This document shows positions 1-64,000 of a stretch of 64,000 nt of DNA, piece by piece (positions within the stretch are counted from its first letter, which is position 1; each line of letters begins with the position of its first letter). The notes beneath the pieces were generated by a model. The model saw nothing but the letters and a program-made list of their open reading frames with translations. It had not been told where the DNA came from and searched no databases. The position numbers were made by a program, and so were the translations under genes. The DNA comes from Burkholderiales bacterium (GTDB lineage: Bacteria > Pseudomonadota > Gammaproteobacteria > Burkholderiales > SG8-41). The stretch covers positions 2,312 through 66,311 of the forward strand of contig DASPNJ010000068.1 in assembly GCA_035626595.1 (NCBI GenBank), written 5' to 3'.

Positions 1-4
1 AGTA

Positions 5-838
5 ATGCTCGTCAAAGTCAAACCCACCTCTCCGGGGCGGCGCACGCTCGTCAAGGTCGTCACGCCGGGCCTGCACAAGGGCAAGCCGCTGCCGAGCCTC
101 GTCGAGCGCGAGTCGAAGAGCGCGGGCCGCAACACGCATGGGCGCATCACGATGCGCCACAAGGGCGGCGGCCACAAGCAGCACTACCGGATCGTCGATT
201 TCAAGCGCAACAAGGATGGCATTCCGGCGAAAGTGGAGCGCATCGAATACGATCCGAACCGCAGCGCGCATCTCGCACTGCTCCTCTACGCGGACGGCGA
301 GCGCCGCTACGTGATCGCGCAAAAAGGCGTGGCCGCGGGCGCGCAGCTGATGTCCGGGTCGGAGGCGCCGATCAAGGTCGGAAACACGCTGCCGCTCAGA
401 AACATCCCGGTTGGCACGACGATCTGCTGCGTCGAGATGATGCCCGGCAAAGGCGCGCAAATCGCGCGCGCCGCCGGCACCTCCATCCAGCTCCTCGCGC
501 GCGAAGGCGAATACGCCCAGCTTCGGCTGCGCTCCGGCGAAATCCGCCGCGTGCACATCAACTGCCGCGCGACGATCGGTGAAGTCGGCAACGAAGAGCA
601 CTCGCTCGAATCGATCGGCAAGGCAGGTCGTGTGCGCTGGCGCGGCGTGCGTCCGACCGTGCGCGGCGTCGCGATGAACCCGATCGACCACCCGCACGGC
701 GGCGGCGAAGGCCGCACCTCGGCCGGACAGCACCCGGTGAGCCCATGGGGCGTGCTCACCAAGGGCTACAAGACGCGCAAGAACAAGCGCACCGACTCGA
801 TGATCGTGCGTCGTCGCAACGCGAAGACCACGGGGTAA
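5..838 (+). CDS. rplB: 50S ribosomal protein L2
   Basis: 277-aa ORF colinear with E. coli L2 ([17 protein letters not shown]). Confidence 0.97.
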
Positions 839-847
839 GGACCACAT

Positions 848-1156
848 ATGGCACGTTCAATCAAGAAAGGCCCGTTCGTAGACCACCACCTGCTGGACAA
901 GGTGGAGGCCGCGCGCGCCGCATCCGACAAACGCCCGATCAAAACCTGGTCACGCCGCTCGACGATCCTTCCGGATTTCGTCGGGCTCACGATCGCCGTG
1001 CACAACGGTAAGCAGCACGTTCCGGTCTACATCACCGAGAACATGGTCGGCCACAAGCTCGGCGAGTTCGCGCACACGCGCGTGTTCAAGGGCCACTCGA
1101 AAGCCGGTTCGCAGGCCGCCGACAAGAAGGCGAGCCCGACTCCGGCGGCGAAGTAA
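848..1156 (+). CDS. rpsS: 30S ribosomal protein S19 (short Lys/Ala/Pro C-terminal tail)
   Basis: [12 protein letters not shown]...[23 protein letters not shown] is colinear with E. coli S19. Operon order matches. Confidence 0.97.
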
Positions 1157-1168
1157 AGGCGAAGCGAC

Positions 1169-1507
1169 ATGGATACCTCAGCAAAACTATGGGGCGTGCG
1201 CCTCTCTCCGCAGAAAGGCCGGCTGGTCGCCGACCAGATCCGCGGCAAGAGCGTGGAGAACGCGCTCAACATCCTGCAGTTCAGCCCCAAGCGCGGCGCG
1301 GTGATCATCCGCAAGGTGCTGGAGTCTGCCATCGCGAATGCCGAGCACAACGCCGGCGCGGACATCGACGAGCTTAAGGTGACGCACATCTGCGTCGAAA
1401 AAGGGCCGGTGCTCAAGCGCTTCATGCCGCGCGCGAAAGGCCGCGGCGTGCCGATCCTCAAGCCCACCTGCCACATTTTTCTCACCGTCGGCGACGGAAG
1501 GAATTAA
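1169..1507 (+). CDS. rplV: 50S ribosomal protein L22
   Basis: [22 protein letters not shown] motif block matches L22. Operon order matches. Confidence 0.97.
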
Positions 1508-1511
1508 CGAT

Positions 1512-2273
1512 ATGGGTCAGAAGATACATCCCACCGGCTTCCGTCTGGCGCTCAACCGCAACTGGGCCTCGCGCTGGTACGCGAACAATAAAAATTTCTC
1601 GAACATGCTGCTGGAAGACGTGGGCGTGCGCGACTTCCTCAAGGAAAAGCTCGGTCACGCGGCGGTCTCGCGCGTCGTGATCGAACGTCCCGCGAAGAAC
1701 GCGCGCATCACGATTTTCAGCGCGCGCCCCGGTGTCGTCATCGGCAAGAAGGGCGAGGACATCGAGTCGCTCAAGGTGCAGCTTCAGAAGCTCCTCGGCG
1801 TGCCCGTTCACGTGAACATCGAGGAAGTCCGCAAGCCCGAGCTCGACGCGCAACTGATTTCAGACTCCATCGCGCAACAGCTCCAGAAGCGGATCATGTT
1901 CCGGCGCGCGATGAAGCGCGCGATCACCAACGCGATGCGGCTCGGCGCGCAAGGCATCAAGATCATGAGCGCCGGACGCCTGAACGGTATCGAGATCGCC
2001 CGCACCGAGTGGTACCGCGAAGGCCGCGTGCCGCTGCACACGATGCGCGCCGACATCGACTACGGCTTCTCGGAAGCGAAGACGACCTACGGCGTGATCG
2101 GCATCAAGGTGTGGGTATTCAAGGGCGAGATCGTCGCGAAGAACGACCCGTCGGCGATTGCGGCAGCCGCGCTCGCGCCCGAGAAACCCGAGCCGGAAGC
2201 CCCCGCGCCGCGCAAGCCGCGCAAGACGCCCGGAAGAACAGGAGCAAGACGTGCTACAGCCAGCCAGACGTAA
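1512..2273 (+). CDS. rpsC: 30S ribosomal protein S3 (Pro/Ala/Lys-rich C-terminal tail)
   Basis: [12 protein letters not shown]... start is typical of S3. KH and S3-C regions are present. Operon order matches. Confidence 0.97.
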
Positions 2274-2667
2274 ATACCGCAAGGAGCAGAAGGGCCGCAA
2301 CACCGGTAAGGCCACCCGCGGCAACAAGGTGAGCTTTGGTGAATACGGCCTCAAAGCGACCGGCCGTGGGCGCCTCACGGCGCGTCAGATCGAGGCCGCG
2401 CGTCGCGCCATGACGCGCCACATCAAGCGCGGCGGCCGGATCTGGATTCGCATCTTTCCGGACAAGCCGATCTCGCAAAAGCCCGCGGAAGTCCGCATGG
2501 GCAACGGCAAGGGCAATCCCGAGTACTGGGTCGCGGAGATCCAGCCGGGCAAGGTGCTCTACGAGATGGACGGCGTCGACGAGGTCACGGCGAAGGAAGC
2601 GTTCCGGCTCGCGTCGGCGAAGCTCCCGATCGCCACGACGTTCGTGCAGCGCATGGTGGGGGCATAA
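2251..2667 (+). CDS. rplP: 50S ribosomal protein L16
   Basis: GTG at 2251 gives [17 protein letters not shown]..., the canonical L16 N-terminus. GGAG lies upstream. The longer track ORF (from 2158) overlaps rpsC and is not homologous. Confidence 0.95.
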
Positions 2668-2670
2668 CCG

Positions 2671-2865
2671 ATGAAAGCCAGTGAACTGAGAGGCAAGTCC
2701 GCGGACGAGCTCACCCAGGAGCTGAATTCGCTACTGCGGGCGCAGTTTTCACTGCGCATGCAGAAGGCGACCCAGCAGCTCAACAACACCAGTCAGATCA
2801 GGAAAGTGCGCCGCGACATCGCGCGCGTACGTACCCTGCTCAATGAGAAGGCCAGGCAATCATGA
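2671..2865 (+). CDS. rpmC: 50S ribosomal protein L29
   Basis: 64-aa [21 protein letters not shown]... typical of L29. Operon position matches. Confidence 0.95.
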
Positions 2866-3161
2866 GCCAAGCAACCGAACAAACGGTCGCGGCCGCCGAA
2901 AAACCGGCTGCGAACAAGCGCACGCTGACCGGACGCGTGGTGAGTGACAAGATGCAGAAGACGGTGACCGTGCTGGTCGAGCGCCGGGTGAAGCACCCGC
3001 TGTACGGCAAGTTCGTGACCCGCACGCGGAAATACCACGCGCACGACGAGAACGGCGAGTACCACGAAGGCGATCTGGTCGAGATCGAGGAGTGCCGCCC
3101 GCTTTCGAAGACCAAGGCGTGGCGTGTCACCAAGCTTCTCGAGAAATCGAGGAACGTCTAG
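2862..3161 (+). CDS. rpsQ: 30S ribosomal protein S17
   Basis: [30 protein letters not shown]...[10 protein letters not shown] is colinear with E. coli S17. 4-nt overlap with rpmC. Confidence 0.95.
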
Positions 3162-3226
3162 ACAAGCTACGACGCGCCCCCAGGCGCAAAAAATAGCTTA
3201 GCCGCATATCGGCGCTTGATTTTGTA

Positions 3227-3255
3227 TTGAGAATCAGCCCTGGACGCTCTATAAT
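3227..3255 (+). promoter_or_regulatory. sigma70-type promoter of the spc operon (TTGAGA-17 bp-TATAAT)
   Basis: TTGAGA at 3227-3232, 17-bp spacer, TATAAT at 3250-3255. It lies in the 225-bp rpsQ-rplN gap, which is the S10/spc operon boundary in E. coli. Confidence 0.55.
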
Positions 3256-3386
3256 TTAGGGCTTTTCGCGCTGGCCTTATTCCAAGGCCCGCGCCCCTAA
3301 CCCGGACGGGCTCCAATACTGGCCCCGCTGCAGTCGAGATCGAAGCGGGATCAAGTTGGGGAAGCAGCAATTAGCGAGACGAGACG

Positions 3387-3755
3387 ATGATTCAGATGCA
3401 GTCCATTTTGGACGTGGCCGACAACACCGGCGCGCGCGAAGTCATGTGCATCAAGGTGCTCGGCGGGTCGAAGCGCCGCTATGCCGGGATCGGCGACGTC
3501 ATCAAGGTGAGCGTCAAGGACGCCGCACCGCGCGGACGCGTGAAGAAGGGCGAGGTCTACAGCGCCGTGGTCGTGCGCACCGCCAAAGGCGTACGCCGCG
3601 CCGACGGGTCGCTGGTGAAGTTCGACTCGAATGCGGCGGTGCTTCTGAACCCCAAGCTCGAGCCGATCGGCACGCGCATCTTCGGACCGGTGACGCGGGA
3701 GCTGCGCACCGAGCGTTTCATGAAGATCGTGTCGCTCGCGCCGGAAGTGCTGTAG
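3387..3755 (+). CDS. rplN: 50S ribosomal protein L14
   Basis: [28 protein letters not shown]... is the canonical L14 N-terminus. Confidence 0.97.
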
Positions 3756-3772
3756 GCGAAGGAAGGCTCAAG

Positions 3773-4090
3773 ATGCAGAAGATCAGGAAAGGTGACGACG
3801 TCGTCGTCACGACCGGCAGGGACAAGGGCAAGCGCGGCACGGTGCTGCGCATCATCGATTCGGAATACGTGGTGGTCGAAGGCGCGAACAAAGTGAAAAA
3901 GCACATGCGCCCGAATCCGATGAAAGGCATCACCGGCGGCATCATCGAGAAGGAGATGCCGGTGCACATTTCGAACGTGGCGGTTTTCAACCCGATCACG
4001 AAGAAGGCGGATCGCATCGGCGTGCGTACGCTCGAGGACGGCAAGCGCGTGCGCTTCTTCAAATCGAACGGCGAAGTGGTTGACGTATGA
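3773..4090 (+). CDS. rplX: 50S ribosomal protein L24
   Basis: ATG at 3773 (GAAGG upstream) gives [22 protein letters not shown]..., the KOW motif of L24. The track ORF starting at 3356 is over-extended. Confidence 0.95.
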
Positions 4091-4818
4091 GCGAGAAAGA
4101 CGCGAAGAAGGGCAAGGGCGAGAAAGCGGACAGTGGTGGAAAAGGCGCCGCGAAGCAGCCGAAAGGCGGCGGCCAGCCGAAAGCCGCAGGCAAGCAGCAG
4201 AAGGGCAAAGGCGCCGCCGAAGCGAAGCAGGCGCAGGCGCCCGAGCTTCAGGACGAGCGCCCGTCCGGACCGGCTGCACCCGCGCGGCTCCAGGTCTACT
4301 ACCGCGAGCAGGTGACGAAGGATCTCACGCAGCAGTTCGGCTACAAGAGCCCGATGCAGGTGCCCCGCATCGAGAAAATCGTGCTCAACATGGGCGTGGG
4401 CGAAGCGGTCGCCGACAAGAAGATCATGGACAACGCGGTCGCGGACATGATGAAGATCGCCGGCCAGAAGCCGCTCGTCACCAAGGCGCGCAAATCGGTC
4501 GCGAACTTCAAGATTCGCGAAGGCTATCCGGTCGGCTGCAAGGTGACGCTGCGCGGCGCGCGCATGTACGAGTTCCTCGACCGCCTGGTGAGCGTAGCTA
4601 TGCCGCGTATCCGCGACTTCCGCGGGATCTCCGGCCGCGCTTTCGACGGCCGCGGCAACTACAACATGGGCGTGAAGGAACAGATCATTTTCCCCGAGAT
4701 CGAGTACGACAAGATCGACGCGATCCGCGGGATGAACATCACGATCTCCACCACCGCGAAGACCGACGCCGAAGCCAAGGCGCTGCTCGCGGCTTTCAAA
4801 TTTCCGTTCAGAGGGTAA
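4087..4818 (+). CDS. rplE: 50S ribosomal protein L5 with ~65-aa Lys/Gly/Ala/Gln-rich N-terminal extension
   Basis: From [11 protein letters not shown] onward it is colinear with E. coli L5 ([34 protein letters not shown]). The only in-frame start is the ATG at 4087, overlapping the rplX stop (ATGA). Confidence 0.93.
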
Positions 4819-4828
4819 AGACCCATAC

Positions 4829-5134
4829 ATGGCAAAGACGGCATTGATCAACCGGAACGAGAAGCGCCGCGGCGAAGTGAAGAAGTACGCGGCGAAGCGC
4901 GCCGAGCTGCTCGCGATCGCGAACAACCCGAAAGTGGCGCCGGAAGACCGCTACGAAGCGCGCTTAAAGCTCCAGAAGCTTCCTCGCGACGCCTCTCCCG
5001 TGCGCCTGCGCAACCGCTGCGCGCTTACCGGGCGTCCGCGCGGAACGTTCCGCAAATTCGGGCTCGCCCGCAACAAGCTTCGCGAGATCGCGATGCGCGG
5101 CGAGATCCCGGGTGTGATCAAGGCGAGCTGGTAA
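4829..5134 (+). CDS. rpsN: 30S ribosomal protein S14 (long, non-zinc form)
   Basis: 101 aa ending ...[41 protein letters not shown]. Confidence 0.96.
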
Positions 5135-5156
5135 GGCCCTCGCAGGAGAGAATTGC

Positions 5157-5552
5157 ATGAGTATCAGTGATCCGATCGCCGACATGCTCACGCGCATCCG
5201 CAATGCGCAACTGTCGGAAAAACAGGCGGTGGCGATGCCCGCGTCGAAGCTGAAGGCTTCGATTGCGAAGGTCCTGAAGGACGAGGGCTACATCGACGAT
5301 TTCGCGGTCCGCGAGAACGCCGGCAAGCCGTTGCTCGAGATCAGCCTCAAGTACTACGCCGGCCGTCCCGTGATCGAGAAAATCGAACGCGTGAGCCGTC
5401 CGGGTCTTCGCATCTACAAGCCGAGCCGCGAGATCCCGACGGTCATGAACGGCCTCGGCATCGCGATCGTCTCCACGTCGAAAGGCGTGATGACGGACCG
5501 CAAGGCGCGGGGCCTGGGCGTCGGCGGCGAAGTGCTCTGCTTCGTCGCGTAA
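5157..5552 (+). CDS. rpsH: 30S ribosomal protein S8
   Basis: [18 protein letters not shown]... is the canonical S8 start. Confidence 0.97.
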
Positions 5553-5561
5553 GGAGCTGTC

Positions 5562-6095
5562 ATGTCGAGGATTGCAAATTATCCCGTCGAGCTGCCGGAG
5601 AAGGTCGAAGTGACGGTCCAGCATGACGAGATCTCGGTAAAGGGCCCGCTCGGGACGCTTACCCAGAAGTACTCGCCGCGCGTGAAGATCGAGCGCGTGG
5701 ATAACCGCCTCGAGTTCAAGATGAACGACAACTCGCGCCAGGCGAACGCGCTGTCCGGGACGGTGCGCGCGCTGGTCGCGAACATGGTGACGGGCGTCAC
5801 CAAGGGTTTCGAGCGCAAGCTGAATCTCGTCGGCGTGGGCTATCGCGCGCAGGCGCAGGGCGACAAGGTGAATCTCACGCTCGGATTTTCGCACCCGGTC
5901 GTGCATCAGCTGCCGAAAGGCGTGAAGGCCGAGACGCCGACGCAGACCGAGATCCTGATCAAGGGCGCCGACAAACAGGTTGTGGGCCAGGTGGCCGCGG
6001 AGATCCGGCGCTACCGCTCGCCCGAGCCGTACAAGGGCAAGGGCGTGCGCTACTCCGACGAGCAGATCGTGCTCAAGGAAACGAAGAAGAAGTAA
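5562..6095 (+). CDS. rplF: 50S ribosomal protein L6
   Basis: [17 protein letters not shown]... 177 aa. The L6 two-domain pattern is present. Confidence 0.97.
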
Positions 6096-6105
6096 CGGTG
6101 ACGAG

Positions 6106-6462
6106 ATGAGCGACAAGATTGAAGCCCGGCTGAGAAGGGCCAAGGCGACCCGCGCGAAGATCGCGCAACTGAACGCGGTGAGGCTCACGGTTCATCGCTC
6201 GAACGCGCACATCTACGCGCAGGTGATCGATGCCTCCGGTTCGAAAGTGCTCGCGAGCGCTTCGACGGCGGAGAAAGACGTGCGCGGCGCGGTGAAGAAC
6301 GGCGGCAACGTGCAGGCCGCCGCGGAGATCGGCAAGCGGATCGCGGAGAAAGCGAAGCAGCTCGGCATCTCCGAGGTCGCGTTCGACCGTTCGGGCTATC
6401 GATTCCATGGTCGCGTGAAAGCGCTGGCCGAAGCCGCGCGCGAAGCCGGCCTGAAGTTTTGA
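6106..6462 (+). CDS. rplR: 50S ribosomal protein L18
   Basis: Internal ATG at 6106 gives [19 protein letters not shown]...[21 protein letters not shown] (L18). The upstream part of track ORF 5980 overlaps rplF. Confidence 0.95.
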
Positions 6463-6487
6463 CGGATACGCTTAATTAGCAGAATGC

Positions 6488-6509
6488 CGCGGGCGGCTCA
6501 CCGCCCGCG
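6488..6509 (+). promoter_or_regulatory. perfect 9-bp GC hairpin in the rplR-rpsE spacer
   Basis: CGCGGGCGG-ctca-CCGCCCGCG with no U-tract. It sits in an unusually long 79-nt intra-operon gap. Confidence 0.3.
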
Positions 6510-6541
6510 CGGATCAACGAGATACGAGAAAACCAGTCCCT

Positions 6542-7066
6542 ATGGCCAAGTTACAAGCAGGGAAGATGCAGACGGGCGAAGAGCGTTCGGACGGCCTGCG
6601 CGAGAAAATGGTCGCGGTGAACCGAGTGACCAAGGTGGTGAAGGGCGGACGCGTGCTCGGCTTCGCCGCGCTCACCGTCGTCGGCGACGGGGACGGCGGC
6701 ATCGGCATGGGCAAGGGTAAGGCGCGCGAAGTACCGGTCGCGGTGCAGAAAGCGATGGAAGAAGCCCGCCGCAAGATGGTCAAGGTGCCGCTCAAGAACG
6801 GCACCCTGCAGCACGCGGTCGTCGGCCGTCATGGCGCGGCGCGCGTCTACATGCAGCCCGCCTCCGAAGGCACCGGGATCATCGCCGGCGGCCCGGTTCG
6901 CGCGGTGCTGGAGGTGATGGGCGTCGCGAACATTCTTTCGAAGTGTCTGGGCTCGACCAACCCGTACAACGTCGTGCGCGCGACGATCAACGGGCTCACC
7001 TCGATGAACACGCCGTCGACGATCGCTGCCAAGCGCGGCAAGTCGGTGGAAGAGATCACGGGGTAA
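6542..7066 (+). CDS. rpsE: 30S ribosomal protein S5
   Basis: [44 protein letters not shown] is the S5 dsRBD core. Confidence 0.97.
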
Positions 7067-7069
7067 GCC

Positions 7070-7258
7070 ATGGCCGAAGGACCGAAGACGATCAAGGTCA
7101 CGCTCGTAAAGAGCCTGATCGGCACCAGGCCGGAGCACCGCGCGTGCGTGCGCGGGTTGGGCCTGCGCAAGCGCAACCACACGGTCGAAGTAATCGACAC
7201 GCCGGCGAACCGCGGCATGATCAATCGCGTCGCGTACCTCCTCAAGACCGAGAGCTGA
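7070..7258 (+). CDS. rpmD: 50S ribosomal protein L30
   Basis: 62 aa, [29 protein letters not shown]. Confidence 0.95.
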
Positions 7259-7259
7259 G

Positions 7260-7793
7260 ATGCAACTGAACAAGGTGAAGCCCGCCGCGGGCTCGAAACA
7301 ATCGAAAAAGCGGGTGGGCCGCGGCATCGGCTGCGGCCTCGGCAAGACCGCCGGCCGCGGACATAAGGGCCAGAAGGCGCGCGCCGGCGGCTTTCACAAG
7401 GTCGGTTTCGAAGGCGGCCAGATGCCGCTGCAGCGCCGGTTGCCGAAACGCGGTTTCGTGTCGCTGGTGAAAGGCGATACGGCGGAAGTGCGTCTTTCGG
7501 ATCTGCAGCGGGTGGAGGGCGAGGTCCTCGACTTGGCGGCGCTGAAAGCCGCCGGTGTCGTGCCGCAGCTCGCGCTGCGCGCGAAGGTCATCCTGTCCGG
7601 TGAGATCCAGCGCAAGGTCGCGCTGAAAGGCATCGCCATCAGCAAAGGCGCGCGTGCGGCGATCGAAGCCGCGGGCGGCAGCGTGGAGCTGCCCGCAGAG
7701 GCTGCGCCGGCAGGCAAGCTCGAGAAGAAAGACGCCGTGCAGAACGCGGCGGGACGTACGACCGGTGCCGAAAGCGCACCGGGTGCGGAGTAA
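7260..7793 (+). CDS. rplO: 50S ribosomal protein L15 (Ala/Glu/Gly-rich C-terminal tail)
   Basis: [41 protein letters not shown] is the canonical L15 N-terminus. Confidence 0.96.
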
Positions 7794-7796
7794 CGC

Positions 7797-9121
<1,325 letters not shown>

Positions 9122-9122
<1 letters not shown>

Positions 9123-9340
9123 TGGCGAAAGAAGAAACCATACAGATGCAGGGCGAGATCGTTGAGACCCTGCCGAACGCGACATTCAGGGTGAAGCTCG
9201 AGAACGGCCACATCGTGCTCGGGCACATCTCGGGAAAGATGCGCATGCACTACATCCGCATCCTGCCGGGAGACAAGGTGACGGTGGAGCTCACGCCGTA
9301 TGACCTGACGCGCGGACGTATCGTTTTCCGCGCGAAGTAG
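9122..9340 (+). CDS. infA: translation initiation factor IF-1
   Basis: ATG overlaps the secY TAA (TAATG). 72 aa [30 protein letters not shown]... = IF-1. Confidence 0.96.
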
Positions 9341-9364
9341 CGCATTTGACCGAAAGGACGAGAG

Positions 9365-9481
9365 ATGAAAGTGCTGGCATCGGTGAAACGCATCTGCCGC
9401 AACTGCAAGATCATCAAGCGCAAGGGTGTCGTGCGCGTCATCTGCAGCAAGGATCCGCGGCACAAGCAAAGACAAGGGTAA
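9365..9481 (+). CDS. rpmJ: 50S ribosomal protein L36 (Cys-containing form)
   Basis: Hand-translated, too short for the track: [42 protein letters not shown] lies upstream. Canonical position after infA. Confidence 0.93.
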
Positions 9482-9485
9482 AACC

Positions 9486-9514
9486 TTGAGAATTAGAGGC
9501 TTACCGGCTATAAT
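9486..9514 (+). promoter_or_regulatory. sigma70-type promoter of the alpha operon (TTGAGA-17 bp-TATAAT)
   Basis: TTGAGA 9486-9491, 17-bp spacer, TATAAT 9509-9514. It shares TTGAGAAT and CTATAAT with the spc promoter at 3227. Confidence 0.55.
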
Positions 9515-9560
9515 CGACGGCTTTTCGTCATTCGTCGGCATTTAACGAGGTAGCGAGCAC

Positions 9561-9938
9561 ATGGCCCGTATAGGTGGCGTCAACATCCCCAACCAGCAGC
9601 ACGCCGAAATCGCGCTGACCGTGATCTACGGCATCGGCCGCAGCCGCGCGCGCGCGATCTGCGCGGCCGCCGGCATCGCCAACACGACCAAGGTGAAGGA
9701 CATCTCCGACAGCGAGATGGACCGTCTGCGGGAACAAGTCGGCAAGTACACGATCGAAGGGGACCTCCGCCGCGAAACGTCGATGAACATCAAGCGGTTG
9801 ATGGACCTCGGCACGTGGCGTGGGAAACGCCACCGCGCCGGCCTTCCGGTGCGCGGCCAGCGCACCCGCACCAACGCCCGCACGCGCAAAGGCCCACGCA
9901 AGGCCGCGGTGAAGATCGTCCGCGCAGGCGCTGTTTAA
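9561..9938 (+). CDS. rpsM: 30S ribosomal protein S13
   Basis: [26 protein letters not shown]...[12 protein letters not shown]. Confidence 0.97.
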
Positions 9939-9963
9939 GCAACCTCGAGAGACCAGGAAACTC

Positions 9964-10353
9964 ATGGCTAAAGCAAGCACCCGCGTGCGCAAGAAGGTCC
10001 GGAAGAACGTGGCGGAAGGCATCGCGCACATCCACGCATCCTTCAACAACACCATCGTCACGATCACCGACCGCCAGGGCAACGCGCTCGCCTGGGCGAC
10101 GTGCGGCAGCAACGGTTTCAAGGGCTCGCGTAAGTCGACCCCGTTCGCCGCGCAGGTCGCGGCCGAGCAGGCCGGACGGCTCGCTGCGGAATCGGGTGTG
10201 AAGAACATCGAAGTGCGTATCAAGGGTCCGGGGCCAGGCCGCGAGTCCGCCGTGCGCGCGCTGAACGCCGTCGGTTTCAAGATCACGAGCATTTCCGACG
10301 TGACGCCGGTGCCGCACAACGGCTGCCGCCCGCCGAAAAAGCGCCGCATCTAA
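9964..10353 (+). CDS. rpsK: 30S ribosomal protein S11
   Basis: [24 protein letters not shown]...[15 protein letters not shown]. Confidence 0.97.
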
Positions 10354-10374
10354 GAATTCAAGGAGAACGACACA

Positions 10375-11001
10375 GTGGCAAGAAATCTGGACGCGCGTTG
10401 CCGTCAGTGCCGCCGGGAAGGAGAGAAGCTCTTTCTCAAGGCCGAGAAGTGCTTCACCGACAAGTGCGCGATCGAGCGGCGCAATTACCCGCCCGGTCAG
10501 CACGGCCAGAAGAACACGCGTCTTTCCGGCTACGGCGTGCAGCTTCGCGAAAAGCAGAAGGTGCGCCGCACGTACGGCGTGCTCGAGCGCCAGTTCCGCC
10601 TGAATTACCAGCAGGCCGCCGCCAGCAAAGGGGTCACCGGTGAAGCGCTCCTTCAGATCCTCGAAGGCCGGCTCGACAGCGTCTGCTATCGGATGGGTTT
10701 CGGCGGCTCGCGCACCGAGGCTCGCCAGCTCGTGCGCCACAACGGCGTCAACGTGAACGGCAGGCGCGTGAACATCCCGTCGTACCAGGTGCGTCCCGGC
10801 GACGTGATCGAAGTCGCGCAGGGGGCGAAGGCACAGCTTCGCATCAAGGCGTCGGCCGAAGCCGTCGCTTCGCGTGGTTATCCGGAGTGGGTGGAGGTCG
10901 ATGCGGCCGCGCTCAAGGGCACCTTCAAGGCGCGCCCGCAGCGTTCCGAGCTGCCTTCGACGATCAACGAGTCGCTCGTGGTCGAGCTTTACTCCAAGTA
11001 A
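10375..11001 (+). CDS. rpsD: 30S ribosomal protein S4
   Basis: GTG start. [25 protein letters not shown]... 208 aa. An S4 domain is present. Confidence 0.96.
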
Positions 11002-11024
11002 CGGAAACGAGAGGTATCACTTCT

Positions 11025-12002
11025 ATGGCCAGCAGCGCCTTTCTGAAGCCCCGCATCATCGACGTTCAGAACATTTCGCCGTATCACGCCCGGCTCACGA
11101 TGGAGCCGTTCGAGCGCGGTTACGGGCACACGCTCGGCAATGCGCTTCGCCGTACGCTCCTTTCCTCGATGCCCGGCTATGCCGCGACCGAAGTGAAGAT
11201 GGCCGGCGTGCTGCACGAGTACTCCACCATCGACGGCGTGCAGGAAGACGTCGTGGACATCCTGCTCAACCTCAAAGGTGTCGTGCTCAAGATGCACGGC
11301 CGCGACGAAGCGACGCTCACGCTCAAGAAGTCGGGCGAAGGCGTCGTGACCGCCGGTGACATCGAGCAGCAGCACGATGTCGAGATCGTGAATCCCGATC
11401 ACGTGATCGCGCACCTCGCCTCCGGCGGCAAGCTCGACATGCAGATCAAGGTCGAGCAGGGCCGCGGCTACATCGCCGCGACCAGTCGCAAGACCGGCGA
11501 CGAAGGCCGCAGCGTCGGCAGCATCATGCTCGACGCCTCCTTCAGCCCGGTTCGGCGCGTGAGCTACTCCGTCGAATCGGCGCGGGTCGAGCAGCGAACC
11601 GATCTCGATAAGCTCATCATGGACATCGAGACCAACGGCGCGATCGAGCCGGAGGAAGCCGTGCGTTACGCCGCGCGCATCCTCGTCGAGCAGCTGTCGG
11701 TGTTCGCGGATCTGAAAGGCATGCCCGCGCAGATCGAAGAGAAGAAAGCAACGCAGATCGACCCGGTGCTGCTGCGTCCGGTGGACGATCTCGAGCTCAC
11801 GGTGCGCTCGGCCAACTGCCTGAAGGCCGAGAACATCTACTACATCGGCGATCTTATCCAGCGCACCGAGACCGAGCTTCTCAAGACCCCGAACCTCGGC
11901 CGCAAATCGCTGAACGAGATCAAGGAAGTGCTCGCATCGCGCGGACTCACGCTCGGCATGAAGCTCGAGAACTGGCCGCCGGCAGGACTCGAAAAAGTAT
12001 AG
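11025..12002 (+). CDS. rpoA: DNA-directed RNA polymerase subunit alpha
   Basis: ATG at 11025 (GAGAGG upstream). 325 aa. [18 protein letters not shown] and the C-terminal domain [22 protein letters not shown] match RpoA. Confidence 0.97.
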
Positions 12003-12048
12003 TTCGCGAGCTTCCCGGGGAAGCTCGCCAACGGAATAAGGATCGAAC

Positions 12049-12483
12049 ATGCGTCACCGTCACGGCCTGCGCAAACTCAACCGCACGAGCAGCCATCGGC
12101 TCGCGATGCTGCGGAACATGACGTGCTCGCTCTTGAAGCACGAGATCATCAAGACGACGCTGCCCAAAGCGAAGGAGCTGCGTCGCGTGGTCGAGCCCAT
12201 CATCACGCTGGGCAAGGCGCCGTCGCTCGCGAACCGGCGGCTCGCGTTCGATCGCCTGCGCGACCGCGATATGGTGGTCAAGCTCTTCGACGAGCTCGGT
12301 CCGCGTTACGCGCAGAGGAACGGGGGGTATCTGCGCATACTCAAGTTCGGCTTCCGCAAGGGCGACAATGCGCCGATGGCGCTGGTCGAGCTCGTGGATC
12401 GGCCGGATGTCGAAACGCAGGAGGAAGGAAGCGGCGGAGCCAAAGCGCGCAAAAGCGAGCCCCAGGAGCAGGCGACCGCGTAG
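12049..12483 (+). CDS. rplQ: 50S ribosomal protein L17 (acidic/Gly C-terminal tail)
   Basis: [24 protein letters not shown]... is canonical L17. Confidence 0.97.
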
Positions 12484-12614
12484 AACAAAACGCCACGCAA
12501 CAGTTCAAAGCCGGCCTGCGCCGGCGGACAACCTACGACGCGTCCGTCCGCTGCGCTTCCGGACGCAAAAAGTAGCCTACGCGCCTAGCGGCGCTCCATA
12601 GATACAATCGCGCG

Positions 12615-13310
12615 ATGCTGAACGAGCTCGAGCTCACCGGGCGCGCGCGCACCCACGTCGTACAACGCGACGACCTGCGCGCCGCGATCCACGCCGACGC
12701 GCTCGAGCCGTTCCTCGACATGAAAACGGATGCCGCGCGCGACGGGCTCGAGCTTGCGCTTACCAGCGCCTTCCGCGATTTCACCGCCCAGCAGCGGATC
12801 TGGGACATGAAATTCCGCGGCGAACGCCCGATTTACGACGAGCAGGGCAGGGAGCGCGACCGCGCCGCGCTGTCCGAAGAGGAGATCGTCGAGGCCATCC
12901 TGTGCTGGAACGCGCTGCCGGGCGCGAGCCGCCATCACTGGGGCACCGATATCGACGTGATCGATCGCGCCGCCTTGCCCGAGGCTTACCGCGTGCGGCT
13001 GACGATCGACGAGTACGAGCCCGGCGGCGTTTTCCACGCGCTGAAGGAATGGCTCGACGTGAACGCCGCACGTTACGGTTTCTTCAGGCCTTATCGGATC
13101 TTCCGCGGCGGCGTGCGGCCCGAGCCGTGGCACCTGAGCTATGCACCGGCGTCGGTCCCGGCGCTGAGCGCGATGTCGCTGGAGCTGCTGGCGGACGCCG
13201 TCGGCGCCAGCGACATCCTCGGCAAGGGCATCGTGCTCGATCGCTTGAGCCGGCTGTACGAGCGCTACGTCGCCAGCGTGGACGCGCCGGACACGCCGCT
13301 CACGGCTTAG
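12615..13310 (+). CDS. M15-family (VanY-like) D-alanyl-D-alanine carboxypeptidase family protein
   Basis: LAS-metallopeptidase motifs SAFRDFTAQQ, SRHHWGTDIDV, EPWHLSY. Confidence 0.75.
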   Translation: MLNELELTGRARTHVVQRDDLRAAIHADALEPFLDMKTDAARDGLELALTSAFRDFTAQQRIWDMKFRGERPIYDEQGRERDRAALSEEEIVEAILCWNALPGASRHHWGTDIDVIDRAALPEAYRVRLTIDEYEPGGVFHALKEWLDVNAARYGFFRPYRIFRGGVRPEPWHLSYAPASVPALSAMSLELLADAVGASDILGKGIVLDRLSRLYERYVASVDAPDTPLTA

Positions 13311-13320
13311 CACCGCCCTG

Positions 13321-14058
13321 ATGCCAGCGGTCGGCCCGATCTTTCTCTTCACCGATTTCGGCTCCGCCGACATCTACGTCGGTCAGGTCAAAGCGGTACT
13401 CCAGGCGGAGGCGCCGACGATCCCCGTCGTCGACCTTTTCAACGACGCCGCGCCTTTCGATATCGAGTCCGCGGCGCACCTGCTCGCCGCGCTCGCTCCG
13501 CGGCTCCCGCGCGGCGCTGTCACGCTGGCCGTGGTCGATCCCGGCGTCGGCAGCCCGCGCGCGCCGATCGCGTTGACCGCCGACAGCCGCTGGTTCGTCG
13601 GCCCCGATAACGGTCTCGTCTCGGTGCTGGCGGCGCGTGCGCGCGCGAGCCTCTGTTTCCCGGTCGACTGGCTGCCCGCGCCCCAGTCGGTCTCGTTTCA
13701 CGGCCGCGATCTCTTCGCGCCGGCTGCCGCGCACATCGCTCGCGGCTCGATCGAGATGCGCAGTCGCGCGCCCCGTGCGCTCGACGTCGAGCTGGGCGGC
13801 GCGGATTGCGCGCGCGTGATCTACGTCGACCACTACGGCAATGCCATGACCGGAGTGCGCGCCCGCGCGATCGACTCGGCCGCTGCCGTCAGCGTCGCCG
13901 GACGCCGGATTTCCCACGCGCGGGTTTTTTGCGCCGCCGCGCCGGGCGAGCTCTTCTGGTACGAGAACAGCCTGGGATTGCTGGAGATCGCCGCGAACGC
14001 GGCCAGCGCCGCGTCACTGCTGGGCATCGACATCGGCGAGGCGATCGCGCTCGAATGA
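13321..14058 (+). CDS. SAM hydroxide adenosyltransferase family protein (DUF62, SalL/FlA-like fold)
   Basis: FTDFGSADIYVGQVKAV, VVDPGVGS, FVGPDNGL and FHGRDLFAPAAA are hallmarks of the family. Confidence 0.75.
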   Translation: MPAVGPIFLFTDFGSADIYVGQVKAVLQAEAPTIPVVDLFNDAAPFDIESAAHLLAALAPRLPRGAVTLAVVDPGVGSPRAPIALTADSRWFVGPDNGLVSVLAARARASLCFPVDWLPAPQSVSFHGRDLFAPAAAHIARGSIEMRSRAPRALDVELGGADCARVIYVDHYGNAMTGVRARAIDSAAAVSVAGRRISHARVFCAAAPGELFWYENSLGLLEIAANAASAASLLGIDIGEAIALE

Positions 14059-14594
14059 TCTACACGATCGGGCACGGCAACCGGCCGCTCGAGGAGCTGG
14101 TCGCGCTGCTGCGGCGCTTCGGCGTGAGGTGCCTGATCGACGTGCGCGCGTTTCCGGGCTCGCGGCGGCATCCGCATTTCGGGCGCGGAGAGCTCGAGCG
14201 TTCGCTCCCGGCGGCGGGCATCTCCTACGTGTGGGAAGGCGCGGCGCTCGGCGGCCGCCGCAGACCGCGCGCCGATTCGCCGCATGTAGCGCTGCGCAAT
14301 GCGAGCTTCCGGGCGTATGCCGACCACATGGAAAGCACCGAGTTCGCCGCTGGTGCGGCCCGCGTCGTCGATCGCGGCGAGCACGGCGCCGTCGCGATCA
14401 TGTGCGCGGAGCGGCTACCGTGGCAGTGCCACCGTTACATGATCTCGGATTACCTCGTGACTCATGGCCACGAAGTGCGTCACGTAATCGACGAGAAGCC
14501 GCCGAAAGGCCATGCGGTACGCGCGGAAGCGCGGCTGGCGCACGGACGGCTCGTCTACGACGCGAACACCCAGGACGATCTCGACCTGCCGTGA
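14055..14594 (+). CDS. DUF488 family protein
   Basis: Internal ATG at 14055 overlaps the upstream stop (ATGA). MIYTIGHGNRPLEELVALLRRFGV..CLIDVR and the CAERLPWQCHR motif are typical of DUF488. Confidence 0.7.
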   Translation: MIYTIGHGNRPLEELVALLRRFGVRCLIDVRAFPGSRRHPHFGRGELERSLPAAGISYVWEGAALGGRRRPRADSPHVALRNASFRAYADHMESTEFAAGAARVVDRGEHGAVAIMCAERLPWQCHRYMISDYLVTHGHEVRHVIDEKPPKGHAVRAEARLAHGRLVYDANTQDDLDLP

Positions 14595-14601
14595 GCCGCC
14601 G

Positions 14602-15774
14602 CTAGCCGGTGTGCCGCGGCCGCGCGAGCGGCAGCCGCACCGTGAACTCGCTGCCGCGTCCGGGGCCTTCGCTTTTGACCTGGACCGAGCCGCCGTGGAG
14701 CTCCACGAGGTTCTTCACGAGCGACAGTCCGATGCCGAGGCCGCCGCCGGCCCGCTCCATGTTCGTCGCGACCTGCGTGAAGAGCTCGAAGATGTGCGGC
14801 TGCATTTCCTTCGGGATGCCGAGTCCGTTGTCCATCACGTGCACGAGCGCTTCGTCCTGCTCCATGCTCGCGCGCACTTCGATCGATCCGCCTTCGGGCG
14901 TGTACTTGGCGGCGTTCGTAAGCAGGTTCACGAAGACCTGCTCGAGGCGTCCCGCGTCGGCCTTGACGATGATCGGCACGGCCAGCAGGTGCTGCGCGAG
15001 GCGATGGCTGCGCTCGTCGATCAGCGGCCGCGTCATGTCGACTGCGCGGGCGATCACCTCGCGAACGTCGAGCGGCTGCAGATCGATCTGGATCTTGCCC
15101 GCGCTGATGCGTGTGACATCGAGGAGATCGTCGACCAGGCGCCGGATGAACTCGACCTGCCGCTCGATGAGCTTGATCGGGTATTGAAGGGCGGCCGCCT
15201 CCGGTGCGGTCATGCGAATCAGCTGCAGCGCGTTCACGAGCGGCGCGAGCGGATTGCGGAGCTCGTGCGAAAGCGTCGAGAGAAAAATGTTCTTGTGCTC
15301 GTCGGCTTGCACGAGCGCGTCCGCGCGCCGGCGCAGCGTCTCGAGCTGCTCCTTCACGTCGGTGCGGTTGCGCAGCGTCTTGCCGAAGCCGGCGACCTCG
15401 CCGGCGTCGTCACGCAGCGCGGTGGTGGAGCCCATTGCCCAGAAGCGCGAGCCGTCCGCCCGCATGAGCCAGCGGTCATTGCTCATGTCGGCGCTCCGGC
15501 TCGCGACGTGCAGCTCGTAATCGGGCACGCCTTCCTGCACGTCCTCCGGTGTGAAGAGGCGGTGCACCGCCTGGCCGATGAGATCCTCTGCCGGATAACC
15601 GAAGATGCGCGCGGCCGTCGGATTGCACCACACGATCGTGCCCCGCCTGTCGAGGAGCAGCGTCGCCTGGTCGGTCGTATGCTCCGCCTGAAGGCGCAGC
15701 AGCGTGTTGACGTCGATGGCAGCCATGATGTGCAGGAACGGGGATGCACACGTTTCAGGCCCGGCGCTTCGCAT
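14602..15774 (-). CDS. PAS-domain sensor histidine kinase (cytoplasmic, orphan)
   Basis: A PAS block (GTIVWCNPTAARIFGYPAEDLIGQAV), H-box SHELRNPLAPL, and N/G boxes (NLLTNAAKYTP, DNGLGI, GGLGIGLSL) are present. The start is uncertain: in-frame Met codons at 15864, 15774 and 15726. The 15864 start would overlap the upstream gene. Confidence 0.8.
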   Translation of the reverse strand: MRSAGPETCASPFLHIMAAIDVNTLLRLQAEHTTDQATLLLDRRGTIVWCNPTAARIFGYPAEDLIGQAVHRLFTPEDVQEGVPDYELHVASRSADMSNDRWLMRADGSRFWAMGSTTALRDDAGEVAGFGKTLRNRTDVKEQLETLRRRADALVQADEHKNIFLSTLSHELRNPLAPLVNALQLIRMTAPEAAALQYPIKLIERQVEFIRRLVDDLLDVTRISAGKIQIDLQPLDVREVIARAVDMTRPLIDERSHRLAQHLLAVPIIVKADAGRLEQVFVNLLTNAAKYTPEGGSIEVRASMEQDEALVHVMDNGLGIPKEMQPHIFELFTQVATNMERAGGGLGIGLSLVKNLVELHGGSVQVKSEGPGRGSEFTVRLPLARPRHTG

Positions 15775-15841
15775 GTCGAAAACCGGTGTGCATCCGCGGT
15801 TTCCGGCAAGTGCAAGATTCAGACCTCGTGCAGGCGCGGAG

Positions 15842-16942
15842 TCACTGCAGCACCCACTTGCCACCGCGAACGCTGAAGACGGAGAGCTGCGGGTTTTTCA
15901 GATCCCCGTTCGCTTCGAACTCGATATCGGCGGTAACGCCGGGGTGCCGGATGCGTGCGAGGACCGGCAGGTACTTCGCAGGGTCGGAGGAGTCCGCCTT
16001 TTCCATAGCCGCCGCGAGCACCATCACGGCGTCATAGAAGTACGGTGCGTACAGGCCGATCTCCTGCTTCCAGCGGGCGCGGTACGCTCGGTCGAACGCG
16101 GGACCGTTCGGCCGCCTGGACAGCGCCGCGCCGGGGGTCGACGCGATGTGACCTTCGGCGGCGGGGCCCGCAAGCTCCAGGAACTTAGCGGTGTTGATCG
16201 TTTCGCCGCCGAGCAGCACCGCCTTCACGCCCAGCTCGCGCATCTGCCGCGCGAGCGGACCGGCCTGCGCGTCGTACCCGGCGAAGAAGATCGCCTGCGG
16301 CTCCGCGGCTTTGAGGAGCGTCACCACGGCGCGGAAATCGAAATCCTTGTCGCTCACGTATTCACGTTTGGCGATGCTGCCGCCGGCCGCTTTCACCGCG
16401 GAGGCGAACGCGTCGGCCAGACCCTGACCGTAGGCGGTGCGGTCGTCGACCACCGCGATGCGCTTCAAGCCGAGCCGCCGCACGGCGTACTCGCCCAGCG
16501 TGGCGCCCTGCTTGTCGTCGTCGGCCATGACGCGAAAGGCCGTGCGGTAGCCCTGGCGTGTGTACCTGGGATTGGTCGAGACCGAGATCTGCGGAATGCC
16601 CGCGTCGTGGTAGATCGTGGAGGCCGGTATGGTGACGCCCGAGTTGAAGTGCCCCACCATGCCCCGAATCCCGCGGTCCACCAGACGCTGTGCGACCAGC
16701 GTGCCGGTTTTGGGATCCGCCTGATCGTCTTCGACGACCAGCTCGAACCTGAGCTTGCTGCCGCGGCGCGCGTTCAGCTCCTCCACGGCCATCTGCGCGC
16801 CGTTGCGATTGTCGATCCCGTAATGCGCCTGCGGACCGGTGAGCGGTGAAGCGAATCCGATGCGTACCGATGGCGCGCGTTGCGCCAGCGCGTCGGCGCC
16901 GACCAAACCGAACAGGAACAGACCGATCGCTAGCGCGCGCAT
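15842..16942 (-). CDS. branched-chain amino acid ABC transporter substrate-binding protein (LivK/LivJ family)
   Basis: Signal peptide followed by IGFASPLTGPQAHYGIDNRNGAQMAVEELN..., the type-I periplasmic binding protein pattern. Confidence 0.8.
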   Translation of the reverse strand: MRALAIGLFLFGLVGADALAQRAPSVRIGFASPLTGPQAHYGIDNRNGAQMAVEELNARRGSKLRFELVVEDDQADPKTGTLVAQRLVDRGIRGMVGHFNSGVTIPASTIYHDAGIPQISVSTNPRYTRQGYRTAFRVMADDDKQGATLGEYAVRRLGLKRIAVVDDRTAYGQGLADAFASAVKAAGGSIAKREYVSDKDFDFRAVVTLLKAAEPQAIFFAGYDAQAGPLARQMRELGVKAVLLGGETINTAKFLELAGPAAEGHIASTPGAALSRRPNGPAFDRAYRARWKQEIGLYAPYFYDAVMVLAAAMEKADSSDPAKYLPVLARIRHPGVTADIEFEANGDLKNPQLSVFSVRGGKWVLQ

Positions 16943-16981
16943 CGAAAAATCATAGCATCGGACGCCGCACTGGACGCCGCG

Positions 16982-18262
16982 TCAGGTAATCAGGATCGCG
17001 CGATAGTCGTTCACGTTGGTGCGCGTCGGGCCGGTGACGACGAGCGAGCCAAGCGCCGAGAAGAAGGCGTAAGCATCGTTGTCGGCGAGTAGCGCGTCGG
17101 GCCGCAGTTTCTTTGCCGCGGCACGCTTCAGCGCGTCGGGCGCGAGGGTCGCACCGGCGTTGTCCTCCGAGCCGTCGATGCCGTCGGTATCGCACGCGAG
17201 CGCGTGTATGCGTTCGGCGCCGGCGAGATCGATCGCGAGCGAGAGCAGGAACTCGGCGCACCGGCCGCCGCGTCCTTCGCCGCGCACCGTCACCGTGCAC
17301 TCGCCGCCTGACAGCAGCGCCACCGGCGCCGGCCATGGCTTACCGTGCGTGCGGACTTCGCGCGCGAGCGCACCGTAGACCTTGGCTACCTCGCGCGCTT
17401 CGCCCGTCACCGAATCACCGAGGATCACGGGCTGGACGCCGTGATGCCGGAAGAAATCGGCCGCGGCCTGGAGCGAGTCGTGGGCCCGCGCGATGACGCG
17501 ATTCTCGACGCGCTGGAACAGCCGCTCGCCGGGCTTCGGTGTCTCGGGCAGCTCGCCGCGCGTCCCGCGCTCGAGGTGGGCTTGCACGGCCGGCGGCGTG
17601 CGCACTTCGTAGCGGTTCAGGATATCGATCGCGTCGCGGTAGGTCGTCGGGTCCGGTGCGCACGGGCCCGACGCTATGTGAGTGGGATCGTCGCCGGTCA
17701 CGTCCGAGACGATCAGCGCGAGCACGCGCGCGCGCGTCGCGGCTGCCAGCCGCCCGCCCTGTATCGCGGACAGGTGCTTGCGCACCGTGTTCATCTCCTG
17801 GATCGGCGCGCCGGAGCGCAGCAGCTCGCGGGTGGTCGCGCTCAGATCCGCCGTGGTCAGTCCCTCTGCCGGCAGCGTGAGCAGGCTCGAGCCGCCGCCG
17901 GACAGCAGCACCAGCATGAGATCGTCGCGCGTGAGCGCTTTTGCGCGCCGCAGAATCTCGTGCGCGGCTTTCTCGCCGGCCTCGTCGGGCACCGGATGCC
18001 CGGCTTCGACCACCGTCACGCGATTGGTGAGTAGCCCATGCTGGTAGCGCGTGACGACGAGGCCCTCGAGCGGGGTGTCGGCGGGCATGCCCTGCTCGAC
18101 GGCGAGCGCCATCGCTGCGGCCGCCTTGCCGGCGCCGACGACGAGCACGCGGCCGTTGTGTTGGTCCGGTAGCTTCGGCAGGTGCGCCGGTACGCGTTTC
18201 AGCGGATCCGCGGCGGCGAGGGCGGCTTCGAAGCTGCCGAGCAGGAGCTCGCGGGGCGACAT
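16982..18262 (-). CDS. glycerate 2-kinase / hydroxypyruvate reductase-type (DUF4147 + MOFRL)
   Basis: VLVVGAGKAAAAMA, LLSGGGSSLL, DTDGIDG and GPTRTNVND motifs match the TtuD/GckA family. Confidence 0.75.
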   Translation of the reverse strand: MSPRELLLGSFEAALAAADPLKRVPAHLPKLPDQHNGRVLVVGAGKAAAAMALAVEQGMPADTPLEGLVVTRYQHGLLTNRVTVVEAGHPVPDEAGEKAAHEILRRAKALTRDDLMLVLLSGGGSSLLTLPAEGLTTADLSATTRELLRSGAPIQEMNTVRKHLSAIQGGRLAAATRARVLALIVSDVTGDDPTHIASGPCAPDPTTYRDAIDILNRYEVRTPPAVQAHLERGTRGELPETPKPGERLFQRVENRVIARAHDSLQAAADFFRHHGVQPVILGDSVTGEAREVAKVYGALAREVRTHGKPWPAPVALLSGGECTVTVRGEGRGGRCAEFLLSLAIDLAGAERIHALACDTDGIDGSEDNAGATLAPDALKRAAAKKLRPDALLADNDAYAFFSALGSLVVTGPTRTNVNDYRAILIT

Positions 18263-18306
18263 TCAGCCAGCGCGCGAATGCGGGAACGGGTGCACGAGCG
18301 TGCCTT

Positions 18307-21270
18307 TCACTGCAGCACTTCTTTCAGGTAGCCGCCGGTGTGGCTCTCGGCGCACCGTGCGACGTCCTCCGGCGTGCCTTCTACGACCACCCGGCCGCCG
18401 GCGCCACCGCCCTCGGGTCCGAGGTCGATCACCCAGTCGGCGGTCTTGATCACGTCGAGGTTGTGCTCGATCACGACGATCGTATTGCCGTGATCGCGCA
18501 GCCGGTGGAGCACGCGCAGCAGCAGGTCGGTGTCGTGGAAATGAAGCCCGGTCGTCGGCTCGTCCAGAATGTAGAGCGTGCGCCCGGTGTCGCGCTTGGA
18601 GAGCTCGAGCGCGAGCTTCACGCGCTGGGCCTCGCCGCCCGAGAGGGTGATGGCGCTCTGACCGAGCGTGATGTAGCCAAGCCCGACGTCGAGCAGCGTC
18701 TGGAGCTTGCGCGCGAGCACCGGCACGGCGCTGAAGAACTCGGTCGCCTGCTCGACCGTCATTTCCAGCACCTCGTGGATGTTGCGGCCCTTGTATTCGA
18801 TCTCGAGCGTCTCGCGGTTGTACCGTGCGCCGTGGCAGACATCGCACGGCACGTAGATGTCCGGCAGGAAGTGCATCTCGACTTTGAGCATGCCGTCGCC
18901 CTGGCAGGCTTCGCACCGGCCGCCTTTCACGTTGAACGAGAAGCGGCCGGCGCCGTAGCCGCGCTCGCGCGCCGCAGGCACACCGGCGAAAAGGTCGCGT
19001 ATCGGCGTGAAAAGCCCGGTGTAGGTCGCCGGGTTCGATCGCGGCGTGCGGCCAATCGGGCTCTGGTCGACGTTCACCACCTTGTCGATGAGCTCCAAGC
19101 CGGCGATCGATTCATGGGGTGCCGGCTCGGTGGAGCTTCCGTAGAGCTGGCGCGCCACGGTGTTGTATAGCGTGTCATTCACGAGTGTCGATTTGCCCGA
19201 GCCCGACACGCCGGTCACGCAGACGAAGAGTCCGACCGGGATGTTGACGGTCACGTCTTTCAGGTTGTTGCCCTTCGCGCCGACGATCGAAAGCTGCCGC
19301 TTCGGATTCACGCGATGGCGCAGGCCCGGAAGCTCGATGCGGCGCCGGCCGCTCAAGTACTGGCCTGTCAGCGATTCCGCGTGCGCGCTGATCTCCTGCG
19401 GCGTGCCCTCGGCGACGACGCGGCCGCCGTGCTCGCCGGCACCCAGGCCCATATCGATGACATGGTCGGCGCTCATGATCGCTTCCTCATCGTGCTCGAC
19501 CACGATCACGGAGTTGCCGATGTCGCGCAGGCGCCTCAACGTATCGAGGAGCCGGCTGTTGTCGCGCTGATGCAGTCCGATCGAAGGCTCGTCCAGCACG
19601 TACATGACGCCGGTCAGGCCCGAGCCGATCTGGCTCGCGAGCCGGATGCGCTGCGCTTCGCCGCCGGAGAGCGTATCGGCCGAGCGGTCCAGCGACAGAT
19701 ATTCGAGTCCGACGTTCACGAGAAACTGCAGGCGGTTCAGTATCTCGCGCACGATTTTTTCCGCGATCGCCTGCTTCACGCCGGGCAGCGTGAGGCGACC
19801 GAAGAACTCGATCGCATCCGACAACGGCAGCGCCGAAAGCTCGTAAATCGGCCGCTCCGCGACTTTCACGTTGCGCGCCGAGGTGCGCAACCGCGTGCCG
19901 CCGCATTCGGGGCACGATTGGGCGTTGAGATATTTCGCGAGCTCCTCGCGCACCACGGCCGAGTCGGTCTCGCGGTAGCGCCGCTCGAGATTCGGCAGCA
20001 CGCCCTCGAACGGATGCTCGCGAAAGTGTTTGTTTCCGCGCTCCCCGACGTACAGGAAGCGGATCTTGTCGCGCCCGGAGCCGTGAAGGATCGCCTGCTG
20101 CACGGCTTCCGGCAGCTCGCCGAATGGACGCTCGAGGTCGAAGCCGTAGTGCGTCGCGAGGCCCTGCAGCATCTGGAAGTAGAACTGATTGCGTCTGTCC
20201 CACCCCTTGATCGCGCCGGACGCGAGTGAGAGCTCCGGAAAGGCGACGACGCGCTTCGGATCGAAGAAGCTGATCGTGCCCAGACCATCGCAGCGCGCGC
20301 AGGCGCCCAGCGGGTTGTTGAACGAGAACAGCCGCGGCTCGAGCTCGGGCAGCGAGTAGCTGCAGATCGGGCACGCGAACTTGGCCGAAAAAAGATGCTC
20401 GCGGTCAGTGTCCATCTCGACCGCAAGCGCGCGGCCGTCGGCGTGGCGCAGCGCCGTTTCGAATGATTCGGCCAGCCGCTGCTTTGCGTCGGCGCGGATC
20501 TTCAGCCGGTCGACGACGACTTCCACCGTGTGCTTCACGCTTTTCTTGAGCTTCGGCAGCTCGTCGAGCTCGTAGACCGTACCGTCCACACGTATGCGCA
20601 CGAAGCCCTGCGCGCGCAGCTCCTCGAAGAGATCCGCCTGCTCGCCCTTGCGCCCGACGATCAGCGGCGCGAGCACCATGAGCCGCGTGTCCTCCGGCAG
20701 CGTGAGCACGTGATCGACCATCTGGGAGACGCTTTGCGCGGTGAGCAGGATCTGGTGCTCCGGGCAGTACGGGTCGCCGATGCGCGCATACAGCAGCCGC
20801 AGATAGTCGTGGATCTCGGTGATCGTGCCGACGGTGGAGCGCGGATTGTGGCTCGCGGCTTTCTGCTCGATCGAGATGGCAGGGGAAAGCCCCTCGATCA
20901 GGTCGACGTCGGGTTTCTCCATGAGCTGCAGGAACTGCCGCGCGTACGCCGACAGCGATTCGACGTATCGGCGCTGACCTTCGGCGTACAGCGTGTCGAA
21001 TGCGAGCGAAGACTTGCCCGATCCGGAGAGACCGGTGATCACGACCAGCCGGTTGCGCGGCAGGTCGACGTTGACGTTCTTGAGGTTGTGCGTGCGAGCG
21101 CCGCGTATGCGGATCAGACCGTCGGTGCCGCTTCCCGCACTCGTATCACCGCCGGTCGCGGCACTCGCGGCGCCGCCTGTTCCCGCACCTGTGTCGCCGT
21201 CGCGATCACGATCGCTGCCGCGCGCGCGCGAACCGGTCAGCGGAACGAGGGAAGGTCGGCTTAACGTCAT
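18307..21270 (-). CDS. uvrA: excinuclease ABC subunit A (with ~55-aa low-complexity N-terminal extension)
   Basis: [49 protein letters not shown], zinc-finger Cys clusters and two ABC modules. Colinear with E. coli UvrA. Confidence 0.96.
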
Positions 21271-21345
21271 CGGGAGACAAGGGCAAACCTGCTAATATAC
21301 CGAAGACCTCCTCGCATTCCCATTCGTTCCAAACCCCGCAGCACG

Positions 21346-22752
21346 ATGTCCGCGCGCGACCGCATGAGTCCCGTTGAGCTTCGCGCGAGCGTGAGCCTTG
21401 CCGCGATCTTCGGGCTGCGCCTGCTGGGGATGTTCATCATCCTGCCGGTGTTCGCGATCTACGCGGAGCAGCTGCCCGGCGGCCACGATCTCACGCTCGT
21501 CGGCATCGCAATCGGCGCGTACGGCCTCACGCAGGCGGCGCTCCAGATCCCCTTCGGCTGGTGGTCCGACCGCTACGGGCGCAAGCCCGTGATCTACGTG
21601 GGGCTCGCGATCTTCGCCGCCGGCAGCTTCATCGCAGCCGCGGCAGCGAGCATCTACCTCGTGATCGTCGGGCGCGTGCTGCAGGGCGCGGGCGCAATCT
21701 CGGCGGCGGTGATGGCAATGGCCGCGGATTTGACGCGCGAAGAGCATCGCACGAAGGCGATGGCGATGATCGGCTCGACGATCGGGCTCGCGTTCGCGTT
21801 TTCGCTCGTCGCGAGCCCATGGTTGGCCGGTCTCATCGGCGTCCCGGGTCTGTTCGCCATGACCGGCGCGCTCGCGCTCGCTGCAATGCTGGTGGTGTGG
21901 CGTGTCGTCCCGGACATCGAAGAGACGCGGCGCCCGAGCCGCGGCAGCGCGCTGCGCGAGTTCTGGCATGCCTTGTCCGATCCTCAGCTTGCCCGGCTCA
22001 ACTACGGGATCTTCGTGCTGCACGCGGTGCTGATGTCGCTTTTCATCGTCGTGCCGTTCTCGCTGCGCGACGCCGGCCTGCCGCTGCCGGGACACTGGAA
22101 GGTTTATCTGCCCGCGATGCTCGGCTCGTTCGTGCTCATGCTGCCTGCGGTCCTGGGCCGATCGAGCGCGCAGCGCCTGAAACCAGTCTTCATCGGATCG
22201 ATCGCGGTGCTACTCGCCGCGCACCTCGCGCTCCCGTGGCTTGCCGGCGGCGTCGCCTCGCTCACGCTGTTCCTGCTTTTCTTTTTCACGCCGTTCAACG
22301 TGCTCGAGGCGATGCTGCCTTCGCTCACCTCCCGGCTCGCGCCCGCGCACAGCAAAGGTATCGCAATCGGCCTTTACAGTAGCGTGCAGTTCTTCGGCAC
22401 TTTTTTCGGCGCCGCCGCCGGCGGATTCCTGTACGAACACTGGGGTACGACCAGCGTCGTAATCGCAAACGCGGCGCTGCTCGTTATCTGGATCATCGCC
22501 GCTGCAGGCATGCGCCCGCAGGGGGTGCTCAGCCTGCGCACGTACAGCGTGCCGCCGCTCGACGCGCAGCAGGCGCAGCGTCTCGCCGCGCGCTTGCAGG
22601 CGCTTGCGGGCGTGCGCGAAGCGCGCGTCATCGCAGAGGAGAGGACGGCATCTCTCATGGTGGACAGCACCGCCTTTGACGAACACAATGTGCTTCAAGC
22701 TATAGCATCGCAAGGAGAGCTCACATGGCCTCAGTCAACAAAGTCATCCTGA
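21346..22752 (+). CDS. MFS transporter with C-terminal soluble domain
   Basis: 12-TM-like hydrophobic pattern with the MFS loop motif [12 protein letters not shown]. Divergent from uvrA and upstream of ssb. Confidence 0.8.
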
Positions 22753-23177
22753 TCGGCAACCTGGGCGCCGATCCGGAAACGCGCTATCTGCCGAGCGGCG
22801 ATGCGGTCACCAATATCCGCATCGCGACGACCGATACCTGGAAGGACAAGAACGGCGAGAAGCAGGAGCACACCGAATGGCACCGCGTCGCCTTTTTCGG
22901 CAAGACGGCGGAGATCGCGGGCGAGTACCTCAAGAAAGGCTCGCCGGTATACGTCGAAGGCCGCATCCGCACGCGTAAGTGGCAGGACAAGGAAGGGCAG
23001 GAGCGCTATTCGACCGAGATCGTCGCGGATCGCATGCAGCTTCTCGGCGGGCGACAGAGCGGCGGCGCCGAACCGATGACGCGCGAGCCGGCGGCAGCCA
23101 GCGCCGGTAGCGCGAAACCCGCGCAACGCAAAGGCGGCGGTGCGTTCGACGAGATGGACGACGACATTCCTTTCTAG
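22725..23177 (+). CDS. ssb: single-stranded DNA-binding protein
   Basis: [39 protein letters not shown]-fold, Gly-rich linker, C-terminal DDDIPF tip. Confidence 0.96.
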
Positions 23178-23211
23178 TGCCGGCTATCGCGGACACTAAA
23201 GAAACCTCATT

Positions 23212-23260
23212 ACGAACAGAGGGGAACCTAGGTTCCGCTCCGTAACCTCCCTTCCTTCGG
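23212..23260 (+). repeat. dispersed structured intergenic repeat, copy a1 (no central hairpin)
   Basis: ACGAACAGAGGGGAACC-ta-GGTTCCGCTCCGTAACCTCCCTTCCTTCGG. Homologous to the minus-strand copies at 42506-42601 and 57156-57249. Confidence 0.7.
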
Positions 23261-23296
23261 CTCGCTGCCGCTCGCTCCACTGCCTCGCACGTTAAA

Positions 23297-23349
23297 GGAG
23301 CGGAGGAGAATCGGTGATGGTTTCCCTCCGTACCCCCCCTTCCTTCGCC
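23297..23349 (+). repeat. dispersed structured intergenic repeat, degenerate copy a2
   Basis: GGAGCGGAGGAGAATC-ggtgat-GGTTTCCCTCCGTACCCCCCCTTCCTTCGCC. The 3' half closely matches copy a1. Confidence 0.55.
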
Positions 23350-23491
23350 TGAGACGACGCCTTCTCCCTAGCGTGTAGGCTGGTGCGCTATCAGCGCACC
23401 CTACGCCGCACCGAACTCCGTGGCACCGGGCTTGCTTTAGCAGCACGCGGCTGCATTAATTCACGCACGCAAGCGCAAACAGGGGAGACGC

Positions 23492-25333
23492 TTGGACCTG
23501 CCGGAGCTACCGAACTGGCACGCGCTCGCCGTCATGCTGCTGACGGTGGCCGCGCTTTTTCTGTTCACGCGCGATCGCGTGCCGATCGAGGTCACGAGCA
23601 TTCTCGTGCTCGCCGCACTCGCGGTGGGTTTCGCGTTGCATCCATTCGAAGCCGACGGCGCGCGGCTCGATCCCGAGGATTTCTTTCTCGGCTTCGGCAA
23701 CGACGCGCTGGTTGCGATCAGCGCGCTCATGATGGCGAGCTACGGGCTGGTGCGCACCGGCGCGCTGCTGCCGGTGGGCCGCTGGACCGCGGCGCTGTGG
23801 AATGTCAGTCCCAACGGCGCGATGCTGGGAATGCTCTTGAGCACCGCCGTCATCAGCGCGTTCATGAACAACACGCCGCAAGTCGTCATGATGATTCCGA
23901 TTCTGGTGAGCGTGGCGATGCGCACCGGCACGTCGGCTTCCAAGACGCTCATGCCGATGAGCTTCTCGGCGCAGCTCGGTGGCGTGCTGACGCCGATCGG
24001 GACGAGCCTGAACCTGCTCGTCATCAGCACGGCCGCGGACCTCGGCGTGCCGCGGTTTCACATGTTCGATTTCTTCGTGCCCGGGGCGCTGATCGCCGGC
24101 GCCGGCGTGCTCTACCTGTGGCTTGTCGCGCCGCGGCTCCTGCCCGAGCGTCCGTCGGACTTCTCGGACACGACCCCGCGCGTGTTCAGCGCGGTACTGC
24201 ACGTGAAGGAGGGCAGCTTCGCGGACGGCAAGACGATCGCCGACGTGATGAAGCAGACCGAAGGCCGCATGAAGATCACGCGCATCGAGCGCGGAGAGAA
24301 CCTGACGCTCGCCAAGCTGCCGGTCTCGGTGCTGCGCGCGGGTGACCGCATCTACGTCTCGGACAAGCCGGAGAATCTCAAGGAATACGAGACCGTGCTC
24401 GAATCGACGCTGTACGACGGCGAGGACACCGAGCCGGTCACGGAAGATCACCCGCTCGCGCCGCCGAAGCAGCAGCTCGCGCAGATCGTGATCACCGACA
24501 ATTCGCCGCTCGTGCGCCGCACGCTCAACCAGTCGGGTTTCACCTATCGCTACGATCTGCTGCCGCTCGCGCTGCACAGCAGCCGGCGGCAAGTGCAGCG
24601 GACCGATGTGCCGATCGTCGATCAGGTGCTGTGCGCGGGCGACGTCGTGCTCGTGCAGGGCAAGGAGGAGGAGATCCGGCGCCTGAAGGACAGCGGAGAG
24701 CTGCTGGTCCTCGACGCGACGATGGACGTCCCGCACACGCGCAAGGCGCCGCTCGCGTTCGGCATCATGCTGCTCATCGTGGCGCTCGCCGCAGCCAAGG
24801 TGCTGCCGATCGCGGTCGCAGCCGTCGCGGGCGTCGTGCTGATGCTGGTCAGCGGGTGCATGGCGCTGCGTGACGCGCTGCGCGCGCTCGACGCGGGCAT
24901 GATTTTTCTGACCGTCGCGAGCCTCGCGCTGAGCCTTGCGCTCATGCGCACCGGCGGGGCGCAGTACATCGCGGAAGTCTTCGTCGCCGCGAGCAGCGGA
25001 CTTGCGCCGATCTGGATCATGAGCGGGCTCGTCCTGATGATGGCCGCGTTCGCCAACATCATCTCGAACACCTCCGCCGCGGTGATCGGCACGCCGATCG
25101 CCGTTTCGATCGCGAATCTGCTCGGCGCGGCGCCGGAGCCGTTCGTTCTCGCGGTGCTGTTCGGGGTGAACCTCGCCTTCTGCACGCCGATGGCCGACAA
25201 TTGCAACCTGCTCATCCTTCATCCGGGCGGCTACCGTTTCATGGACTACGTGCGCGTCGGCGTGCCTCTGACGCTCGTCATGTGGCTCGCGATCACGATC
25301 GTGCTGCCGGTCTTCTTCCCGCTCATGCCGTGA
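23492..25333 (+). CDS. SLC13/DASS-family permease with central TrkA-C domains
   Basis: 613 aa. TM-rich N- and C-terminal halves flank a soluble region with two TrkA-C-like segments. TTG start. Confidence 0.75.
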
Positions 25334-25352
25334 CTGCGGCTCGCCCGGCGCC

Positions 25353-26261
25353 ATGAACGCGCTCGAGCGCTGCTTCGAGGAGATCCGCGGCCGCGGCCTG
25401 CGCGTGGTGCTGCCGGAAGGTGACGACGCTCGCATACGCGCGGCGGCCGATCGCCTGCGCGCGAACGGCCTCGCAGAGCCGGTGCTGCTCGATGCGCCGC
25501 CGCCGGCGGAGCGCGTTCGCGCGTATGCCGAGCTCTATCGCAGCGCGCGCCCGGACACGAACGAGGCGCTCGCGCGACGGCTCGCAGGCAAGCCGCTGTT
25601 CCACGCCGGTCTCATGGTGCGCGCAGGTGATGCCGAAGCGTTGGTCGCCGGGGTGAGCGTGCCGAGCGCGCGCGTGATCGAAGCCGGCATGCTGACGGTG
25701 GGCCTCGCCCCGGGCATCGCGACGCCCTCCAGCTTTTTTCTGATGCTGTGCGGTGAGCGCGTGCTCGTCTACGCCGACTGTGCCGTGAACGCCGATCCCA
25801 CGCCGGAGCAGCTGGCGGACATCGCGCTTGCGTCTGCGGAGAGCTGCAGGCGGCTGCTGAAGGAAGAGCCGCGGGTCGCCCTGCTCTCGTTTTCCACCAA
25901 GGGCAGTGCGAAGCATCCGCGCGTCGACAAGGTCGCGCGCGCGGTCGAGCTTGCGCGGGCGCGCGCGCCGGGGCTCGCCGTCGATGGCGAGTTGCAGGCC
26001 GATGCGGCGCTCGTCCCGGCGGTCGCGGAAAAAAAGCTGAAAGACCCCGGCACAGTCGCGGGCCGCGCCAACGTGCTCGTCTTCCCTGACCTCGACGCCG
26101 GGAACATCGCCTACAAGCTCACGCAGTATCTCGGGCACGCCCGCGCGGTCGGTCCCGTCCTCCAGGGATTCGCGAGACCGCTCTCCGATCTCTCCCGCGG
26201 CGCAACGGTCGATGACATCGTTGCCACCGCCGCAATCGTGCTGGCCCAGACGCTGCCGTAA
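25353..26261 (+). CDS. pta: phosphate acetyl/butyryl transferase (short Pta form)
   Basis: [46 protein letters not shown] and [10 protein letters not shown] motifs match the PTA_PTB family. No ackA is adjacent. Confidence 0.75.
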
Positions 26262-26421
26262 ACCTACGACGCGGCTCCCCACCCGGTGTTGGTCGCCGCA
26301 AAAAATCGCTTAGCGCGGCAGCCGCCGCGCCCTTGAAATAGCTGGTTGCGCCCCAACATGGGCCGTACGTCGCTGCTAAGCGATTCAGGTATAATGGTTT
26401 TTTAGGGTTTGGGGACGCGAC

Positions 26422-26724
26422 ATGCCGATCTACGAGTATCGCTGTGCATCATGCGGGTTCGAAAACGAATACCTCCAGAAAGTAAGCGACCCGCGGCTGA
26501 CCGACTGCCCTGACTGCGGCAGCTCGACCTTCGAAAAGCTCGTGAGCGCCGCTGGTTTCCAGCTTAAAGGCAATGGTTGGTACGTCACGGATTTCCGCGA
26601 TAAAGGCAAAGCCAAGCCCTCCGATTCAAAAAAAGACGGTGCCGCGGACAAGCCTGCAGAAACCAAGAAGGAAGACAAGGCCGCCGAAGCCTGCGGCACC
26701 GGCGCCTGCCCGTCCTGCACCTGA
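26422..26724 (+). CDS. FmdB-family zinc-ribbon protein
   Basis: MPIYEYRCASCGFENEYLQKVSDPRLTDCPDCGS..FEKL (CxxC...CxxC) followed by a low-complexity tail. Confidence 0.85.
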   Translation: MPIYEYRCASCGFENEYLQKVSDPRLTDCPDCGSSTFEKLVSAAGFQLKGNGWYVTDFRDKGKAKPSDSKKDGAADKPAETKKEDKAAEACGTGACPSCT

Positions 26725-26833
26725 CGCGCGGTAGTCGGCATCAGACGCTGCCGCGCTTGTTTCGCCGGGCTCACGCGGCCGCGTAAATTTCCGGCCTGAA
26801 AAATGCCGGGACGCTTTTACCAGCCCCCTTTCC

Positions 26834-27532
26834 ATGCCCCCCAAGAATCCCATCCGGCGCTACTTCATCACAGGCCTCCTGGTCTGGGTGCCCATCGTCA
26901 TCACGGTGTGGGTGCTGTCATTCCTCGTCGGCACCATGGACCAGACGCTGCTGCTGCTGCCGTCCGCGTTCCGGCCGGAGACATGGCTCGGGGTGCATAT
27001 TCCCGGCGTGGGCGCGCTGCTCACCCTGCTGGTGATCTTTCTGACCGGCGTCTTCGCCGCGAACATCATCGGCCAGCGGCTCGTGCGCTATTGGGAGCGC
27101 GCGATGGCGCGCATTCCGGTGGTGAACTCGATCTACAACGGCGTGAAACAGGTGAGCGACACCTTGTTCTCGCCGGGCGGACAGGCTTTCCGCAAGGCGC
27201 TGCTCGTGCAATGGCCGAGCCCCGGGATGTGGACGATCGCGTTTCTCACCGGGACACCGGGCGGTGACGTGGCGAACCATCTCGACGGAGACTACGTGAG
27301 CATTTACGTGCCGACCACGCCCAATCCGACGAGCGGCTATTTCATGATGGTGCCCAAGTCCGCGGTGATCGAGCTCGACATGACGATCGACGACGCGCTC
27401 AAGTACATTATCTCGATGGGTGTGGTGGCGCCGGGCCGCGGCCGCCGGCCCCGCGGTCCCGCGCCCAAGCTCGGCGTTCCCCCGTCGCCTTCGCCTACGA
27501 CGGAAGCGCCGGCGCAAGTCGTCAATCGTTAG
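26834..27532 (+). CDS. DUF502 membrane protein
   Basis: [39 protein letters not shown] and [15 protein letters not shown] are typical of DUF502. Conserved position upstream of aspS. Confidence 0.8.
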
Positions 27533-27545
27533 CTTTCCAAAAAGA

Positions 27546-29327
27546 ATGCGTAGTGAATACTGCGGCCGCGTAAGCCGCTCCTATCTTGGTCAGACCGTAA
27601 CGCTGTGCGGCTGGGTCCATCGGCGACGCGATCATGGCGGCGTCATTTTCATCGACCTGCGCGATCGCGAAGGGCTCGTTCAGATCGTGTGCGATCCGGA
27701 CACCCCGGAGACCTTCGCGCGCGCCGACCGGCTGCGCAGCGAGTTCGTGCTCAAGGTAAACGGCAGGGTGCGTGAACGCCCCCCCGGTACCGTCAACCCG
27801 AACCTCGTCAGCGGCGAGATCGAAGTGCTCGCGAAAGAGATCGAGATCCTGAATCCGTCGGCGCCGCCGCCGTTCCAGATGGACGACGAGCACCTGTCGG
27901 AGACGGTGCGACTGGAGCACCGATTCCTGGATCTGCGCCGGCCCGAGATGCAGAAGAACCTGAAGCTGCGCTACCGCGCGGCGATGGCCGTGCGAAAGTT
28001 TCTGGACCGCGAAGGCTTCATCGACATCGAGACGCCGATGCTCACGCGCTCCACCCCGGAAGGCGCGCGCGATTATCTCGTTCCCTCGCGCGTGCATCCC
28101 GGCCACTTCTTCGCCCTGCCGCAGTCGCCGCAGCTCTTCAAGCAGCTGCTGATGATCTCCGGGTTCGACCGCTATTACCAGATCGTCAAATGCTTCCGTG
28201 ACGAGGACCTGCGCGCCGATCGGCAGCCTGAGTTCACGCAGATCGATATCGAGACCTCGTTCATGGAGCAGAACGAGATCATCGCGCTCATCGAAGAGCT
28301 CGTGCGCGATCTGTTCCGCGAGGTGCTCGCCGTCGAGCTGCCGAACCCCTTCCCTCGCATGGGCTTCGACGAGGCGATGGCGCGCTACGGCTCCGACAAG
28401 CCCGACCTGCGCGTGCCGCTCGAGCTCACCGAGTTGACCGAGCTCGTGCGTGACGTCGAGTTCAAGGTTTTCCGCGACGCCGCTCAGTCGAAAGGCGGAC
28501 GCGTCGCCGCGCTGCGCGTGCCGGGTGGCGGCGCGATGCCCCGCAGCGAGATCGACGGCTACACCGAGTTCGTGAAGGTGTACGGCGCGAAAGGGCTCGC
28601 GTACATCAAGGTGAACCAGCGCTCGAAAGGCGCCGAGGGGCTGCAGTCGCCGATACTGAAGTTCCTGAAGCCGGAAATCACCGAGCGCATTCTCGACCTC
28701 GCCGGCGCCGCGGACGGCGATCTCGTGTTCTTCGGCGCCGACAAGGCGAAAGTCGTGAACGACGCGCTGGGCGCGCTGCGGCTCAAGATCGGCCACGAGA
28801 AGGGGCATGCGCAACCCGGCTGGCGGCCGCTGTGGGTACTCGATTTTCCGATGTTCGAGTGGGACGAGGAGGGTAACCGCTGGTCCGCGATGCACCACCC
28901 GTTCACTTCACCTGCGGAAGGTCATGAAGACCTGCTCGAGTCCGATCCCGCGCGCGCGCGTGCCAAGGCGCATGACATCGTGTTGAACGGTTGGGAGATC
29001 GGCGGCGGCTCGGTGCGTATTCATCGCGCCGACGTCCAGTCGAAAGTATTTCGGGCGCTCGATATCGGCGCCGACGAAGCGCAGGCGAAGTTCGGCTTTC
29101 TGCTCGACGCGCTCAGCTACGGCGCGCCGCCGCACGGCGGCATCGCGTTCGGGCTCGACCGCATCGCCGCCCTGATGGCAGGCGCCGAGTCGATCCGCGA
29201 CGTGATCGCATTCCCGAAGACACAGCGCGTGCAGGACCTGCTCACGCACGCGCCTAACACCGTCGACGAGCAGCAGCTCCGCGAGCTCCACATCCGGCTG
29301 CGGCTGCCGGAGACGAAAAAGCCCTAG
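27546..29327 (+). CDS. aspS: aspartate--tRNA ligase
   Basis: ATG at 27546 gives [40 protein letters not shown]. Class II motifs ([30 protein letters not shown]) are present. The track ORF start at 27420 overlaps DUF502. Confidence 0.96.
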
Positions 29328-29340
29328 CGGGGGTGTCGCC

Positions 29341-29730
29341 ATGCTGGCGCGAGCCAGCATCCGCTTTCTCCCCGCGATCATTGGCGGGTTGATCCTGGCC
29401 GTGCTGCTCGCGGCGGCGCCGTCCGTGCTCGCGCGCGGCACACCGGAACCGGCGACTGCGGCGGTGCCGGTCGCGCAGCTCCCGGCCGAAGCCCGTACGA
29501 CGCTTGCGTTGATCCGCGCGGGCGGCCCGTTTCCGTACGAACGGGACGGCATCATGTTCGGCAATTTCGAGCGTCGGCTGCCGCCGGCGGAGCGCGGGTA
29601 CTATCGCGAGTACACCGTGGCGACGCCGGGACTGAAGCACCGCGGCGCCAGACGCATCGTGGCGGGCCGCGGCGGCGAGCTGTACTACACCGCCGATCAT
29701 TACCGCACGTTCAGGCGGATCCTCGAGTGA
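29341..29730 (+). CDS. secreted guanyl-specific ribonuclease (barnase/RNase Sa, N1/T1 family)
   Basis: Signal peptide followed by GGPFPYERDGIMFGNFERRLP...YYREYTV..RGARRIV.....YYTADHYRTF, the catalytic Glu/Arg/His pattern of microbial RNases. Confidence 0.8.
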   Translation: MLARASIRFLPAIIGGLILAVLLAAAPSVLARGTPEPATAAVPVAQLPAEARTTLALIRAGGPFPYERDGIMFGNFERRLPPAERGYYREYTVATPGLKHRGARRIVAGRGGELYYTADHYRTFRRILE

Positions 29731-30140
29731 GCGTCCCTACAGCACTCACGCCGGAGCGCAGCGGCGTCTACGCAGTCGCCGCCGGCGCCGTGGACCGAAC
29801 GCAGGCTGCGCTATCCGCGGCGGTCTGGCTCGACGCGGACCTGGCTCGCGTTCAGGACAAACTGATCCTGTTGCAGACGCTCGGACGTGCGACCCGGTTT
29901 CCCGGCACGTTCGGCGATAACTGGGACGCGCTCGCCGACGTGCTGCAGGACCTTTCGTGGTGCCCGGCCGACGCGTACGTGCTGCACGTTGCGCATGCGG
30001 CGTTCGCGCGGCAGGCGCTGGGTGAGGAGTGGCGCACGTTCCTTGAAATTGTCTCCGAAAGCGCCATGTACTGGAAAAGCCGCGGCAAGACGTTCGTTGC
30101 GCTCGTCGAGGACGCGCCGGAGCTTCCGCAGTGGACGTGA
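29727..30140 (+). CDS. barstar-family ribonuclease inhibitor
   Basis: 4-nt overlap with the RNase gene. FPGTFGDNWDALADVLQDLSW resembles the barstar-like core. Confidence 0.7.
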   Translation: MSVPTALTPERSGVYAVAAGAVDRTQAALSAAVWLDADLARVQDKLILLQTLGRATRFPGTFGDNWDALADVLQDLSWCPADAYVLHVAHAAFARQALGEEWRTFLEIVSESAMYWKSRGKTFVALVEDAPELPQWT

Positions 30141-30613
30141 GCGCGAAAACGTACAAGCTGCCGATATCGGTGCTCGTGCTCGTGCACACGCCCGCGCTGG
30201 AGGTCTTGTTGCTCGAGCGCGCCGATCGGCCGGGTTTCTGGCAGTCGGTTACCGGCAGCCAGCATGAAGGCGAGACGCTCACTCAGACGGCCGAGCGCGA
30301 GCTCAAGGAAGAGACGGGGCTCGATGCCGCGCGGTACGGACTCGTCGACTGGCGCAAACAGAATCTCTTCGAGATCTATCCGCACTGGCGCTATCGATAC
30401 GCACCGGGCGTGACACACAACACGGAACACGTGTTCGCGCTGCAGGTGCCCGGGGCGGTCGAGATCACGCTCGCGCCGCGCGAGCACGTGGCGTATGCGT
30501 GGCTGCCGTGGCGTGAAGCCGCCGACAAGGCATTCTCGTGGACGAACGCGGAAGCGATACGAGAGCTACCGTCGCGCCTGGAGATCGCGCGGCGCGCGCT
30601 GCGGGGAACTTAG
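30131..30613 (+). CDS. nudB: dihydroneopterin triphosphate diphosphatase (Nudix)
   Basis: Nudix box GSQHEGETLTQTAERELKEETGL. The aspS-nudB neighbourhood also occurs in E. coli. Confidence 0.8.
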   Translation: MDVSAKTYKLPISVLVLVHTPALEVLLLERADRPGFWQSVTGSQHEGETLTQTAERELKEETGLDAARYGLVDWRKQNLFEIYPHWRYRYAPGVTHNTEHVFALQVPGAVEITLAPREHVAYAWLPWREAADKAFSWTNAEAIRELPSRLEIARRALRGT

Positions 30614-30741
30614 CGCCGCGGTGCGCGGTCGCATCGGACCTGGCACGTTTATGGCTCGAACTGAAGTGGATTTTTTACATCTTTATGGTATGGTCTAAGG
30701 CTCTGAACGCCTCTGCCGGCGCACATCCCGACGGAACCCCG

Positions 30742-31839
30742 ATGGAAGTGAGCACGATCACATTCGACCGTTTCAGACCCCTCGCCGACGACGCGTGCGA
30801 AAAGCGCATCGTCGATGCGAAGCGCGCGCTCGGGAACCGCGCGGTAATACTCGGGCACCATTACCAGCGCGCCGACGTGTACAAGCACGCCGATCTCACC
30901 GGAGACTCGTTGCGGCTTGCCAAGCTCGCCTCGCAGACCGACTCGGAATACATCGTCTTCTGCGGCGTCCATTTCATGGCCGAAGTGGCGGACGTACTCT
31001 CCAAGCCGCACCAGAAGGTGATCCTGCCCGACCTCTCGGCCGGCTGTTCGATGGCCGACATGGCGAATCTCGCGAAAGTCGAGCGCGCGTGGCGGGAGAT
31101 CGGTGAAGTGCTGGATCCGGACGAGAAAGTCACTCCGGTTACCTACATCAACTCCGCCGCGGACCTCAAAGCATTTTGCGGCGAGCACGGCGGCATCGTC
31201 TGCACGTCGACGAATGCGCGCGAGATCCTGAAATGGGCGCTCGCGCGACGCGAGAAAGTGCTGTTCTTCCCGGACCAGCATCTCGGGCGCTGGACCGGCT
31301 ATCTCATGGACATCCCGCTCTCGCAGATGCTCGTGTGGGATCCCGACGAACCGATGGGCGGCCTCACGCCGCAGCAGATCAAGATGGCGAAGATCCTGCT
31401 CTGGAAAGGGCATTGCTCGGTCCACCAGATGTTCCAGGCGCAACACGTGCTGCGCTGGCGCCAGCAGAACCCGAGTGGAATGGTGATCAGCCACCCCGAG
31501 TGCAATTTCGAGGTGTGCAAGCTGTCCGACTACGTCGGCTCGACCGACTTCATCATCAAGACGATCGCCTCGAGCGCTCCCGGCACGCGCTGGCTGGTCG
31601 GCACCGAGTTGAACCTCGTGAACCGGATCGCCGAGGAGTTCAAGCCGCAGGGCAAGGTCGTGCAGTTCATGGCGCCCACGGTGTGCATGTGCTCCACCAT
31701 GGCGCGCATCGACCCGCAGCATCTCGCGTGGAGTCTCGAGAATCTCGTCGCGGGCAAGGTCGTGAACCAGATCACGGTGCCCGCGCACGAAGCAGAGCTC
31801 GCGCGCGTCGCGCTCGATCGCATGCTCGCGGTGTCTTAA
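30742..31839 (+). CDS. nadA: quinolinate synthase NadA (B. subtilis-like type)
   Basis: ILGHHYQRADVYKHADLTGDSLRLAKLA...YIVFCGVHFMAE and the Cys ligand pattern. The start is chosen at ATG 30742; ATG 30685 is also possible. Confidence 0.88.
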   Translation: MEVSTITFDRFRPLADDACEKRIVDAKRALGNRAVILGHHYQRADVYKHADLTGDSLRLAKLASQTDSEYIVFCGVHFMAEVADVLSKPHQKVILPDLSAGCSMADMANLAKVERAWREIGEVLDPDEKVTPVTYINSAADLKAFCGEHGGIVCTSTNAREILKWALARREKVLFFPDQHLGRWTGYLMDIPLSQMLVWDPDEPMGGLTPQQIKMAKILLWKGHCSVHQMFQAQHVLRWRQQNPSGMVISHPECNFEVCKLSDYVGSTDFIIKTIASSAPGTRWLVGTELNLVNRIAEEFKPQGKVVQFMAPTVCMCSTMARIDPQHLAWSLENLVAGKVVNQITVPAHEAELARVALDRMLAVS

Positions 31840-31895
31840 GGGGCTCCAGTCCGAGTCCCCGACGTGCGTGACGTGCGAGGCCGCGCGAGGCCATC

Positions 31896-32654
31896 GTGAA
31901 TCGCAGCCTGCACGTCCTCACCTACAACATCCACAAGGGGCTGTCGCTTTTCAATCGCCGGCTCGTGATACACGAGCTGCGTGACCGCCTTCGTCAGGTC
32001 GGCGCGGATATCGTCTTCCTGCAGGAAGTCCAGGGCACCTGCGAGCGCAAGGCGGCGCGCCACGGCGACTGGCCGGTCGAGCCGCAGTACGAATTCCTGG
32101 CCGACACCGTCTGGGCCGATTTCGCGTACGGCCGCAACGCCGTCTACGACCATGGTCACCACGGCAATGCCATCCTCTCGCGGTTTCCGATCGCGCAATG
32201 GGACAACCAGGACGTCTCTGCGCACCGCTTCGAGAAGCGCGGGCTGCTTCACTGCCAGGTCGCGGTACCGGGCTGGGACGTGCCGCTGCACTGCGTGTGC
32301 GTGCATCTCGCCCTCACCGCGCGCGGTCGGAGCCGCCAGATCGAACGACTGCGCCAGCGCATCGAGCGGCTGGTGCCGCGGGACGCGCCGCTCATCGTCG
32401 CCGGCGACTTCAACGACTGGCATTGGCGTCACAAAGCCACGCACGAGCTCGCGCATCCGCTCAACATGCAGGAAGTGTTCGAGCTGATCCGCGGGCATCC
32501 CGCGCGCAGCTTTCCGGCGATGCTGCCGGTATTCCGGCTCGACCGCATCTACGTGCGCGGCTTCCGCGTAAGCCGCGCGCACGTGCATCATGGGCCCGTC
32601 TGGGGCCGTATCTCGGACCACGCCGCGCTCGCGACCACGCTCGAGCGGCTATGA
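31896..32654 (+). CDS. ybhP: endonuclease/exonuclease/phosphatase family protein (YbhP-like)
   Basis: EEP motifs (LTYNIHKG, DIVFLQEV, GDFND, SDHAAL). Lies upstream of clsB as in E. coli ybhP-clsB. Confidence 0.75.
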   Translation: MNRSLHVLTYNIHKGLSLFNRRLVIHELRDRLRQVGADIVFLQEVQGTCERKAARHGDWPVEPQYEFLADTVWADFAYGRNAVYDHGHHGNAILSRFPIAQWDNQDVSAHRFEKRGLLHCQVAVPGWDVPLHCVCVHLALTARGRSRQIERLRQRIERLVPRDAPLIVAGDFNDWHWRHKATHELAHPLNMQEVFELIRGHPARSFPAMLPVFRLDRIYVRGFRVSRAHVHHGPVWGRISDHAALATTLERL

Positions 32655-33817
32655 CCGAGCTCGTGGACGGTAACCGCCTCTCGTTACTCGAGAGCGGCCG
32701 CGCGTATTTTCCGGCGCTGGAGCAGGCCTGCGACGCAGCCGAACGCGAGATCCACGTCGAGACTTACATCTATGAGGACGACGCCGCCGGCCAGCGCATC
32801 GGTGAGGCGCTGTGGCGTGCGGCGCGACGCGGCGTCGCGGTGCACCTTTTGCTCGACGGTTTCGGTTCGAAGCGGCTCGACCGCGGGTTCGTCGCTGCAC
32901 TCGAGGCCGGCGGGGTGAAGGTCCTCGTGTACCGGCCCGAGATCGCGGGCTGGCGCTCGCCGCGCCAGCGCCTGCGCCGCATGCACCGCAAGCTCGCCGT
33001 AATCGATGCGCGCGTTGCCTTCGTCGGCGGCATCAACGTGATCGACGACATGCACACGCCGGGGCACACGCCGCCGCGCTTCGACTACGCGGTGCGCATC
33101 GAAGGGCCGCTGCTCGAGCACATTCACGCGGCTGCCAAGCGGCTGTGGACCATCGTGCTGCTCACGCAGTTCGGCGGCGGCTGGCCTGACGCCGACGGGC
33201 CGCGTCCCACGGCCGCGGTATGCGGGCGACAGCGCGCAAGCTTTCTGATACGCGACAACCTGTGGCACCGCAATGACATCGAAGAAGCGTACCTGGAGGC
33301 GATCGGCCGCGCGCGCTCGGAGATCCTGATCGCAAGCTCGTATTTCTTCCCCGGCGTCGGCTTTCGGCACGCGCTGGCGGATGCCGCCGCGCGCGGCGTC
33401 AAAGTGATCCTGCTCCTGCAGGGGCGGGTCGAATACCGGCTGCTGCATCACGCGAGCCGCGCGCTCTACGGCTCGCTGCTGGAGGCGGGCGTGCGCATTC
33501 TGGAATACCACCGCAGCTTCCTGCACGCCAAAGTGGCGGTGATCGACCGCACGTGGTGCACGATCGGCTCCTCCAACATCGACCCGTTCAGCCTGCTGCT
33601 CGCGCGCGAGGCGAACATCGTGGTCGATGACGTCGAATTTGCCGGTCAGTTACGGGGAAGCCTCGAGCTCGCGATCGACGGCGGGGCGCGGGAGGTCCGC
33701 GCCGAAAGCTGGCGTCGCCGGCCCTTGCCGACACGGCTAGCGCACTGGGCCTGTTACGGTTTTGCGCGTTTTCTCACCGGCGTCTCGGCGTACGGGCAGG
33801 CGGGCGAGTTTGCGTGA
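32651..33817 (+). CDS. clsB: cardiolipin synthase B (PLD superfamily)
   Basis: Two HKD motifs (MHRKLAVIDARVAFVGGINV, LHAKVAVIDRTWCTIGSSNID). ATGA overlap with ybhP. Confidence 0.88.
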   Translation: MTELVDGNRLSLLESGRAYFPALEQACDAAEREIHVETYIYEDDAAGQRIGEALWRAARRGVAVHLLLDGFGSKRLDRGFVAALEAGGVKVLVYRPEIAGWRSPRQRLRRMHRKLAVIDARVAFVGGINVIDDMHTPGHTPPRFDYAVRIEGPLLEHIHAAAKRLWTIVLLTQFGGGWPDADGPRPTAAVCGRQRASFLIRDNLWHRNDIEEAYLEAIGRARSEILIASSYFFPGVGFRHALADAAARGVKVILLLQGRVEYRLLHHASRALYGSLLEAGVRILEYHRSFLHAKVAVIDRTWCTIGSSNIDPFSLLLAREANIVVDDVEFAGQLRGSLELAIDGGAREVRAESWRRRPLPTRLAHWACYGFARFLTGVSAYGQAGEFA

Positions 33818-33939
33818 GCGTCGGCGGTTCCCGGGATGTGCGATCAGCGTCTGCCCGGCACCGCAATTGCTACTTAGAGAGTGAAAGCGGCGGGGCATCA
33901 TGCTCTTCCGTTTTCATCCTCCTCCTTTGGTACGTCTTC

Positions 33940-33969
33940 GGGCGCGCTCATACCGCGCCCGTTTTTTTT
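33940..33969 (+). terminator. rho-independent terminator
   Basis: GGGCGCG-ctcatac-CGCGCCC-G-TTTTTTTT. Confidence 0.8.
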
Positions 33970-33997
33970 GTGCTGCAACGCTAGAATCGGCGCGCCC

Positions 33998-35830
33998 ATG
34001 AACGCCGCCACCGATAAGGCAGGACCGCGGCGCACGCGCGAATGGCGCGTCGTTCCGATGCTGCTCCCCTATCTCTGGGAGTACAAATGGCGCGTCGTCG
34101 TCGCGCTCGTTTTCCTGGTCACGGCCAAGCTCGCGAACGTCGCGGTCCCGCTGGTGCTGAAAGAGGTCGTAGACGGCCTGACGCCGACGCAGGCGGTGCT
34201 CGCGCTGCCGCTCGCGCTGCTCGTCGCCTACGGTGCGCTCAGGCTGTCGACGACCCTCTTCGCGGAGCTGCGCGATCTCGTGTTCATCCGCGTAACACAG
34301 CGGGCGATCCGCCGCATCGCGCTCGGCGTTTTCCGGCACCTCCACGCGCTCTCGCTGCGCTTCCATCTCGAGCGGCAGACCGGCGGCGTCTCACGCGATA
34401 TCGAGCGCGGCAGCCGCGGCGTCTCCACGGTGTTGTCGTACATGTTGTTCTCGATCATCCCGGTGGTGCTCGAGTTTGCGCTGGTGGCGGCCGTGCTGTT
34501 CGCAAAGTTCGACTGGCGCTTCGTGGCGGTGACGTTCGGTGCGGTTGCGCTCTACATCGCGTTCACCTTCTGGGTGAGCGAATGGCGCATCAACATCCGC
34601 AGACAGGCGAACGAGCTCGATTCGCGCGCGAACACGCGCGCGATAGACAGCCTGCTCAATTACGAGACGGTCAAGTACTTCAACAACGAGGAGTACGAAG
34701 CGCGTCGTTACGACGAGAACCTGCGGCAATACGAGGCCGCCGCCGTGAAGCAGGAAGCCTCGCTCGGCATCCTCAACATCGGCCAGGCGACCATCATCGC
34801 CATCGCGCTCACGCTGCTCATGATCCTGGCGGCGGAGGGCGTGGTGAACGGCACGCTCACGCTCGGCGATCTCGTGCTCATCAACGGGCTGCTCATCCAG
34901 CTCTACATCCCGCTCAATTTCCTCGGCATGGTGTACCGCGAGATCAAGCAGTCGCTCGTCGACATGGATCGCATGTTCCACCTGCTGGAAGAGCATAGAG
35001 AAATCGCAGACAGTGCGAATGCGATCGATCTCCCGGCGGCCCCCGCGTCGATCCGCTTCGAGCACGTCGATTTCAGCTACGACCCCAAGCGCCAGATCCT
35101 GTACGACGTCGATTTCGAGGTGCCGGCAGGGCGCAAGGTCGCGGTCGTGGGGCCGAGCGGCTCGGGCAAGTCGACCCTTGCGCGGCTCCTCTACCGCTTC
35201 TACGACGTGAGCGCCGGGGCGGTGCGGGTGAACGGCTGCGACGTGCGCGAGCTCACTCAATCGAGCCTGCGTGCGGCGATCGCGATCGTGCCGCAGGACA
35301 CGGTGCTCTTCAACGACACGATCTACTACAACATCCAGTACGGCCGTCCGGACGCAACGCGCGAGGAGGTCGTCGCTGCCGCGCAGGCCGCGCACATCCA
35401 TGATTTCATCGCGAGCCTCCCCGACGGCTACGAGACGCGTGTCGGCGAGCGCGGGCTCAAGCTTTCGGGCGGCGAAAAGCAGCGCGTCGCGATCGCGCGC
35501 GCGATCCTGAAGGACCCGCGCATCCTTATTTTCGACGAGGCGACCTCGGCGCTCGACTCGAAATCCGAGATCGCGATCCAGGCAGAGCTCGACCGCATCG
35601 CCCGCGGTCATACGACGCTGGTGATCGCGCATCGGCTTTCGACCGTGATGGAAGCAGACCAGATCCTCGTTCTCGATCGCGGCCGCATCGTGGAGCGCGG
35701 CACGCACCCCGAGCTGCTCGCCCGGCGTGGCGCCTACGCCCAGATGTGGGCGCTGCAACAGCAGCGTGACGCGGAAGCAACGCACGACGCGACGCTCGAC
35801 TGGCGTCACTCGCCGCAGAAAATCGCTTAG
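33998..35830 (+). CDS. ABC transporter permease/ATPase, Atm1/ABCB7-like exporter
   Basis: ATG at 33998. 6-TM domain, then Walker A GPSGSGKST, signature LSGGEKQR, Walker B ILIFDEATSALD. The N-terminus LLPYLWEYKWRV is typical of Atm1-type exporters. Confidence 0.85.
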   Translation: MNAATDKAGPRRTREWRVVPMLLPYLWEYKWRVVVALVFLVTAKLANVAVPLVLKEVVDGLTPTQAVLALPLALLVAYGALRLSTTLFAELRDLVFIRVTQRAIRRIALGVFRHLHALSLRFHLERQTGGVSRDIERGSRGVSTVLSYMLFSIIPVVLEFALVAAVLFAKFDWRFVAVTFGAVALYIAFTFWVSEWRINIRRQANELDSRANTRAIDSLLNYETVKYFNNEEYEARRYDENLRQYEAAAVKQEASLGILNIGQATIIAIALTLLMILAAEGVVNGTLTLGDLVLINGLLIQLYIPLNFLGMVYREIKQSLVDMDRMFHLLEEHREIADSANAIDLPAAPASIRFEHVDFSYDPKRQILYDVDFEVPAGRKVAVVGPSGSGKSTLARLLYRFYDVSAGAVRVNGCDVRELTQSSLRAAIAIVPQDTVLFNDTIYYNIQYGRPDATREEVVAAAQAAHIHDFIASLPDGYETRVGERGLKLSGGEKQRVAIARAILKDPRILIFDEATSALDSKSEIAIQAELDRIARGHTTLVIAHRLSTVMEADQILVLDRGRIVERGTHPELLARRGAYAQMWALQQQRDAEATHDATLDWRHSPQKIA

Positions 35831-37315
35831 TTAGCTGCGGGTGAGGGGGATGCTCACGCGCGCCAGCGTCCCGGCGCCGGTCGATGCCGGGAGAAGCTCG
35901 ACGTAGCCGCCGTGGCTCTGCGCGATTTCCCGCACGATCGAGAGGCCCAGGCCGCATCCTTCGGCGCCGGTGCCGAGCACGCGGTAGAACGGCTCGAACA
36001 CGCGGGCGCGCTCGGTGTCGGCGATGCCCCGCCCGTTGTCTTCGACCGACAGCAGCGCGTGGCGCGCATCCCGCTGCACGCGCACGGTAACCTGGCCGCC
36101 GCGCTGCGTATACCGGATCGCGTTGTCGAGCAGGTTCCCCAGCATCTCACGCAGCAGGAAGGCGTCGCCTTCGATGTGCGCCTGCTGCGAATCGGCATCG
36201 AAGCCGAGATCGACGTCGCGTTCGAGCGCGAGCGGCACCCACTCGGTCGTGACGCTGCGGGCGAGCGCCTCCAGATCGATGCGTTCGACGGACACGACGC
36301 GTCCCACCGGCGGCTCGGCGCGGGCGAGCGAGAGCAGCTGATTGACGAGGCGCGTCGTGCGTTCCGTAGCGGTGCGCAGCTGCTCGAGCGTCTGCCGCGC
36401 TTCTCCCGGCGGCGTCTGCCTCAGCGCGAGCTCCGTCTGGGTCTTGATCCCCGCGATGGGCGTGCGAAGCTGATGCGCCGCGTCGGCGATGAAACGCTGC
36501 TGCGCCGCGAGCGCGAGCGACAGCCGCTCGAGGAGCTCGTTCATTGCGCCGATGAGCGGTTGCAGCTCCTGCGGCGTTTGCTCTACCGGCAGAGCCGACA
36601 GGTCGCGATGCGAGCGGTTTTCGATCTCGCGCCGCAGCGCCTGCAACGGCGCCAGACCGCGGCCGACCGCGTACCACAGCAGGACCGCCGCACACAGGAT
36701 CAGGAGCAGTTGCGGCAGCACCATGCGAACGAGGATCTGGCGGGCGAATTCGTTGCGCGCTGCGCGGTTCTCCGCCACCTGCACGGTGACGAGGCTCTCG
36801 GCCGCTTCGGAGATTTTGAGCGGCAGGCGCAGCGTGACGATACGCACGGGGCGGCCGCGGTACTCGTCATCGTAGTAGTTGACGCGCTCCGAGAGCGGGT
36901 CGGAAGGCGGTGGCAGATCGGGCTCCCCGGTGATGAACTCGCGGTTCGGTCCCGTCACCAGGTAGTACAGGCGGCCGGATTCGCGCGACTGCAACATCTG
37001 GACCGCGATCTCGGGCAGGTCGACATAGATGCGGTTGTTCAGCACCTTCACCTGGCGGCCGATGTCGAGCGCCGATTCCAGGAGCAGGCGATCGTACGCG
37101 AGATTCACGAAGCGATTTGCAATGTCGTAGTCGAAGATGCTGCTGATCGACCAGAGCACGACGAGCGGCCAGAAAAGCCACCCGAGGACCTGCCGCCGCA
37201 GCGTCTTCTGGCGTGACGGCCAGGTGCGTTGCGCTTGCGCCGCCGCGGACGATGACGGCTGCGGCGGCGCTGCGGATTCTGCTGCGACGGACGAAGCGAC
37301 GCGCGCTTCAGGCAC
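35831..37315 (-). CDS. two-component sensor histidine kinase (QseC/TctE-like)
   Basis: Two TM segments, H-box DAAHQLRTPIAGI, N/G boxes ([25 protein letters not shown]). The GTG start overlaps the regulator stop by 8 nt. Confidence 0.85.
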   Translation of the reverse strand: MPEARVASSVAAESAAPPQPSSSAAAQAQRTWPSRQKTLRRQVLGWLFWPLVVLWSISSIFDYDIANRFVNLAYDRLLLESALDIGRQVKVLNNRIYVDLPEIAVQMLQSRESGRLYYLVTGPNREFITGEPDLPPPSDPLSERVNYYDDEYRGRPVRIVTLRLPLKISEAAESLVTVQVAENRAARNEFARQILVRMVLPQLLLILCAAVLLWYAVGRGLAPLQALRREIENRSHRDLSALPVEQTPQELQPLIGAMNELLERLSLALAAQQRFIADAAHQLRTPIAGIKTQTELALRQTPPGEARQTLEQLRTATERTTRLVNQLLSLARAEPPVGRVVSVERIDLEALARSVTTEWVPLALERDVDLGFDADSQQAHIEGDAFLLREMLGNLLDNAIRYTQRGGQVTVRVQRDARHALLSVEDNGRGIADTERARVFEPFYRVLGTGAEGCGLGLSIVREIAQSHGGYVELLPASTGAGTLARVSIPLTRS

Positions 37316-37982
37316 CGGGCTCTCTTTCGAGCAGATAGCCCAGGCCGCGGATCGTGCGTATGCGCACGCCAGCGGGCTCGAGCTTGCGGCGCAGCCGGTG
37401 CACGTAGACCTCGATCGCGTTAGCGCCGACTTCCTCGTCCCACCCGTAGAGCTGTTCCGCGAGCTGCTCCTTGTTGACCACGCGCCCGCTTCTCATCATC
37501 AGCACTTCGAGCACGCCCAGCTCGCGCGCGGAGAGATCGAGCGGCTCGCCCGCCAGCGTCGCGCGGCGTCCGGCGGTGTCGAGCACGAGCGCGCCGTGCG
37601 AGAGCACGGACGCGCCGCCCGACTGGCCGCGCCGGATGAGCGCGCGTACGCGCGCTTCGAGCTCGGGCAGATCGAACGGTTTCGTCATGTAGTCGTCGGC
37701 GCCGAGATCGAGGCCCTTCACGCGGTCCGGCAGGGCATCGCGCGCGGTCAGGACGAGCACTGGCACCGCGGCCCCGCGTCTGCGCAGCCGCCGGAGCACC
37801 TCGAAACCGTCGATTCCGGGCAGGCCCAGGTCGAGGATCACGACGTCGTAGGCCTGCATCGCGAGCACGTGATCGGCCTCGGTGCCGCTGCCCACGCAGT
37901 CCACGGCGTAGTCGGAGTGCCGCAACGAACGCGTGAGACCGTCGGCGAGCACTGGGTCGTCTTCGACGATGAGAACGCGCAT
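37308..37982 (-). CDS. OmpR-family response regulator
   Basis: MRVLIVEDDPVLADGL...DVVILDLGLPGIDG...TKPF receiver plus a winged-helix domain (IEVYVHRLRRKL..IRTIRGLGY). Only the last 675 nt of track ORF 37308-39116 are used. Confidence 0.9.
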   Translation of the reverse strand: MRVLIVEDDPVLADGLTRSLRHSDYAVDCVGSGTEADHVLAMQAYDVVILDLGLPGIDGFEVLRRLRRRGAAVPVLVLTARDALPDRVKGLDLGADDYMTKPFDLPELEARVRALIRRGQSGGASVLSHGALVLDTAGRRATLAGEPLDLSARELGVLEVLMMRSGRVVNKEQLAEQLYGWDEEVGANAIEVYVHRLRRKLEPAGVRIRTIRGLGYLLEREPGA

Positions 37983-38195
37983 ACGCGAACGAGTGTAGCG
38001 CGCGCTCGCAACGATCCCGAGTGTAAGTTTCATGTAAGGCTGCATTGCTACCGTCGCTTCATCCCGCGAGTGATCGAAACGAAGCTCGCAAGCAGTCGTA
38101 ACGACTTTCCTCCTCGGAGGCCTGGCAGTTACAAGCACCTGTGCTGAGCGGGTTCTTGTATGGCCTCTTTCAATCCCGCCGGGGCACCCCACACT

Positions 38196-38216
38196 GCCCC
38201 GAGCGGGGTTTTTTTT
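38196..38216 (+). terminator. rho-independent terminator with no annotated gene upstream
   Basis: GCCCC-gagc-GGGG(T)-TTTTTTTT. The CCCC arm is shared with an upstream alternative hairpin, GGGGCA-N8-TGCCCC. Confidence 0.6.
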
Positions 38217-38324
38217 GAGTGACACGTCACGGCCATCATCAAAATCCGCTTGAAAAAGCGGTGCTAACCCTGTATTTTTCGGCGTAATTTGGCCATTGCC
38301 TCCGGTGGAGAAGCGTTGAATAAA

Positions 38325-39302
38325 ATGACCGTCGCCATTCTCGCGTTGCTCATATCCGCGCTGCTCGTGCCGCCCGCGGAGGCGGCGACGACCAAGCGCT
38401 CGGCGAAGCCGGCCGCGACCAAGGCCAACCGCACGGCCAAAGTGACGCCTCGCCCACGCGCGCGGGCCGCGAAGGTCGCGCCGCAGCGCCTGCGCGCGAC
38501 CCGTGTTTCCAGAGTGGCGCCTGCGGCGATCGATGAAGATCCGACCCATCTCGAGGTGAAGTCCTCGGCGGCGCTGGTGCTCGACACCGACGGTCGCACC
38601 CTGTACGCGAAGAACATCGAATCGGTGCAGCCGATCGCCTCGATCACCAAGCTCATGACGGCGATGGTCGTGCTGGACGCGCGGCTCGACCTGAACGAGC
38701 CGATCGCGATCACCGAGGACGACATCGATCACCTGAAGCACACCCGCTCGCGGTTGAAGATCGGCACCGTGCTCACCCGCGACGAGCTGCTGCGGCTCGC
38801 GCTCATGGCGTCCGAAAACCGCGCGGCTTCGGCTCTCGGTCGGAGCTTCCCGGGCGGTCTTGCGGCGTTCGTGGCAGCGATGAACCGGAAAGCCGCCGAC
38901 ATCGGCATGGTCCGCACCCGCTTCGTCGATTCCAGCGGACTTTCGAGCGACAATGTCTCGACGGCGCAGGATCTCGCGCGCATGGTGACGTCGGCCTATC
39001 GTTACCCGATCATCCAGGAATACACGACGCTGACCGAACACGTCGTGCGCACGAACGAAGGCCGGCCGCTCGCGTTCCGTAACTCCAACGGTCTCGTGAA
39101 AGACAGCACGTGGCACATCGACGTGTCGAAGACCGGCTACATCCAGGAGGCGGGGCGCTGCCTCGTCATGCAGGCGCGGATCGCCGCGAAGCCAGTCATC
39201 ATCGTGCTGCTCGATTCATGGGGCAAATACACGCGCATCGGCGACGCGAACCGCATCAAGCGCTGGATGGAGAGCGCGCTCGCGCAGCACACGCCGGGCT
39301 GA
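38325..39302 (+). CDS. pbpG: D-alanyl-D-alanine endopeptidase (S11 family, PBP7/PbpG-like)
   Basis: Signal peptide MTVAILALLISALLVPPAEA, active-site SITKLMTAMVV, SENRAA, KTGY motifs. Start moved to ATG 38325. Confidence 0.85.
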   Translation: MTVAILALLISALLVPPAEAATTKRSAKPAATKANRTAKVTPRPRARAAKVAPQRLRATRVSRVAPAAIDEDPTHLEVKSSAALVLDTDGRTLYAKNIESVQPIASITKLMTAMVVLDARLDLNEPIAITEDDIDHLKHTRSRLKIGTVLTRDELLRLALMASENRAASALGRSFPGGLAAFVAAMNRKAADIGMVRTRFVDSSGLSSDNVSTAQDLARMVTSAYRYPIIQEYTTLTEHVVRTNEGRPLAFRNSNGLVKDSTWHIDVSKTGYIQEAGRCLVMQARIAAKPVIIVLLDSWGKYTRIGDANRIKRWMESALAQHTPG

Positions 39303-39366
39303 TCGTCCCCGCAGGCCGCGCTTCGCACATCCGGCGAAGCGCGTTTGAAAGCAACGTCTTTTCGCG

Positions 39367-40338
39367 ATGCCATCGAGCGGCCGCTACGAGTATCACGACC
39401 TCAAGCCCGCCGCGGCATCCTTCCTCGACGACGTGATCGCAGGACTGTCGGCGCCGTGCAAGGCGCTGCCGCCGAAATATTTCTACGATGCCCGCGGCTC
39501 GCGATTGTTCGAGGAGATCTGCGCGCTGCCGGAGTACTACCTCACCCGCACCGAGATCGCCTTGGTGGAGGCCCGCGCAGGCGAGATTGCGGCGCGCGTC
39601 GGCTCCGGCACGACGCTGATCGAGTACGGGATCGGCTCGGGCCGCAAGACTGCGCTGGTGATCGGCGCCACGCGGCCGCACACGTTCGTGGCGATCGACA
39701 TCTCCGCCGAGCAGTTGCGTGAGGCAGTCGGGACTCTGGCGTCGCAATTCCCCGACGTGCGGCTCGCGGCGGTATGCGCGGATTACACGAAAACGGCGCA
39801 TGCGCCGCTCCTGGAAGCGCTCGGCGGGAGCCGGCGCACCTTGTATTTCCCCGGCTCGACGATCGGCAACTTCACGGTCGATGAAGCCCGCGATTTCCTG
39901 CGCAACGCGCGGTCGGTGGCGGGCGCGGGCGGTGCAATGTTGATCGGTGTGGATCTGAAGAAGGACCCCCGCATGCTGCACGCCGCCTACAACGATGCGC
40001 AGGGCGTCACGGCCGCGTTCAATCTGAACGTGCTGCGGCGGATCAACAGCGAGCTCGGAGGAAACTTCGACCTCGACGCTTTCGCGCACCGCGCGTTTTA
40101 CGACCCGGCGCACGGCCGCATCGAGATGCACCTCGAGAGCGCGCGCGCGCAGCAGGTCACGATCGCCGGGCGCCGCTTCGCTTTCGCGCCGGGTGAGACG
40201 ATCCATACCGAAAGCTCCTACAAGTACTCCGTCGAGGAGTTCCAGTCGCTCGCGCGCGAGGCCGGTTTCGCACCTGCGCATTACTGGAGCGACGCGCAAG
40301 ACCTGTTCTCGATCCATTACCTGACCGCCGCGGCGTGA
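39367..40338 (+). CDS. egtD: L-histidine N-alpha-methyltransferase (EgtD family, Methyltransf_33)
   Basis: Colinear with mycobacterial EgtD: LPPKYFYDARGSRLFEEICALPEYYLTRTE, IEYGIGSGRKT, FPGSTIGNF, AYNDAQGVTAAFNLNVL, ESSYKY. Confidence 0.85.
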   Translation: MPSSGRYEYHDLKPAAASFLDDVIAGLSAPCKALPPKYFYDARGSRLFEEICALPEYYLTRTEIALVEARAGEIAARVGSGTTLIEYGIGSGRKTALVIGATRPHTFVAIDISAEQLREAVGTLASQFPDVRLAAVCADYTKTAHAPLLEALGGSRRTLYFPGSTIGNFTVDEARDFLRNARSVAGAGGAMLIGVDLKKDPRMLHAAYNDAQGVTAAFNLNVLRRINSELGGNFDLDAFAHRAFYDPAHGRIEMHLESARAQQVTIAGRRFAFAPGETIHTESSYKYSVEEFQSLAREAGFAPAHYWSDAQDLFSIHYLTAAA

Positions 40339-40369
40339 TCGCTGCGGTCGCTGCGTCGTAGCGCCCGGC

Positions 40370-41518
40370 ATGGTCATACACCTGATCGTGCTCATGTGCG
40401 CGCTCTCCCATTCGGGGTTCGGCGGCAGTCGCGTCGCCGTGTCCCTGTACGCGCTGCACCAGGGTGCGAGCCAGCTCACGATCGGCCTCCTGATGGCGGT
40501 GTACTCGATCGTTCCGCTGCTGCTCGCGGTGCAGGTGGGAAAGCTCGCCGACCGCGTCGGTCCGCGCATGCCGATGCTGATCGGCACGGTGGGCGTCACG
40601 ATCGGGCTGCTGCTTCCGCCGCTTTTCCCGGGCATTGCGGTGCTCTATGTCTCGGCGCTCGTGCTCGGCTCGACGTTCCACTTCTTTTTCATCACGGTGC
40701 AGGGGATCGCCGGCGGGATCGGCGGGTCGGAGCACCGCGCGCGCAACTTCGCGCTGGTCGGAATGGGCTTTTCCGCCGCGGGCTTCATCGGTCCGTTTCT
40801 CGCCGGTCTCGCGATCGATCACCTCGGCCACCTCGCCGCCTTTCTCGTGCTGTCCGCCTTTCCGCTGGTGCCGGTGCTCATGCTCGTTTTCATGCCGGGC
40901 TTTCTGCCCAAGGCGCGCAAGCTGTCCGGCGCGCAGCCACAGCGCAGCGCATTCGAGCTCTGGCGCGTCGGCGGACTGCGCAGGACCTTCATCGCGAGCG
41001 GCATCATCTCGTCGGCGTGGGATCTGTTCCAGTTCTACTTCCCCGTGTACGGCCATCACGTCGGGCTCTCGGCGTCAGCGATCGGCGCCGTGCTGGGCGT
41101 ATTCGCGCTCGCCACGTTCGTCATCCGGTTTTTCCTGCCGCCGATCGCGAGACGCTTCTCGGAGCCGCAGATCCTCACCGCGGGTATTTTCGTAGCCGCA
41201 TTCGCGTTCGTGCTGTTCCCGTTCTTCGCGAACGGCTACGTCCTGGCGGCCATCGCCTTCCTGCTGGGGCTCGGCGTCGGCTGCGGGCAGCCCATGTCGA
41301 TGTCGCTCATCTATGCGCTCGCGCCGCCCGGGCGCGCGGCAGAATGCGCGGGGCTGCGCGTGACGGTGAACAACCTGATGCACCTCTTGATACCGGTGCT
41401 CTTCGGAAGCCTCGGCACGGCTTTCGGTTACGTGCCGGTGTTCGTCTCGAACAGCGCGCTGCTCGTCGCGGGCGGCGTGCTCATGAGCAAGGCGCGCATC
41501 GCGGTTCCCGGAAAATAA
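40370..41518 (+). CDS. MFS transporter
   Basis: 382 aa, 10-12 hydrophobic segments. Starts 31 nt downstream of egtD. Confidence 0.75.
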   Translation: MVIHLIVLMCALSHSGFGGSRVAVSLYALHQGASQLTIGLLMAVYSIVPLLLAVQVGKLADRVGPRMPMLIGTVGVTIGLLLPPLFPGIAVLYVSALVLGSTFHFFFITVQGIAGGIGGSEHRARNFALVGMGFSAAGFIGPFLAGLAIDHLGHLAAFLVLSAFPLVPVLMLVFMPGFLPKARKLSGAQPQRSAFELWRVGGLRRTFIASGIISSAWDLFQFYFPVYGHHVGLSASAIGAVLGVFALATFVIRFFLPPIARRFSEPQILTAGIFVAAFAFVLFPFFANGYVLAAIAFLLGLGVGCGQPMSMSLIYALAPPGRAAECAGLRVTVNNLMHLLIPVLFGSLGTAFGYVPVFVSNSALLVAGGVLMSKARIAVPGK

Positions 41519-41577
41519 AACCTGCGACGCGCCTACAGGATCGTGCCTCTCGGCGCAAACGATGGCTTGACGCGTTC

Positions 41578-41606
41578 AAAAAAAACGGCCCCGCAGGGCC
41601 GTTCTT
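41578..41606 (-). terminator. rho-independent terminator (strong on minus strand, possibly bidirectional)
   Basis: ACGGCCC-gca-GGGCCGT flanked by an A8 run on the plus strand (= U8 after the hairpin on the minus strand). It follows the lipoprotein gene. Confidence 0.75.
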
Positions 41607-41625
41607 GTGCGTGCGCGGAGCCGGT

Positions 41626-41847
41626 TCAGCGCTGGCGCCTGCCGACCTCCGAACCGACCACACCGCCCGCAACCGCGCCGCCCACCGTTCCGAGCGTGCT
41701 GCCGCCGCTGAGTGCGCTGCCTGCCACGCCGCCGGCGACCGCGCCGAGCGCCGCCCCTTGCGTTTGTTTCGAGAGCGGGATGCTGTCGCACGCGTTCAAC
41801 GTCGCGAGCGCACCTGCCGCCAGGGTTATCACGATGAAACGTTTCAT
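41626..41847 (-). CDS. glycine-zipper (OsmB/17-kDa antigen-like) lipoprotein
   Basis: Lipobox LNAC, then GAALGAVAGGVAGSALSGGSTLGTVGGAVAGGVVG. Confidence 0.8.
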   Translation of the reverse strand: MKRFIVITLAAGALATLNACDSIPLSKQTQGAALGAVAGGVAGSALSGGSTLGTVGGAVAGGVVGSEVGRRQR

Positions 41848-41877
41848 GGCTGATCTCCTGATTGAAGCCGTGATGTG

Positions 41878-42357
41878 CTACTTGGTTTCTTTCGCCTTGT
41901 CGGCGTCCTTGCGGCCTTCCTTCCGGCCTTCCTTCTTCGGCTCGGCCGCTTCGCGCTCCGCCTTGGCCTTCTTCTTGGCGTCGTCGCGTGCGGCTCGTGC
42001 GTCCTTCTGACACTGGTCCTTGTCCTTGCCCTTCATGTCATCGCACTTTTCCTTGGCGATGTTGTATTCCATGTCCGCTTTCGCGGCCGCTACGTCGTAG
42101 CGGTTCTTGGGCGTGTCCTTCTGCTTGAGCGCGAGCTCCGACTTCGCGACTTTCTCCTGGCCTCTCGCCTCGGCCATGCAGAGGTCCTTGGCGTTGCCTT
42201 TCATGTCCTTGCACTTGTCTTTCGCCGCCTTCGCTTGCTGCTCGATGCGCTGTTTCTCCGCGTTGTTCGCGTCCTTCGATGCGTCTGCGGCGAACAGCGG
42301 ACCGGCGCACGCGAGGCTCAGCGCCGCCGCGGCGATCGCGATCCTGGTTCCCGGCAT
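41878..42357 (-). CDS. secreted Lys-rich protein with duplicated K-C-x-D-M-K-G-x-x-K-D-x-C motif (unknown function)
   Basis: AAGGAG lies 6 nt upstream of ATG 42357. Signal peptide. Two copies of KDKCKDMKGNAKDLC / KEKCDDMKGKDKDQC. Very Lys/Glu/Ala-rich. Confidence 0.65.
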   Translation of the reverse strand: MPGTRIAIAAAALSLACAGPLFAADASKDANNAEKQRIEQQAKAAKDKCKDMKGNAKDLCMAEARGQEKVAKSELALKQKDTPKNRYDVAAAKADMEYNIAKEKCDDMKGKDKDQCQKDARAARDDAKKKAKAEREAAEPKKEGRKEGRKDADKAKETK

Positions 42358-42505
42358 GTTCATCTCCTTGGTGTTAAATAGGCCGCGCCGCGGCACGATG
42401 CCGCGGACGACATACACGCGGACACAGCAACGACTGTGCCCGCGGGCATGTGCCCGTGGCTGAGCGGGGGCGCGCAGGAGACGCGCAAGCATCGTGGCGG
42501 GCGCA

Positions 42506-42601
42506 GCCGAAAGGAGGAGGTTACGGAGGGACACGGCCCGCGCAGAAGCGGGCCGTGCATCATCGGTTCCCTCTGTTCGTCAGGACGGCGAGGCCCGGAG
42601 G
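42506..42601 (-). repeat. dispersed structured intergenic repeat, copy b (with central hairpin)
   Basis: Minus strand: ACGAACAGAGGGAACC..GGCCCGC-uucugc-GCGGGCC..GTCCCTCCGTAACCTCCTCCTTTCGGC. Lies between the htrA stop and the Lys-rich protein gene. Confidence 0.7.
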
Positions 42602-42620
42602 CTTTAGCCGAGCGCCGTCC

Positions 42621-43688
42621 TCACCGCGCGCGCAGCGCGGCGATGCGAACGCGCAGGTTACGCATCTCGCCGCCACGCAGGATACGCAGCTCGACGTCCT
42701 CGCCGACCGGCGTAAGACCCAGGCGCGCGCGCAGCTCCGCCGCGCTGACGAGCGGACGCCCGTTCACGGCGAGCACGATGTCGCGCTCGCGCAATCCGGC
42801 CTTCTCGGCCGGGGAGCCGGGCTGGACGCCCGCGATTACCACGCCTTCGAGGGTCGAGACGCCGAGCAGCTTCGCGATCTCCGGCGTGATGTCCGCCATC
42901 TCGATGCCGAGCCGCCCGCGGCGCACCTCGCCGAATTTGACGATCTGAGTGAACACGGCGCGCGCCATGTTCGAAGGCACGGCGAAACCGATGCCGACGT
43001 TGCCCCCGGAGGGCGCCACGATTGCCGTGTTGATGCCGATCAGCTCACCGCGCAGGTTGACGAGCGCGCCACCGGAATTGCCGGGATTGATCGACGCGTC
43101 GGTCTGGATGAAATCCTCGTAGCCCTCGGGTGTAAGGCCGCTGCGCCCCAGCGCGCTCACGATGCCGGAAGTCACGGTCTGGCCGATGCCGAAAGGATTG
43201 CCGACCGCGAGCACGTAATCGCCCACGTGCAGTTGGTCCGAATCGCCGAAGCGCAGCGCCGACAGGCTGCGCGGCTCGATCTGGAGCACCGCCACGTCGG
43301 TGCCGGGATCGGAGCCGACGAACCGCGCACGGAACTGGCGCCGGTCCTTGAGCGTGACGATCACCTGCTCGGCGCCCTGGATGACGTGATGGTTGGTCAA
43401 CACGTAGCCCTGCTGCGCATCGACGATGACGCCGGAGCCTGCGGCCTGCTCGCGCCGCGCCGGCCGGTCCGGCAGGTTGAAAAAACGCCTGAAGAACGGA
43501 TCGCGGAACAGCGGGTTGTCTTCGAGCGGCGAGCGCGTGATCACCGAGATGTTCACGACGGCCGGCGTCACCTGGTTCACGATTGGCGCGAGCGTAGGGG
43601 CGCCGCTGCGATCGAGCGGCACGGCCGCGAACCCCGGCACGGCCATTGCCATCACGGCGACGAGCAGCAAAACGAAAACAGGCCTCAT
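42621..43688 (-). CDS. S1C (HtrA/DegS-like) periplasmic serine protease with one PDZ domain
   Basis: Signal peptide, catalytic blocks (TNHHVI, DVAVLQI, GNSGGALVN), C-terminal PDZ. Confidence 0.88.
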   Translation of the reverse strand: MRPVFVLLLVAVMAMAVPGFAAVPLDRSGAPTLAPIVNQVTPAVVNISVITRSPLEDNPLFRDPFFRRFFNLPDRPARREQAAGSGVIVDAQQGYVLTNHHVIQGAEQVIVTLKDRRQFRARFVGSDPGTDVAVLQIEPRSLSALRFGDSDQLHVGDYVLAVGNPFGIGQTVTSGIVSALGRSGLTPEGYEDFIQTDASINPGNSGGALVNLRGELIGINTAIVAPSGGNVGIGFAVPSNMARAVFTQIVKFGEVRRGRLGIEMADITPEIAKLLGVSTLEGVVIAGVQPGSPAEKAGLRERDIVLAVNGRPLVSAAELRARLGLTPVGEDVELRILRGGEMRNLRVRIAALRAR

Positions 43689-45697
43689 TTCAGAATGCGA
43701 AAAAGGTTGTTGTAGTCATCGGTCCATACCGCAAGACCGGGGATTGTCTCCACCGGTTCCGTTGCCGACGCGATCTCCTTGCGGGCGAGCACCTTCGCAT
43801 CGCGCGCGACGAGGATCCAGTCGGTCTTTGCGAAGTCCGACTCTTCGGCCTCGTCGACGATCAGCGCGCTCGCGAGGCCGGCTTCGTGCGCGATCGCCTT
43901 CACTACGGGCGCGAGCCGCAGGAACCGGTTCGTGACGTGGAACGCGATGAGGCCGCCGGGCTTCAAGTGCTTGAGGTACACCGCCAGCGCTTCGCGCGTC
44001 ATGAGGTGGACGGGAATCGAATCGCTCGAGAATGCATCGATCGCGATCAGGTCGTAATTCTGCGCCGGCTCACGCTCCATCGTTAGCCGCGCGTCGCCGA
44101 GCACGGTCTCGACGCTTGCAGGCGTGTCGGCGAGATAGGTGAACTCGCGCTTCGCGACGTCGATCACCTGCGGATTGATCTCATAGAACCGGTACACGTC
44201 CCCGGCACGGCCGTACACCGCGAGCGTGCCGGTACCGAGACCGATCACGGCGACACGCTTGGGTCCGGGCCCGAGCGCCGCCATCGCGCGCCCGATGCCC
44301 GAGGTCGGCCCGTAGTAGGTGGTCGGCTGGTTGCGGCGCGCCTTCGACAGATACTGCTCGCCGTGCATGATCACGCCGTGCGTGAGCCGCCGCGCCGCGC
44401 TGTCGCCGGAGCCCGCATCGCGCACGCGCAGCGTGCCATAGAAGTTACGCATCATCACGCGTGCGCGGTCGGTGAGCGATTCGACGTAGTGATAGACGTG
44501 ATAGCCGGTGAAGCCGATGCAGGCGATGACGAGCAGCGGCACGAACGCCGGCATGCGCCGCACGACGTAGAGCGCCAGCGCGAGCGTCACGATGAGTCCC
44601 AGCGCGAACTCGTAGTACGTAACGAAGATGCGCGGAGCGACGAAGCCGACGATGAAGCCGCCGAGGGCGCCGCCCAGCGATACCATCAGGTAGAAGCTCG
44701 TCAGGTAGCGAGGCGCCGGTTTCATGTTCGCGAGCTCGCCGTGAAAGAACATGCAGCAGACGAACAACCCGGCGGAGAAGAGCGCCACCGATTCCTTGAT
44801 GTCGTGTATGCCGCGCTCTTCGTGCAGCGACCACGCCATCGCGGCGACGGCGACCAGCACCGGCCCGAGAAAGATGTGGCGCTTGTACCAGCCGCGGCCC
44901 TCGAAGCACAGGATGAACGTGACGAGATAGATCGTGAGCGGCAGTATCCACAGGAACGGCACCGAGGCGACGTCGTGCGTGATGTGGTTCGTCACCGCCA
45001 GCAGCAGGAACGAGCCCATCGCCGAGAAGACGAGCCACAGCGTGAAGTCCGCGGCGCGCGGCACGGGGCCCGTATTCATCGCGTCGAGCGTCGCGGCGGC
45101 CGGGACCGAGCTCGGGCGTGAGCGCACGCTGTAGACCGCCGAGGCGATGCACAGCGCGACGAAGAGCGCGTAGCCCGCGCTCCAGCCGTACGACTGCTGC
45201 GCGGTGGTCACCCACGGCTCGAATACGAACGGATAGGACACCAGCGCGAGCAGCGACGCGAAATTCGACAGCGCGAACAGGCGATACACCGTGCCTGCCG
45301 GGAAGCTGCGCGCGAACCACGCCTGCACCAGCGGGCCCGTCGTGGAGAGCAGGAAATAAGGCAGCCCGATGGTTGCGCCGAGCAGTCCCAGGATGCGCAG
45401 CGTCGGATCCTCGTCCCCGGTCGGCTTCCAGGCGGCGCCGGCGACGATCGGCAGCGAGGCGAGGCTCGCGACGAGCAGCACGACGTGCAGCGCGACCTGC
45501 GTGCGCGGCTTCATGTGCCGCGTGGTCCAGTCCGAATACGCGTAGCCGAACAGCAGCAGGAACTGGAAGAACACGAGGCACGTCGTCCACACCGCGGCCG
45601 TGCCGCCGAACCACGGCAGGATCTGCTTCGCCATGATCGGCTGCACCAGGAACAGCAGGAACGCGCTCGCGAAGATCGTCAGCGCATACAGGACCAT
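43685..45697 (-). CDS. fused polytopic membrane domain / spermidine synthase-like methyltransferase-fold protein
   Basis: About 430 aa of TM segments, then an SpeE-like domain (VAVIGLGTGTLA, YDLIAIDAFSSDSIPVHLMT). The stop overlaps the htrA start (ATGA). Confidence 0.75.
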   Translation of the reverse strand: MVLYALTIFASAFLLFLVQPIMAKQILPWFGGTAAVWTTCLVFFQFLLLFGYAYSDWTTRHMKPRTQVALHVVLLVASLASLPIVAGAAWKPTGDEDPTLRILGLLGATIGLPYFLLSTTGPLVQAWFARSFPAGTVYRLFALSNFASLLALVSYPFVFEPWVTTAQQSYGWSAGYALFVALCIASAVYSVRSRPSSVPAAATLDAMNTGPVPRAADFTLWLVFSAMGSFLLLAVTNHITHDVASVPFLWILPLTIYLVTFILCFEGRGWYKRHIFLGPVLVAVAAMAWSLHEERGIHDIKESVALFSAGLFVCCMFFHGELANMKPAPRYLTSFYLMVSLGGALGGFIVGFVAPRIFVTYYEFALGLIVTLALALYVVRRMPAFVPLLVIACIGFTGYHVYHYVESLTDRARVMMRNFYGTLRVRDAGSGDSAARRLTHGVIMHGEQYLSKARRNQPTTYYGPTSGIGRAMAALGPGPKRVAVIGLGTGTLAVYGRAGDVYRFYEINPQVIDVAKREFTYLADTPASVETVLGDARLTMEREPAQNYDLIAIDAFSSDSIPVHLMTREALAVYLKHLKPGGLIAFHVTNRFLRLAPVVKAIAHEAGLASALIVDEAEESDFAKTDWILVARDAKVLARKEIASATEPVETIPGLAVWTDDYNNLFRILK

Positions 45698-45710
45698 CGG
45701 CGACTCCGGA

Positions 45711-46964
45711 TCAGCGGCCGGCCAGCTCGAGCAGCGCCGCGGTCAGCACGCGCGCGCCGGCCGCGAGGTCTTCCGGCTTCGCGTTCTCCGCCTCGTTGTG
45801 GCTCACGCCTTTTTCGCACGGCACGAAGATCATCCCGGTGGGGCATACGCGCGACATGTACATCGCGTCATGGCTCGCCCCCGAAGGCAGGCGCATGTGC
45901 GTCAACTCGAGCGTGCGCGCGGCCTGCTCGATCGTGCCGACCACCTCTGCGTCGAACAGGCATGGATCGTCGTGCAGCGTGGGTGTGACCTTGACGTCAC
46001 ACGGTGCCGCTGCTTCGACGGCGAGCCGCTCGACCGCTTCACCGAGACGCTGTACGGTCGCGCGATCGGGATGGCGGATGTCCACCGAGAAGAGCACGTG
46101 GCTCGCCACGGAGTTCGGCGAGTTGGGTGTGACCAGCACGCGTCCGACGGTGAAGCGTGTGACGTCCTGCGCATCGCCTGTGAGCGCCTGCAGCGCGTTG
46201 ATGATGGACACGGCTGAACGAAAGGCATCTTTGCGGACCGCGAGGGGCGTCGTGCCGGCGTGGTCGGTCTTTCCGAACACTTCGACGTTGAACCAGCGCA
46301 GGCCCTGTATGCCGGTGACGACGCCGATCGTCTTCTCGTGCAGCTCCAGGAGCGGCCCCTGCTCGATATGCGCTTCGATGTACGCCGCCGCCGGCGTATT
46401 GAGCGCGCGCGGTTGGGCGTCCGGCATCGCCGCGAGCGTGCGGGCGAGCGCATCGTTCAGCACGATGCCCTCGTTGTCGGTCACGCCGAGCACCTCGTCG
46501 AGCGCACGCGCGCCGGTATGGACCGCGGAGCCCATCGTGCAGGGCTGGAAACGGCCGCCCTCCTCGTTGCTCCATGCGACGAGCTCGATCGGGCGGCGCG
46601 TCTTCACGCCGGCCGCATCGATCGCTTCCAGCGCTTCGAGCGCCGCCAGCACGCCGTACATGCCGTCGAAGCGTCCGCCGCGCGGCTGGCTGTCCATGTG
46701 GCTGCCGCTCATGACCGGCGCGGCGCCGGCCTCCAGTCCCTCGCGCCGTACGAACAGGTTGCCGATCGCGTCCATGCTCACGCTGAAGTTGCGCGCGCGT
46801 GCCCACTCGACGAGCAGCGCCCGCGCCTGGATGTCCTCTTGCGAGAATGCCGCGCGATTGACGCCGTTGCCGGAAATCGCGCCGATCTGCGCCATCTCCA
46901 TGTGGCGCCGCCACAGCCGCTCCTGATCGACGCGGGAGACCGCGTCCTGATGGTCTTCCCTCAT
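45711..46964 (-). CDS. M20-family amidase, hydantoinase/carbamoylase type (allantoate amidohydrolase / N-carbamoyl-amino-acid hydrolase-like)
   Basis: SGSHMDSQPRGGRFDGMYGVLAALEAL, WSNEEGGRF, HAGTTP motifs. ATG 46964 overlaps the upstream stop (ATGA). Confidence 0.8.
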   Translation of the reverse strand: MREDHQDAVSRVDQERLWRRHMEMAQIGAISGNGVNRAAFSQEDIQARALLVEWARARNFSVSMDAIGNLFVRREGLEAGAAPVMSGSHMDSQPRGGRFDGMYGVLAALEALEAIDAAGVKTRRPIELVAWSNEEGGRFQPCTMGSAVHTGARALDEVLGVTDNEGIVLNDALARTLAAMPDAQPRALNTPAAAYIEAHIEQGPLLELHEKTIGVVTGIQGLRWFNVEVFGKTDHAGTTPLAVRKDAFRSAVSIINALQALTGDAQDVTRFTVGRVLVTPNSPNSVASHVLFSVDIRHPDRATVQRLGEAVERLAVEAAAPCDVKVTPTLHDDPCLFDAEVVGTIEQAARTLELTHMRLPSGASHDAMYMSRVCPTGMIFVPCEKGVSHNEAENAKPEDLAAGARVLTAALLELAGR

Positions 46965-47929
46965 TCGGCCTTGATCCCTGCCGTGCGCACGACGCGCGCC
47001 CACTTGGCGACATCCGCTTTGACGCGCGCCGCGAGCTCGGGCGGACCGCCGGGCGTGACGAAGCCCCCGACCGCGAGCAGCCGGTCCTTCACTTCCTGCT
47101 GACCGAGCGCCTTCTGCACGTCACCGTTCAATTTCGCGATCACGTCCCGCGACGTGCCGGCGGGCACCATCAGGCCGAACCATGAATCGGCTTCGAACCC
47201 TTTCACCGTCTCGCCGATCGCCGGCACGTCCGGCAGCGCGGGCGAGCGGGTGGAGGATGCGACCCCGAGCGCGCGCACCCGTCCCGTTTTGACGTGCGGC
47301 AGCGCCGACGGGATGCTGTCGAAGAACAGCACCACGTGTCCGGCCATGAGATCGGCGATGCCTGGGGCGCTGCCTTTGTACGGCACGTGCAGCGCCCTGA
47401 ATGCCGCCATCTGCTTGAGCAGCTCCTGCTCCAGATGCGAGAGCGTTCCGGGTCCCTGGGAGGCGAAATTGAGCTCGCCGGGACGCGATCTCGCGAGCGC
47501 GATCAGCTCCTTCACGTTGCGGGCCGGCAGCGTCGGATGCGCGACGAGGATGTGCGGCACGTTGCCGACGAGCGACACCGGCGCGAGATCGCGCTCGAGG
47601 TTGTAGCCGAGCTTCGCGTAGGTGCTCATGCCGATCGCGTTCGTGGTGACCGCGGCCATCACCGCGGTGTAGCCGTCGGGCGGCGCCTTCGCGACGATCT
47701 CGAGGCCGAGGTTGCCGCCCGCACCGGGCCGGTTGTCCACTACGAGCTGCTGACCCCATGCTTCGCCGAGCTTCTGGCCCAGCGTGCGGGTGAGCAGGTC
47801 GGCCGCGCCCGACGGCGGGAACGGCACGACGACGCGCACGGGTTTGACCGGATACGCCTGCGCATACACCGGCAGTGCGGCGGCAGACGCGCAGGCGACG
47901 AGCGCTGCGAGCGAGAGCGAACGGACCAT
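46961..47929 (-). CDS. Bug/TctC-family tripartite tricarboxylate transporter substrate-binding protein
   Basis: Signal peptide plus YPVKPVRVVVPFPPSGAADLLTR...VDNRPGAGGNLG, the Bug-family signature. Confidence 0.88.
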   Translation of the reverse strand: MVRSLSLAALVACASAAALPVYAQAYPVKPVRVVVPFPPSGAADLLTRTLGQKLGEAWGQQLVVDNRPGAGGNLGLEIVAKAPPDGYTAVMAAVTTNAIGMSTYAKLGYNLERDLAPVSLVGNVPHILVAHPTLPARNVKELIALARSRPGELNFASQGPGTLSHLEQELLKQMAAFRALHVPYKGSAPGIADLMAGHVVLFFDSIPSALPHVKTGRVRALGVASSTRSPALPDVPAIGETVKGFEADSWFGLMVPAGTSRDVIAKLNGDVQKALGQQEVKDRLLAVGGFVTPGGPPELAARVKADVAKWARVVRTAGIKAE

Positions 47930-47960
47930 CGTGTCTCCTGGAAGGGTGCCGTAGATTAAC

Positions 47961-49751
47961 TCAAGCCGCCTGCGCTGCCGTCTCGACCGCGCCGACCGAG
48001 CGCCGCCAGAGCTCCGCGAACAGCGGCTCGCGCGCGAGCAGCTCGTCGACGCTGCCGCTGTCGATGACCGCGCCGTCCTGCATCAGAACCACGCGATCGA
48101 AGTGTCCGAGGAGGCTCAGGCGATGCACGGCCGCCACGACGCAGGCGTTCGGGAACGCCTGGCTCAGGGCGCCGAATACGCGTGCCTCGGTCATCGCGTC
48201 GAGGCTGCTCGTCGGCTCATCGAGCATCACGAGCGAGCTTTCGCGCGCCGCGAGTATGCCGCGCGCGAGTGCGAGCCGCTGCTTCTGCCCCCCTGAAAAA
48301 TTGAGGCCGCGCTCGGAGATCGCCGTGTCGAGGCCGTCCGGCAGGGCCGTTACGACCGCCTCGAGCTGCGCGATACGCACCGCGTCGGCTATCGCGTCGG
48401 CGGGGTAGGGCGCGCCGAAGGTGATGTTGTCGCGCAGCGACGCTTCGAATACTTCGGCGTCCTGCGGGATCAGCGTCGCCAGCGGCCGCAGGTTGCGCAG
48501 CCCCAGATGCGCGATGCCGTCGATCTCGAAGCGGACGCGATCCGCGTCGTACAGCCCGGCGAGCACCCGCATGAGCGTGCTCTTGCCGGATCCGCTCGGG
48601 CCCACGAGCGCGACCCTCTCGCCGCGTCGCAGCTCGAGGGAAGCGCCTTTGAGCAACGGAGCGTCACGGCGGTTGCGGGCGTAGCTGAACTCGAGGCTTT
48701 CGACCCGGATCCGCTGCCAGTCGCGCGGCAGCGCACCCTGCGGCGCCTGACGCTCGGTCGCGGACCAGATCGGATCGGCGCTCGCGTAGTCGGCGACCAT
48801 GCGGGAGAAATTCTGGTAGTTCATGGCGACCGAGGCCATCACGCCGTGCGCTTGCGTCGCGTACTGGTAAACCATGAACAGGTTGCCGAGCAGCAGCGGC
48901 CCGCCCTCGTGATGCGCGCTCCAGGCGTACGCGGCGACCATCGCCCACGTCGCACCGATCATGAGGAGATCCATCGCGCACCACTTGACCTCGTTCACGA
49001 CGATGCTCCGGCGCAGCGGCTCGAACACCAGCGCCAGCCGCGAGCCGAGGAGCGCGCGCGTCGCTGACTGCAGACGCAGCGCGAGCACGGTGGAGATGTT
49101 GCCCAGGGCGTCGACCAGCACCGCAGAATAGCGGCGCTCCGCGTCGTTCTGCGCGTGTACGAGCCGCATCAGCGCCTTGTCGAAGCGGATGATCACGAGT
49201 GCCACCGCCAGATAGCACGCGATCGCCATCGCGCCCGTGACGCTCGAGAGCAACAGGAGGGCGCCGACCGGGCCGATCAGGTTCACGCAGTTCTGGAGAT
49301 AGATGAACTGACTGCCGGCGAAGTCCGACAGCGCGTGCGTCGTTTTCTCCACGCGATGGAGCGTTTCACCCGAGTGGTGCTTTTCGTGCCATGCGAGCGG
49401 CAGGCCGGTGACGCGCTCGTACAGGCGGTCGGACACCCGCTGCCGCACGTGCACGGCGACGGTGCGCTCGATGACGCGGCCCGGTCCGTGCATCGCCCAC
49501 GAGAGGACCGTCGCCAGCACGATCGCGAGGATCAGAACCGCGGCGCGCGCAACGCTGCCGGTGCCGTGGAGCTGGATCGCGTTGATTGCCTGTGCCGTGA
49601 GCCACGGAATCGCGAGCTTTACGAGCTGAGAGCCGATGAGCAGCGCGTGAGAGACGACGACGTGCAGGCGGCGCCCTTTGGCGTAGTGCCAGAGCGCGCG
49701 GTAGAGATCCAGAAATCCGGGGGTGGTGCAGGCCTGTTCGGCTCTAGTCAT
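47961..49751 (-). CDS. ABC transporter permease/ATP-binding fusion protein (exporter type)
   Basis: TM domain plus Walker A GPSGSGKST, signature FSGGQKQR, Walker B LVMLDEPTSSLD. Confidence 0.85.
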   Translation of the reverse strand: MTRAEQACTTPGFLDLYRALWHYAKGRRLHVVVSHALLIGSQLVKLAIPWLTAQAINAIQLHGTGSVARAAVLILAIVLATVLSWAMHGPGRVIERTVAVHVRQRVSDRLYERVTGLPLAWHEKHHSGETLHRVEKTTHALSDFAGSQFIYLQNCVNLIGPVGALLLLSSVTGAMAIACYLAVALVIIRFDKALMRLVHAQNDAERRYSAVLVDALGNISTVLALRLQSATRALLGSRLALVFEPLRRSIVVNEVKWCAMDLLMIGATWAMVAAYAWSAHHEGGPLLLGNLFMVYQYATQAHGVMASVAMNYQNFSRMVADYASADPIWSATERQAPQGALPRDWQRIRVESLEFSYARNRRDAPLLKGASLELRRGERVALVGPSGSGKSTLMRVLAGLYDADRVRFEIDGIAHLGLRNLRPLATLIPQDAEVFEASLRDNITFGAPYPADAIADAVRIAQLEAVVTALPDGLDTAISERGLNFSGGQKQRLALARGILAARESSLVMLDEPTSSLDAMTEARVFGALSQAFPNACVVAAVHRLSLLGHFDRVVLMQDGAVIDSGSVDELLAREPLFAELWRRSVGAVETAAQAA

Positions 49752-49838
49752 GGTGGTGACGTGCGTGACGCCCCACCCGCTAACGCACCGCCGCGCGGCG
49801 GGTGCACACCCGCGCGCAAAAATTTCTAAGGTCTCGCG

Positions 49839-51236
49839 TTAGGCCGCGAGCAGCCGGGCGATCTTCGTCGCGTCCTCGAGCTTCTCGAGGCCGAGCATCG
49901 CGTCGCGCAGTTGCTCGACCTGCGGCCGCGGCAGCGCTTTCGACGCGAGCTTCTCGAACTTTTCCACGATGTCGGCTTCGGAGGCGAACTTGTACTCGCT
50001 GCCGCGGGCGGACTCCATCGTGCGCTCCATGCGCGTGCCGTCCTTGAGATGGAGCTCGACGCGCACCATGTGGCGGTATTTCGGTCCTTTGCGGGTGATC
50101 TCCTCGTCGTGGTGCACCTCCACGAGCTCGCCGTAGCGCATGCGCTCGGGGTCCGCCACCTTGTCTTCGGTGAAGTGCTCGGCGCTCACGTCGCCTTCGA
50201 TCAAGTACGTGCCGATGCAGTACGGGAGATTCAGTTGCGCCGAGGTGAGGCCCTGCGGCACGTATTTCCAGCCGACGTGGTCCATCGTCACCTGCGAGCC
50301 GCGCACGACGATCTTCTGCACATCGTCGGCCTTGTATGGCCGCTCGGCACGCATCTCGCGCAGCGCGTCGAGCGTCGTATGATTGCTGCCGACACAGGCA
50401 TAGAACTTGAGCGCGACGCCCATCGTCTGCCAGACCTCGCCGAAGCCTCTGGTGAGCTCCTCCAGGTTGAAGCGGTCTTTCGAGCGCGAGAAGGTCGTGC
50501 AGTAGCCGCCGTATTCGCTTTCGAGGACATTGACGATGCCGGTGAACCCGGCCTCCGCGAAAAGCGCGCCGTACAGACCCGATTGTGACGAGCGTCCGGC
50601 GTGCATGCGCTTCACCATTGCCCCGTACTGCGCCGCCATGAGCCCGGCCGCCTGCGTGCCGGCGATGCCGAGCGCGTGCACCGTTTTCGCGACGTCGAGT
50701 TTGAGCCCGCGCGCCGCGCCCGACGCGGCGGAGAACACTCCGAGGGTGGCGCCCGAATGCCAGCCCTGCGCGATGTGCTCGGGCCCCATGCACAGACCCA
50801 CGCGCGGCCCGATCTCGTAGCCGGCGACGGCGGAGGTGATGAATTCCTTTCCGCTCATGCCCGGCTTGAGCTCGGTGAGGGCGACGAGCGCCGGCAGCAC
50901 CACCGCACCGACGTGCAGCACGCCCGCGCGATGGACGTCGTCGAGCTCGAAGCCCTGGACCTGCGTGCCGTTGACCAGCGCGCTGTGCGGCGCCGACAGC
51001 TTCTGATCGGTGCCCCAGACGGCGCAGGCGCGGGTCGTGTCGATACTCCGAAGCTTGTCCTGCAGAATGCGCGTCCACTCGAGATCCGCGCCGTACAACG
51101 CGCAGCCGAAGGAGTCCAGCATCAGCAGCTTGATGCGGCTGCGGACGTCCTCGGGAATGCGCTCGTACTGGAGACCCGAGACGAACTCCGCGATGCCGCG
51201 GGTGTAGGGATTGTCGGTGCCGGCGTCGTGCGCCAT
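49839..51236 (-). CDS. MmgE/PrpD-family protein (paralog 1)
   Basis: 465 aa. PrpD-family pattern (DSFGCALYGA, VLPALVAL..., GWHSGATLGVF). Confidence 0.8.
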   Translation of the reverse strand: MAHDAGTDNPYTRGIAEFVSGLQYERIPEDVRSRIKLLMLDSFGCALYGADLEWTRILQDKLRSIDTTRACAVWGTDQKLSAPHSALVNGTQVQGFELDDVHRAGVLHVGAVVLPALVALTELKPGMSGKEFITSAVAGYEIGPRVGLCMGPEHIAQGWHSGATLGVFSAASGAARGLKLDVAKTVHALGIAGTQAAGLMAAQYGAMVKRMHAGRSSQSGLYGALFAEAGFTGIVNVLESEYGGYCTTFSRSKDRFNLEELTRGFGEVWQTMGVALKFYACVGSNHTTLDALREMRAERPYKADDVQKIVVRGSQVTMDHVGWKYVPQGLTSAQLNLPYCIGTYLIEGDVSAEHFTEDKVADPERMRYGELVEVHHDEEITRKGPKYRHMVRVELHLKDGTRMERTMESARGSEYKFASEADIVEKFEKLASKALPRPQVEQLRDAMLGLEKLEDATKIARLLAA

Positions 51237-51298
51237 CGAATACTCCTGAAGCCGTTACCTTGGCGCCTTGGCGCCTTCGTGTGTCGGCGGTTGATCCT

Positions 51299-52780
51299 CT
51301 AGACCTTGGCGGCCTGTCCTGCGCCGGTGCCGGCGATCCGGCCGAACACCGCGCCCGACACGAGCCCCGTGCCGCTGGGATAGTTGAAATAGAAGAGGCC
51401 GCCGACCATCTCGCCCGCGCAATACAGGCCCGGGATCGGCTTGAAATGGACGTTCAGCACCTGCCCGGTCTCACGGTTGATTCTCAAACCGCCGAAGGTG
51501 AAGGTGATGCCGCACGTCGTCATGTAGGCATCGAACGGAGGGGTGTCGAGCTTCTGCGCCCAGTTCGATTTCTGCGGCTCGATGCCCACCGTCGACTTGC
51601 CGTCCTTGATCGTGTGATCGAACTTCACGTCGTCGCGGACGGCGGCATTGAATTCGCGCACCGTCTTCACGAACTGCCCGGCGTCCACGCCTTCGAGCTT
51701 GGGCGCGAGCTCCTCGATCGAGTTGGCGCTCACCTTGGTCACGAACTTGATGCGGTACTCCGAGCGCAGCAGCTTCGTCACCTTGGAATCGAACACCTGC
51801 CATGCGAATTGCCCGGGCTGCTTGAGCACCTCTCCGCCGTACTTCGCATACGTGAACGAATGGAAATCCCAGCCTTCGTCCACGAAGCGTCTGCCGGTGG
51901 CATTGATGAGGAGGCCGAAGATGTAGCTGTGCTTCTGGAACTGGTCGCCGACGTTCACGTCGCCGAACTCGGGCGCATAGCGGTCCCACCCGGTGGCGTG
52001 GCAGCCGGACCAGTTGCCATAGGGCGCGGCGCCGATGTCGAGCGCCATCTTGAGCCCGTCGCCTTGGTTGAACCGGGTGCCGCGCACCTTGGCGAGCTCC
52101 CAGCCGGGCCCGAGGTAGCGCGTGCGCATCTCCGGGTTCGCTTCGAAGCCGCCGCACGCGAGCACCACCGCTTTGGCGCGGAACTCGACCGGTTGGCCGT
52201 TCTGTTCGGCGCGCACACCCTGCACTTTCGCTGCGTCGTAGATCAGCGAGGTCACGCGCGTGTCATAGAAGACGTCGATGCCGGCTTTTTTCACCGCCGC
52301 GTCGAGGTTCTGCACCAGCCCGGCGCCGCCGCCGGAGGCTTCGATCGGCATGCGCCCGAAAAACTTGCGCTTGCCATCGACCAGACCGGACTGGCGTCCG
52401 AAATTGAGGTTGAACTTGACACCCTTGGAGCGCAGCCAGGCCATCGCATCGAGGCTGCCGGTGACCAGCGTCTCCGAGAGATCCGGGTCGGTGCGATAGC
52501 TCGTGAGCCGGAACAGATCGTCGAAGTATTCCTCGCGCGTATTGGTGCCGAAGTCGCTCCCCGCGATCTCTTCGTCGGTGACGTCCGTCACGCGCTTGAG
52601 ATCATCGACCGTCTCGTACGCAAAGCGCATGACGCCGCCGGCGAAGCGGCTGTTGCCGCCGGATTCGTCTTCATTCGCGGCTTCGAGCATGGCGACGCGG
52701 ACACCCTGGTCGCGCGCGGAAAGGGCGGAGCACAGGGCCGCGTTGCCCTTGCCCACGACGATCACATCATAGGTATGCAC
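51299..52780 (-). CDS. FAD-dependent oxidoreductase, TcuA (tricarballylate dehydrogenase)-like
   Basis: YDVIVVGKGNAALCSAL dinucleotide fold, GGNSRFAGG, GTRFNQGDG, LDTPPF..., CAGEMVGG. Colinear with Salmonella TcuA. Confidence 0.75.
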   Translation of the reverse strand: MHTYDVIVVGKGNAALCSALSARDQGVRVAMLEAANEDESGGNSRFAGGVMRFAYETVDDLKRVTDVTDEEIAGSDFGTNTREEYFDDLFRLTSYRTDPDLSETLVTGSLDAMAWLRSKGVKFNLNFGRQSGLVDGKRKFFGRMPIEASGGGAGLVQNLDAAVKKAGIDVFYDTRVTSLIYDAAKVQGVRAEQNGQPVEFRAKAVVLACGGFEANPEMRTRYLGPGWELAKVRGTRFNQGDGLKMALDIGAAPYGNWSGCHATGWDRYAPEFGDVNVGDQFQKHSYIFGLLINATGRRFVDEGWDFHSFTYAKYGGEVLKQPGQFAWQVFDSKVTKLLRSEYRIKFVTKVSANSIEELAPKLEGVDAGQFVKTVREFNAAVRDDVKFDHTIKDGKSTVGIEPQKSNWAQKLDTPPFDAYMTTCGITFTFGGLRINRETGQVLNVHFKPIPGLYCAGEMVGGLFYFNYPSGTGLVSGAVFGRIAGTGAGQAAKV

Positions 52781-52816
52781 GGTCTTGAACGTCCTTCGAA
52801 ATGCGGGGCGATCCGG

Positions 52817-54244
52817 CTAGGAAGTGAGGCTCGCGCCGGCGCGCTGGACTGTAGCACGAGGCGATGGGCTCTCCATCGCATCGTTCACCGCACGGACATC
52901 GACCAGCGTCTCCAGCGCCGTGATCGCTGCATGCACCCGCGCCGTCGCATCGGCCGGCAGCACGCGCAGCGCGCAGTTCTCGAACTTCTCCTTCAGGCGC
53001 TCCGGCGGCAGCGCCACCTCGACCGTACGGCCCGCGGGCTGGTCGACCTTGGCCGAGAGCACGGTGCCGCCGTGCAGCGTTACTTTGACTTCGGCGCCGA
53101 AGTGGTTCTCTGCCGGGAACTGCTCGGTCGTGTACGGCGCGACTTCGATGCGTGACATGACCGCGCGCACCGCGGGATCGGTGTACGCGTCGCCTTCGAA
53201 GTGCTCGATGGTCACCTTGCGATCAACGAGCGCGCGGGCGAGACAGTACTGCACGCTGAATTTCGCGTCCTTGGTGCTCTGCGGATCCGGACGGTTCGTG
53301 TGCTCCAGGCGCCGCTCGTGTGTCCAGCTCTGGATGCGTCCGACCGCGTCCCGCTTGAGGTCATGCGTACGCGCGAGCGCCAGCATCGCGTCGATCGCGG
53401 GATGCGTGCTGCCGCAACACGGGTATTGCTTGATCGCGATGCCGGGTTGCACGATGTCGAATGGCTTGCCCCATGCGGGCAGTATTCTGCCGGCGTCGTA
53501 GTTGCCGGCGCCGTTGAACACTTCGAAGTAGCCCTGCTTGTGCTCGAACGCGACGGGGCTCGCGGTGTAGTCCTCGCGCGCGAGCAGCGCGGCAAAGAGG
53601 CCGCTGCGCGCGCAGTGGCCGATGTGCAGCGGCTTTACGTACGTCCCGAAGTTCGATTTGATTCCCGCCGCGAGCGACGCCGCGATGGCGAGCGCGGTTG
53701 CCGTGCGTTCGGCATCGAGCCCGAGCAGCTTCGCGCACGCGGCCGCCGCGCCGAACACGCCGATCGTGGTCGTGGGATGCCAGCCGCGCGTGTACTGGTA
53801 GAAGTTCACCCCGAGCGAGATCTTGCATTCGGTCTCGAAGCCGGCGACGTATGCGGTGATGAAGTCGCGGCCGCTCGCGCCGGTTTGATCCGCCAGCGCG
53901 AACAGTGCCGGTAGGATCGGCGCGGACGGGTGTCCGCCCAGCGTGTTGTTGCAGTCGTCGAAATCGAGGGCATGCGACGCGGTGCCGTTCACGAGCGCGG
54001 CATCGAGCGGGCCGACGCGATTGCCCGTGCCGAGCACGAGGCTCGGGCCGCCGGAGGAGATCACGCGCGCGACGAGCGTGGCCGATGGGTCGGCGCTTCC
54101 GGCGAGCGTCACGCCGACCGTGTCGAGTACGCCGATCTTCGCCCAGTGCACGGCTTCCGGCGGCAGGTCCTCGTAACGAAGCCCGGTGATGCGTCTTGCA
54201 AGCTCAAGCGCGAATCCCATCAGTTCATCCTCACGTTCATTCAC
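52817..54244 (-). CDS. MmgE/PrpD-family protein (paralog 2)
   Basis: 475 aa. LDTVGVTLAGS, LDFDDC, GWHPTTTIGVFGAAAA match the PrpD-family pattern. Confidence 0.8.
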   Translation of the reverse strand: MNEREDELMGFALELARRITGLRYEDLPPEAVHWAKIGVLDTVGVTLAGSADPSATLVARVISSGGPSLVLGTGNRVGPLDAALVNGTASHALDFDDCNNTLGGHPSAPILPALFALADQTGASGRDFITAYVAGFETECKISLGVNFYQYTRGWHPTTTIGVFGAAAACAKLLGLDAERTATALAIAASLAAGIKSNFGTYVKPLHIGHCARSGLFAALLAREDYTASPVAFEHKQGYFEVFNGAGNYDAGRILPAWGKPFDIVQPGIAIKQYPCCGSTHPAIDAMLALARTHDLKRDAVGRIQSWTHERRLEHTNRPDPQSTKDAKFSVQYCLARALVDRKVTIEHFEGDAYTDPAVRAVMSRIEVAPYTTEQFPAENHFGAEVKVTLHGGTVLSAKVDQPAGRTVEVALPPERLKEKFENCALRVLPADATARVHAAITALETLVDVRAVNDAMESPSPRATVQRAGASLTS

Positions 54245-54549
54245 GGGATCTCGATGTCCATGAGCGGCGCGTACTGCTGCCCGCCATGGCCGTCGGCGTC
54301 GTACAGATCGCCCTGTACCGCCGGGCGCGGAATCGTGGCTTTGACCGCGAGCGCGTTGTCGCAGTAGAAGAACTTGACCCGCTCGGGCGACAAGCCATAG
54401 CGCTGCGCCACTGCCTCGCGCGTGAGCGCGCCGGAGCGCTTCACGCGCTCGTAGCGCGCGGCGTCTTCGAACATCACGTCGAAGGTGAGCTCGAACGGGC
54501 CGGCGTTCTTGCTGCGGATCAGCCGCGCGAGCTCGGCGAGCATCGTCAT
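54241..54549 (-). CDS. DUF4387 protein
   Basis: 102 aa. IRSKNAGPFELTFDVMFED...YERVK is typical of DUF4387. 4-nt overlaps with both neighbours. Confidence 0.75.
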   Translation of the reverse strand: MTMLAELARLIRSKNAGPFELTFDVMFEDAARYERVKRSGALTREAVAQRYGLSPERVKFFYCDNALAVKATIPRPAVQGDLYDADGHGGQQYAPLMDIEIP

Positions 54550-55949
54550 TCGGGAATCTCTTCGAACAAAGCGCCCTCGACCGCGTACCAGCGCGTGCGG
54601 AACATCTCGAGCGGATCGTCCGGCTCGACGACGTGATTCACGTTGAAGCGGTAGACGGCGCCGCGATCGAGATGCGCCGGGTTATAGGGGCAGGCGAGCG
54701 CGGTGATGAGCCCGCTCCATTCCGGAATCGGCAGGTGCAGCCCCTGGTGGCGGACGATGCCGGCGATCGAGCTCGCGATCTCCTGCGTGGGCGCAGTGAT
54801 CTCGATGATGAGGCACAGCTCGTGCGACCGGATCTCCTTGACCGGCTCCAGCGGACCCATCGTGCCGTTCTTGCCGTAGACGCGGATGTGCACGACGTAG
54901 TCGGCGCGTTTGAGCGTCTCGCCGTAGACCTGATTGACGCGCGCATGGATGCGCTCGGTCAGCCGCCCGGTCCAGTCGTCGATCTGCCGGATGATGAACG
55001 GATCGCGCACCGAGCCGATCACGATGCTCTGGTAACCGGCTTTTTCCGCGCCTTCGAGCTTCACCGTGTAGCGCGGCGCGGGAAGGAAGCGGCTGCCGCT
55101 CACTTTCACCGCACGTTCGCCGTGCTGCTCGTATCGGCTTTCCGTCAAGTCGAGGGTGCCCGAAGATTCGATGAGCCGGAAGGGATCGGCGTTTTCGTAC
55201 AGGCTGTGCGAGGCGATGCTCTGCGGCGTGCACATGAGCGTTTCGTCCGGTGCCTCGACGATGAAGTGGTCCTCGCGCACCCACGCGAACATGCAGTCGG
55301 GCGTGCGGCGGTTCACGACAGCGGCCGCGCCGCACTCCAGGATCTTCGCCGCGTGCCACGCGATGCCCTCGGAAAAATCGCGCATCACGGGCATGGCGGC
55401 GAAGATCGCGCAATCGCTCGCGCGGCCGGCGACGACCACGTCGGCACCCAGCTCCAGCGCGCGCATGAACGGCTCGGCGCCCATCATGCCGACGATGCAG
55501 GCGCTGCGGTCGATCGTCGCCTCCTCGAACGGCGGCGCCGGATCCAGCGGCTTGATCCGGCCCTCGCGCAGGCGCTTCTTCAGATAGGTCTTGTCCTGCT
55601 GTGCATGCACGACCGCGAGACGAAATGCGAGGGCCTCCTCGTGCGCGATCTCTTTCACGATGTCGCAGAACCACTCGACGTGCGGATCGCCGCCGGCTGT
55701 GCCGGCGGAGCCGATCAGGAGCGGCACGCCGATACGGCGCGCGCCCTTGAGCATCAGGCGCAGGTCGCGTTTCACCGCCGCGCGCGGAAACGCCGCTTCG
55801 CCGGTGCCGAGATGGCTGGGGCCGGGATCGGTCGAGCCCGCATCGCAGCCGATGAAGTGCGGCCGCAGTGCAAGCGCTTTCTCAAAGGAGGATTCGAGGA
55901 AGCCCGATCCGCAAACGCCTGTGGGAGAAAGGATGCGGATCTCGTTCAT
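54546..55949 (-). CDS. AtuA-family (DUF1446) protein
   Basis: IRILSPTGVCGSGF...FIGCDAGSTDPGPSHLGTG is typical of DUF1446/AtuA. Paired with DUF4387 as usual. Confidence 0.75.
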   Translation of the reverse strand: MNEIRILSPTGVCGSGFLESSFEKALALRPHFIGCDAGSTDPGPSHLGTGEAAFPRAAVKRDLRLMLKGARRIGVPLLIGSAGTAGGDPHVEWFCDIVKEIAHEEALAFRLAVVHAQQDKTYLKKRLREGRIKPLDPAPPFEEATIDRSACIVGMMGAEPFMRALELGADVVVAGRASDCAIFAAMPVMRDFSEGIAWHAAKILECGAAAVVNRRTPDCMFAWVREDHFIVEAPDETLMCTPQSIASHSLYENADPFRLIESSGTLDLTESRYEQHGERAVKVSGSRFLPAPRYTVKLEGAEKAGYQSIVIGSVRDPFIIRQIDDWTGRLTERIHARVNQVYGETLKRADYVVHIRVYGKNGTMGPLEPVKEIRSHELCLIIEITAPTQEIASSIAGIVRHQGLHLPIPEWSGLITALACPYNPAHLDRGAVYRFNVNHVVEPDDPLEMFRTRWYAVEGALFEEIPE

Positions 55950-56029
55950 GGCTTAAAGGCGCCGCGGGCGAGCGCCCGTGATCGGCGACCTATAATGAGC
56001 GGCCGATAATATCATCACGAGGAGAAATC

Positions 56030-57025
56030 ATGAATCGCGCAAGATCGTTCGCGTATGCCGCACTGGCGTCGCTCTGCCTTGCCGCCGCCGGTGCGCAGGC
56101 GGCGGGCTATCCGGACAAGCCGATCGAGATGGTGGTCGCGGGCAGTCCCGGTGGCGGGCTCGACCTGCTCGGACGCGCGCTCGACAACGCGCTGCACGAA
56201 ACGAAGTTGCTGCAGCAGCCGTTCGTGATCAAGAACATGGGCGGCGCCGGCGGCAACGTCGCGAAGGCCTACATCCACCAGCGCAAGGGCGACCCGCATT
56301 TCGTCTACGTCGAGTCGAACCGGATCTACGTGGCACGCATCGTCGGTACGACCCCGCTGACCTATGCGGACGTGACGCCGCTCGCGCGGCTCATGACCGA
56401 GTATCTCGTCTGGGCGGTGCGCGCCGACTCGCCTTTGAAGAGCGCGAAGGACGTGCTCGCGAAGGCGAAATCGAACCCGGCTTCCGTCACCTTCGGGGTT
56501 GGCACGGTGCCGAGCAACGACCAGATGAATATCCTGCGGCCGGCGCTCTCTCAGGGCATCGACGCGAAGTCGCTGAAGGTCGTCACGTTCAAGAGCGGCG
56601 GCGATCTGATGATTCAGCTCCTGGGCGGCCATGTCGACGTGATCTCGACGGGGCTTTCGGAAGCCATCGAACAGGCGAAAGCCGGGAAGGTCCGTTTGAT
56701 CGCGGTGTCGGCGCCCGCTGCGCTGCCGGGTGAGTTCTCGAAAATCCCGACGTGGAAATCGATGGGTATCGACGTGGAGATCCTGCACTGGCGGGGACTC
56801 TTCGCGCCGCCCGGCATTCCGGCCGAAGCCGTGAAGTTCTGGGACTCGACGCTCGCCAAGCTCGTGAAAACCGCCGCGTGGAAGAAATACCTCGAGCAGT
56901 ACCAGTGGTTCGACGCCTATGCGGACTCGGCGACGTTCACGCGCGATCTGCAGCGCGAGAGCGACATCTACGCGAAGATCCTGACCGATCTCGGTATGGC
57001 CAAGGGTCTCGCGCAGAAGAAATAG
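56030..57025 (+). CDS. Bug/TctC-family substrate-binding protein
   Basis: Signal peptide plus YPDKPIEMVVAGSPGGGLDLLGR...NMGGAGGNVA. Confidence 0.85.
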   Translation: MNRARSFAYAALASLCLAAAGAQAAGYPDKPIEMVVAGSPGGGLDLLGRALDNALHETKLLQQPFVIKNMGGAGGNVAKAYIHQRKGDPHFVYVESNRIYVARIVGTTPLTYADVTPLARLMTEYLVWAVRADSPLKSAKDVLAKAKSNPASVTFGVGTVPSNDQMNILRPALSQGIDAKSLKVVTFKSGGDLMIQLLGGHVDVISTGLSEAIEQAKAGKVRLIAVSAPAALPGEFSKIPTWKSMGIDVEILHWRGLFAPPGIPAEAVKFWDSTLAKLVKTAAWKKYLEQYQWFDAYADSATFTRDLQRESDIYAKILTDLGMAKGLAQKK

Positions 57026-57120
57026 TGGCGGAAGAGAGTGGGAGTCGAACCCACGCAGGACCGCCTGCGGCCCCTACCGGGTTTGAAGTCCGGCCGCCCC
57101 ACCGGGAGCGATTCCCTTCC
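57026..57120 (-). tRNA. selC: tRNA-Sec (UCA anticodon)
   Basis: Minus-strand 95 nt: GGAAGGGAATCGCTCCCGGTGGGGCGGCCGGACTTCAAACCCGGTAGGGGCCGCAGGCGGTCCTGCGTGGGTTCGACTCCCACTCTCTTCCGCCA. Features: 8-bp acceptor stem, CUUCAAA anticodon loop, long extra arm, encoded CCA. Nearly colinear with E. coli selC. Confidence 0.93.
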
Positions 57121-57155
57121 TCGGGTCGAAAAGCCCCCGCATTTTAACGGCTAAA

Positions 57156-57249
57156 CCGTAAGGAAACGAGGTTACGCAGGGAACACGGAGCGCCGAAGGC
57201 GCGACCTGCATGGGTTTCCCTCTGTTCGTAGGGCTGCGAGGCCCGAGCC
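57156..57249 (-). repeat. dispersed structured intergenic repeat, copy c (with central hairpin)
   Basis: Minus strand: ACGAACAGAGGGAAACC..GCGCC-uuc-GGCGC..GTTCCCTGCGTAACCTCGTTTCCTTACGG. Lies between the TrxR-like gene and tRNA-Sec. Confidence 0.7.
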
Positions 57250-58154
57250 TACTGCAAGCGCAGCCCGAATACCGCGCGCTTCGCTTCGTCGAGCGCGTGC
57301 TCGAGCGTGCCGCCGAAGCCACTCCTCACCGCGCCGATCGCGGAGATGCGCGGCGCGGCGGTCGCGAAGGCGTCGTTCGTACGCACGAAACCGTAGTCGT
57401 CGCGCTCGACCTCATGCGGCAGGAACTCCGCATTGGGCGCGAGGCCGATGTAAGCGAAGACGCCGGCGCACGGCAGCTCCTCGATGCGGCCGTCCGTATG
57501 TCTCACGCGAGCCTTCTCGACCATTTTGCCGCCGAGAATCGCGTCGAGCGTCGCCTTGCGGATGATCGTCACCTTGCCGTTCGCTTTGACCTGCTCGACG
57601 AAATGCGGGCTCGCGCGGAACGTGTCGCCGCGGTGGACGAGGATCACGCGCCGGCAGTATTGCGCGAGCACCAGCGCTTCCTGGAATGCCGAATCGCCGC
57701 CGCCGACGACGATCGCGTCCTCGTTCTGATACATCGGACCGTCGCAGTCGGCGCATTGCGACACGCCACGCCCTTCGAATTCGCTCTCACCCGGGATGCC
57801 GAGCTTTTTCAGCCGCGCGCCCGACGCCACGATCACGTGGCGCGCGGTATGCGAGCCCGATTCGGTGACCACTTCGACGCAGTCGCCGACGGCGCGCACA
57901 CCCGTCACGGTTTCCGGCATGCTGGTCACGCCCGCCTCGCCGTTCTGCTGCATCATCTCGGCCGCGAGCTCCGCGCCCGAAGTCGGCCGGCCGGGCGGGG
58001 CGGGCTCGAGCTCGTTCACGTTGATCACGAGGCCGCCGAAGAGCTGCTGCTCGATCGAGGCGACCTTCAGCCCCGCTTTCGCGGCTTCGCCCGCCGCGGC
58101 AAGGCCGGACACGCCTTCACCGATCACGATTACGTTGTAGGTTGCCTGTGCCAT
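57249..58154 (-). CDS. thioredoxin reductase-like FAD/NAD(P)H flavoprotein (CADC redox motif)
   Basis: VIVIGEGVSGLAAAGEAAKAG, GRGVSQCADCDGP (TrxB has CATC), VVGGGDSAFQEA, HRGDTFRA. Starts 13 nt downstream of selB. Confidence 0.8.
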   Translation of the reverse strand: MAQATYNVIVIGEGVSGLAAAGEAAKAGLKVASIEQQLFGGLVINVNELEPAPPGRPTSGAELAAEMMQQNGEAGVTSMPETVTGVRAVGDCVEVVTESGSHTARHVIVASGARLKKLGIPGESEFEGRGVSQCADCDGPMYQNEDAIVVGGGDSAFQEALVLAQYCRRVILVHRGDTFRASPHFVEQVKANGKVTIIRKATLDAILGGKMVEKARVRHTDGRIEELPCAGVFAYIGLAPNAEFLPHEVERDDYGFVRTNDAFATAAPRISAIGAVRSGFGGTLEHALDEAKRAVFGLRLQ

Positions 58155-58167
58155 CGCTTCGAGCCTT

Positions 58168-60168
58168 TCATCGTCTGTAGGTTGGTGCCGGCCGGCGCGC
58201 TGGCGCGGGTTTCGGCGCGGGCTTGGCCGTCGCCGGCGGACGCGCGGGCGCTGTCGCGGCGCCGAGTATGGGTACGAAATCCTTGCGCATCTTGCGGGCG
58301 TCGCCTACACGCTGCGTGATGCCGAGGCCGTCGAGAAATTCGAGGATCTCGATGGCGAGGCTGCGTCCGACGCCGGTGGCATCGCGATACTGCGCGGCGG
58401 TGAACTGGCCGTTCGGCTGCGCCTGCGCGGTGGCTTGCGCGATCGCCGCGAGCGTCGCCAGTGTGGCGCGCGGATAGAAGCGGTCACCGGTCACGCGCAT
58501 GACCTCGCCGGTCTTCGCCTTGCGGTACAGAAAATCCTTGACGATCGGTTCCTTCAACTTCAGCTGCGCGGCGAGGTCGCGCAGCGGCGGCGCATTGAAG
58601 CCCGCGCCTTCGAGCGCGGGACGCACCGTCTGCCACAAGCGGGCGTCGGCTTCGTTGGCGGTGGCGTTGTGGCCGGGCAGCCGCGCGGTGGAGCCGCTCG
58701 CCTCGATCCTGCGTTCGTCGGCGAGGCGCCGCAGCACCGAACCGAAGGCGTCCGCGTCGAGGTCCGGCGCGATTGTCTTGCGCAGCGCCTCGATCTCGTG
58801 TCCGGGCGCCTGCGGATTTGCGCGGTGGAACTCGCCCAACGCACGCACGATCGCTTCGCGCACGGCGTCGATCCGCGCTTGCTTGACCGCCAGCCGTCCG
58901 TCCTTGCCGAGCCGCGCGATGCCGGCATGCTCGTACAGACGCGCGGTACGTTCCGGCGCGAGGTTGTAGACGAGCTCGAACCGCGCGAGGTCCACCGGTT
59001 GACCGCTCTCCAGCATTGCCGCCAGGGCGTCCTCGGCCGCGTCGTGCTCCAGCGCCGCAAGTTGCGCCGCGCGCTCCCGGCTTGCGCGTCGGCTCGCGGG
59101 GGCGAACGGATCGAGCACGAAGCCGCCGCCGAGCGTGCGGATCGCCGACTGATCGCGCACGATGAAGCGGTCGCCGCGCAGCGCGCAGATCGGCTGATCG
59201 AGAACGAGCTGGACGTAGGCGCTCGCGCCGGGCGCGATGTCTTCACCACGGCGCGTGGCGATGCGTGCGGTGACGTCGCTCGTGGCGAGATGCAGGTGCA
59301 CCGGCGTCCAGTGCTCGAGCGCGCTCGCTTCGGCGTCGAGCACTTTCAGGCGCGCATCGATGCGGCTCGTCGGATGGTGGAGCTCCGGCGCGAGCACCCA
59401 ATCGCCACGGCGCACCGCGTCGAGCCCGGCGCCCGTCAGATTGAGCGCGCAGCGCTCGCCGGCCTGCGCGGCCTGTGCCGCCCGCCCGTGGATCTGAATC
59501 CCGCGCACGCGCACCGGCAGCCCTGCCGGCGATATCGTCAGCCGGTCGCCCGGTTTCACCGTGCCGTTGAACACGGTGCCGGTGACGACCGTGCCGCTGC
59601 CCGCGACGCTGAACGCGCGATCGATCGCATAGCGCAGGTGCTGGCCCGGTGCGTGGCGCGCGGAGTGCCGCTGCGCTTCGGTGACGAGGCGCTCGCGCAG
59701 CGCATCGATGCCTTGCCCGGTCAGCGCGGACACCGCGAGCGTGGGAGCGCCAGCGAGCTGCGTTGGCGCGAGCAGCGCGGTGACCGCATCCTCGACTTCG
59801 CGCACCCGGGCGGCATCGACGCGGTCGCACTTGGTGATGACTGCGGCGCCGCGCGCGACGTGCAGGAGATCGAGAATGTGCAGGTGTTCGATCGTCTGCG
59901 GCATGACACCGTCGTCCGCCGCCACGACCAGCAGCGCGAAATCGATGCCGCTCACGCCCGCGAGCATGTTTCGGATAAAGCGCTCGTGACCCGGCACGTC
60001 GACGAAACCGATCAAGCCGCCGCCTTCGAGCGGCAGGTACGCGAATCCCAGATCGATCGAGATCCCGCGCGCTTTTTCCTCCGGCAGGCGGTCGGTGTCC
60101 ACGCCCGTGAGCGTTTTCACGAGCAGCGTCTTGCCGTGGTCGATGTGGCCTGCGGTCGCGACGATCAT
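58168..60168 (-). CDS. selB: selenocysteine-specific elongation factor SelB
   Basis: ATG at 60168 gives [44 protein letters not shown]. GTPase domain plus a long C-terminal winged-helix region. Starts 2 nt after the selA stop. Confidence 0.93.
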
Positions 60169-60170
60169 GG

Positions 60171-61577
60171 TTACAGCTTCAAGTGCAGGAGTTGCGCGAC
60201 GAACCCGGCTTCGTCGTCGAGACAGCGCAGATCCATGAGGAAAGCGCCTTCGGTGACGCGCCCGATCACCGGCATCGGCAGTGCGCGGAACGCGTTCGCG
60301 ATGCGCTGTGCGGCCGAGCCTTTCGTTTTTCCGGAGATCTCGACGGCAATGCCGGCGCTCGGCAGCGAATCCACGGGCAGCGAGCCGCTGCCGATCTGAC
60401 TCTTGCACGCGCTCACCCGAGCCTGCGCGCGACTGCCCAGCGCCGCCTGCACCTGCGGCAGCAGCCGCGCCGCCTGCGCGTCGATATCGTCGAGGTCCCG
60501 CGTGAGAAATCGCAGCGTCGGCAGCTCTTGCGCGAGCTTATCGGGGTTGGCATAGAGCTTGAGCACGCTCTCGAGCGCCGCGAGAACCATCTTGTCCACC
60601 CGCAGCGCGCGTTTCATGGGGTTTTTCCGGATCCGCTCGACGAGATCCTTGCGCCCGACGATGAGGCCGGCCTGCGGACCGCCGAGCAGCTTGTCGCCGC
60701 TGAAGGTGACGATGTCGGCGCCGCTCGCGAGTGCTTCGCGCGGCGTCGGCTCGTGTGGCAGGCCGTACTCTTCCAGATCGACGAGCATGCCGCTGCCGAG
60801 ATCGACCAGCATCGGCAGCCCGTGGTCGTGCGCGAGCTTCGCGAGCTCGGCTTCGGACACCGAAGCGGTGAAGCCCTGGATCGCGTAGTTGCTCGTGTGC
60901 ACCTTCATGAGCGCCGCTACGCCCGGCCCGAGCGCTTCGGCGTAATCCTTGAGGTGCGTGCGGTTGGTCGTGCCAACCTCGCGCAGCTTGCAGCCGGAGC
61001 GCGTCATGATGTCGGGGATGCGGAACGCGCCGCCGATCTCGACGAGCTCGCCGCGCGAGACCAGCACTTCCTTGCGCGCCGCGACCGTGTTGAGCGTGAG
61101 ATACACCGCGGCGGCATTGTTGTTCACGACGGCCGCACTCTCGGCGCCGGTGAGCCGCGTAAGCCAGCGCTCGACATGCGTATCGCGCTCGCCCCGCGCG
61201 GCGCCCTCGAGGTCGAATTCCAAATTGACCGGCCGCGTCATCGCCTGCATCACCGCTTCGGCGGCGGCCTGCGGCATCGGCGCGCGGCCAAGGTTCGTGT
61301 GCAGCACGGTGCCGGTGAGATTGAAAACGGCTCGCAGTGAAGGTTGTGTCTCGTGCGCGAGCCGCGAAGTGCACGCGGCGAGGAGCACTGCATCGTCGAA
61401 ATCGCCGTCGGGCGTAGCGTGCGCGAGCCGCCGGCGCTCTTCCTCGAGCAGCGCGCGCAGCGTATCGGTGACATGTGGACGGCCGTAGCGGCCGATGAGC
61501 GGTTCGACCCGGCTGTCGTTCAGCAGCCTGTCGATGGACGGCAACGCGCGACGCGCGGCGGGTCCGCCGTTCAGCAC
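60171..61577 (-). CDS. selA: L-seryl-tRNA(Sec) selenium transferase SelA
   Basis: Colinear with E. coli SelA: [53 protein letters not shown] (PLP Lys), SQIGSGSLP. Confidence 0.95.
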
Positions 61578-61617
61578 GGCGGCCGTCCCGAAGTAAAGCG
61601 ATAGATCATGAGCCTTT

Positions 61618-62394
61618 CTATTCGAACAGCCGCTCCGGCAGCGGAAGCCCGGCGAGGTCGTGCTGCGACAGGCGCTGCGCAGGCGTCACGCCCCAGCGCT
61701 CCTCGAGGATGTGCGCGAGCTGCCGCGCGTGCTGTGCCGAGTGCCACGTCGAGCGCTCCAGCACCTGGTGCAGCGGCTGGGGGCCGTAGAAGGTCGCCAT
61801 CTTCTGCGCGCCGGATTTGTCAGCGAGCTGCGACCACCACGCTTCGATTCGGCGCACGACCTCATCGCCATACTGCGCGATCTCGCCTCCGGTCAGGTAC
61901 GTGCCGTCTGCCGGCGGCACGTTCGCGGCCTGGATCGCGTATTCCTTCCCGTCGATGGCCGATTCGAGGAACGCCTCACCGATGCGGAATACGTGATGCG
62001 CGAGCAGACGGATCGGGCGGTCGCGGTTCGGGATCACGCGCTCGCTCATCTTGTCGCCGGGGATCTGCGCGATCAGCGCCTGCGAGGTGCGCAGCACGTT
62101 AACCCATTTGCGAACGAGCTCGTCAGGCGGCAGCGGAGTGTGTCCGGTGCCCTGCAGGCCGACGAACTCCGCGACGTCTTCGAGGTTCTGGCCGAAAACG
62201 TAATTCTCGCCGCGCGCGACGACGGGCACGTTGCGTACGCCGAGCTTGAGCAGCCGCTCGCGGCCTCCGGTGTCGTTCAACACGTCCACGTGCTCGTACT
62301 CGATACCTTTACGCGAAAGAAACTCTTTCGCCCGGAGACAACTGCTTCACCCCGGTTGTGTGAATAAAACGAACTTGTCTGCGACCGTGTTCAT
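61618..62394 (-). CDS. selenoprotein: glutaredoxin/NrdH-like domain with U-S-S-C redox motif fused to a DinB-family domain. The in-frame TGA (62347-62349) is read as Sec.
   Basis: Hand translation upstream of track ORF 61618-62289, same frame: ATG(62394) MNTVADKFVLFTQPG-TGA-SSCLRAKEFLSRKGIEYEHVDVLNDTGGRERLLKLGVRNVPVVARGENYVFGQNLEDVAEFVGL... This is a complete Grx fold with TGA at the first Cys position of CxxC. A hairpin lies downstream. selA starts 40 nt after the stop. An alternative ATG lies at 62448. Confidence 0.75.
62313..62349 (-). promoter_or_regulatory. UGA codon plus candidate bacterial SECIS hairpin
   Basis: UGA-15 nt-GCGAAAG-AGUUU-CUUUCGC. Perfect 7-bp stem with GU in the apical loop. 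The loop starts 22 nt after UGA. Confidence 0.45.
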
Positions 62395-62525
62395 GCGCGC
62401 TTTCGGGAGTGACGGCGAGGGGAATCGGGAGGCTACTCCGCGCCTCATTCGAGCGTCAAGGCGAGTATAATGGCGCGCCGCCCGCAGCCCACGCGAGCGT
62501 CACGCCACGTCATCCCGCCGCGAGA

Positions 62526-63137
62526 ATGAAGCTCATAGGCACGCCCACCAGTCCTTACACGCGCAAAGTGCGTGTCGTTCTCGCGGAGAAGCGCATCGAC
62601 TATGAATTCATCGTCGACGTGCCCTACGAAGCGACGACGCGCGTGCCGTCGTACAACCCGCTCGGCAAAGTGCCTGTGCTCGTGCTCGACGATGCGACGA
62701 CGCTCTTCGATTCGCGCGTGATCGTGGAGTATCTCGACAGCGCGAGCCCGGTCACGAAGCTCCTGCCCGACGATACGCGCCCGCGTATACAGACGCGCCG
62801 CTGGGAAGCGCTCGCCGATGGATGTGTCGATGCCGTGGTCGCCATACTCATGGAAAAACGGCGGCCACAGGAGCTCCAGTACGATCAGTGGTACGGCCGT
62901 CAGCGCGAGAAGATCGACCGCGCCCTGCACGCGATGTCGGACGAGCTCGGCAGCCGCAGCTTCTGCTGCGGTGACTTCTTCAATCTGGCGGACGTCGCCG
63001 TCGGATGTTGTCTCGGCTTCCTCGATCTGCGTCTGCCGGAGATCAACTGGCGCTCGCCCTACTCGAACCTGGCGAAGCTCGCCGAGAAGCTCGGCAACCG
63101 GCCCTCGTTCAAGGACACGGTTCCACCGCAGACGTAG
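62526..63137 (+). CDS. yibF: glutathione S-transferase, YibF-like
   Basis: ATG 62526 gives MKLIGTPTSPYTRKVRVVLAEKRIDYEFI...NPLGKVPVLV...FDSRVIVEYL, closely colinear with E. coli YibF. Divergent from the sel operon. Confidence 0.8.
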   Translation: MKLIGTPTSPYTRKVRVVLAEKRIDYEFIVDVPYEATTRVPSYNPLGKVPVLVLDDATTLFDSRVIVEYLDSASPVTKLLPDDTRPRIQTRRWEALADGCVDAVVAILMEKRRPQELQYDQWYGRQREKIDRALHAMSDELGSRSFCCGDFFNLADVAVGCCLGFLDLRLPEINWRSPYSNLAKLAEKLGNRPSFKDTVPPQT

Positions 63138-63200
63138 CAGGGTTCACGCGCGCCGCCATCGATACCGCGGCGCCGTGGCCAGTGCGCAGCTTGCGGCAAG

Positions 63201-64000
63201 CTACGACTCCGGAGCGACTGCTCCTGGCGGACACTCCGCCGGCGCGGCGGAAGCAGACTCTTTCTGTGCGGACTCGATGATGCCTCCGCCCAGGCAGACG
63301 CGGCTTTCGTAAGCGACGACCGACTGACCGGGCGTCACCGCCCACTGCGGCTCCGCAAAGTCGATCGTGCAGCGGTTCGCGTCGCATTCCACGAGCGTGC
63401 ACGGTGCGTCCTTCTGCCGGTAGCGGGTTTTCGCGCTGTAGACCCACGCGCAGTGGGGCGTGCTGCCGCTCACCCAGGAAAGATTCACCGCCGTCAGCCG
63501 GTTCGAATACAGCGCACGGTTCTCGCGTCCCTGCACGACGATCAGGCGATTTCGTTTCAGGTCTTTGTCGACCACGTACCAGGCATCGCGCTCGGCCTCG
63601 CGCATGCCGCCGATGCCGAGCCCCTGCCGCTGGCCGATCGTGTAGAACATGAGGCCCATGTGGCGGCCGACGAGGCGCCCGTCGAGCGTATAGATGTGGC
63701 CGGGATCGGCCGGCAGGTAGCGGTTGAGAAATTCGCGGAATGGACGCTCGCCGATAAAGCAGATGCCGGTGGAATCGCGCTTGTCGTGGTTGGGGAGCCC
63801 CTCGCGCCGCGCGATCTCGCGCACTTCGCGCTTGTAGAGCCCGCCGAGCGGAAAGAGCGTTTTCGAGAGCTGCCGCTGATCGAGGCGGTACAGGAAGTAG
63901 CTCTGATCCTTGCTGCCGTCCTCGGCCTTCAGAAGCTGGAACAGACCATCGCGTTCGCGCACCTGCGCATAATGCCCCGTCGCGATGTAGTCGGCGCCGA
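63201..64000 (-). CDS. mnmA: tRNA 2-thiouridine(34) synthase MnmA (5' part beyond window end)
   Basis: [25 protein letters not shown] and, at the window edge, [14 protein letters not shown]. The ORF is open to position 64000. Confidence 0.9.

Follow-up and report, generated by a model that had tools for sequence, protein, structure and literature searches.

What does a bacterial selenocysteine (Sec)-decoding cluster serve when the selenoprotein gene directly upstream of it does not encode a formate dehydrogenase, and what role falls to a thioredoxin reductase (TrxR)-like flavoprotein gene lying between selB and selC? Both questions are raised by a 64,000-nucleotide stretch of DNA (hereafter, the window) from an uncultured betaproteobacterium of soil or groundwater that belongs to a Burkholderiales lineage. 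On the minus strand of the window, a TGA-containing gene for a glutaredoxin–DinB protein (Grx–DinB) is followed by selA, selB, the TrxR-like gene, and the tRNA-Sec gene, with spacers between consecutive genes of exactly 40, 2, 13, and 128 nt. The features are as follows:

61618–62394, minus strand: selenoprotein gene Grx–DinB; 258 codons, reading frame with an in-frame TGA
60171–61577, minus strand: selA, L-seryl-tRNA(Sec) selenium transferase; TIGR00474, 597.9 bits (cut-off 268); Pfam SelA, 543.6 bits
58168–60168, minus strand: selB, Sec-specific elongation factor; TIGR00475, 447 bits (cut-off 242)
57249–58154, minus strand: TrxR-like flavoprotein gene, 301 aa; TIGR01292, 226.5 bits (cut-off 343); Pyr_redox_2
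57121–57248, minus strand: intergenic spacer between the TrxR-like gene and selC, 128 nt
57026–57120, minus strand: selC, tRNA-Sec, anticodon UCA; ARAGORN (TCA); Rfam RF01852, 75.8 bits (gathering threshold 47)
62526–63137, plus strand: YibF-type glutathione S-transferase (GST); NF007682, 191.8 bits (equivalog cut-off 181)
63201–64000, minus strand: mnmA, tRNA 2-thiouridylase, truncated by the window end; Pfam tRNA_Me_trans, matched by the complete gene of locus L001

The profile, ARAGORN, and Rfam matches establish the identity of the cluster genes, and SelB additionally matches Beta-barrel_SelB and the C-terminal winged-helix SECIS-binding domains SelB-wing_2 and SelB-wing_3. An initial annotation made from the letters of the window (the sequence-only reading) had thus named the Sec-decoding genes correctly, as it had the strands, the spacers (given as 40, 2, 13, and about 130 nt), and a divergent YibF-like GST. 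We consider it likely, with a probability of roughly 0.75, that the region is a chromosomal Sec-decoding cluster with a conserved core, selA-selB-(TrxR-like gene)-selC, and a selenoprotein gene of the lineage directly upstream; part of the same explanation is that Grx–DinB consists of a glutaredoxin-like domain with U16-x-x-C19 fused to a four-helix-bundle DinB/YfiT domain in which His134, His218, and His222 form a candidate metal site.

The UGA codon and the architecture of Grx–DinB

Four elements of the Grx–DinB gene bear on its decoding and function:

62347–62349, minus strand: UGA codon 16, read as Sec; motif QPG-U-SSC
62314–62330, minus strand: putative SECIS hairpin, CGAAAGA-GUU-UCUUUCG; 17 nt, 7 bp, GUU loop, starting 16 nt after the UGA
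62140–62370, minus strand: glutaredoxin-like (NrdH/YruB-type) domain; residues ~9–85, redox centre U16-S-S-C19
61717–62091, minus strand: DinB/YfiT-type domain; residues ~102–226, candidate metal triad H134, H218, and H222

The TGA is a selenocysteine codon, because it is kept at codon 16 in 80 of 80 orthologous loci, aligns with the first Cys of CxxC in 19 Cys-form homologues, and is followed by a hairpin that is constrained in the Sec forms; TGA is also present in 45 additional Sec-form Grx–DinB loci. The hairpin appears in both the minimum free energy and centroid folds, and its nucleotides, synonymous sites included, are invariant across 79 distinct Sec-form sequences. Third-position entropy over codons +6 to +11 is 0 bits in the Sec forms versus 1.0 to 1.7 bits at conserved flanking residues, whereas in 33 Cys forms the values reach 0.5 to 1.4 bits over the six codons and 0.5 to 1.2 bits at the K-E-F-L codons. 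As judged from these alignments, the nucleotide-level constraint is limited to Sec forms, and the hairpin is a putative SECIS that SelB would bind. No compensatory covariation was found in the hairpin, and the whole 83-nt region around it folds no better than shuffles (z = 0.26).

That the TGA is instead a true stop, the product being a 223-aa DinB-only ORF starting with GTG at 62289, is scarcely credible. The best 120 database homologues are all annotated in this manner, as proteins of 206–238 aa starting after the TGA, but the 15 codons 5′ of the TGA show in-frame conservation across 80 loci and complete the glutaredoxin fold, the CxxC-bearing Cys homologues read straight through the TGA position, SECIS-type constraint lies downstream of it, and the Sec machinery adjoins the gene.

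Grx–DinB matches Pfam Glutaredoxin at residues 9–63 (47.8 bits) and DinB_2 at residues 102–226 (28.3 bits); the adjacent gene, which had been taken for a selenoprotein other than a formate dehydrogenase, is indeed a genuine one. In the NCBIfam profile search, the top models for the glutaredoxin domain were YruB (44.8 bits), Uxx_star, and NrdH, every one under its cut-off, so that no model reached an equivalog cut-off, and the full protein likewise exceeded the cut-off of no Sec-Grx, Uxx-star, or other NCBIfam model. The closest PDB sequences are glutaredoxin 7c10 (E = 4.7e-10) and NrdH redoxins. Like the known glutaredoxin selenoproteins (PF00462, UxxC; PMC13188914), Grx–DinB has a thioredoxin-fold Grx domain with an N-terminal UxxC that is CxxC in Cys homologues, whereas the known ones are single-domain proteins and Grx–DinB is a 258-aa fusion. 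None of the 119 prokaryotic selenoprotein families catalogued in 2026 is a DinB-containing entry (PMC13188914), and no link between a DinB domain and a selenoprotein in this sense was found in the literature searched.

The AF2 model has a pLDDT of about 90 across the DinB domain, for which the best Foldseek matches are 6iz2 (DR0053 DinB/YfiT), 2nsf (mycothiol-dependent maleylpyruvate isomerase), 1rxq (YfiT), and 8f5v (mycothiol S-transferase), with a probability of 1.0 to the first 3 at a sequence identity of merely 12% to 20%. The domain resembles the DinB/YfiT (S-transferase-like, STL) superfamily, which includes BstA, YfiT, mycothiol S-transferase, and the MDMPI N-terminal domain, in its four-helix bundle and, in the model, in a predicted helix 1 His and helix 4 HxxxH; it differs in being joined to a redox-active Sec/Cys redoxin domain. 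The triad histidines are invariant or nearly so when Sec and Cys forms are compared. DinB/STL enzymes are metal-dependent thiol transferases (PMC10950700). Grx–DinB would act through its U/C pair on a thiol-linked substrate held at the DinB metal site, which it would either reduce or transfer.

Conservation, transcription, and mobility of the cluster

The sequence-only reading had made conservation of the arrangement elsewhere part of its own test, and comparison of the neighborhoods of related sel loci found it conserved: dozens of Burkholderiales metagenome-assembled genomes (MAGs) at species level share the order mnmA-(GST)-GrxDinB-...-selA-selB-TrxRl-tRNA-Sec. The chromosomal anchor upstream is mnmA, which adjoins Grx–DinB in nearly all Burkholderiales loci, and about half of the related loci also have the GST. 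The sel genes follow the plan of other bacterial selAB/selC clusters (E. coli yibF-selA-selB; Achromobacter and Comamonas selA-selB-selC...selD) in that selA lies next to selB and almost overlaps it, tRNA-Sec lies downstream of selB, and the SECIS, putative here, is just 3′ of the UGA. As in E. coli, a YibF-type GST adjoins selA; the protein shares 40% identity with E. coli YibF across its whole length. By contrast, the present cluster has the TrxR-like gene inserted between selB and selC and a non-formate dehydrogenase selenoprotein gene directly upstream, and selD, which Achromobacter has about 2 kb or less from selC, is not nearby.

The adjacency of Grx–DinB could be incidental, and a classical formate dehydrogenase with Sec, encoded at another site in the genome, could be what chiefly maintains the Sec trait; among bacterial selenoproteins FdhA is the most widespread, and frequently it is the only one (PMC13188914), and in 36 of 56 relatives Grx–DinB and selA are split by 1.2–7.5 kb of mostly opposite-strand genes. 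We regard this as improbable, since Grx–DinB lies about 8 kb or less upstream of selA and in the same orientation in 56/56 related loci with both genes, at 60% to 76% protein identity, 2 more types of non-formate dehydrogenase selenoprotein cluster with the module, and tblastn with E. coli FdhF detected no homologue anywhere in the window or in the ±10 kb covered at each of 82 related loci. The same search with E. coli SelD was likewise negative at all of them, and for the window both absences agree with the sequence-only reading.

The cluster does not serve a single client, contrary to the suggestion that Grx–DinB was its only one. A second selenoprotein is encoded within the cluster or next to it in at least 13 related loci; it is a UGSC-domain fusion with the motif GIGA-U-G[AS]C that is not present in this window. 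Some MAGs encode a second Sec-type Grx–DinB paralogue. The U-G-[AS]-C domain of the relatives matches PF24696, as in UGSC-family selenoproteins (NF041046/PF24696), but its fusion partner is an unassigned domain of about 470 aa, and the fusion scores under the NF041046 cut-off (53 versus 125).

Because a consensus scan detected no promoter-like sites, we infer the operon structure from spacing alone, and the same negative scan keeps the assignment of a selC promoter provisional. The 4 protein genes are presumably co-transcribed in this window, given the spacers of 40, 2, and 13 nt and no terminator-like site on the minus strand of the cluster. The selC gene probably has a promoter of its own within the spacer, where a TAAAAT box precedes it at 57141–57146; relatives usually have a TACAAT-like box 20–60 nt upstream of tRNA-Sec, which in some of them is as far as 2.4 kb off. 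Together with the split between Grx–DinB and selA, these features do not fit the proposed single transcription unit including the tRNA. We also rejected the spacer at 57121–57248 as a "structured repeat": it contains no direct repeat or inverted pair, its folding energy (−46.1 kcal/mol versus a shuffle mean of −44.8; z = −0.34) is not significant, and related loci carry unrelated sequence there.

The cluster shows no sign of recent mobility. Its GC content equals that of the flanks, its position beside mnmA is fixed in the chromosome, and no integrase or transposase families were recorded among called genes within ±10 kb of selA, all of which speaks against the suggestion that it is transferable.

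The TrxR-like flavoprotein and its possible electron acceptors

The TrxR-like protein aligns with TrxRs in the PDB at about 170 bits, its CADC matching CATC, and shares with low-Mr TrxB (TIGR01292, NrdH-redoxin substrates) 2 Rossmann domains, GxGxxG, GGGDSA, and CxxC. It departs from TrxB in its score (226 bits against a cut-off of 343), in the NADPH 2′-phosphate motif (HRR to HRG, in HRGD), in the C-terminal FAD motif (GD to GA, in AIGAVRSGFGG), and in its genomic setting. The CADCD motif is invariant in 45 orthologues. The subfamily is restricted to about 212 species, patchily distributed over the Burkholderiales clade, Paracoccus, and one Sphingobium MAG, and its gene is nearly always found between selB and tRNA-Sec: selB immediately precedes it in 68 of 74 loci, and tRNA-Sec follows it in 63 of 73. 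The sel clusters of Achromobacter and Comamonas lack the gene, which therefore represents a clade-specific insertion.

One reading, that of the original annotation, makes the flavoprotein the dedicated NAD(P)H-dependent reductase of Grx–DinB and the 5 genes a self-contained, transferable redox module on a single transcript. The tight spacing here is in keeping with it, as is the NrdH/YruB-type Grx domain, a redoxin class that is reduced by TrxR. In 30/56 loci, Grx–DinB is found no more than 6 kb upstream of the TrxR-like gene, and the patchy distribution, together with location on megaplasmids or chromids in Paracoccus, hints at old horizontal transfer. We nonetheless find this reading unlikely. 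By tblastn (E ≤ 1e-6), none of the 63 Sec- or Cys-form Grx–DinB loci outside the mnmA/sel context has a TrxR-like gene within 6 kb, and cultured Paracoccus has selB-TrxRl-tRNA-Sec with no Grx–DinB gene in the stretch examined; the gene thus tracks selB and tRNA-Sec, not the Grx–DinB family. The inserts upstream of selA, the further selenoprotein genes flanking the module, the GC content equal to the flanks, and the fixed mnmA neighbor also weigh against it, and, with selD missing from the window and from 82/82 loci at ±10 kb, the module is not self-contained. What endures of that interpretation is the set of Sec genes, the non-formate dehydrogenase selenoprotein, and the conserved order; self-containment, a sole client, a dedicated reductase, transferability, and one unit with the tRNA are unsupported or weakened.

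A role in selenium supply, and not in the service of any selenoprotein, is a somewhat better, still tentative, proposal: the flavoprotein would reduce selenite, selenodiglutathione, selenotrisulfides, or a carrier protein to yield selenide for SelD, and the neighboring YibF-type GST could act in the same pathway. Its linkage to selB and selC is far tighter than to any client gene, the position between selB and tRNA-Sec is kept in Paracoccus, and in this cluster, as in E. coli, a YibF GST is next to selA. Selenite reduction by the thioredoxin system serves selenoprotein synthesis (PMC8538045), and the most frequent fusion partner of SelD is an NADH-dehydrogenase-like domain (Zhang 2008; Mariotti 2015, PMC4561486). 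Such fusions, presumed to deliver reduced selenium, likewise couple a pyridine-nucleotide flavoprotein to Sec synthesis, whereas here a separate TrxR-type protein is linked to selB/selC and not fused to SelD. Against this proposal, selD is never adjacent (window and 82 loci, ±10 kb), and most Sec-using bacteria, including Achromobacter and Comamonas, do without the TrxR-like gene.

The TrxR-like flavoprotein would relay electrons from NAD(P)H, via FAD and the invariant CADC disulfide, to a selenium-containing acceptor, which may be either the selenenylsulfide of Sec-redoxin clients (Grx–DinB and UGSC proteins) or a selenium species that needs reduction to feed SelD. What the locus brings that is new is an uncatalogued selenoprotein architecture and, within sel operons, a candidate accessory flavoprotein.

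Gene content and transcription of the selenocysteine cluster

The cluster, a conserved variant of the selenocysteine (Sec) operon of bacteria, includes an extra gene for a thioredoxin-reductase-like (TrxR-like) flavoprotein and is flanked by uncatalogued selenoprotein architectures, among them a fusion of glutaredoxin-like and DinB/YfiT domains (Grx-DinB).

Features of the Sec cluster and its upstream neighbors in the window

57026-57120, minus strand: tRNA-Sec (selC) with a UCA anticodon (ARAGORN; Rfam RF01852, 75.8 bits versus 47)
57249-58154, minus strand: TrxR-like ORF of 301 aa (TIGR01292, 226.5 bits; cut-off, 343.45)
58168-60168, minus strand: selB (TIGR00475, 447 bits; Pfam SelB-wing_2, SelB-wing_3, and SelB_WH_2nd)
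60171-61577, minus strand: selA, Sec synthase (TIGR00474, 597.9 bits; cut-off, 267.9)
61618-62394, minus strand: Grx-DinB, 258 codons with an in-frame TGA at codon 16 (Glutaredoxin and DinB_2 domains; NCBIfam and Pfam)
62526-63137, plus strand, divergent: YibF-type GST (NF007682, 191.8 bits versus an equivalog cut-off of 181)
63201-64000, minus strand: mnmA, the neighbor upstream of the Sec cluster

This gene set, its order, its strand, and its spacers of 40, 2, 13, and 128 nt are exactly those of the sequence-only reading. Both selA and selB were identified unambiguously by NCBIfam and Pfam models, and the latter place C-terminal winged helices of the SECIS-binding type in SelB. The reported lack of selD and of a formate dehydrogenase was likewise borne out: searches with E. 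coli SelD and FdhF returned no match anywhere in the 64-kb window, and homologs of either were also absent from 82 related loci (within ±10 kb). A self-contained module, as had been proposed, is incompatible with this absence of SelD, and selD is expected elsewhere in the genome. The first 600 stretches obtained in a broader alignment-based SelD scan came from other Burkholderiales and share no accession with the 149 Grx-DinB assemblies. The 128-nt spacer between the TrxR-like gene and tRNA-Sec, previously described as a structured repeat, contains no repeat, has a fold z-score of −0.34 against shuffled sequences, and is unconserved in relatives. A crude read-through scan of the window yielded one further selenoprotein candidate, with a TGA at 16984, which was rejected as two adjacent same-frame genes; this ordinary pair (15842-18262, minus strand) consists of a glycerate-kinase-like gene ending in TGA followed by a same-frame gene for a solute-binding protein.

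The proposal that the genes from Grx-DinB to selC form one transcription unit holds at most in part. The four protein genes are near enough to each other, with no terminator-like sites between them, and from this spacing only we infer that they constitute one operon in the window. The region upstream of selC is unconserved, a TACAAT-like box is usual there (TAAAAT at 57141-57146 in the window), and tRNA-Sec lies over 1 kb from the TrxR-like gene in seven relatives, in some cases with an opposite-strand TctC gene in between; these features argue that selC has its own promoter.

A glutaredoxin-DinB selenoprotein and its candidate SECIS element

The TGA of Grx-DinB encodes Sec. The window matches metagenome contigs. 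When one genome per species was scanned, 151 proteins related to the fusion emerged, of which 80, mostly from uncultured Burkholderiales MAGs, were retained; TGA occupies the same codon in all 80, within the motif QPG-U-SSC-LR[AT]KEF, and the 15 codons upstream of it are kept in frame across the set. Searching 1.8 billion cluster representatives without a profile recovered 816 relatives, many of which are Cys forms of full length that have C-[ST]-S-C at the Sec position. Database gene calls for the 120 best homologs are truncated, starting after the TGA with lengths of 206-238 aa, and carry names such as “hypothetical,” “DinB,” or “glutaredoxin domain.”

A 17-nt block, CGAAAGAGUUUCUUUCG, starts 16 nt after the UGA and folds into a stem of 7 bp capped by a GUU loop. 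It is identical in 79/79 distinct Sec-form sequences, in which the third positions of the six hairpin codons show 0 bits of variation, with one codon each. The flanking residues are equally conserved, yet use 2-5 codons each (1.0-1.7 bits at third positions), and the same K-E-F-L residues in 33 Cys forms display third-position variation of 0.5-1.2 bits. Synonymous-site constraint limited to Sec forms is what a SECIS element would be expected to leave, and the hairpin is a candidate for one. The case is built on this invariance, since RNAalifold found no structure common to all Sec-form subfamilies and the hairpin shows neither both-sided changes nor compensatory covariation; taken in its entirety, the 83-nt region has ordinary stability. 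Sec-type Grx-DinB genes from Reyranella and other Alphaproteobacteria (L105, L111, L120, L122, L125, L127, L156, and L164 among the related loci) have the motif QPG-U-TSCLRLKE and lack the Burkholderiales hairpin, folding into a GAGACUC-AAA-GAGUUUC stem with a longer lower stem. Their hairpin seems to lie in another register, and the different stem indicates that the putative SECIS diverged within one protein family.

The Grx domain (PF00462, 47.8 bits, above 22.9) contains U16-S-S-C19 and a conserved cis-Pro (VP). By sequence, it is nearest to the NrdH/YruB-type glutaredoxin-like redoxins, with scores below the cut-offs of the respective models (TIGR02196, 44.8 versus 88.55; TIGR02194, 36.9 versus 85.75). 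Redoxins of this class are reduced by thioredoxin reductase, not glutathione. None of the NCBIfam Grx, Uxx-star, and NrdH models matches Grx-DinB above its cut-off, and no NCBIfam model covers the family. Known glutaredoxin selenoproteins (PF00462, UxxC) share with it the Grx/Trx-fold domain and an N-terminal U-x-x-C but are small single-domain redoxins, whereas Grx-DinB has 258 aa and two domains.

The DinB domain (PF12867, 28.3 bits, above 24.8) is predicted to be a four-helix bundle (AF2, pLDDT ~90) in a model that starts after residue 16 and is of low confidence in its Grx part. Foldseek aligns the domain with DinB/YfiT proteins (6iz2 and 1rxq), with mycothiol S-transferase (8f5v), and with the N-terminal part of mycothiol-dependent maleylpyruvate isomerase (2nsf); TM(target) reaches 0.82 among 6iz2, 2nsf, and 1rxq. 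Residues invariant across both Sec and Cys forms are U/C16, S18, C19, the cis-Pro, and H218-x-x-x-H222 of helix 4, and H134 of helix 1 is at least 90% conserved. H134, H218, and H222 are the predicted metal triad of the DinB/STL type, a helix 1 His plus HxxxH being typical of metal-binding DinB/STL thiol transferases (PMC10950700). Among the 119 prokaryotic selenoprotein families catalogued in 2026 (PMC13188914), there is a plain Grx entry and none containing DinB, and in the literature searched no paper ties DinB to selenoproteins in this sense. Grx-DinB is thus a selenoprotein architecture missing from current catalogues.

Cys forms occur in cultured Caballeronia, Variovorax, Rhizobium leguminosarum, and Roseomonas, under generic names and among heterogeneous neighbors. 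Neighbors of Grx-DinB in other phyla and of Cys forms in cultured bacteria (solute-binding proteins, RidA, MFS, regulators, and esterases) gave no hint of function. In one homolog of 721 aa (P0188), an MmgE/PrpD domain is fused to a Cys-type Grx-DinB. The contig of the window has two MmgE/PrpD genes past tRNA-Sec, at distances of ~3 kb and ~6 kb (17358-18761 and 20342-21407 in the coordinates of the contig stretch L001), together with AtuA, DUF4387, and TctC genes.

Conservation, linkage, and descent of the cluster

Comparison of neighborhoods upheld the expectation that the arrangement recurs in the Burkholderiales lineage, in which the order is mnmA-(GST)-GrxDinB-[variable]-selA-selB-TrxRl-tRNA-Sec (TrxRl, TrxR-like gene), with median gaps of 59 nt between selA and selB and ~60 nt between selB and the TrxR-like gene. 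Only 19/56 relatives have selA within 400 nt of Grx-DinB; in 36/56, the two are 1.2-7.5 kb apart. The inserts consist mostly of opposite-strand genes, and 30 of their 74 ORFs encode TctC-family solute-binding proteins. A second selenoprotein is encoded in the insert of at least 13 loci; in it, a UGSC-family domain (GIGA-U-G[AS]C-TPAV), scoring below the NF041046 cut-off, is fused to a C-terminal domain of ~470 aa; the window itself has no such gene. Furthermore, some MAGs contain a second Sec-type Grx-DinB paralog, ~50% identical, on another contig. The UGSC fusions and the second paralogs overturn the idea of a single client: the Sec machinery of this lineage serves several thiol/selenol redox proteins, of which the window shows one.

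The UGSC-fusion gene (PF24696, in-frame TGA) flanks the sel module, sometimes in two copies, at L029:4521-6281 (minus strand) and also in L010, L016-L018, L021, L025, L030, L036, L037, L047, L050, L064, L081, and many of L249-L327. A standalone homolog of its C-terminal domain is encoded in Paracoccus versutus (L248:3593-4393), ~3.5 kb upstream of selB. Second copies within one MAG, either of Sec-type Grx-DinB or, apparently, of selB-TrxRl-tRNA-Sec on separate contigs, were seen in L034 and L110 (JAOUIN01), in L004 and L121 (JBKJKJ01), and in L041, L301, and L326 (DATBMB01). Such doubling within single MAGs could reflect either real duplication or a mixed bin.

The TrxR-like protein resembles low-Mr thioredoxin reductase (TIGR01292) but falls below that model's cut-off and has altered HRR and GD motifs. 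Its CADC, aligned to the CATC of TrxR, is invariant in 45 orthologs, GxGxxG and GGGDSA motifs are present, and the subfamily is marked by VS[HQ]CADCD, HRGD, and AIGAVR[AS]GFGG; only 212 relatives were found among 185,579 species genomes. Across 79 loci, counted over testable cases, selB is directly upstream of the TrxR-like gene in 68/74, tRNA-Sec follows on the same strand in 63/73 (median gap, 111 nt), and Grx-DinB is located within 6 kb upstream in 30/56. Grx-DinB also occurs elsewhere, as Sec forms in Eremiobacterota, Reyranella, Acetobacteraceae, Udaeobacter, and the Burkholderiales paralogs, and as Cys forms in Rhodospirillales, SAR116, and SUP05; within 6 kb of these loci there are no TrxR-like, selA, or selB genes. 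Cultured Paracoccus versutus has selB-TrxRl-tRNA-Sec on chromids, and Paracoccus ferrooxidans, where an IS5 element (ISPme2) has disrupted selB, displays the same order; no Grx-DinB gene was found in the Paracoccus stretches examined. Conversely, the clusters of the cultured Burkholderiales Achromobacter (sp. UMC46, L216:1-6000) and Comamonas testosteroni (L200) run selA-selB-tRNA-Sec, ~1.9 kb, selD, passing straight from selB to tRNA-Sec without a TrxR-like gene. Given the linkage to selB and tRNA-Sec, the Paracoccus order, the invariant CADC, and the absence from other Grx-DinB loci, the TrxR-like gene is accessory to the Sec operon in particular lineages and goes with the sel module, not with Grx-DinB. 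The Paracoccus loci (L247:8702-9924; L248:7950-10924; L249) are on megaplasmids or chromids; the P. ferrooxidans selB remnant is a 57-aa C-terminal piece annotated as hypothetical, and selA lies ~5 kb upstream, with a canonical trxB directly after it.

The view of the cluster as a transferable module found no backing. The Pfam assignments recorded for genes called within ±10 kb include no integrase or transposase, no repeats surround tRNA-Sec, the GC content of the cluster (0.65-0.70) equals that of its flanks with no compositional sign of horizontal transfer, and the cluster adjoins mnmA in the large majority of related loci. Protein identities of Grx-DinB, SelA, and SelB drop together across loci, consistent with vertical descent. 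The patchy distribution and the megaplasmid or chromid site in Paracoccus allow for an old inter-class transfer of the TrxR-like module. The constant upstream neighbor mnmA (same position in L003-L069) encodes an enzyme making 2-thiouridine, which, with selenophosphate, is a substrate of the selenouridine synthase SelU/MnmH; its adjacency to the Sec cluster may be a coincidence.

Possible roles and biological meaning

Our assignment of biochemical roles to the TrxR-like protein, Grx-DinB, and the UGSC fusion is based solely on homology and genomic context. Recycling of Sec-redoxin clients by the TrxR-like protein would fit the NrdH-like Grx domain of Grx-DinB. Reduction of selenium compounds to feed SelD would fit as well: the thioredoxin system takes part in selenite assimilation (PMC8538045), fusions of SelD to an NADH-dehydrogenase-like domain are common (PMC4561486), and a YibF-type GST abuts selA both in the window and in E. 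coli. The genomic evidence slightly favors a role tied to the Sec machinery itself. A more far-reaching reading, less likely than not at a probability of roughly 0.3, is that the TrxR-like flavoprotein would be an unrecognized, lineage-specific fifth component of Sec metabolism, a dedicated NAD(P)H-dependent reductase that either produces the selenium donor for SelD or acts in Sec-redoxin recycling, and that Grx-DinB and the UGSC fusions would be new selenoenzymes sustaining the Sec trait instead of formate dehydrogenase in aerobic soil and groundwater Burkholderiales.

The YibF-type GST is 40% identical over its full length to E. coli K-12 YibF (L166:5348-5956). The E. coli order is yibF-selA-selB, and the GST likewise abuts selAB in this Burkholderiales lineage, which suggests that the long-uncharacterized YibF may act in selenium metabolism.

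The combination of a redoxin with a predicted DinB metalloenzyme adds an architecture absent from the 119 listed families, and thousands of database entries consistently misannotate it as a truncated “hypothetical” or “DinB” protein. A TrxR-like gene inside the sel operon of ~200 species offers a testable lead on the delivery of reduced selenium to SelD and on Sec-redoxin recycling, and these species include the cultured, presumably genetically tractable P. versutus. Finally, the Sec genes of one abundant environmental Burkholderiales lineage appear to be organized around thiol/selenol redox proteins rather than formate dehydrogenase, a counter-example to the formate dehydrogenase-centered view that bears on what maintains the Sec trait.

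Follow-up and report, generated by a model that had tools for sequence, protein, structure and literature searches.

The locus between positions 62394 and 61618 on the minus strand of the analysed DNA, a stretch of 64 kb referred to here as the window, very probably encodes one selenoprotein of 258 residues, in which a glutaredoxin-like domain with a U-S-S-C motif is fused to a DinB domain. This degree of confidence applies to the explanation as a whole, including the inferred catalysis. The locus forms a single frame of 258 codons and a TAG stop, with a sole internal TGA at 62349-62347. In the list of open reading frames, only a 223-residue product with a GTG start is entered (61618..62289, minus strand), and the TGA sits exactly 19 codons upstream of this GTG. 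The conceptual peptide, MNTVADKFVLFTQPG*SSCLRAKEFL..., in which the asterisk marks the TGA, agrees with the text of the preliminary description, and the ATG at 62394 is reached before the next upstream in-frame stop. The frame claimed there, running through one TGA (62347-62349) to this ATG, is thereby confirmed by translation. U16-S-S-C19 provides the only redox pair, as the protein of the window contains no further Cys. The features of the locus and of the genes that follow it are collected in Table 1.

Table 1. Positions of the features in the window, all on the minus strand.
Feature	Position	Strand	Details
Grx(Sec)-DinB coding sequence (predicted selenoprotein)	61618..62394	-	258 residues; ATG 62394, TAG 61620-61618; based on frame, conservation and two Pfam domains
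UGA, predicted selenocysteine codon (U16)	62347..62349	-	first residue of the U-S-S-C19 motif; motif codons 62349-62338
Glutaredoxin/NrdH-like thioredoxin-fold domain	62206..62370	-	residues 9-63 by Pfam; fold to about residue 80
Bacterial SECIS-like hairpin	62314..62330	-	CGAAAGA-GUU-UCUUUCG, 17 nt; loop 62323-62321, begins 23 nt after the UGA
DinB_2/YfiT-type four-helix-bundle domain	61717..62091	-	residues 102-226; PF12867
Invariant His triad	His134 61995-61993, His218 61743-61741, His222 61731-61729	-	alignment A1, 40 sequences
selA (L-seryl-tRNA(Sec) selenium transferase)	60171..61577	-	TIGR00474, 597.9 bits against 267.9; 40 nt downstream of the selenoprotein gene
selB (Sec-specific elongation factor)	58168..60168	-	TIGR00475, 447 bits against 242.25; ATG 2 nt past the selA stop
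Thioredoxin-reductase-like flavoprotein	57249..58154	-	301 aa; TIGR01292, 226.5 bits, under the cutoff of 343.45
selC (tRNA-Sec)	57026..57120	-	anticodon TCA; ARAGORN

The TGA is conserved to a high degree. It occupies the same position in all 80 related contig loci and also in locus L086; among the compared sequences it is present in 81 of 81 and, with L086, in 82 independent assemblies from several phyla. The flanking peptide is conserved as F-x-L-F-T-Q-P-G-U-S-S-C-L-R-x-K-E-F-L-S. In the 81 sequences, codons -9 to -1 and +1 to +47 are kept at the amino-acid level and vary synonymously. An explanation of the TGA as the lesion of a pseudogene, as an error of sequencing or as a codon reassigned locally is favoured by the bare presence of an in-frame stop and by nothing else, and this reading, which is refuted by the comparative data, can practically be dismissed: the TGA is identical in all of these independent assemblies, purifying selection acts on both of its sides, and in the same window TGA is the ordinary stop of selB and of an AtuA-like gene, so that there is no reassignment of the code.

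Homologues without the TGA point in the same direction. The protein search was made with residues 17-258 as a query, while a Cys homologue (P0123) was used for the structural work. Full-length proteins with C-x-x-C at the aligned site make up 55 of the 150 representative homologues, mostly in the form PGC[ST]SC, and in the distant full-length homologues of alignment A1 (40 sequences) a Cys is aligned to the TGA within the motif PG-C-S/T-S-C. The homologue check that had been proposed gives either TGA-x-x-Cys or Cys-x-x-Cys at the aligned position, with conservation that continues upstream of the TGA. On this comparative evidence, SelB and Sec-tRNA(Sec) are firmly predicted to read UGA16 as selenocysteine.

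The TGA might instead be a true stop, separating a leader peptide of 15 residues from a DinB-only protein that starts at the GTG at 62289 or at another internal start, which we consider highly improbable. Existing gene calls are in line with a stop: the callers of ENA, JGI and NCBI all give products of 206-238 residues beginning after the TGA, and in the GenBank MAG GCA_036262035.1 a fragment of 158 residues is called. However, in-frame conservation of the amino acids, with synonymous variation, covers both the 19 codons that separate the TGA from the GTG and the 15 that precede the TGA, and the position of the GTG is occupied by a non-start Ile codon (ATC or ATT) in 54 of the 81 sequences, so it cannot be a conserved start. 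A product beginning after the TGA would also be deprived of strand beta-1 and of the active site of a fold that is matched over residues 9-63. Moreover, the Cys-form homologues are contiguous, full-length proteins, and the selenocysteine machinery is encoded directly downstream.

The predicted recoding signal is a hairpin inside the coding sequence, with a GUU loop that begins 23 nt past the UGA and a stem of 7 bp, extended to 8 bp in the window (62331-62313). The consensus for bacterial SECIS elements asks for an apical loop of 3-9 nt, an upper stem of 4-16 bp, a G in the first two loop positions, a distance of 16-37 nt between UGA and loop, and a minimum free energy of -7.5 kcal/mol or lower (PMC13188914 Fig. 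2). With its GUU loop, 7-8 bp stem, 23-nt spacing and energy of -8.6 kcal/mol, the hairpin of the window satisfies this consensus. In 44 of the 81 sequences, the core hairpin alone has an energy of -6.3 to -6.8 kcal/mol, weaker than the limit of -7.5; the 48-nt folds around it have a median of -12.4 kcal/mol. The hairpin is present in 76 of the 81 minimum-free-energy folds, and the RNAalifold consensus corresponds exactly to 62330-62314.

At the nucleotide level, the hairpin codons +6 to +11 show zero synonymous variation in the 81 sequences, whereas other invariant residues use two to six codons. No compensatory base changes are found among these sequences, because all seven pairs of the hairpin are invariant. 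Four Cys-form genes code for the same K-E-F-L with other codons and have no such hairpin; at position +11, the Sec forms have Ser and the Cys forms Ala. A stem-loop of the kind that the proposed check was to look for is present directly downstream of the TGA, and only in the TGA forms is its nucleotide sequence fixed. In favour of a true stop, its stability is not significantly different from that of shuffled sequences (z-scores of -1.42 over 81 nt and of -0.51 over 50 nt), but such scores are of little use for a short element in DNA of 66% GC, and the synonymous-site analysis was used instead. An Rfam scan of 60000-64000 in E-value mode gave no SECIS or other credible RNA family and is best read as uninformative, not as a negative result. 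A larger hairpin around the UGA was dropped, as it is not conserved in the alignment.

The N-terminal part of the protein matches the Pfam model PF00462 (Glutaredoxin) over residues 9-63 with 47.8 bits, against a gathering threshold of 22.9, and U16-S-S-C19 follows strand beta-1. In the PDB, the closest sequence is the small glutaredoxin 7c10 (E 1.5e-12), while NrdH is matched at about 1e-8. Foldseek searches with the model of P0123 retrieve redoxins of the NrdH/BC3987 type, 3zit and 3zij, with TMt values of 0.85-0.89 (0.89 for 3zit). The NCBIfam models for YruB, NrdH and Grx3 all remain below their cutoffs, with 36.9 bits against 85.75 for NrdH (TIGR02194), and the scores are nearer to the YruB/NrdH type than to Grx3. 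A Grx/NrdH-like U-x-x-C domain, as read in the preliminary description, is upheld by PF00462 and by the Cys at the corresponding site of homologues; the assignment is refined in that the domain is closest to the small NrdH/BC3987/cGrx-type redoxins and not to the classical glutathione-dependent glutaredoxins. Redoxins of the NrdH and BC3987 types receive their electrons from thioredoxin reductase, in keeping with the thioredoxin-reductase-like (TrxR-like) gene of the same cluster.

The C-terminal part matches PF12867 (DinB_2) with 28.3 bits, against a gathering threshold of 24.8, over residues 102-226 and profile positions 7-128 of 128. Next to the His triad, His209, Glu213 and Arg214 are invariant in this domain (alignment A1). 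The structure was modelled with AF2 for P0123, a Cys homologue that is 47-50% identical to the protein of the window, at a pLDDT of 92.6 and a pTM of 0.88. In Foldseek, this model matches the DinB/YfiT structures 6iz2 (TMt 0.82), 2p1a (0.77) and 1rxq (0.66), as well as 3gor, 3di5 and the mycothiol-dependent maleylpyruvate isomerase (2nsf/2nsg). Of the long helices in the modelled bundle, the second carries H134 and the fourth the H-x3-H pair of H218 and H222, and reviews put the three His of the metal site of DinB/STL thiol transferases at matching helices (PMC10950700). The helical bundle with conserved His that was expected from the first reading is thus recovered by profile, fold and invariant triad, and the alignment together with the homologue model identifies the C-terminal domain as a DinB/YfiT bundle, predicted to carry the three-His metal site of the superfamily. 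GST-like folds were also matched, with TM-scores of 0.29-0.44 and an RMSD above 10 Å, and were set aside as an architectural analogy only.

Synteny and spacing show that the selenoprotein gene is the first cistron of a cluster with the order grxU-dinB, selA, selB, trxR-like, selC, in agreement with its earlier placement at the head of an operon with selA and selB. Both sel genes score above their NCBIfam cutoffs and lie on the same strand in a conserved cluster, the intergenic gaps measure 40 nt and 2 nt, and no minus-strand terminator-like site is present between 62394 and 57026. In 52 of the 80 related loci, selA is found downstream on the same strand. The TrxR-like gene is present in all 15 loci that have a complete selB and at least 1.1 kb of downstream sequence, and is seen in about 37 loci; the tRNA-Sec follows it at the same position in 15 related loci. 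The cluster is found again in dozens of species and encodes most of the factors required for synthesis of the selenoprotein. The TrxR-like gene and the tRNA-Sec were absent from the preliminary description.

The TrxR-like protein contains a CADC redox motif and the glycine motifs for FAD and NAD(P)H (GxGxxG and GGGDSA), with HRG replacing HRR. Because its TIGR01292 score is below the cutoff, the gene is named TrxR-like and not TrxR; its orthologues are annotated as "thioredoxin reductase (NADPH)" or "FAD-dependent oxidoreductase". A search with this protein returned close orthologues only (at least 67% identity), and no more distant contexts. Synteny makes the flavoprotein a candidate reductase of the U16/C19 pair.

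The position in a sel operon would be explained if the selenoprotein took part in selenium handling instead of being a client of the machinery. In that role it would, with the TrxR-like flavoprotein, serve SelD and SelA as a reductant or carrier of selenium in the form of selenite, selenotrisulfide or selenide. The gene is closely and repeatedly linked to the TrxR-like gene and to selA, selB and selC, which speaks for such a role, and thioredoxin systems reduce selenite and selenodiglutathione. The TrxR-like neighbour accompanies the Sec forms and is lacking at the four Cys-form loci examined, and no other selenoprotein gene is apparent in the 64-kb window. A search with a selD query sequence found no selD in the window or in the related loci. 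Nevertheless, this role is judged unlikely. Cys forms are common (the 55 of 150 representatives mentioned above) and occur in contexts without selenium genes, as at the same four loci. Of the Sec-form loci, 12 with at least 5.5 kb of downstream sequence have no adjacent selA in that stretch, including the loci outside Burkholderiales; the Sec-form genes in MAGs of Binatia, delta and Acidobacteriota do not adjoin sel genes. At two distant Sec-form loci (L070 and L080), the neighbours are RidA, SBP, MFS, aminotransferase and NHL genes, with nothing in common and no hint of a function. A component of the machinery that itself requires selenocysteine would be circular, though SelD selenoproteins show that this is possible, and co-inheritance by itself would also lead one to expect a selenoprotein gene beside sel genes.

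In the preferred explanation, that of a redox-active selenoenzyme, the selenolate of U16 would be the nucleophile, attacking either the substrate or a thiol adduct bound at the metal site of the DinB domain. The intermediate would then be resolved by C19 to a selenenylsulfide, which the co-encoded TrxR-like flavoprotein may re-reduce with NAD(P)H. The enzyme would in this way be a self-contained selenol-dependent reductase or thiol-transferase.

A different use of the same groups is conceivable, namely nucleophilic catalysis without redox turnover, in which the tethered selenol (a thiol in the Cys forms) replaces the low-molecular-weight thiol at the metal site, for example to conjugate unsaturated di- or tricarboxylates or to interconvert their cis and trans isomers. 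The DinB/STL superfamily consists of metal-dependent mycothiol, bacillithiol and glutathione transferases (PMC10950700), and a maleylpyruvate isomerase is among the fold matches described above. Several neighbourhoods are suggestive as well. At one locus (L083), genes for TctC, MmgE/PrpD and a CoA ligase come after a Cys form, aconitase subunits and BKACE are encoded near two other loci (L082 and L085), and MmgE/PrpD and TctC genes lie near the Sec cluster of L086. One homologue of 721 residues (P0188) carries about 480 additional N-terminal residues, which are tentatively assigned to MmgE/PrpD. On the other hand, a resolving Cys19 that is invariant and a TrxR-like partner are signs of a disulfide or selenenylsulfide cycle, and genes for TctC and MmgE/PrpD are so abundant in Burkholderiales that chance may account for their adjacency. 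Catalysis of this non-redox kind is considered rather improbable.

More speculatively, the cluster could form a self-contained selenocysteine module that chiefly or exclusively serves its own first gene. That gene would encode a new type of DinB enzyme, in which a tethered selenol, recycled by a dedicated flavoprotein, replaces the free low-molecular-weight thiol on which all characterised DinB transferases and isomerases depend. Its substrates might be unsaturated organic acids, given that MmgE/PrpD and TctC genes recur nearby. This wider proposal is put forward tentatively, with a small chance of being correct.

Among the closest known systems, a selenoprotein glutaredoxin (Grx, PF00462, UxxC) is listed as experimentally verified (PMC13188914 Table 1). 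The protein of the window resembles it in its thioredoxin fold, in the Sec predicted at the first position of U-x-x-C, in the SECIS-like hairpin within the coding sequence just past the UGA, in the existence of Cys orthologues, in a PF00462 score above the cutoff and in having a small Grx (7c10) as the closest solved sequence. Unlike the known Sec-Grx proteins, which stand alone with about 80-100 residues, it is fused to a DinB domain of 170 residues, its gene is part of a sel operon with a TrxR-like gene, and it scores nearer to the YruB/NrdH type than to Grx3. The NrdH-redoxins and BC3987-type proteins offer the best structural match of the N-terminal domain (3zit/3zij), with sequence matches of about 1e-8 to 1e-9. 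The protein of the window differs from them in that its TIGR02194 score stays below the cutoff, no ribonucleotide reductase genes are nearby, Sec is predicted in place of the first Cys and a DinB domain is fused.

With the DinB/YfiT proteins (BstA, mycothiol S-transferase, mycothiol-dependent maleylpyruvate isomerase, DR0053 and YfiT), the protein shares the four-helix bundle and the three invariant His. The known members use a free low-molecular-weight thiol and have neither a redoxin fusion nor Sec, whereas the protein of the window has the redoxin fusion and the predicted Sec. Sequence similarity to the solved members is marginal (E 0.64 for 6iz2), and no NCBIfam model covers its DinB domain. 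The UXX-star and HUGP-GUXX-star families (NF041212, NF041114, NF041211, NF047338 and NF045501), Grx-like selenoproteins curated at NCBI, give weak matches over residues 9-67 with scores far under their cutoffs (42.6 against 66 for NF041212 and 27 against 325 for another). Their Sec is three residues from the C-terminus, compared with residue 16 of 258 here.

The Grx(Sec)-DinB family is missing from the current selenoprotein catalogues. No model of NCBIfam release 20 reaches its cutoff on the protein of the window, and the 2026 inventory of 119 prokaryotic selenoprotein families contains no DinB or Grx-DinB entry (PMC13188914). In full-text literature searches, nothing relevant came up on DinB in connection with selenoproteins or selenocysteine, or on the sel genes of Burkholderiales, and DinB is not mentioned in the deep-Sep, BSepDB and Peng 2016 papers. 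The earlier guess that the architecture was undescribed agrees with these searches. All of the related genomes found are metagenome-assembled, which may explain why the family was missed by genome-based surveys. A database search gives 3940 matches for the family, and GenBank and JGI annotate its members as truncated fragments. Thousands of entries are cut at the TGA and carry the names "hypothetical protein", "DinB superfamily" or "glutaredoxin". To correct them, a curated model as simple as U-S-S-C plus the invariant 17-nt hairpin would be enough.

Such a correction would add a widespread family, and the first selenoprotein with a DinB domain, to the catalogue of about 119 prokaryotic families. 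An RNA element that is frozen at each nucleotide across phyla offers a clean natural case of SECIS constraint shaping a protein: it also fixes amino acids, as with the Ser at +11 that is Ala in the Cys forms, and bears on recognition by SelB. The DinB superfamily is large and mostly without assigned function, and the fused Sec redox partner together with the TrxR-like gene would provide a testable handle on one of its branches. The findings suggest a partial link between the Grx(Sec)-DinB protein and the use of selenium by Betaproteobacteria of soil and groundwater. If the tentative view of the cluster as a self-contained module is true, many uncultured Burkholderiales of soil and groundwater, a large group, would owe the maintenance of their selenocysteine trait to this protein.

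The grxU-dinB gene appears in the ORF list of the window as 61618..62289 on the minus strand, encoding 223 aa from a GTG start. Translation of this strand reveals one frame of 258 codons, from an ATG at 62394 to a TAG at 61620-61618, whose sole internal stop is a TGA at 62349-62347, 19 codons upstream of the ORF caller's GTG. The peptide around it, MNTVADKFVLFTQPG-[TGA]-SSCLRAKEFLSRKGIEYEHVDV..., and the frame through this single TGA are those of the preliminary description, which translation bears out. Two antisense ORFs, 61660-62367 (235 aa) and 61608-62102 (164 aa), both on the plus strand, overlap the gene; these are typical artefacts of 66% GC DNA, and nothing suggests that they are genes. 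Public annotation also shortens the gene, the best 120 database matches being 206-238 aa long. In the GenBank MAG GCA_036262035.1 (locus L086), a 158-aa DinB fragment is annotated, whereas the actual frame has 261 codons and contains the TGA. The flanking AtuA-family gene in this MAG shows 86% identity to window positions 54546-55949, and the MAG is therefore related fairly closely to the window's organism.

Six-frame translations of one genome per GTDB species, compared with residues 1-258 across the stop, yielded 80 related loci (the contig of L025 begins inside the gene). The TGA occupies the identical codon in all 80 and in L086, embedded in the conserved segment F-x-L-F-T-Q-P-G-U-S-S-C-L-R-x-K-E-F-L-S. 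At codons -9 to -1, the amino acids are kept while each is encoded by 2-6 synonymous codons (81 distinct sequences), the pattern left by purifying selection on a translated sequence. Where the window has the GTG, 54 of the 81 have an Ile codon, ATC or ATT; the start is therefore not conserved. HMMER, run exhaustively with residues 17-258, returned 816 relatives; among their 150 best representatives, 55 are full-length (250-276 residues) with a C-x-x-C aligned with the U-S-S-C. This motif is mostly PGC[S/T]SC, in agreement with a 40-sequence protein alignment (A1). Both features that the preliminary description had suggested seeking in homologues are present: conservation upstream of the TGA (80 loci and L086), and Cys-x-x-Cys as well as TGA-x-x-Cys at the aligned site. 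Some homologues that are ~35-45% identical (P0126, P0150, P0163 and similar) start at 'MR(T/A)KEFL...' and may represent additional Sec forms, likewise truncated at a TGA, that lie beyond the clade analysed here. A genuine stop with a DinB-only product is very improbable, since both sides of the TGA are conserved, the start codon of such a product is not, full-length Cys homologues exist and a SECIS-like hairpin is present.

The apical loop of this hairpin starts 23 nt after the UGA. The bacterial SECIS consensus comprises a loop of 3-9 nt with a G within its first two positions, a stem of 4-16 bp, a spacing of 16-37 nt and an MFE no higher than -7.5 kcal/mol (PMC13188914, a 2026 review). The window hairpin satisfies all of these, and in 44 of the 81 sequences the isolated core hairpin falls slightly short of the -7.5 kcal/mol limit. 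The six hairpin codons, (G/A)CG AAA GAG TTT CTT TCG, show zero synonymous substitutions in the 81 sequences, whereas the other invariant amino acids of the region use 2-6 codons each. RNAalifold predicts exactly this hairpin as the sole consensus structure; as it is invariant, no compensatory changes are seen. The folding energy of the region is not exceptional against shuffled sequence, and an Rfam scan of 60000-64000, which was uninformative, found no SECIS or other credible RNA family. As a control, the same K-E-F-L is written AAG GAR TTY CTN, followed by GCN, in the Cys-form genes L082-L085, and the hairpin is absent from all four. Being frozen in the TGA forms and absent from the Cys forms, the hairpin reflects an RNA constraint that exists only where the TGA needs recoding. 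This evolutionary freezing is decisive comparative evidence for a putative SECIS element. The hairpin also appears to constrain the protein itself, setting residues of the redox domain's first helix: codon +6, before K-E-F-L, is A or T as (G/A)CG in Sec forms, and the position after K-E-F-L, always Ser (TCG) in Sec forms, is mostly Ala (GCN) in Cys forms.

Coordinates of features in the window and in the related locus L086 (strand in brackets)
Feature	Position	Strand	Description
mnmA (tRNA 2-thiouridine synthase)	63201-63962	(-)	upstream in 66/80 loci
Glutathione S-transferase, PRK10357-type	62526-63137	(+)	divergent, between mnmA and grxU-dinB in 36 loci
Putative SECIS-like hairpin	62330-62314	(-)	CGAAAGA-GUU-UCUUUCG; 7 bp, 8 bp in window; -8.6 kcal/mol
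Codon +11	62314-62316	(-)	TCG Ser, always, after K-E-F-L in Sec forms
selA/selB junction	60166-60173	(-)	selA stop TAA, 2 nt, selB ATG
TrxR-like flavoprotein	57249-58154	(-)	301 aa; CADC redox motif; FAD and NAD(P)H glycine motifs; between selB and tRNA-Sec
tRNA-Sec (selC), anticodon TCA	57026-57120	(-)	closes cluster
L086 Grx-DinB frame	DATAJS010000031.1 5587-6372		261 codons, same TGA and same hairpin; annotated part 5896-6372 (DinB_2)

Comparative evidence shows grxU-dinB at the head of a conserved gene cluster that includes Sec machinery, in the order mnmA, divergent GST (about half of the loci), grxU-dinB, selA, selB, TrxR-like and selC. The s2U made by MnmA is the precursor of 2-selenouridine. 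Both selA (TIGR00474, 598 bits) and selB (TIGR00475, 447 bits) score above cutoff; the selB start at 60408 in the ORF list is an over-extension into selA. The proposal that grxU-dinB is the first cistron of an operon with selA and selB is upheld by their shared strand and by gaps of 40 nt to selA and 2 nt to selB, and no terminator-like sites were found on the minus strand between 62394 and 57026. Elsewhere, 52 of the 80 loci have selA downstream in the same orientation, at 30-4551 nt, the wider gaps containing inserted genes that are often TctC-like. The TrxR-like gene, which the preliminary description does not mention, comes next after selB in 15/15 loci with a complete selB and sufficient downstream sequence, and is itself followed by the tRNA-Sec gene in 15 related loci. 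Twelve Sec-form loci whose downstream sequence extends for 5.5 kb or more lack an adjacent selA, Binatia, deltaproteobacterial and Acidobacteriota MAGs among them; two of these (L070 and L080) were examined and have unrelated neighbours. A search of the 64-kb window did not find selD. The 80 genomes, from soil, groundwater and lakes, are nearly all metagenome-assembled (the exception, L022, is a Burkholderiales bin) and include no cultured isolate. They are mostly Burkholderiales/Betaproteobacteria with a few Binatia, delta and Acidobacteriota, and some are evidently misnamed (e.g., 'Bordetella parapertussis', 'Streptomycetaceae').

TGA also serves as the stop of selB and of a neighbouring gene; the codon is therefore not reassigned. 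A pseudogene lesion, a sequencing error or a code change is practically excluded by 82 independent assemblies together with this normal stop use. Four independent lines (conservation, the Sec/Cys pair, the SECIS-like element and the machinery) indicate that the TGA is read through. It is highly probable that the gene encodes a selenoprotein in which UGA16 is recoded via the hairpin within the coding region, giving a two-domain Grx(Sec)-DinB product.

When the TGA is read as Cys, Pfam assigns Glutaredoxin to residues 9-63 (47.8 bits; gathering threshold 22.9) and DinB_2 (PF12867) to residues 102-226 (28.3 bits; threshold 24.8). Every NCBIfam model scores below its cutoff; the nearest ones (YruB-type, Uxx-star and NrdH Grx-like) fall far short, and none covers the DinB half. 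By sequence, the solved structures nearest the N-domain are the small glutaredoxin 7c10 (E 1.5e-12), BC3987 and NrdH redoxins, and the DinB half gives only a marginal match (6iz2, E 0.64). A structure model of P0123, the closest full-length Cys homologue (47-50% identical), was made with a 40-sequence alignment (pLDDT 92.6, pTM 0.88). It displays a beta-alpha-beta-alpha-beta-beta-alpha redoxin domain, then a four-helix bundle. Foldseek against the PDB matches the N-domain with BC3987 (TMt 0.89) and cGrx1, and the bundle with the DinB/YfiT proteins DR0053 6iz2 (TMt 0.82), YfiT 1rxq, 2p1a, 3gor and 3di5, the mycothiol-dependent maleylpyruvate isomerase 2nsf and the OvsA DinB domain 8u41. Invariant residues are H134, H209, E213, R214, W217, H218, Q221 and H222 (window numbering); in the model, H134 lies on the second long helix of the bundle and H218/H222 (H-x3-H) on the fourth. 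These three His are predicted to correspond to the three-His metal site of the DinB / S-transferase-like superfamily (PMC10950700). The fusion of a Grx-like U-x-x-C domain with a DinB helical bundle carrying conserved His, read earlier from the sequence, is borne out by both Pfam matches, the modelled fold and the invariant His.

Besides its one Sec, the window protein has just one Cys, C19, which leaves U16/C19 as the only possible redox pair. The U16 selenolate would attack a substrate or adduct placed at the DinB metal site, C19 would resolve the intermediate to a selenenylsulfide, and the TrxR-like flavoprotein would re-reduce it; NrdH/BC3987-type redoxins are TrxR substrates. This specific cycle is put forward tentatively, at even to slightly less than even confidence. 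The flavoprotein is divergent, with HRG where TrxR has HRR, and falls under the TIGR01292 TrxR equivalog cutoff (226 vs 343 bits); its orthologues are labelled 'thioredoxin reductase (NADPH)' or 'FAD-dependent oxidoreductase'. The operon position would also suit a role of both proteins in selenium delivery instead of an unrelated client reaction, but this is quite improbable, as Cys forms are abundant and occur in contexts without selenium genes. Alternatively, the selenol or thiol could stand in for the free thiol cofactor of DinB transferases/isomerases, perhaps acting on unsaturated carboxylates. P0188, a homologue of 721 aa whose N-terminus carries a long extension, putatively MmgE/PrpD, points in this direction, as do the TctC and MmgE/PrpD genes adjoining a Cys form (L083) and the aconitase and BKACE neighbours of Cys forms. 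However, such a role is unlikely: these gene families abound in Burkholderiales, and an invariant resolving Cys favours redox cycling. MmgE/PrpD-family and TctC genes recur near Grx-DinB genes (L083 7001-10082; L086 13099-18741), which may indicate a functional link or only their commonness in this order.

New bacterial selenoprotein families appear regularly in reports. U-x-x-C selenoprotein glutaredoxins are known and experimentally verified (PMC13188914), and DinB thiol transferases are already known. The fusion, a DinB-domain protein containing Sec, is missing from the 119-family prokaryotic inventory of May 2026 (PMC13188914 Table 1), the text of which does not contain the word 'DinB'. 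The deep-Sep, BSepDB and Peng 2016 papers do not have it in their main text either, nor does NCBIfam release 20 include it. Full-text searches for DinB with selenoprotein or selenocysteine returned nothing relevant, and literature beyond the searchable corpus may differ. The inventory, NCBIfam and these searches agree with the earlier guess of an undescribed architecture. We rate it as a new selenoprotein family and architecture, not as categorically new, because surveys that work by homology may have filed genes of this kind under 'Grx', unsearched literature may exist and the bacterial recoding mechanism is standard. The finding is considered real and its initial interpretation supported, with the function of the family inferred. 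The family is well-supported, widespread and previously unannotated; its domain partner is unusual, its reductase looks dedicated and its putative SECIS is exceptionally frozen.
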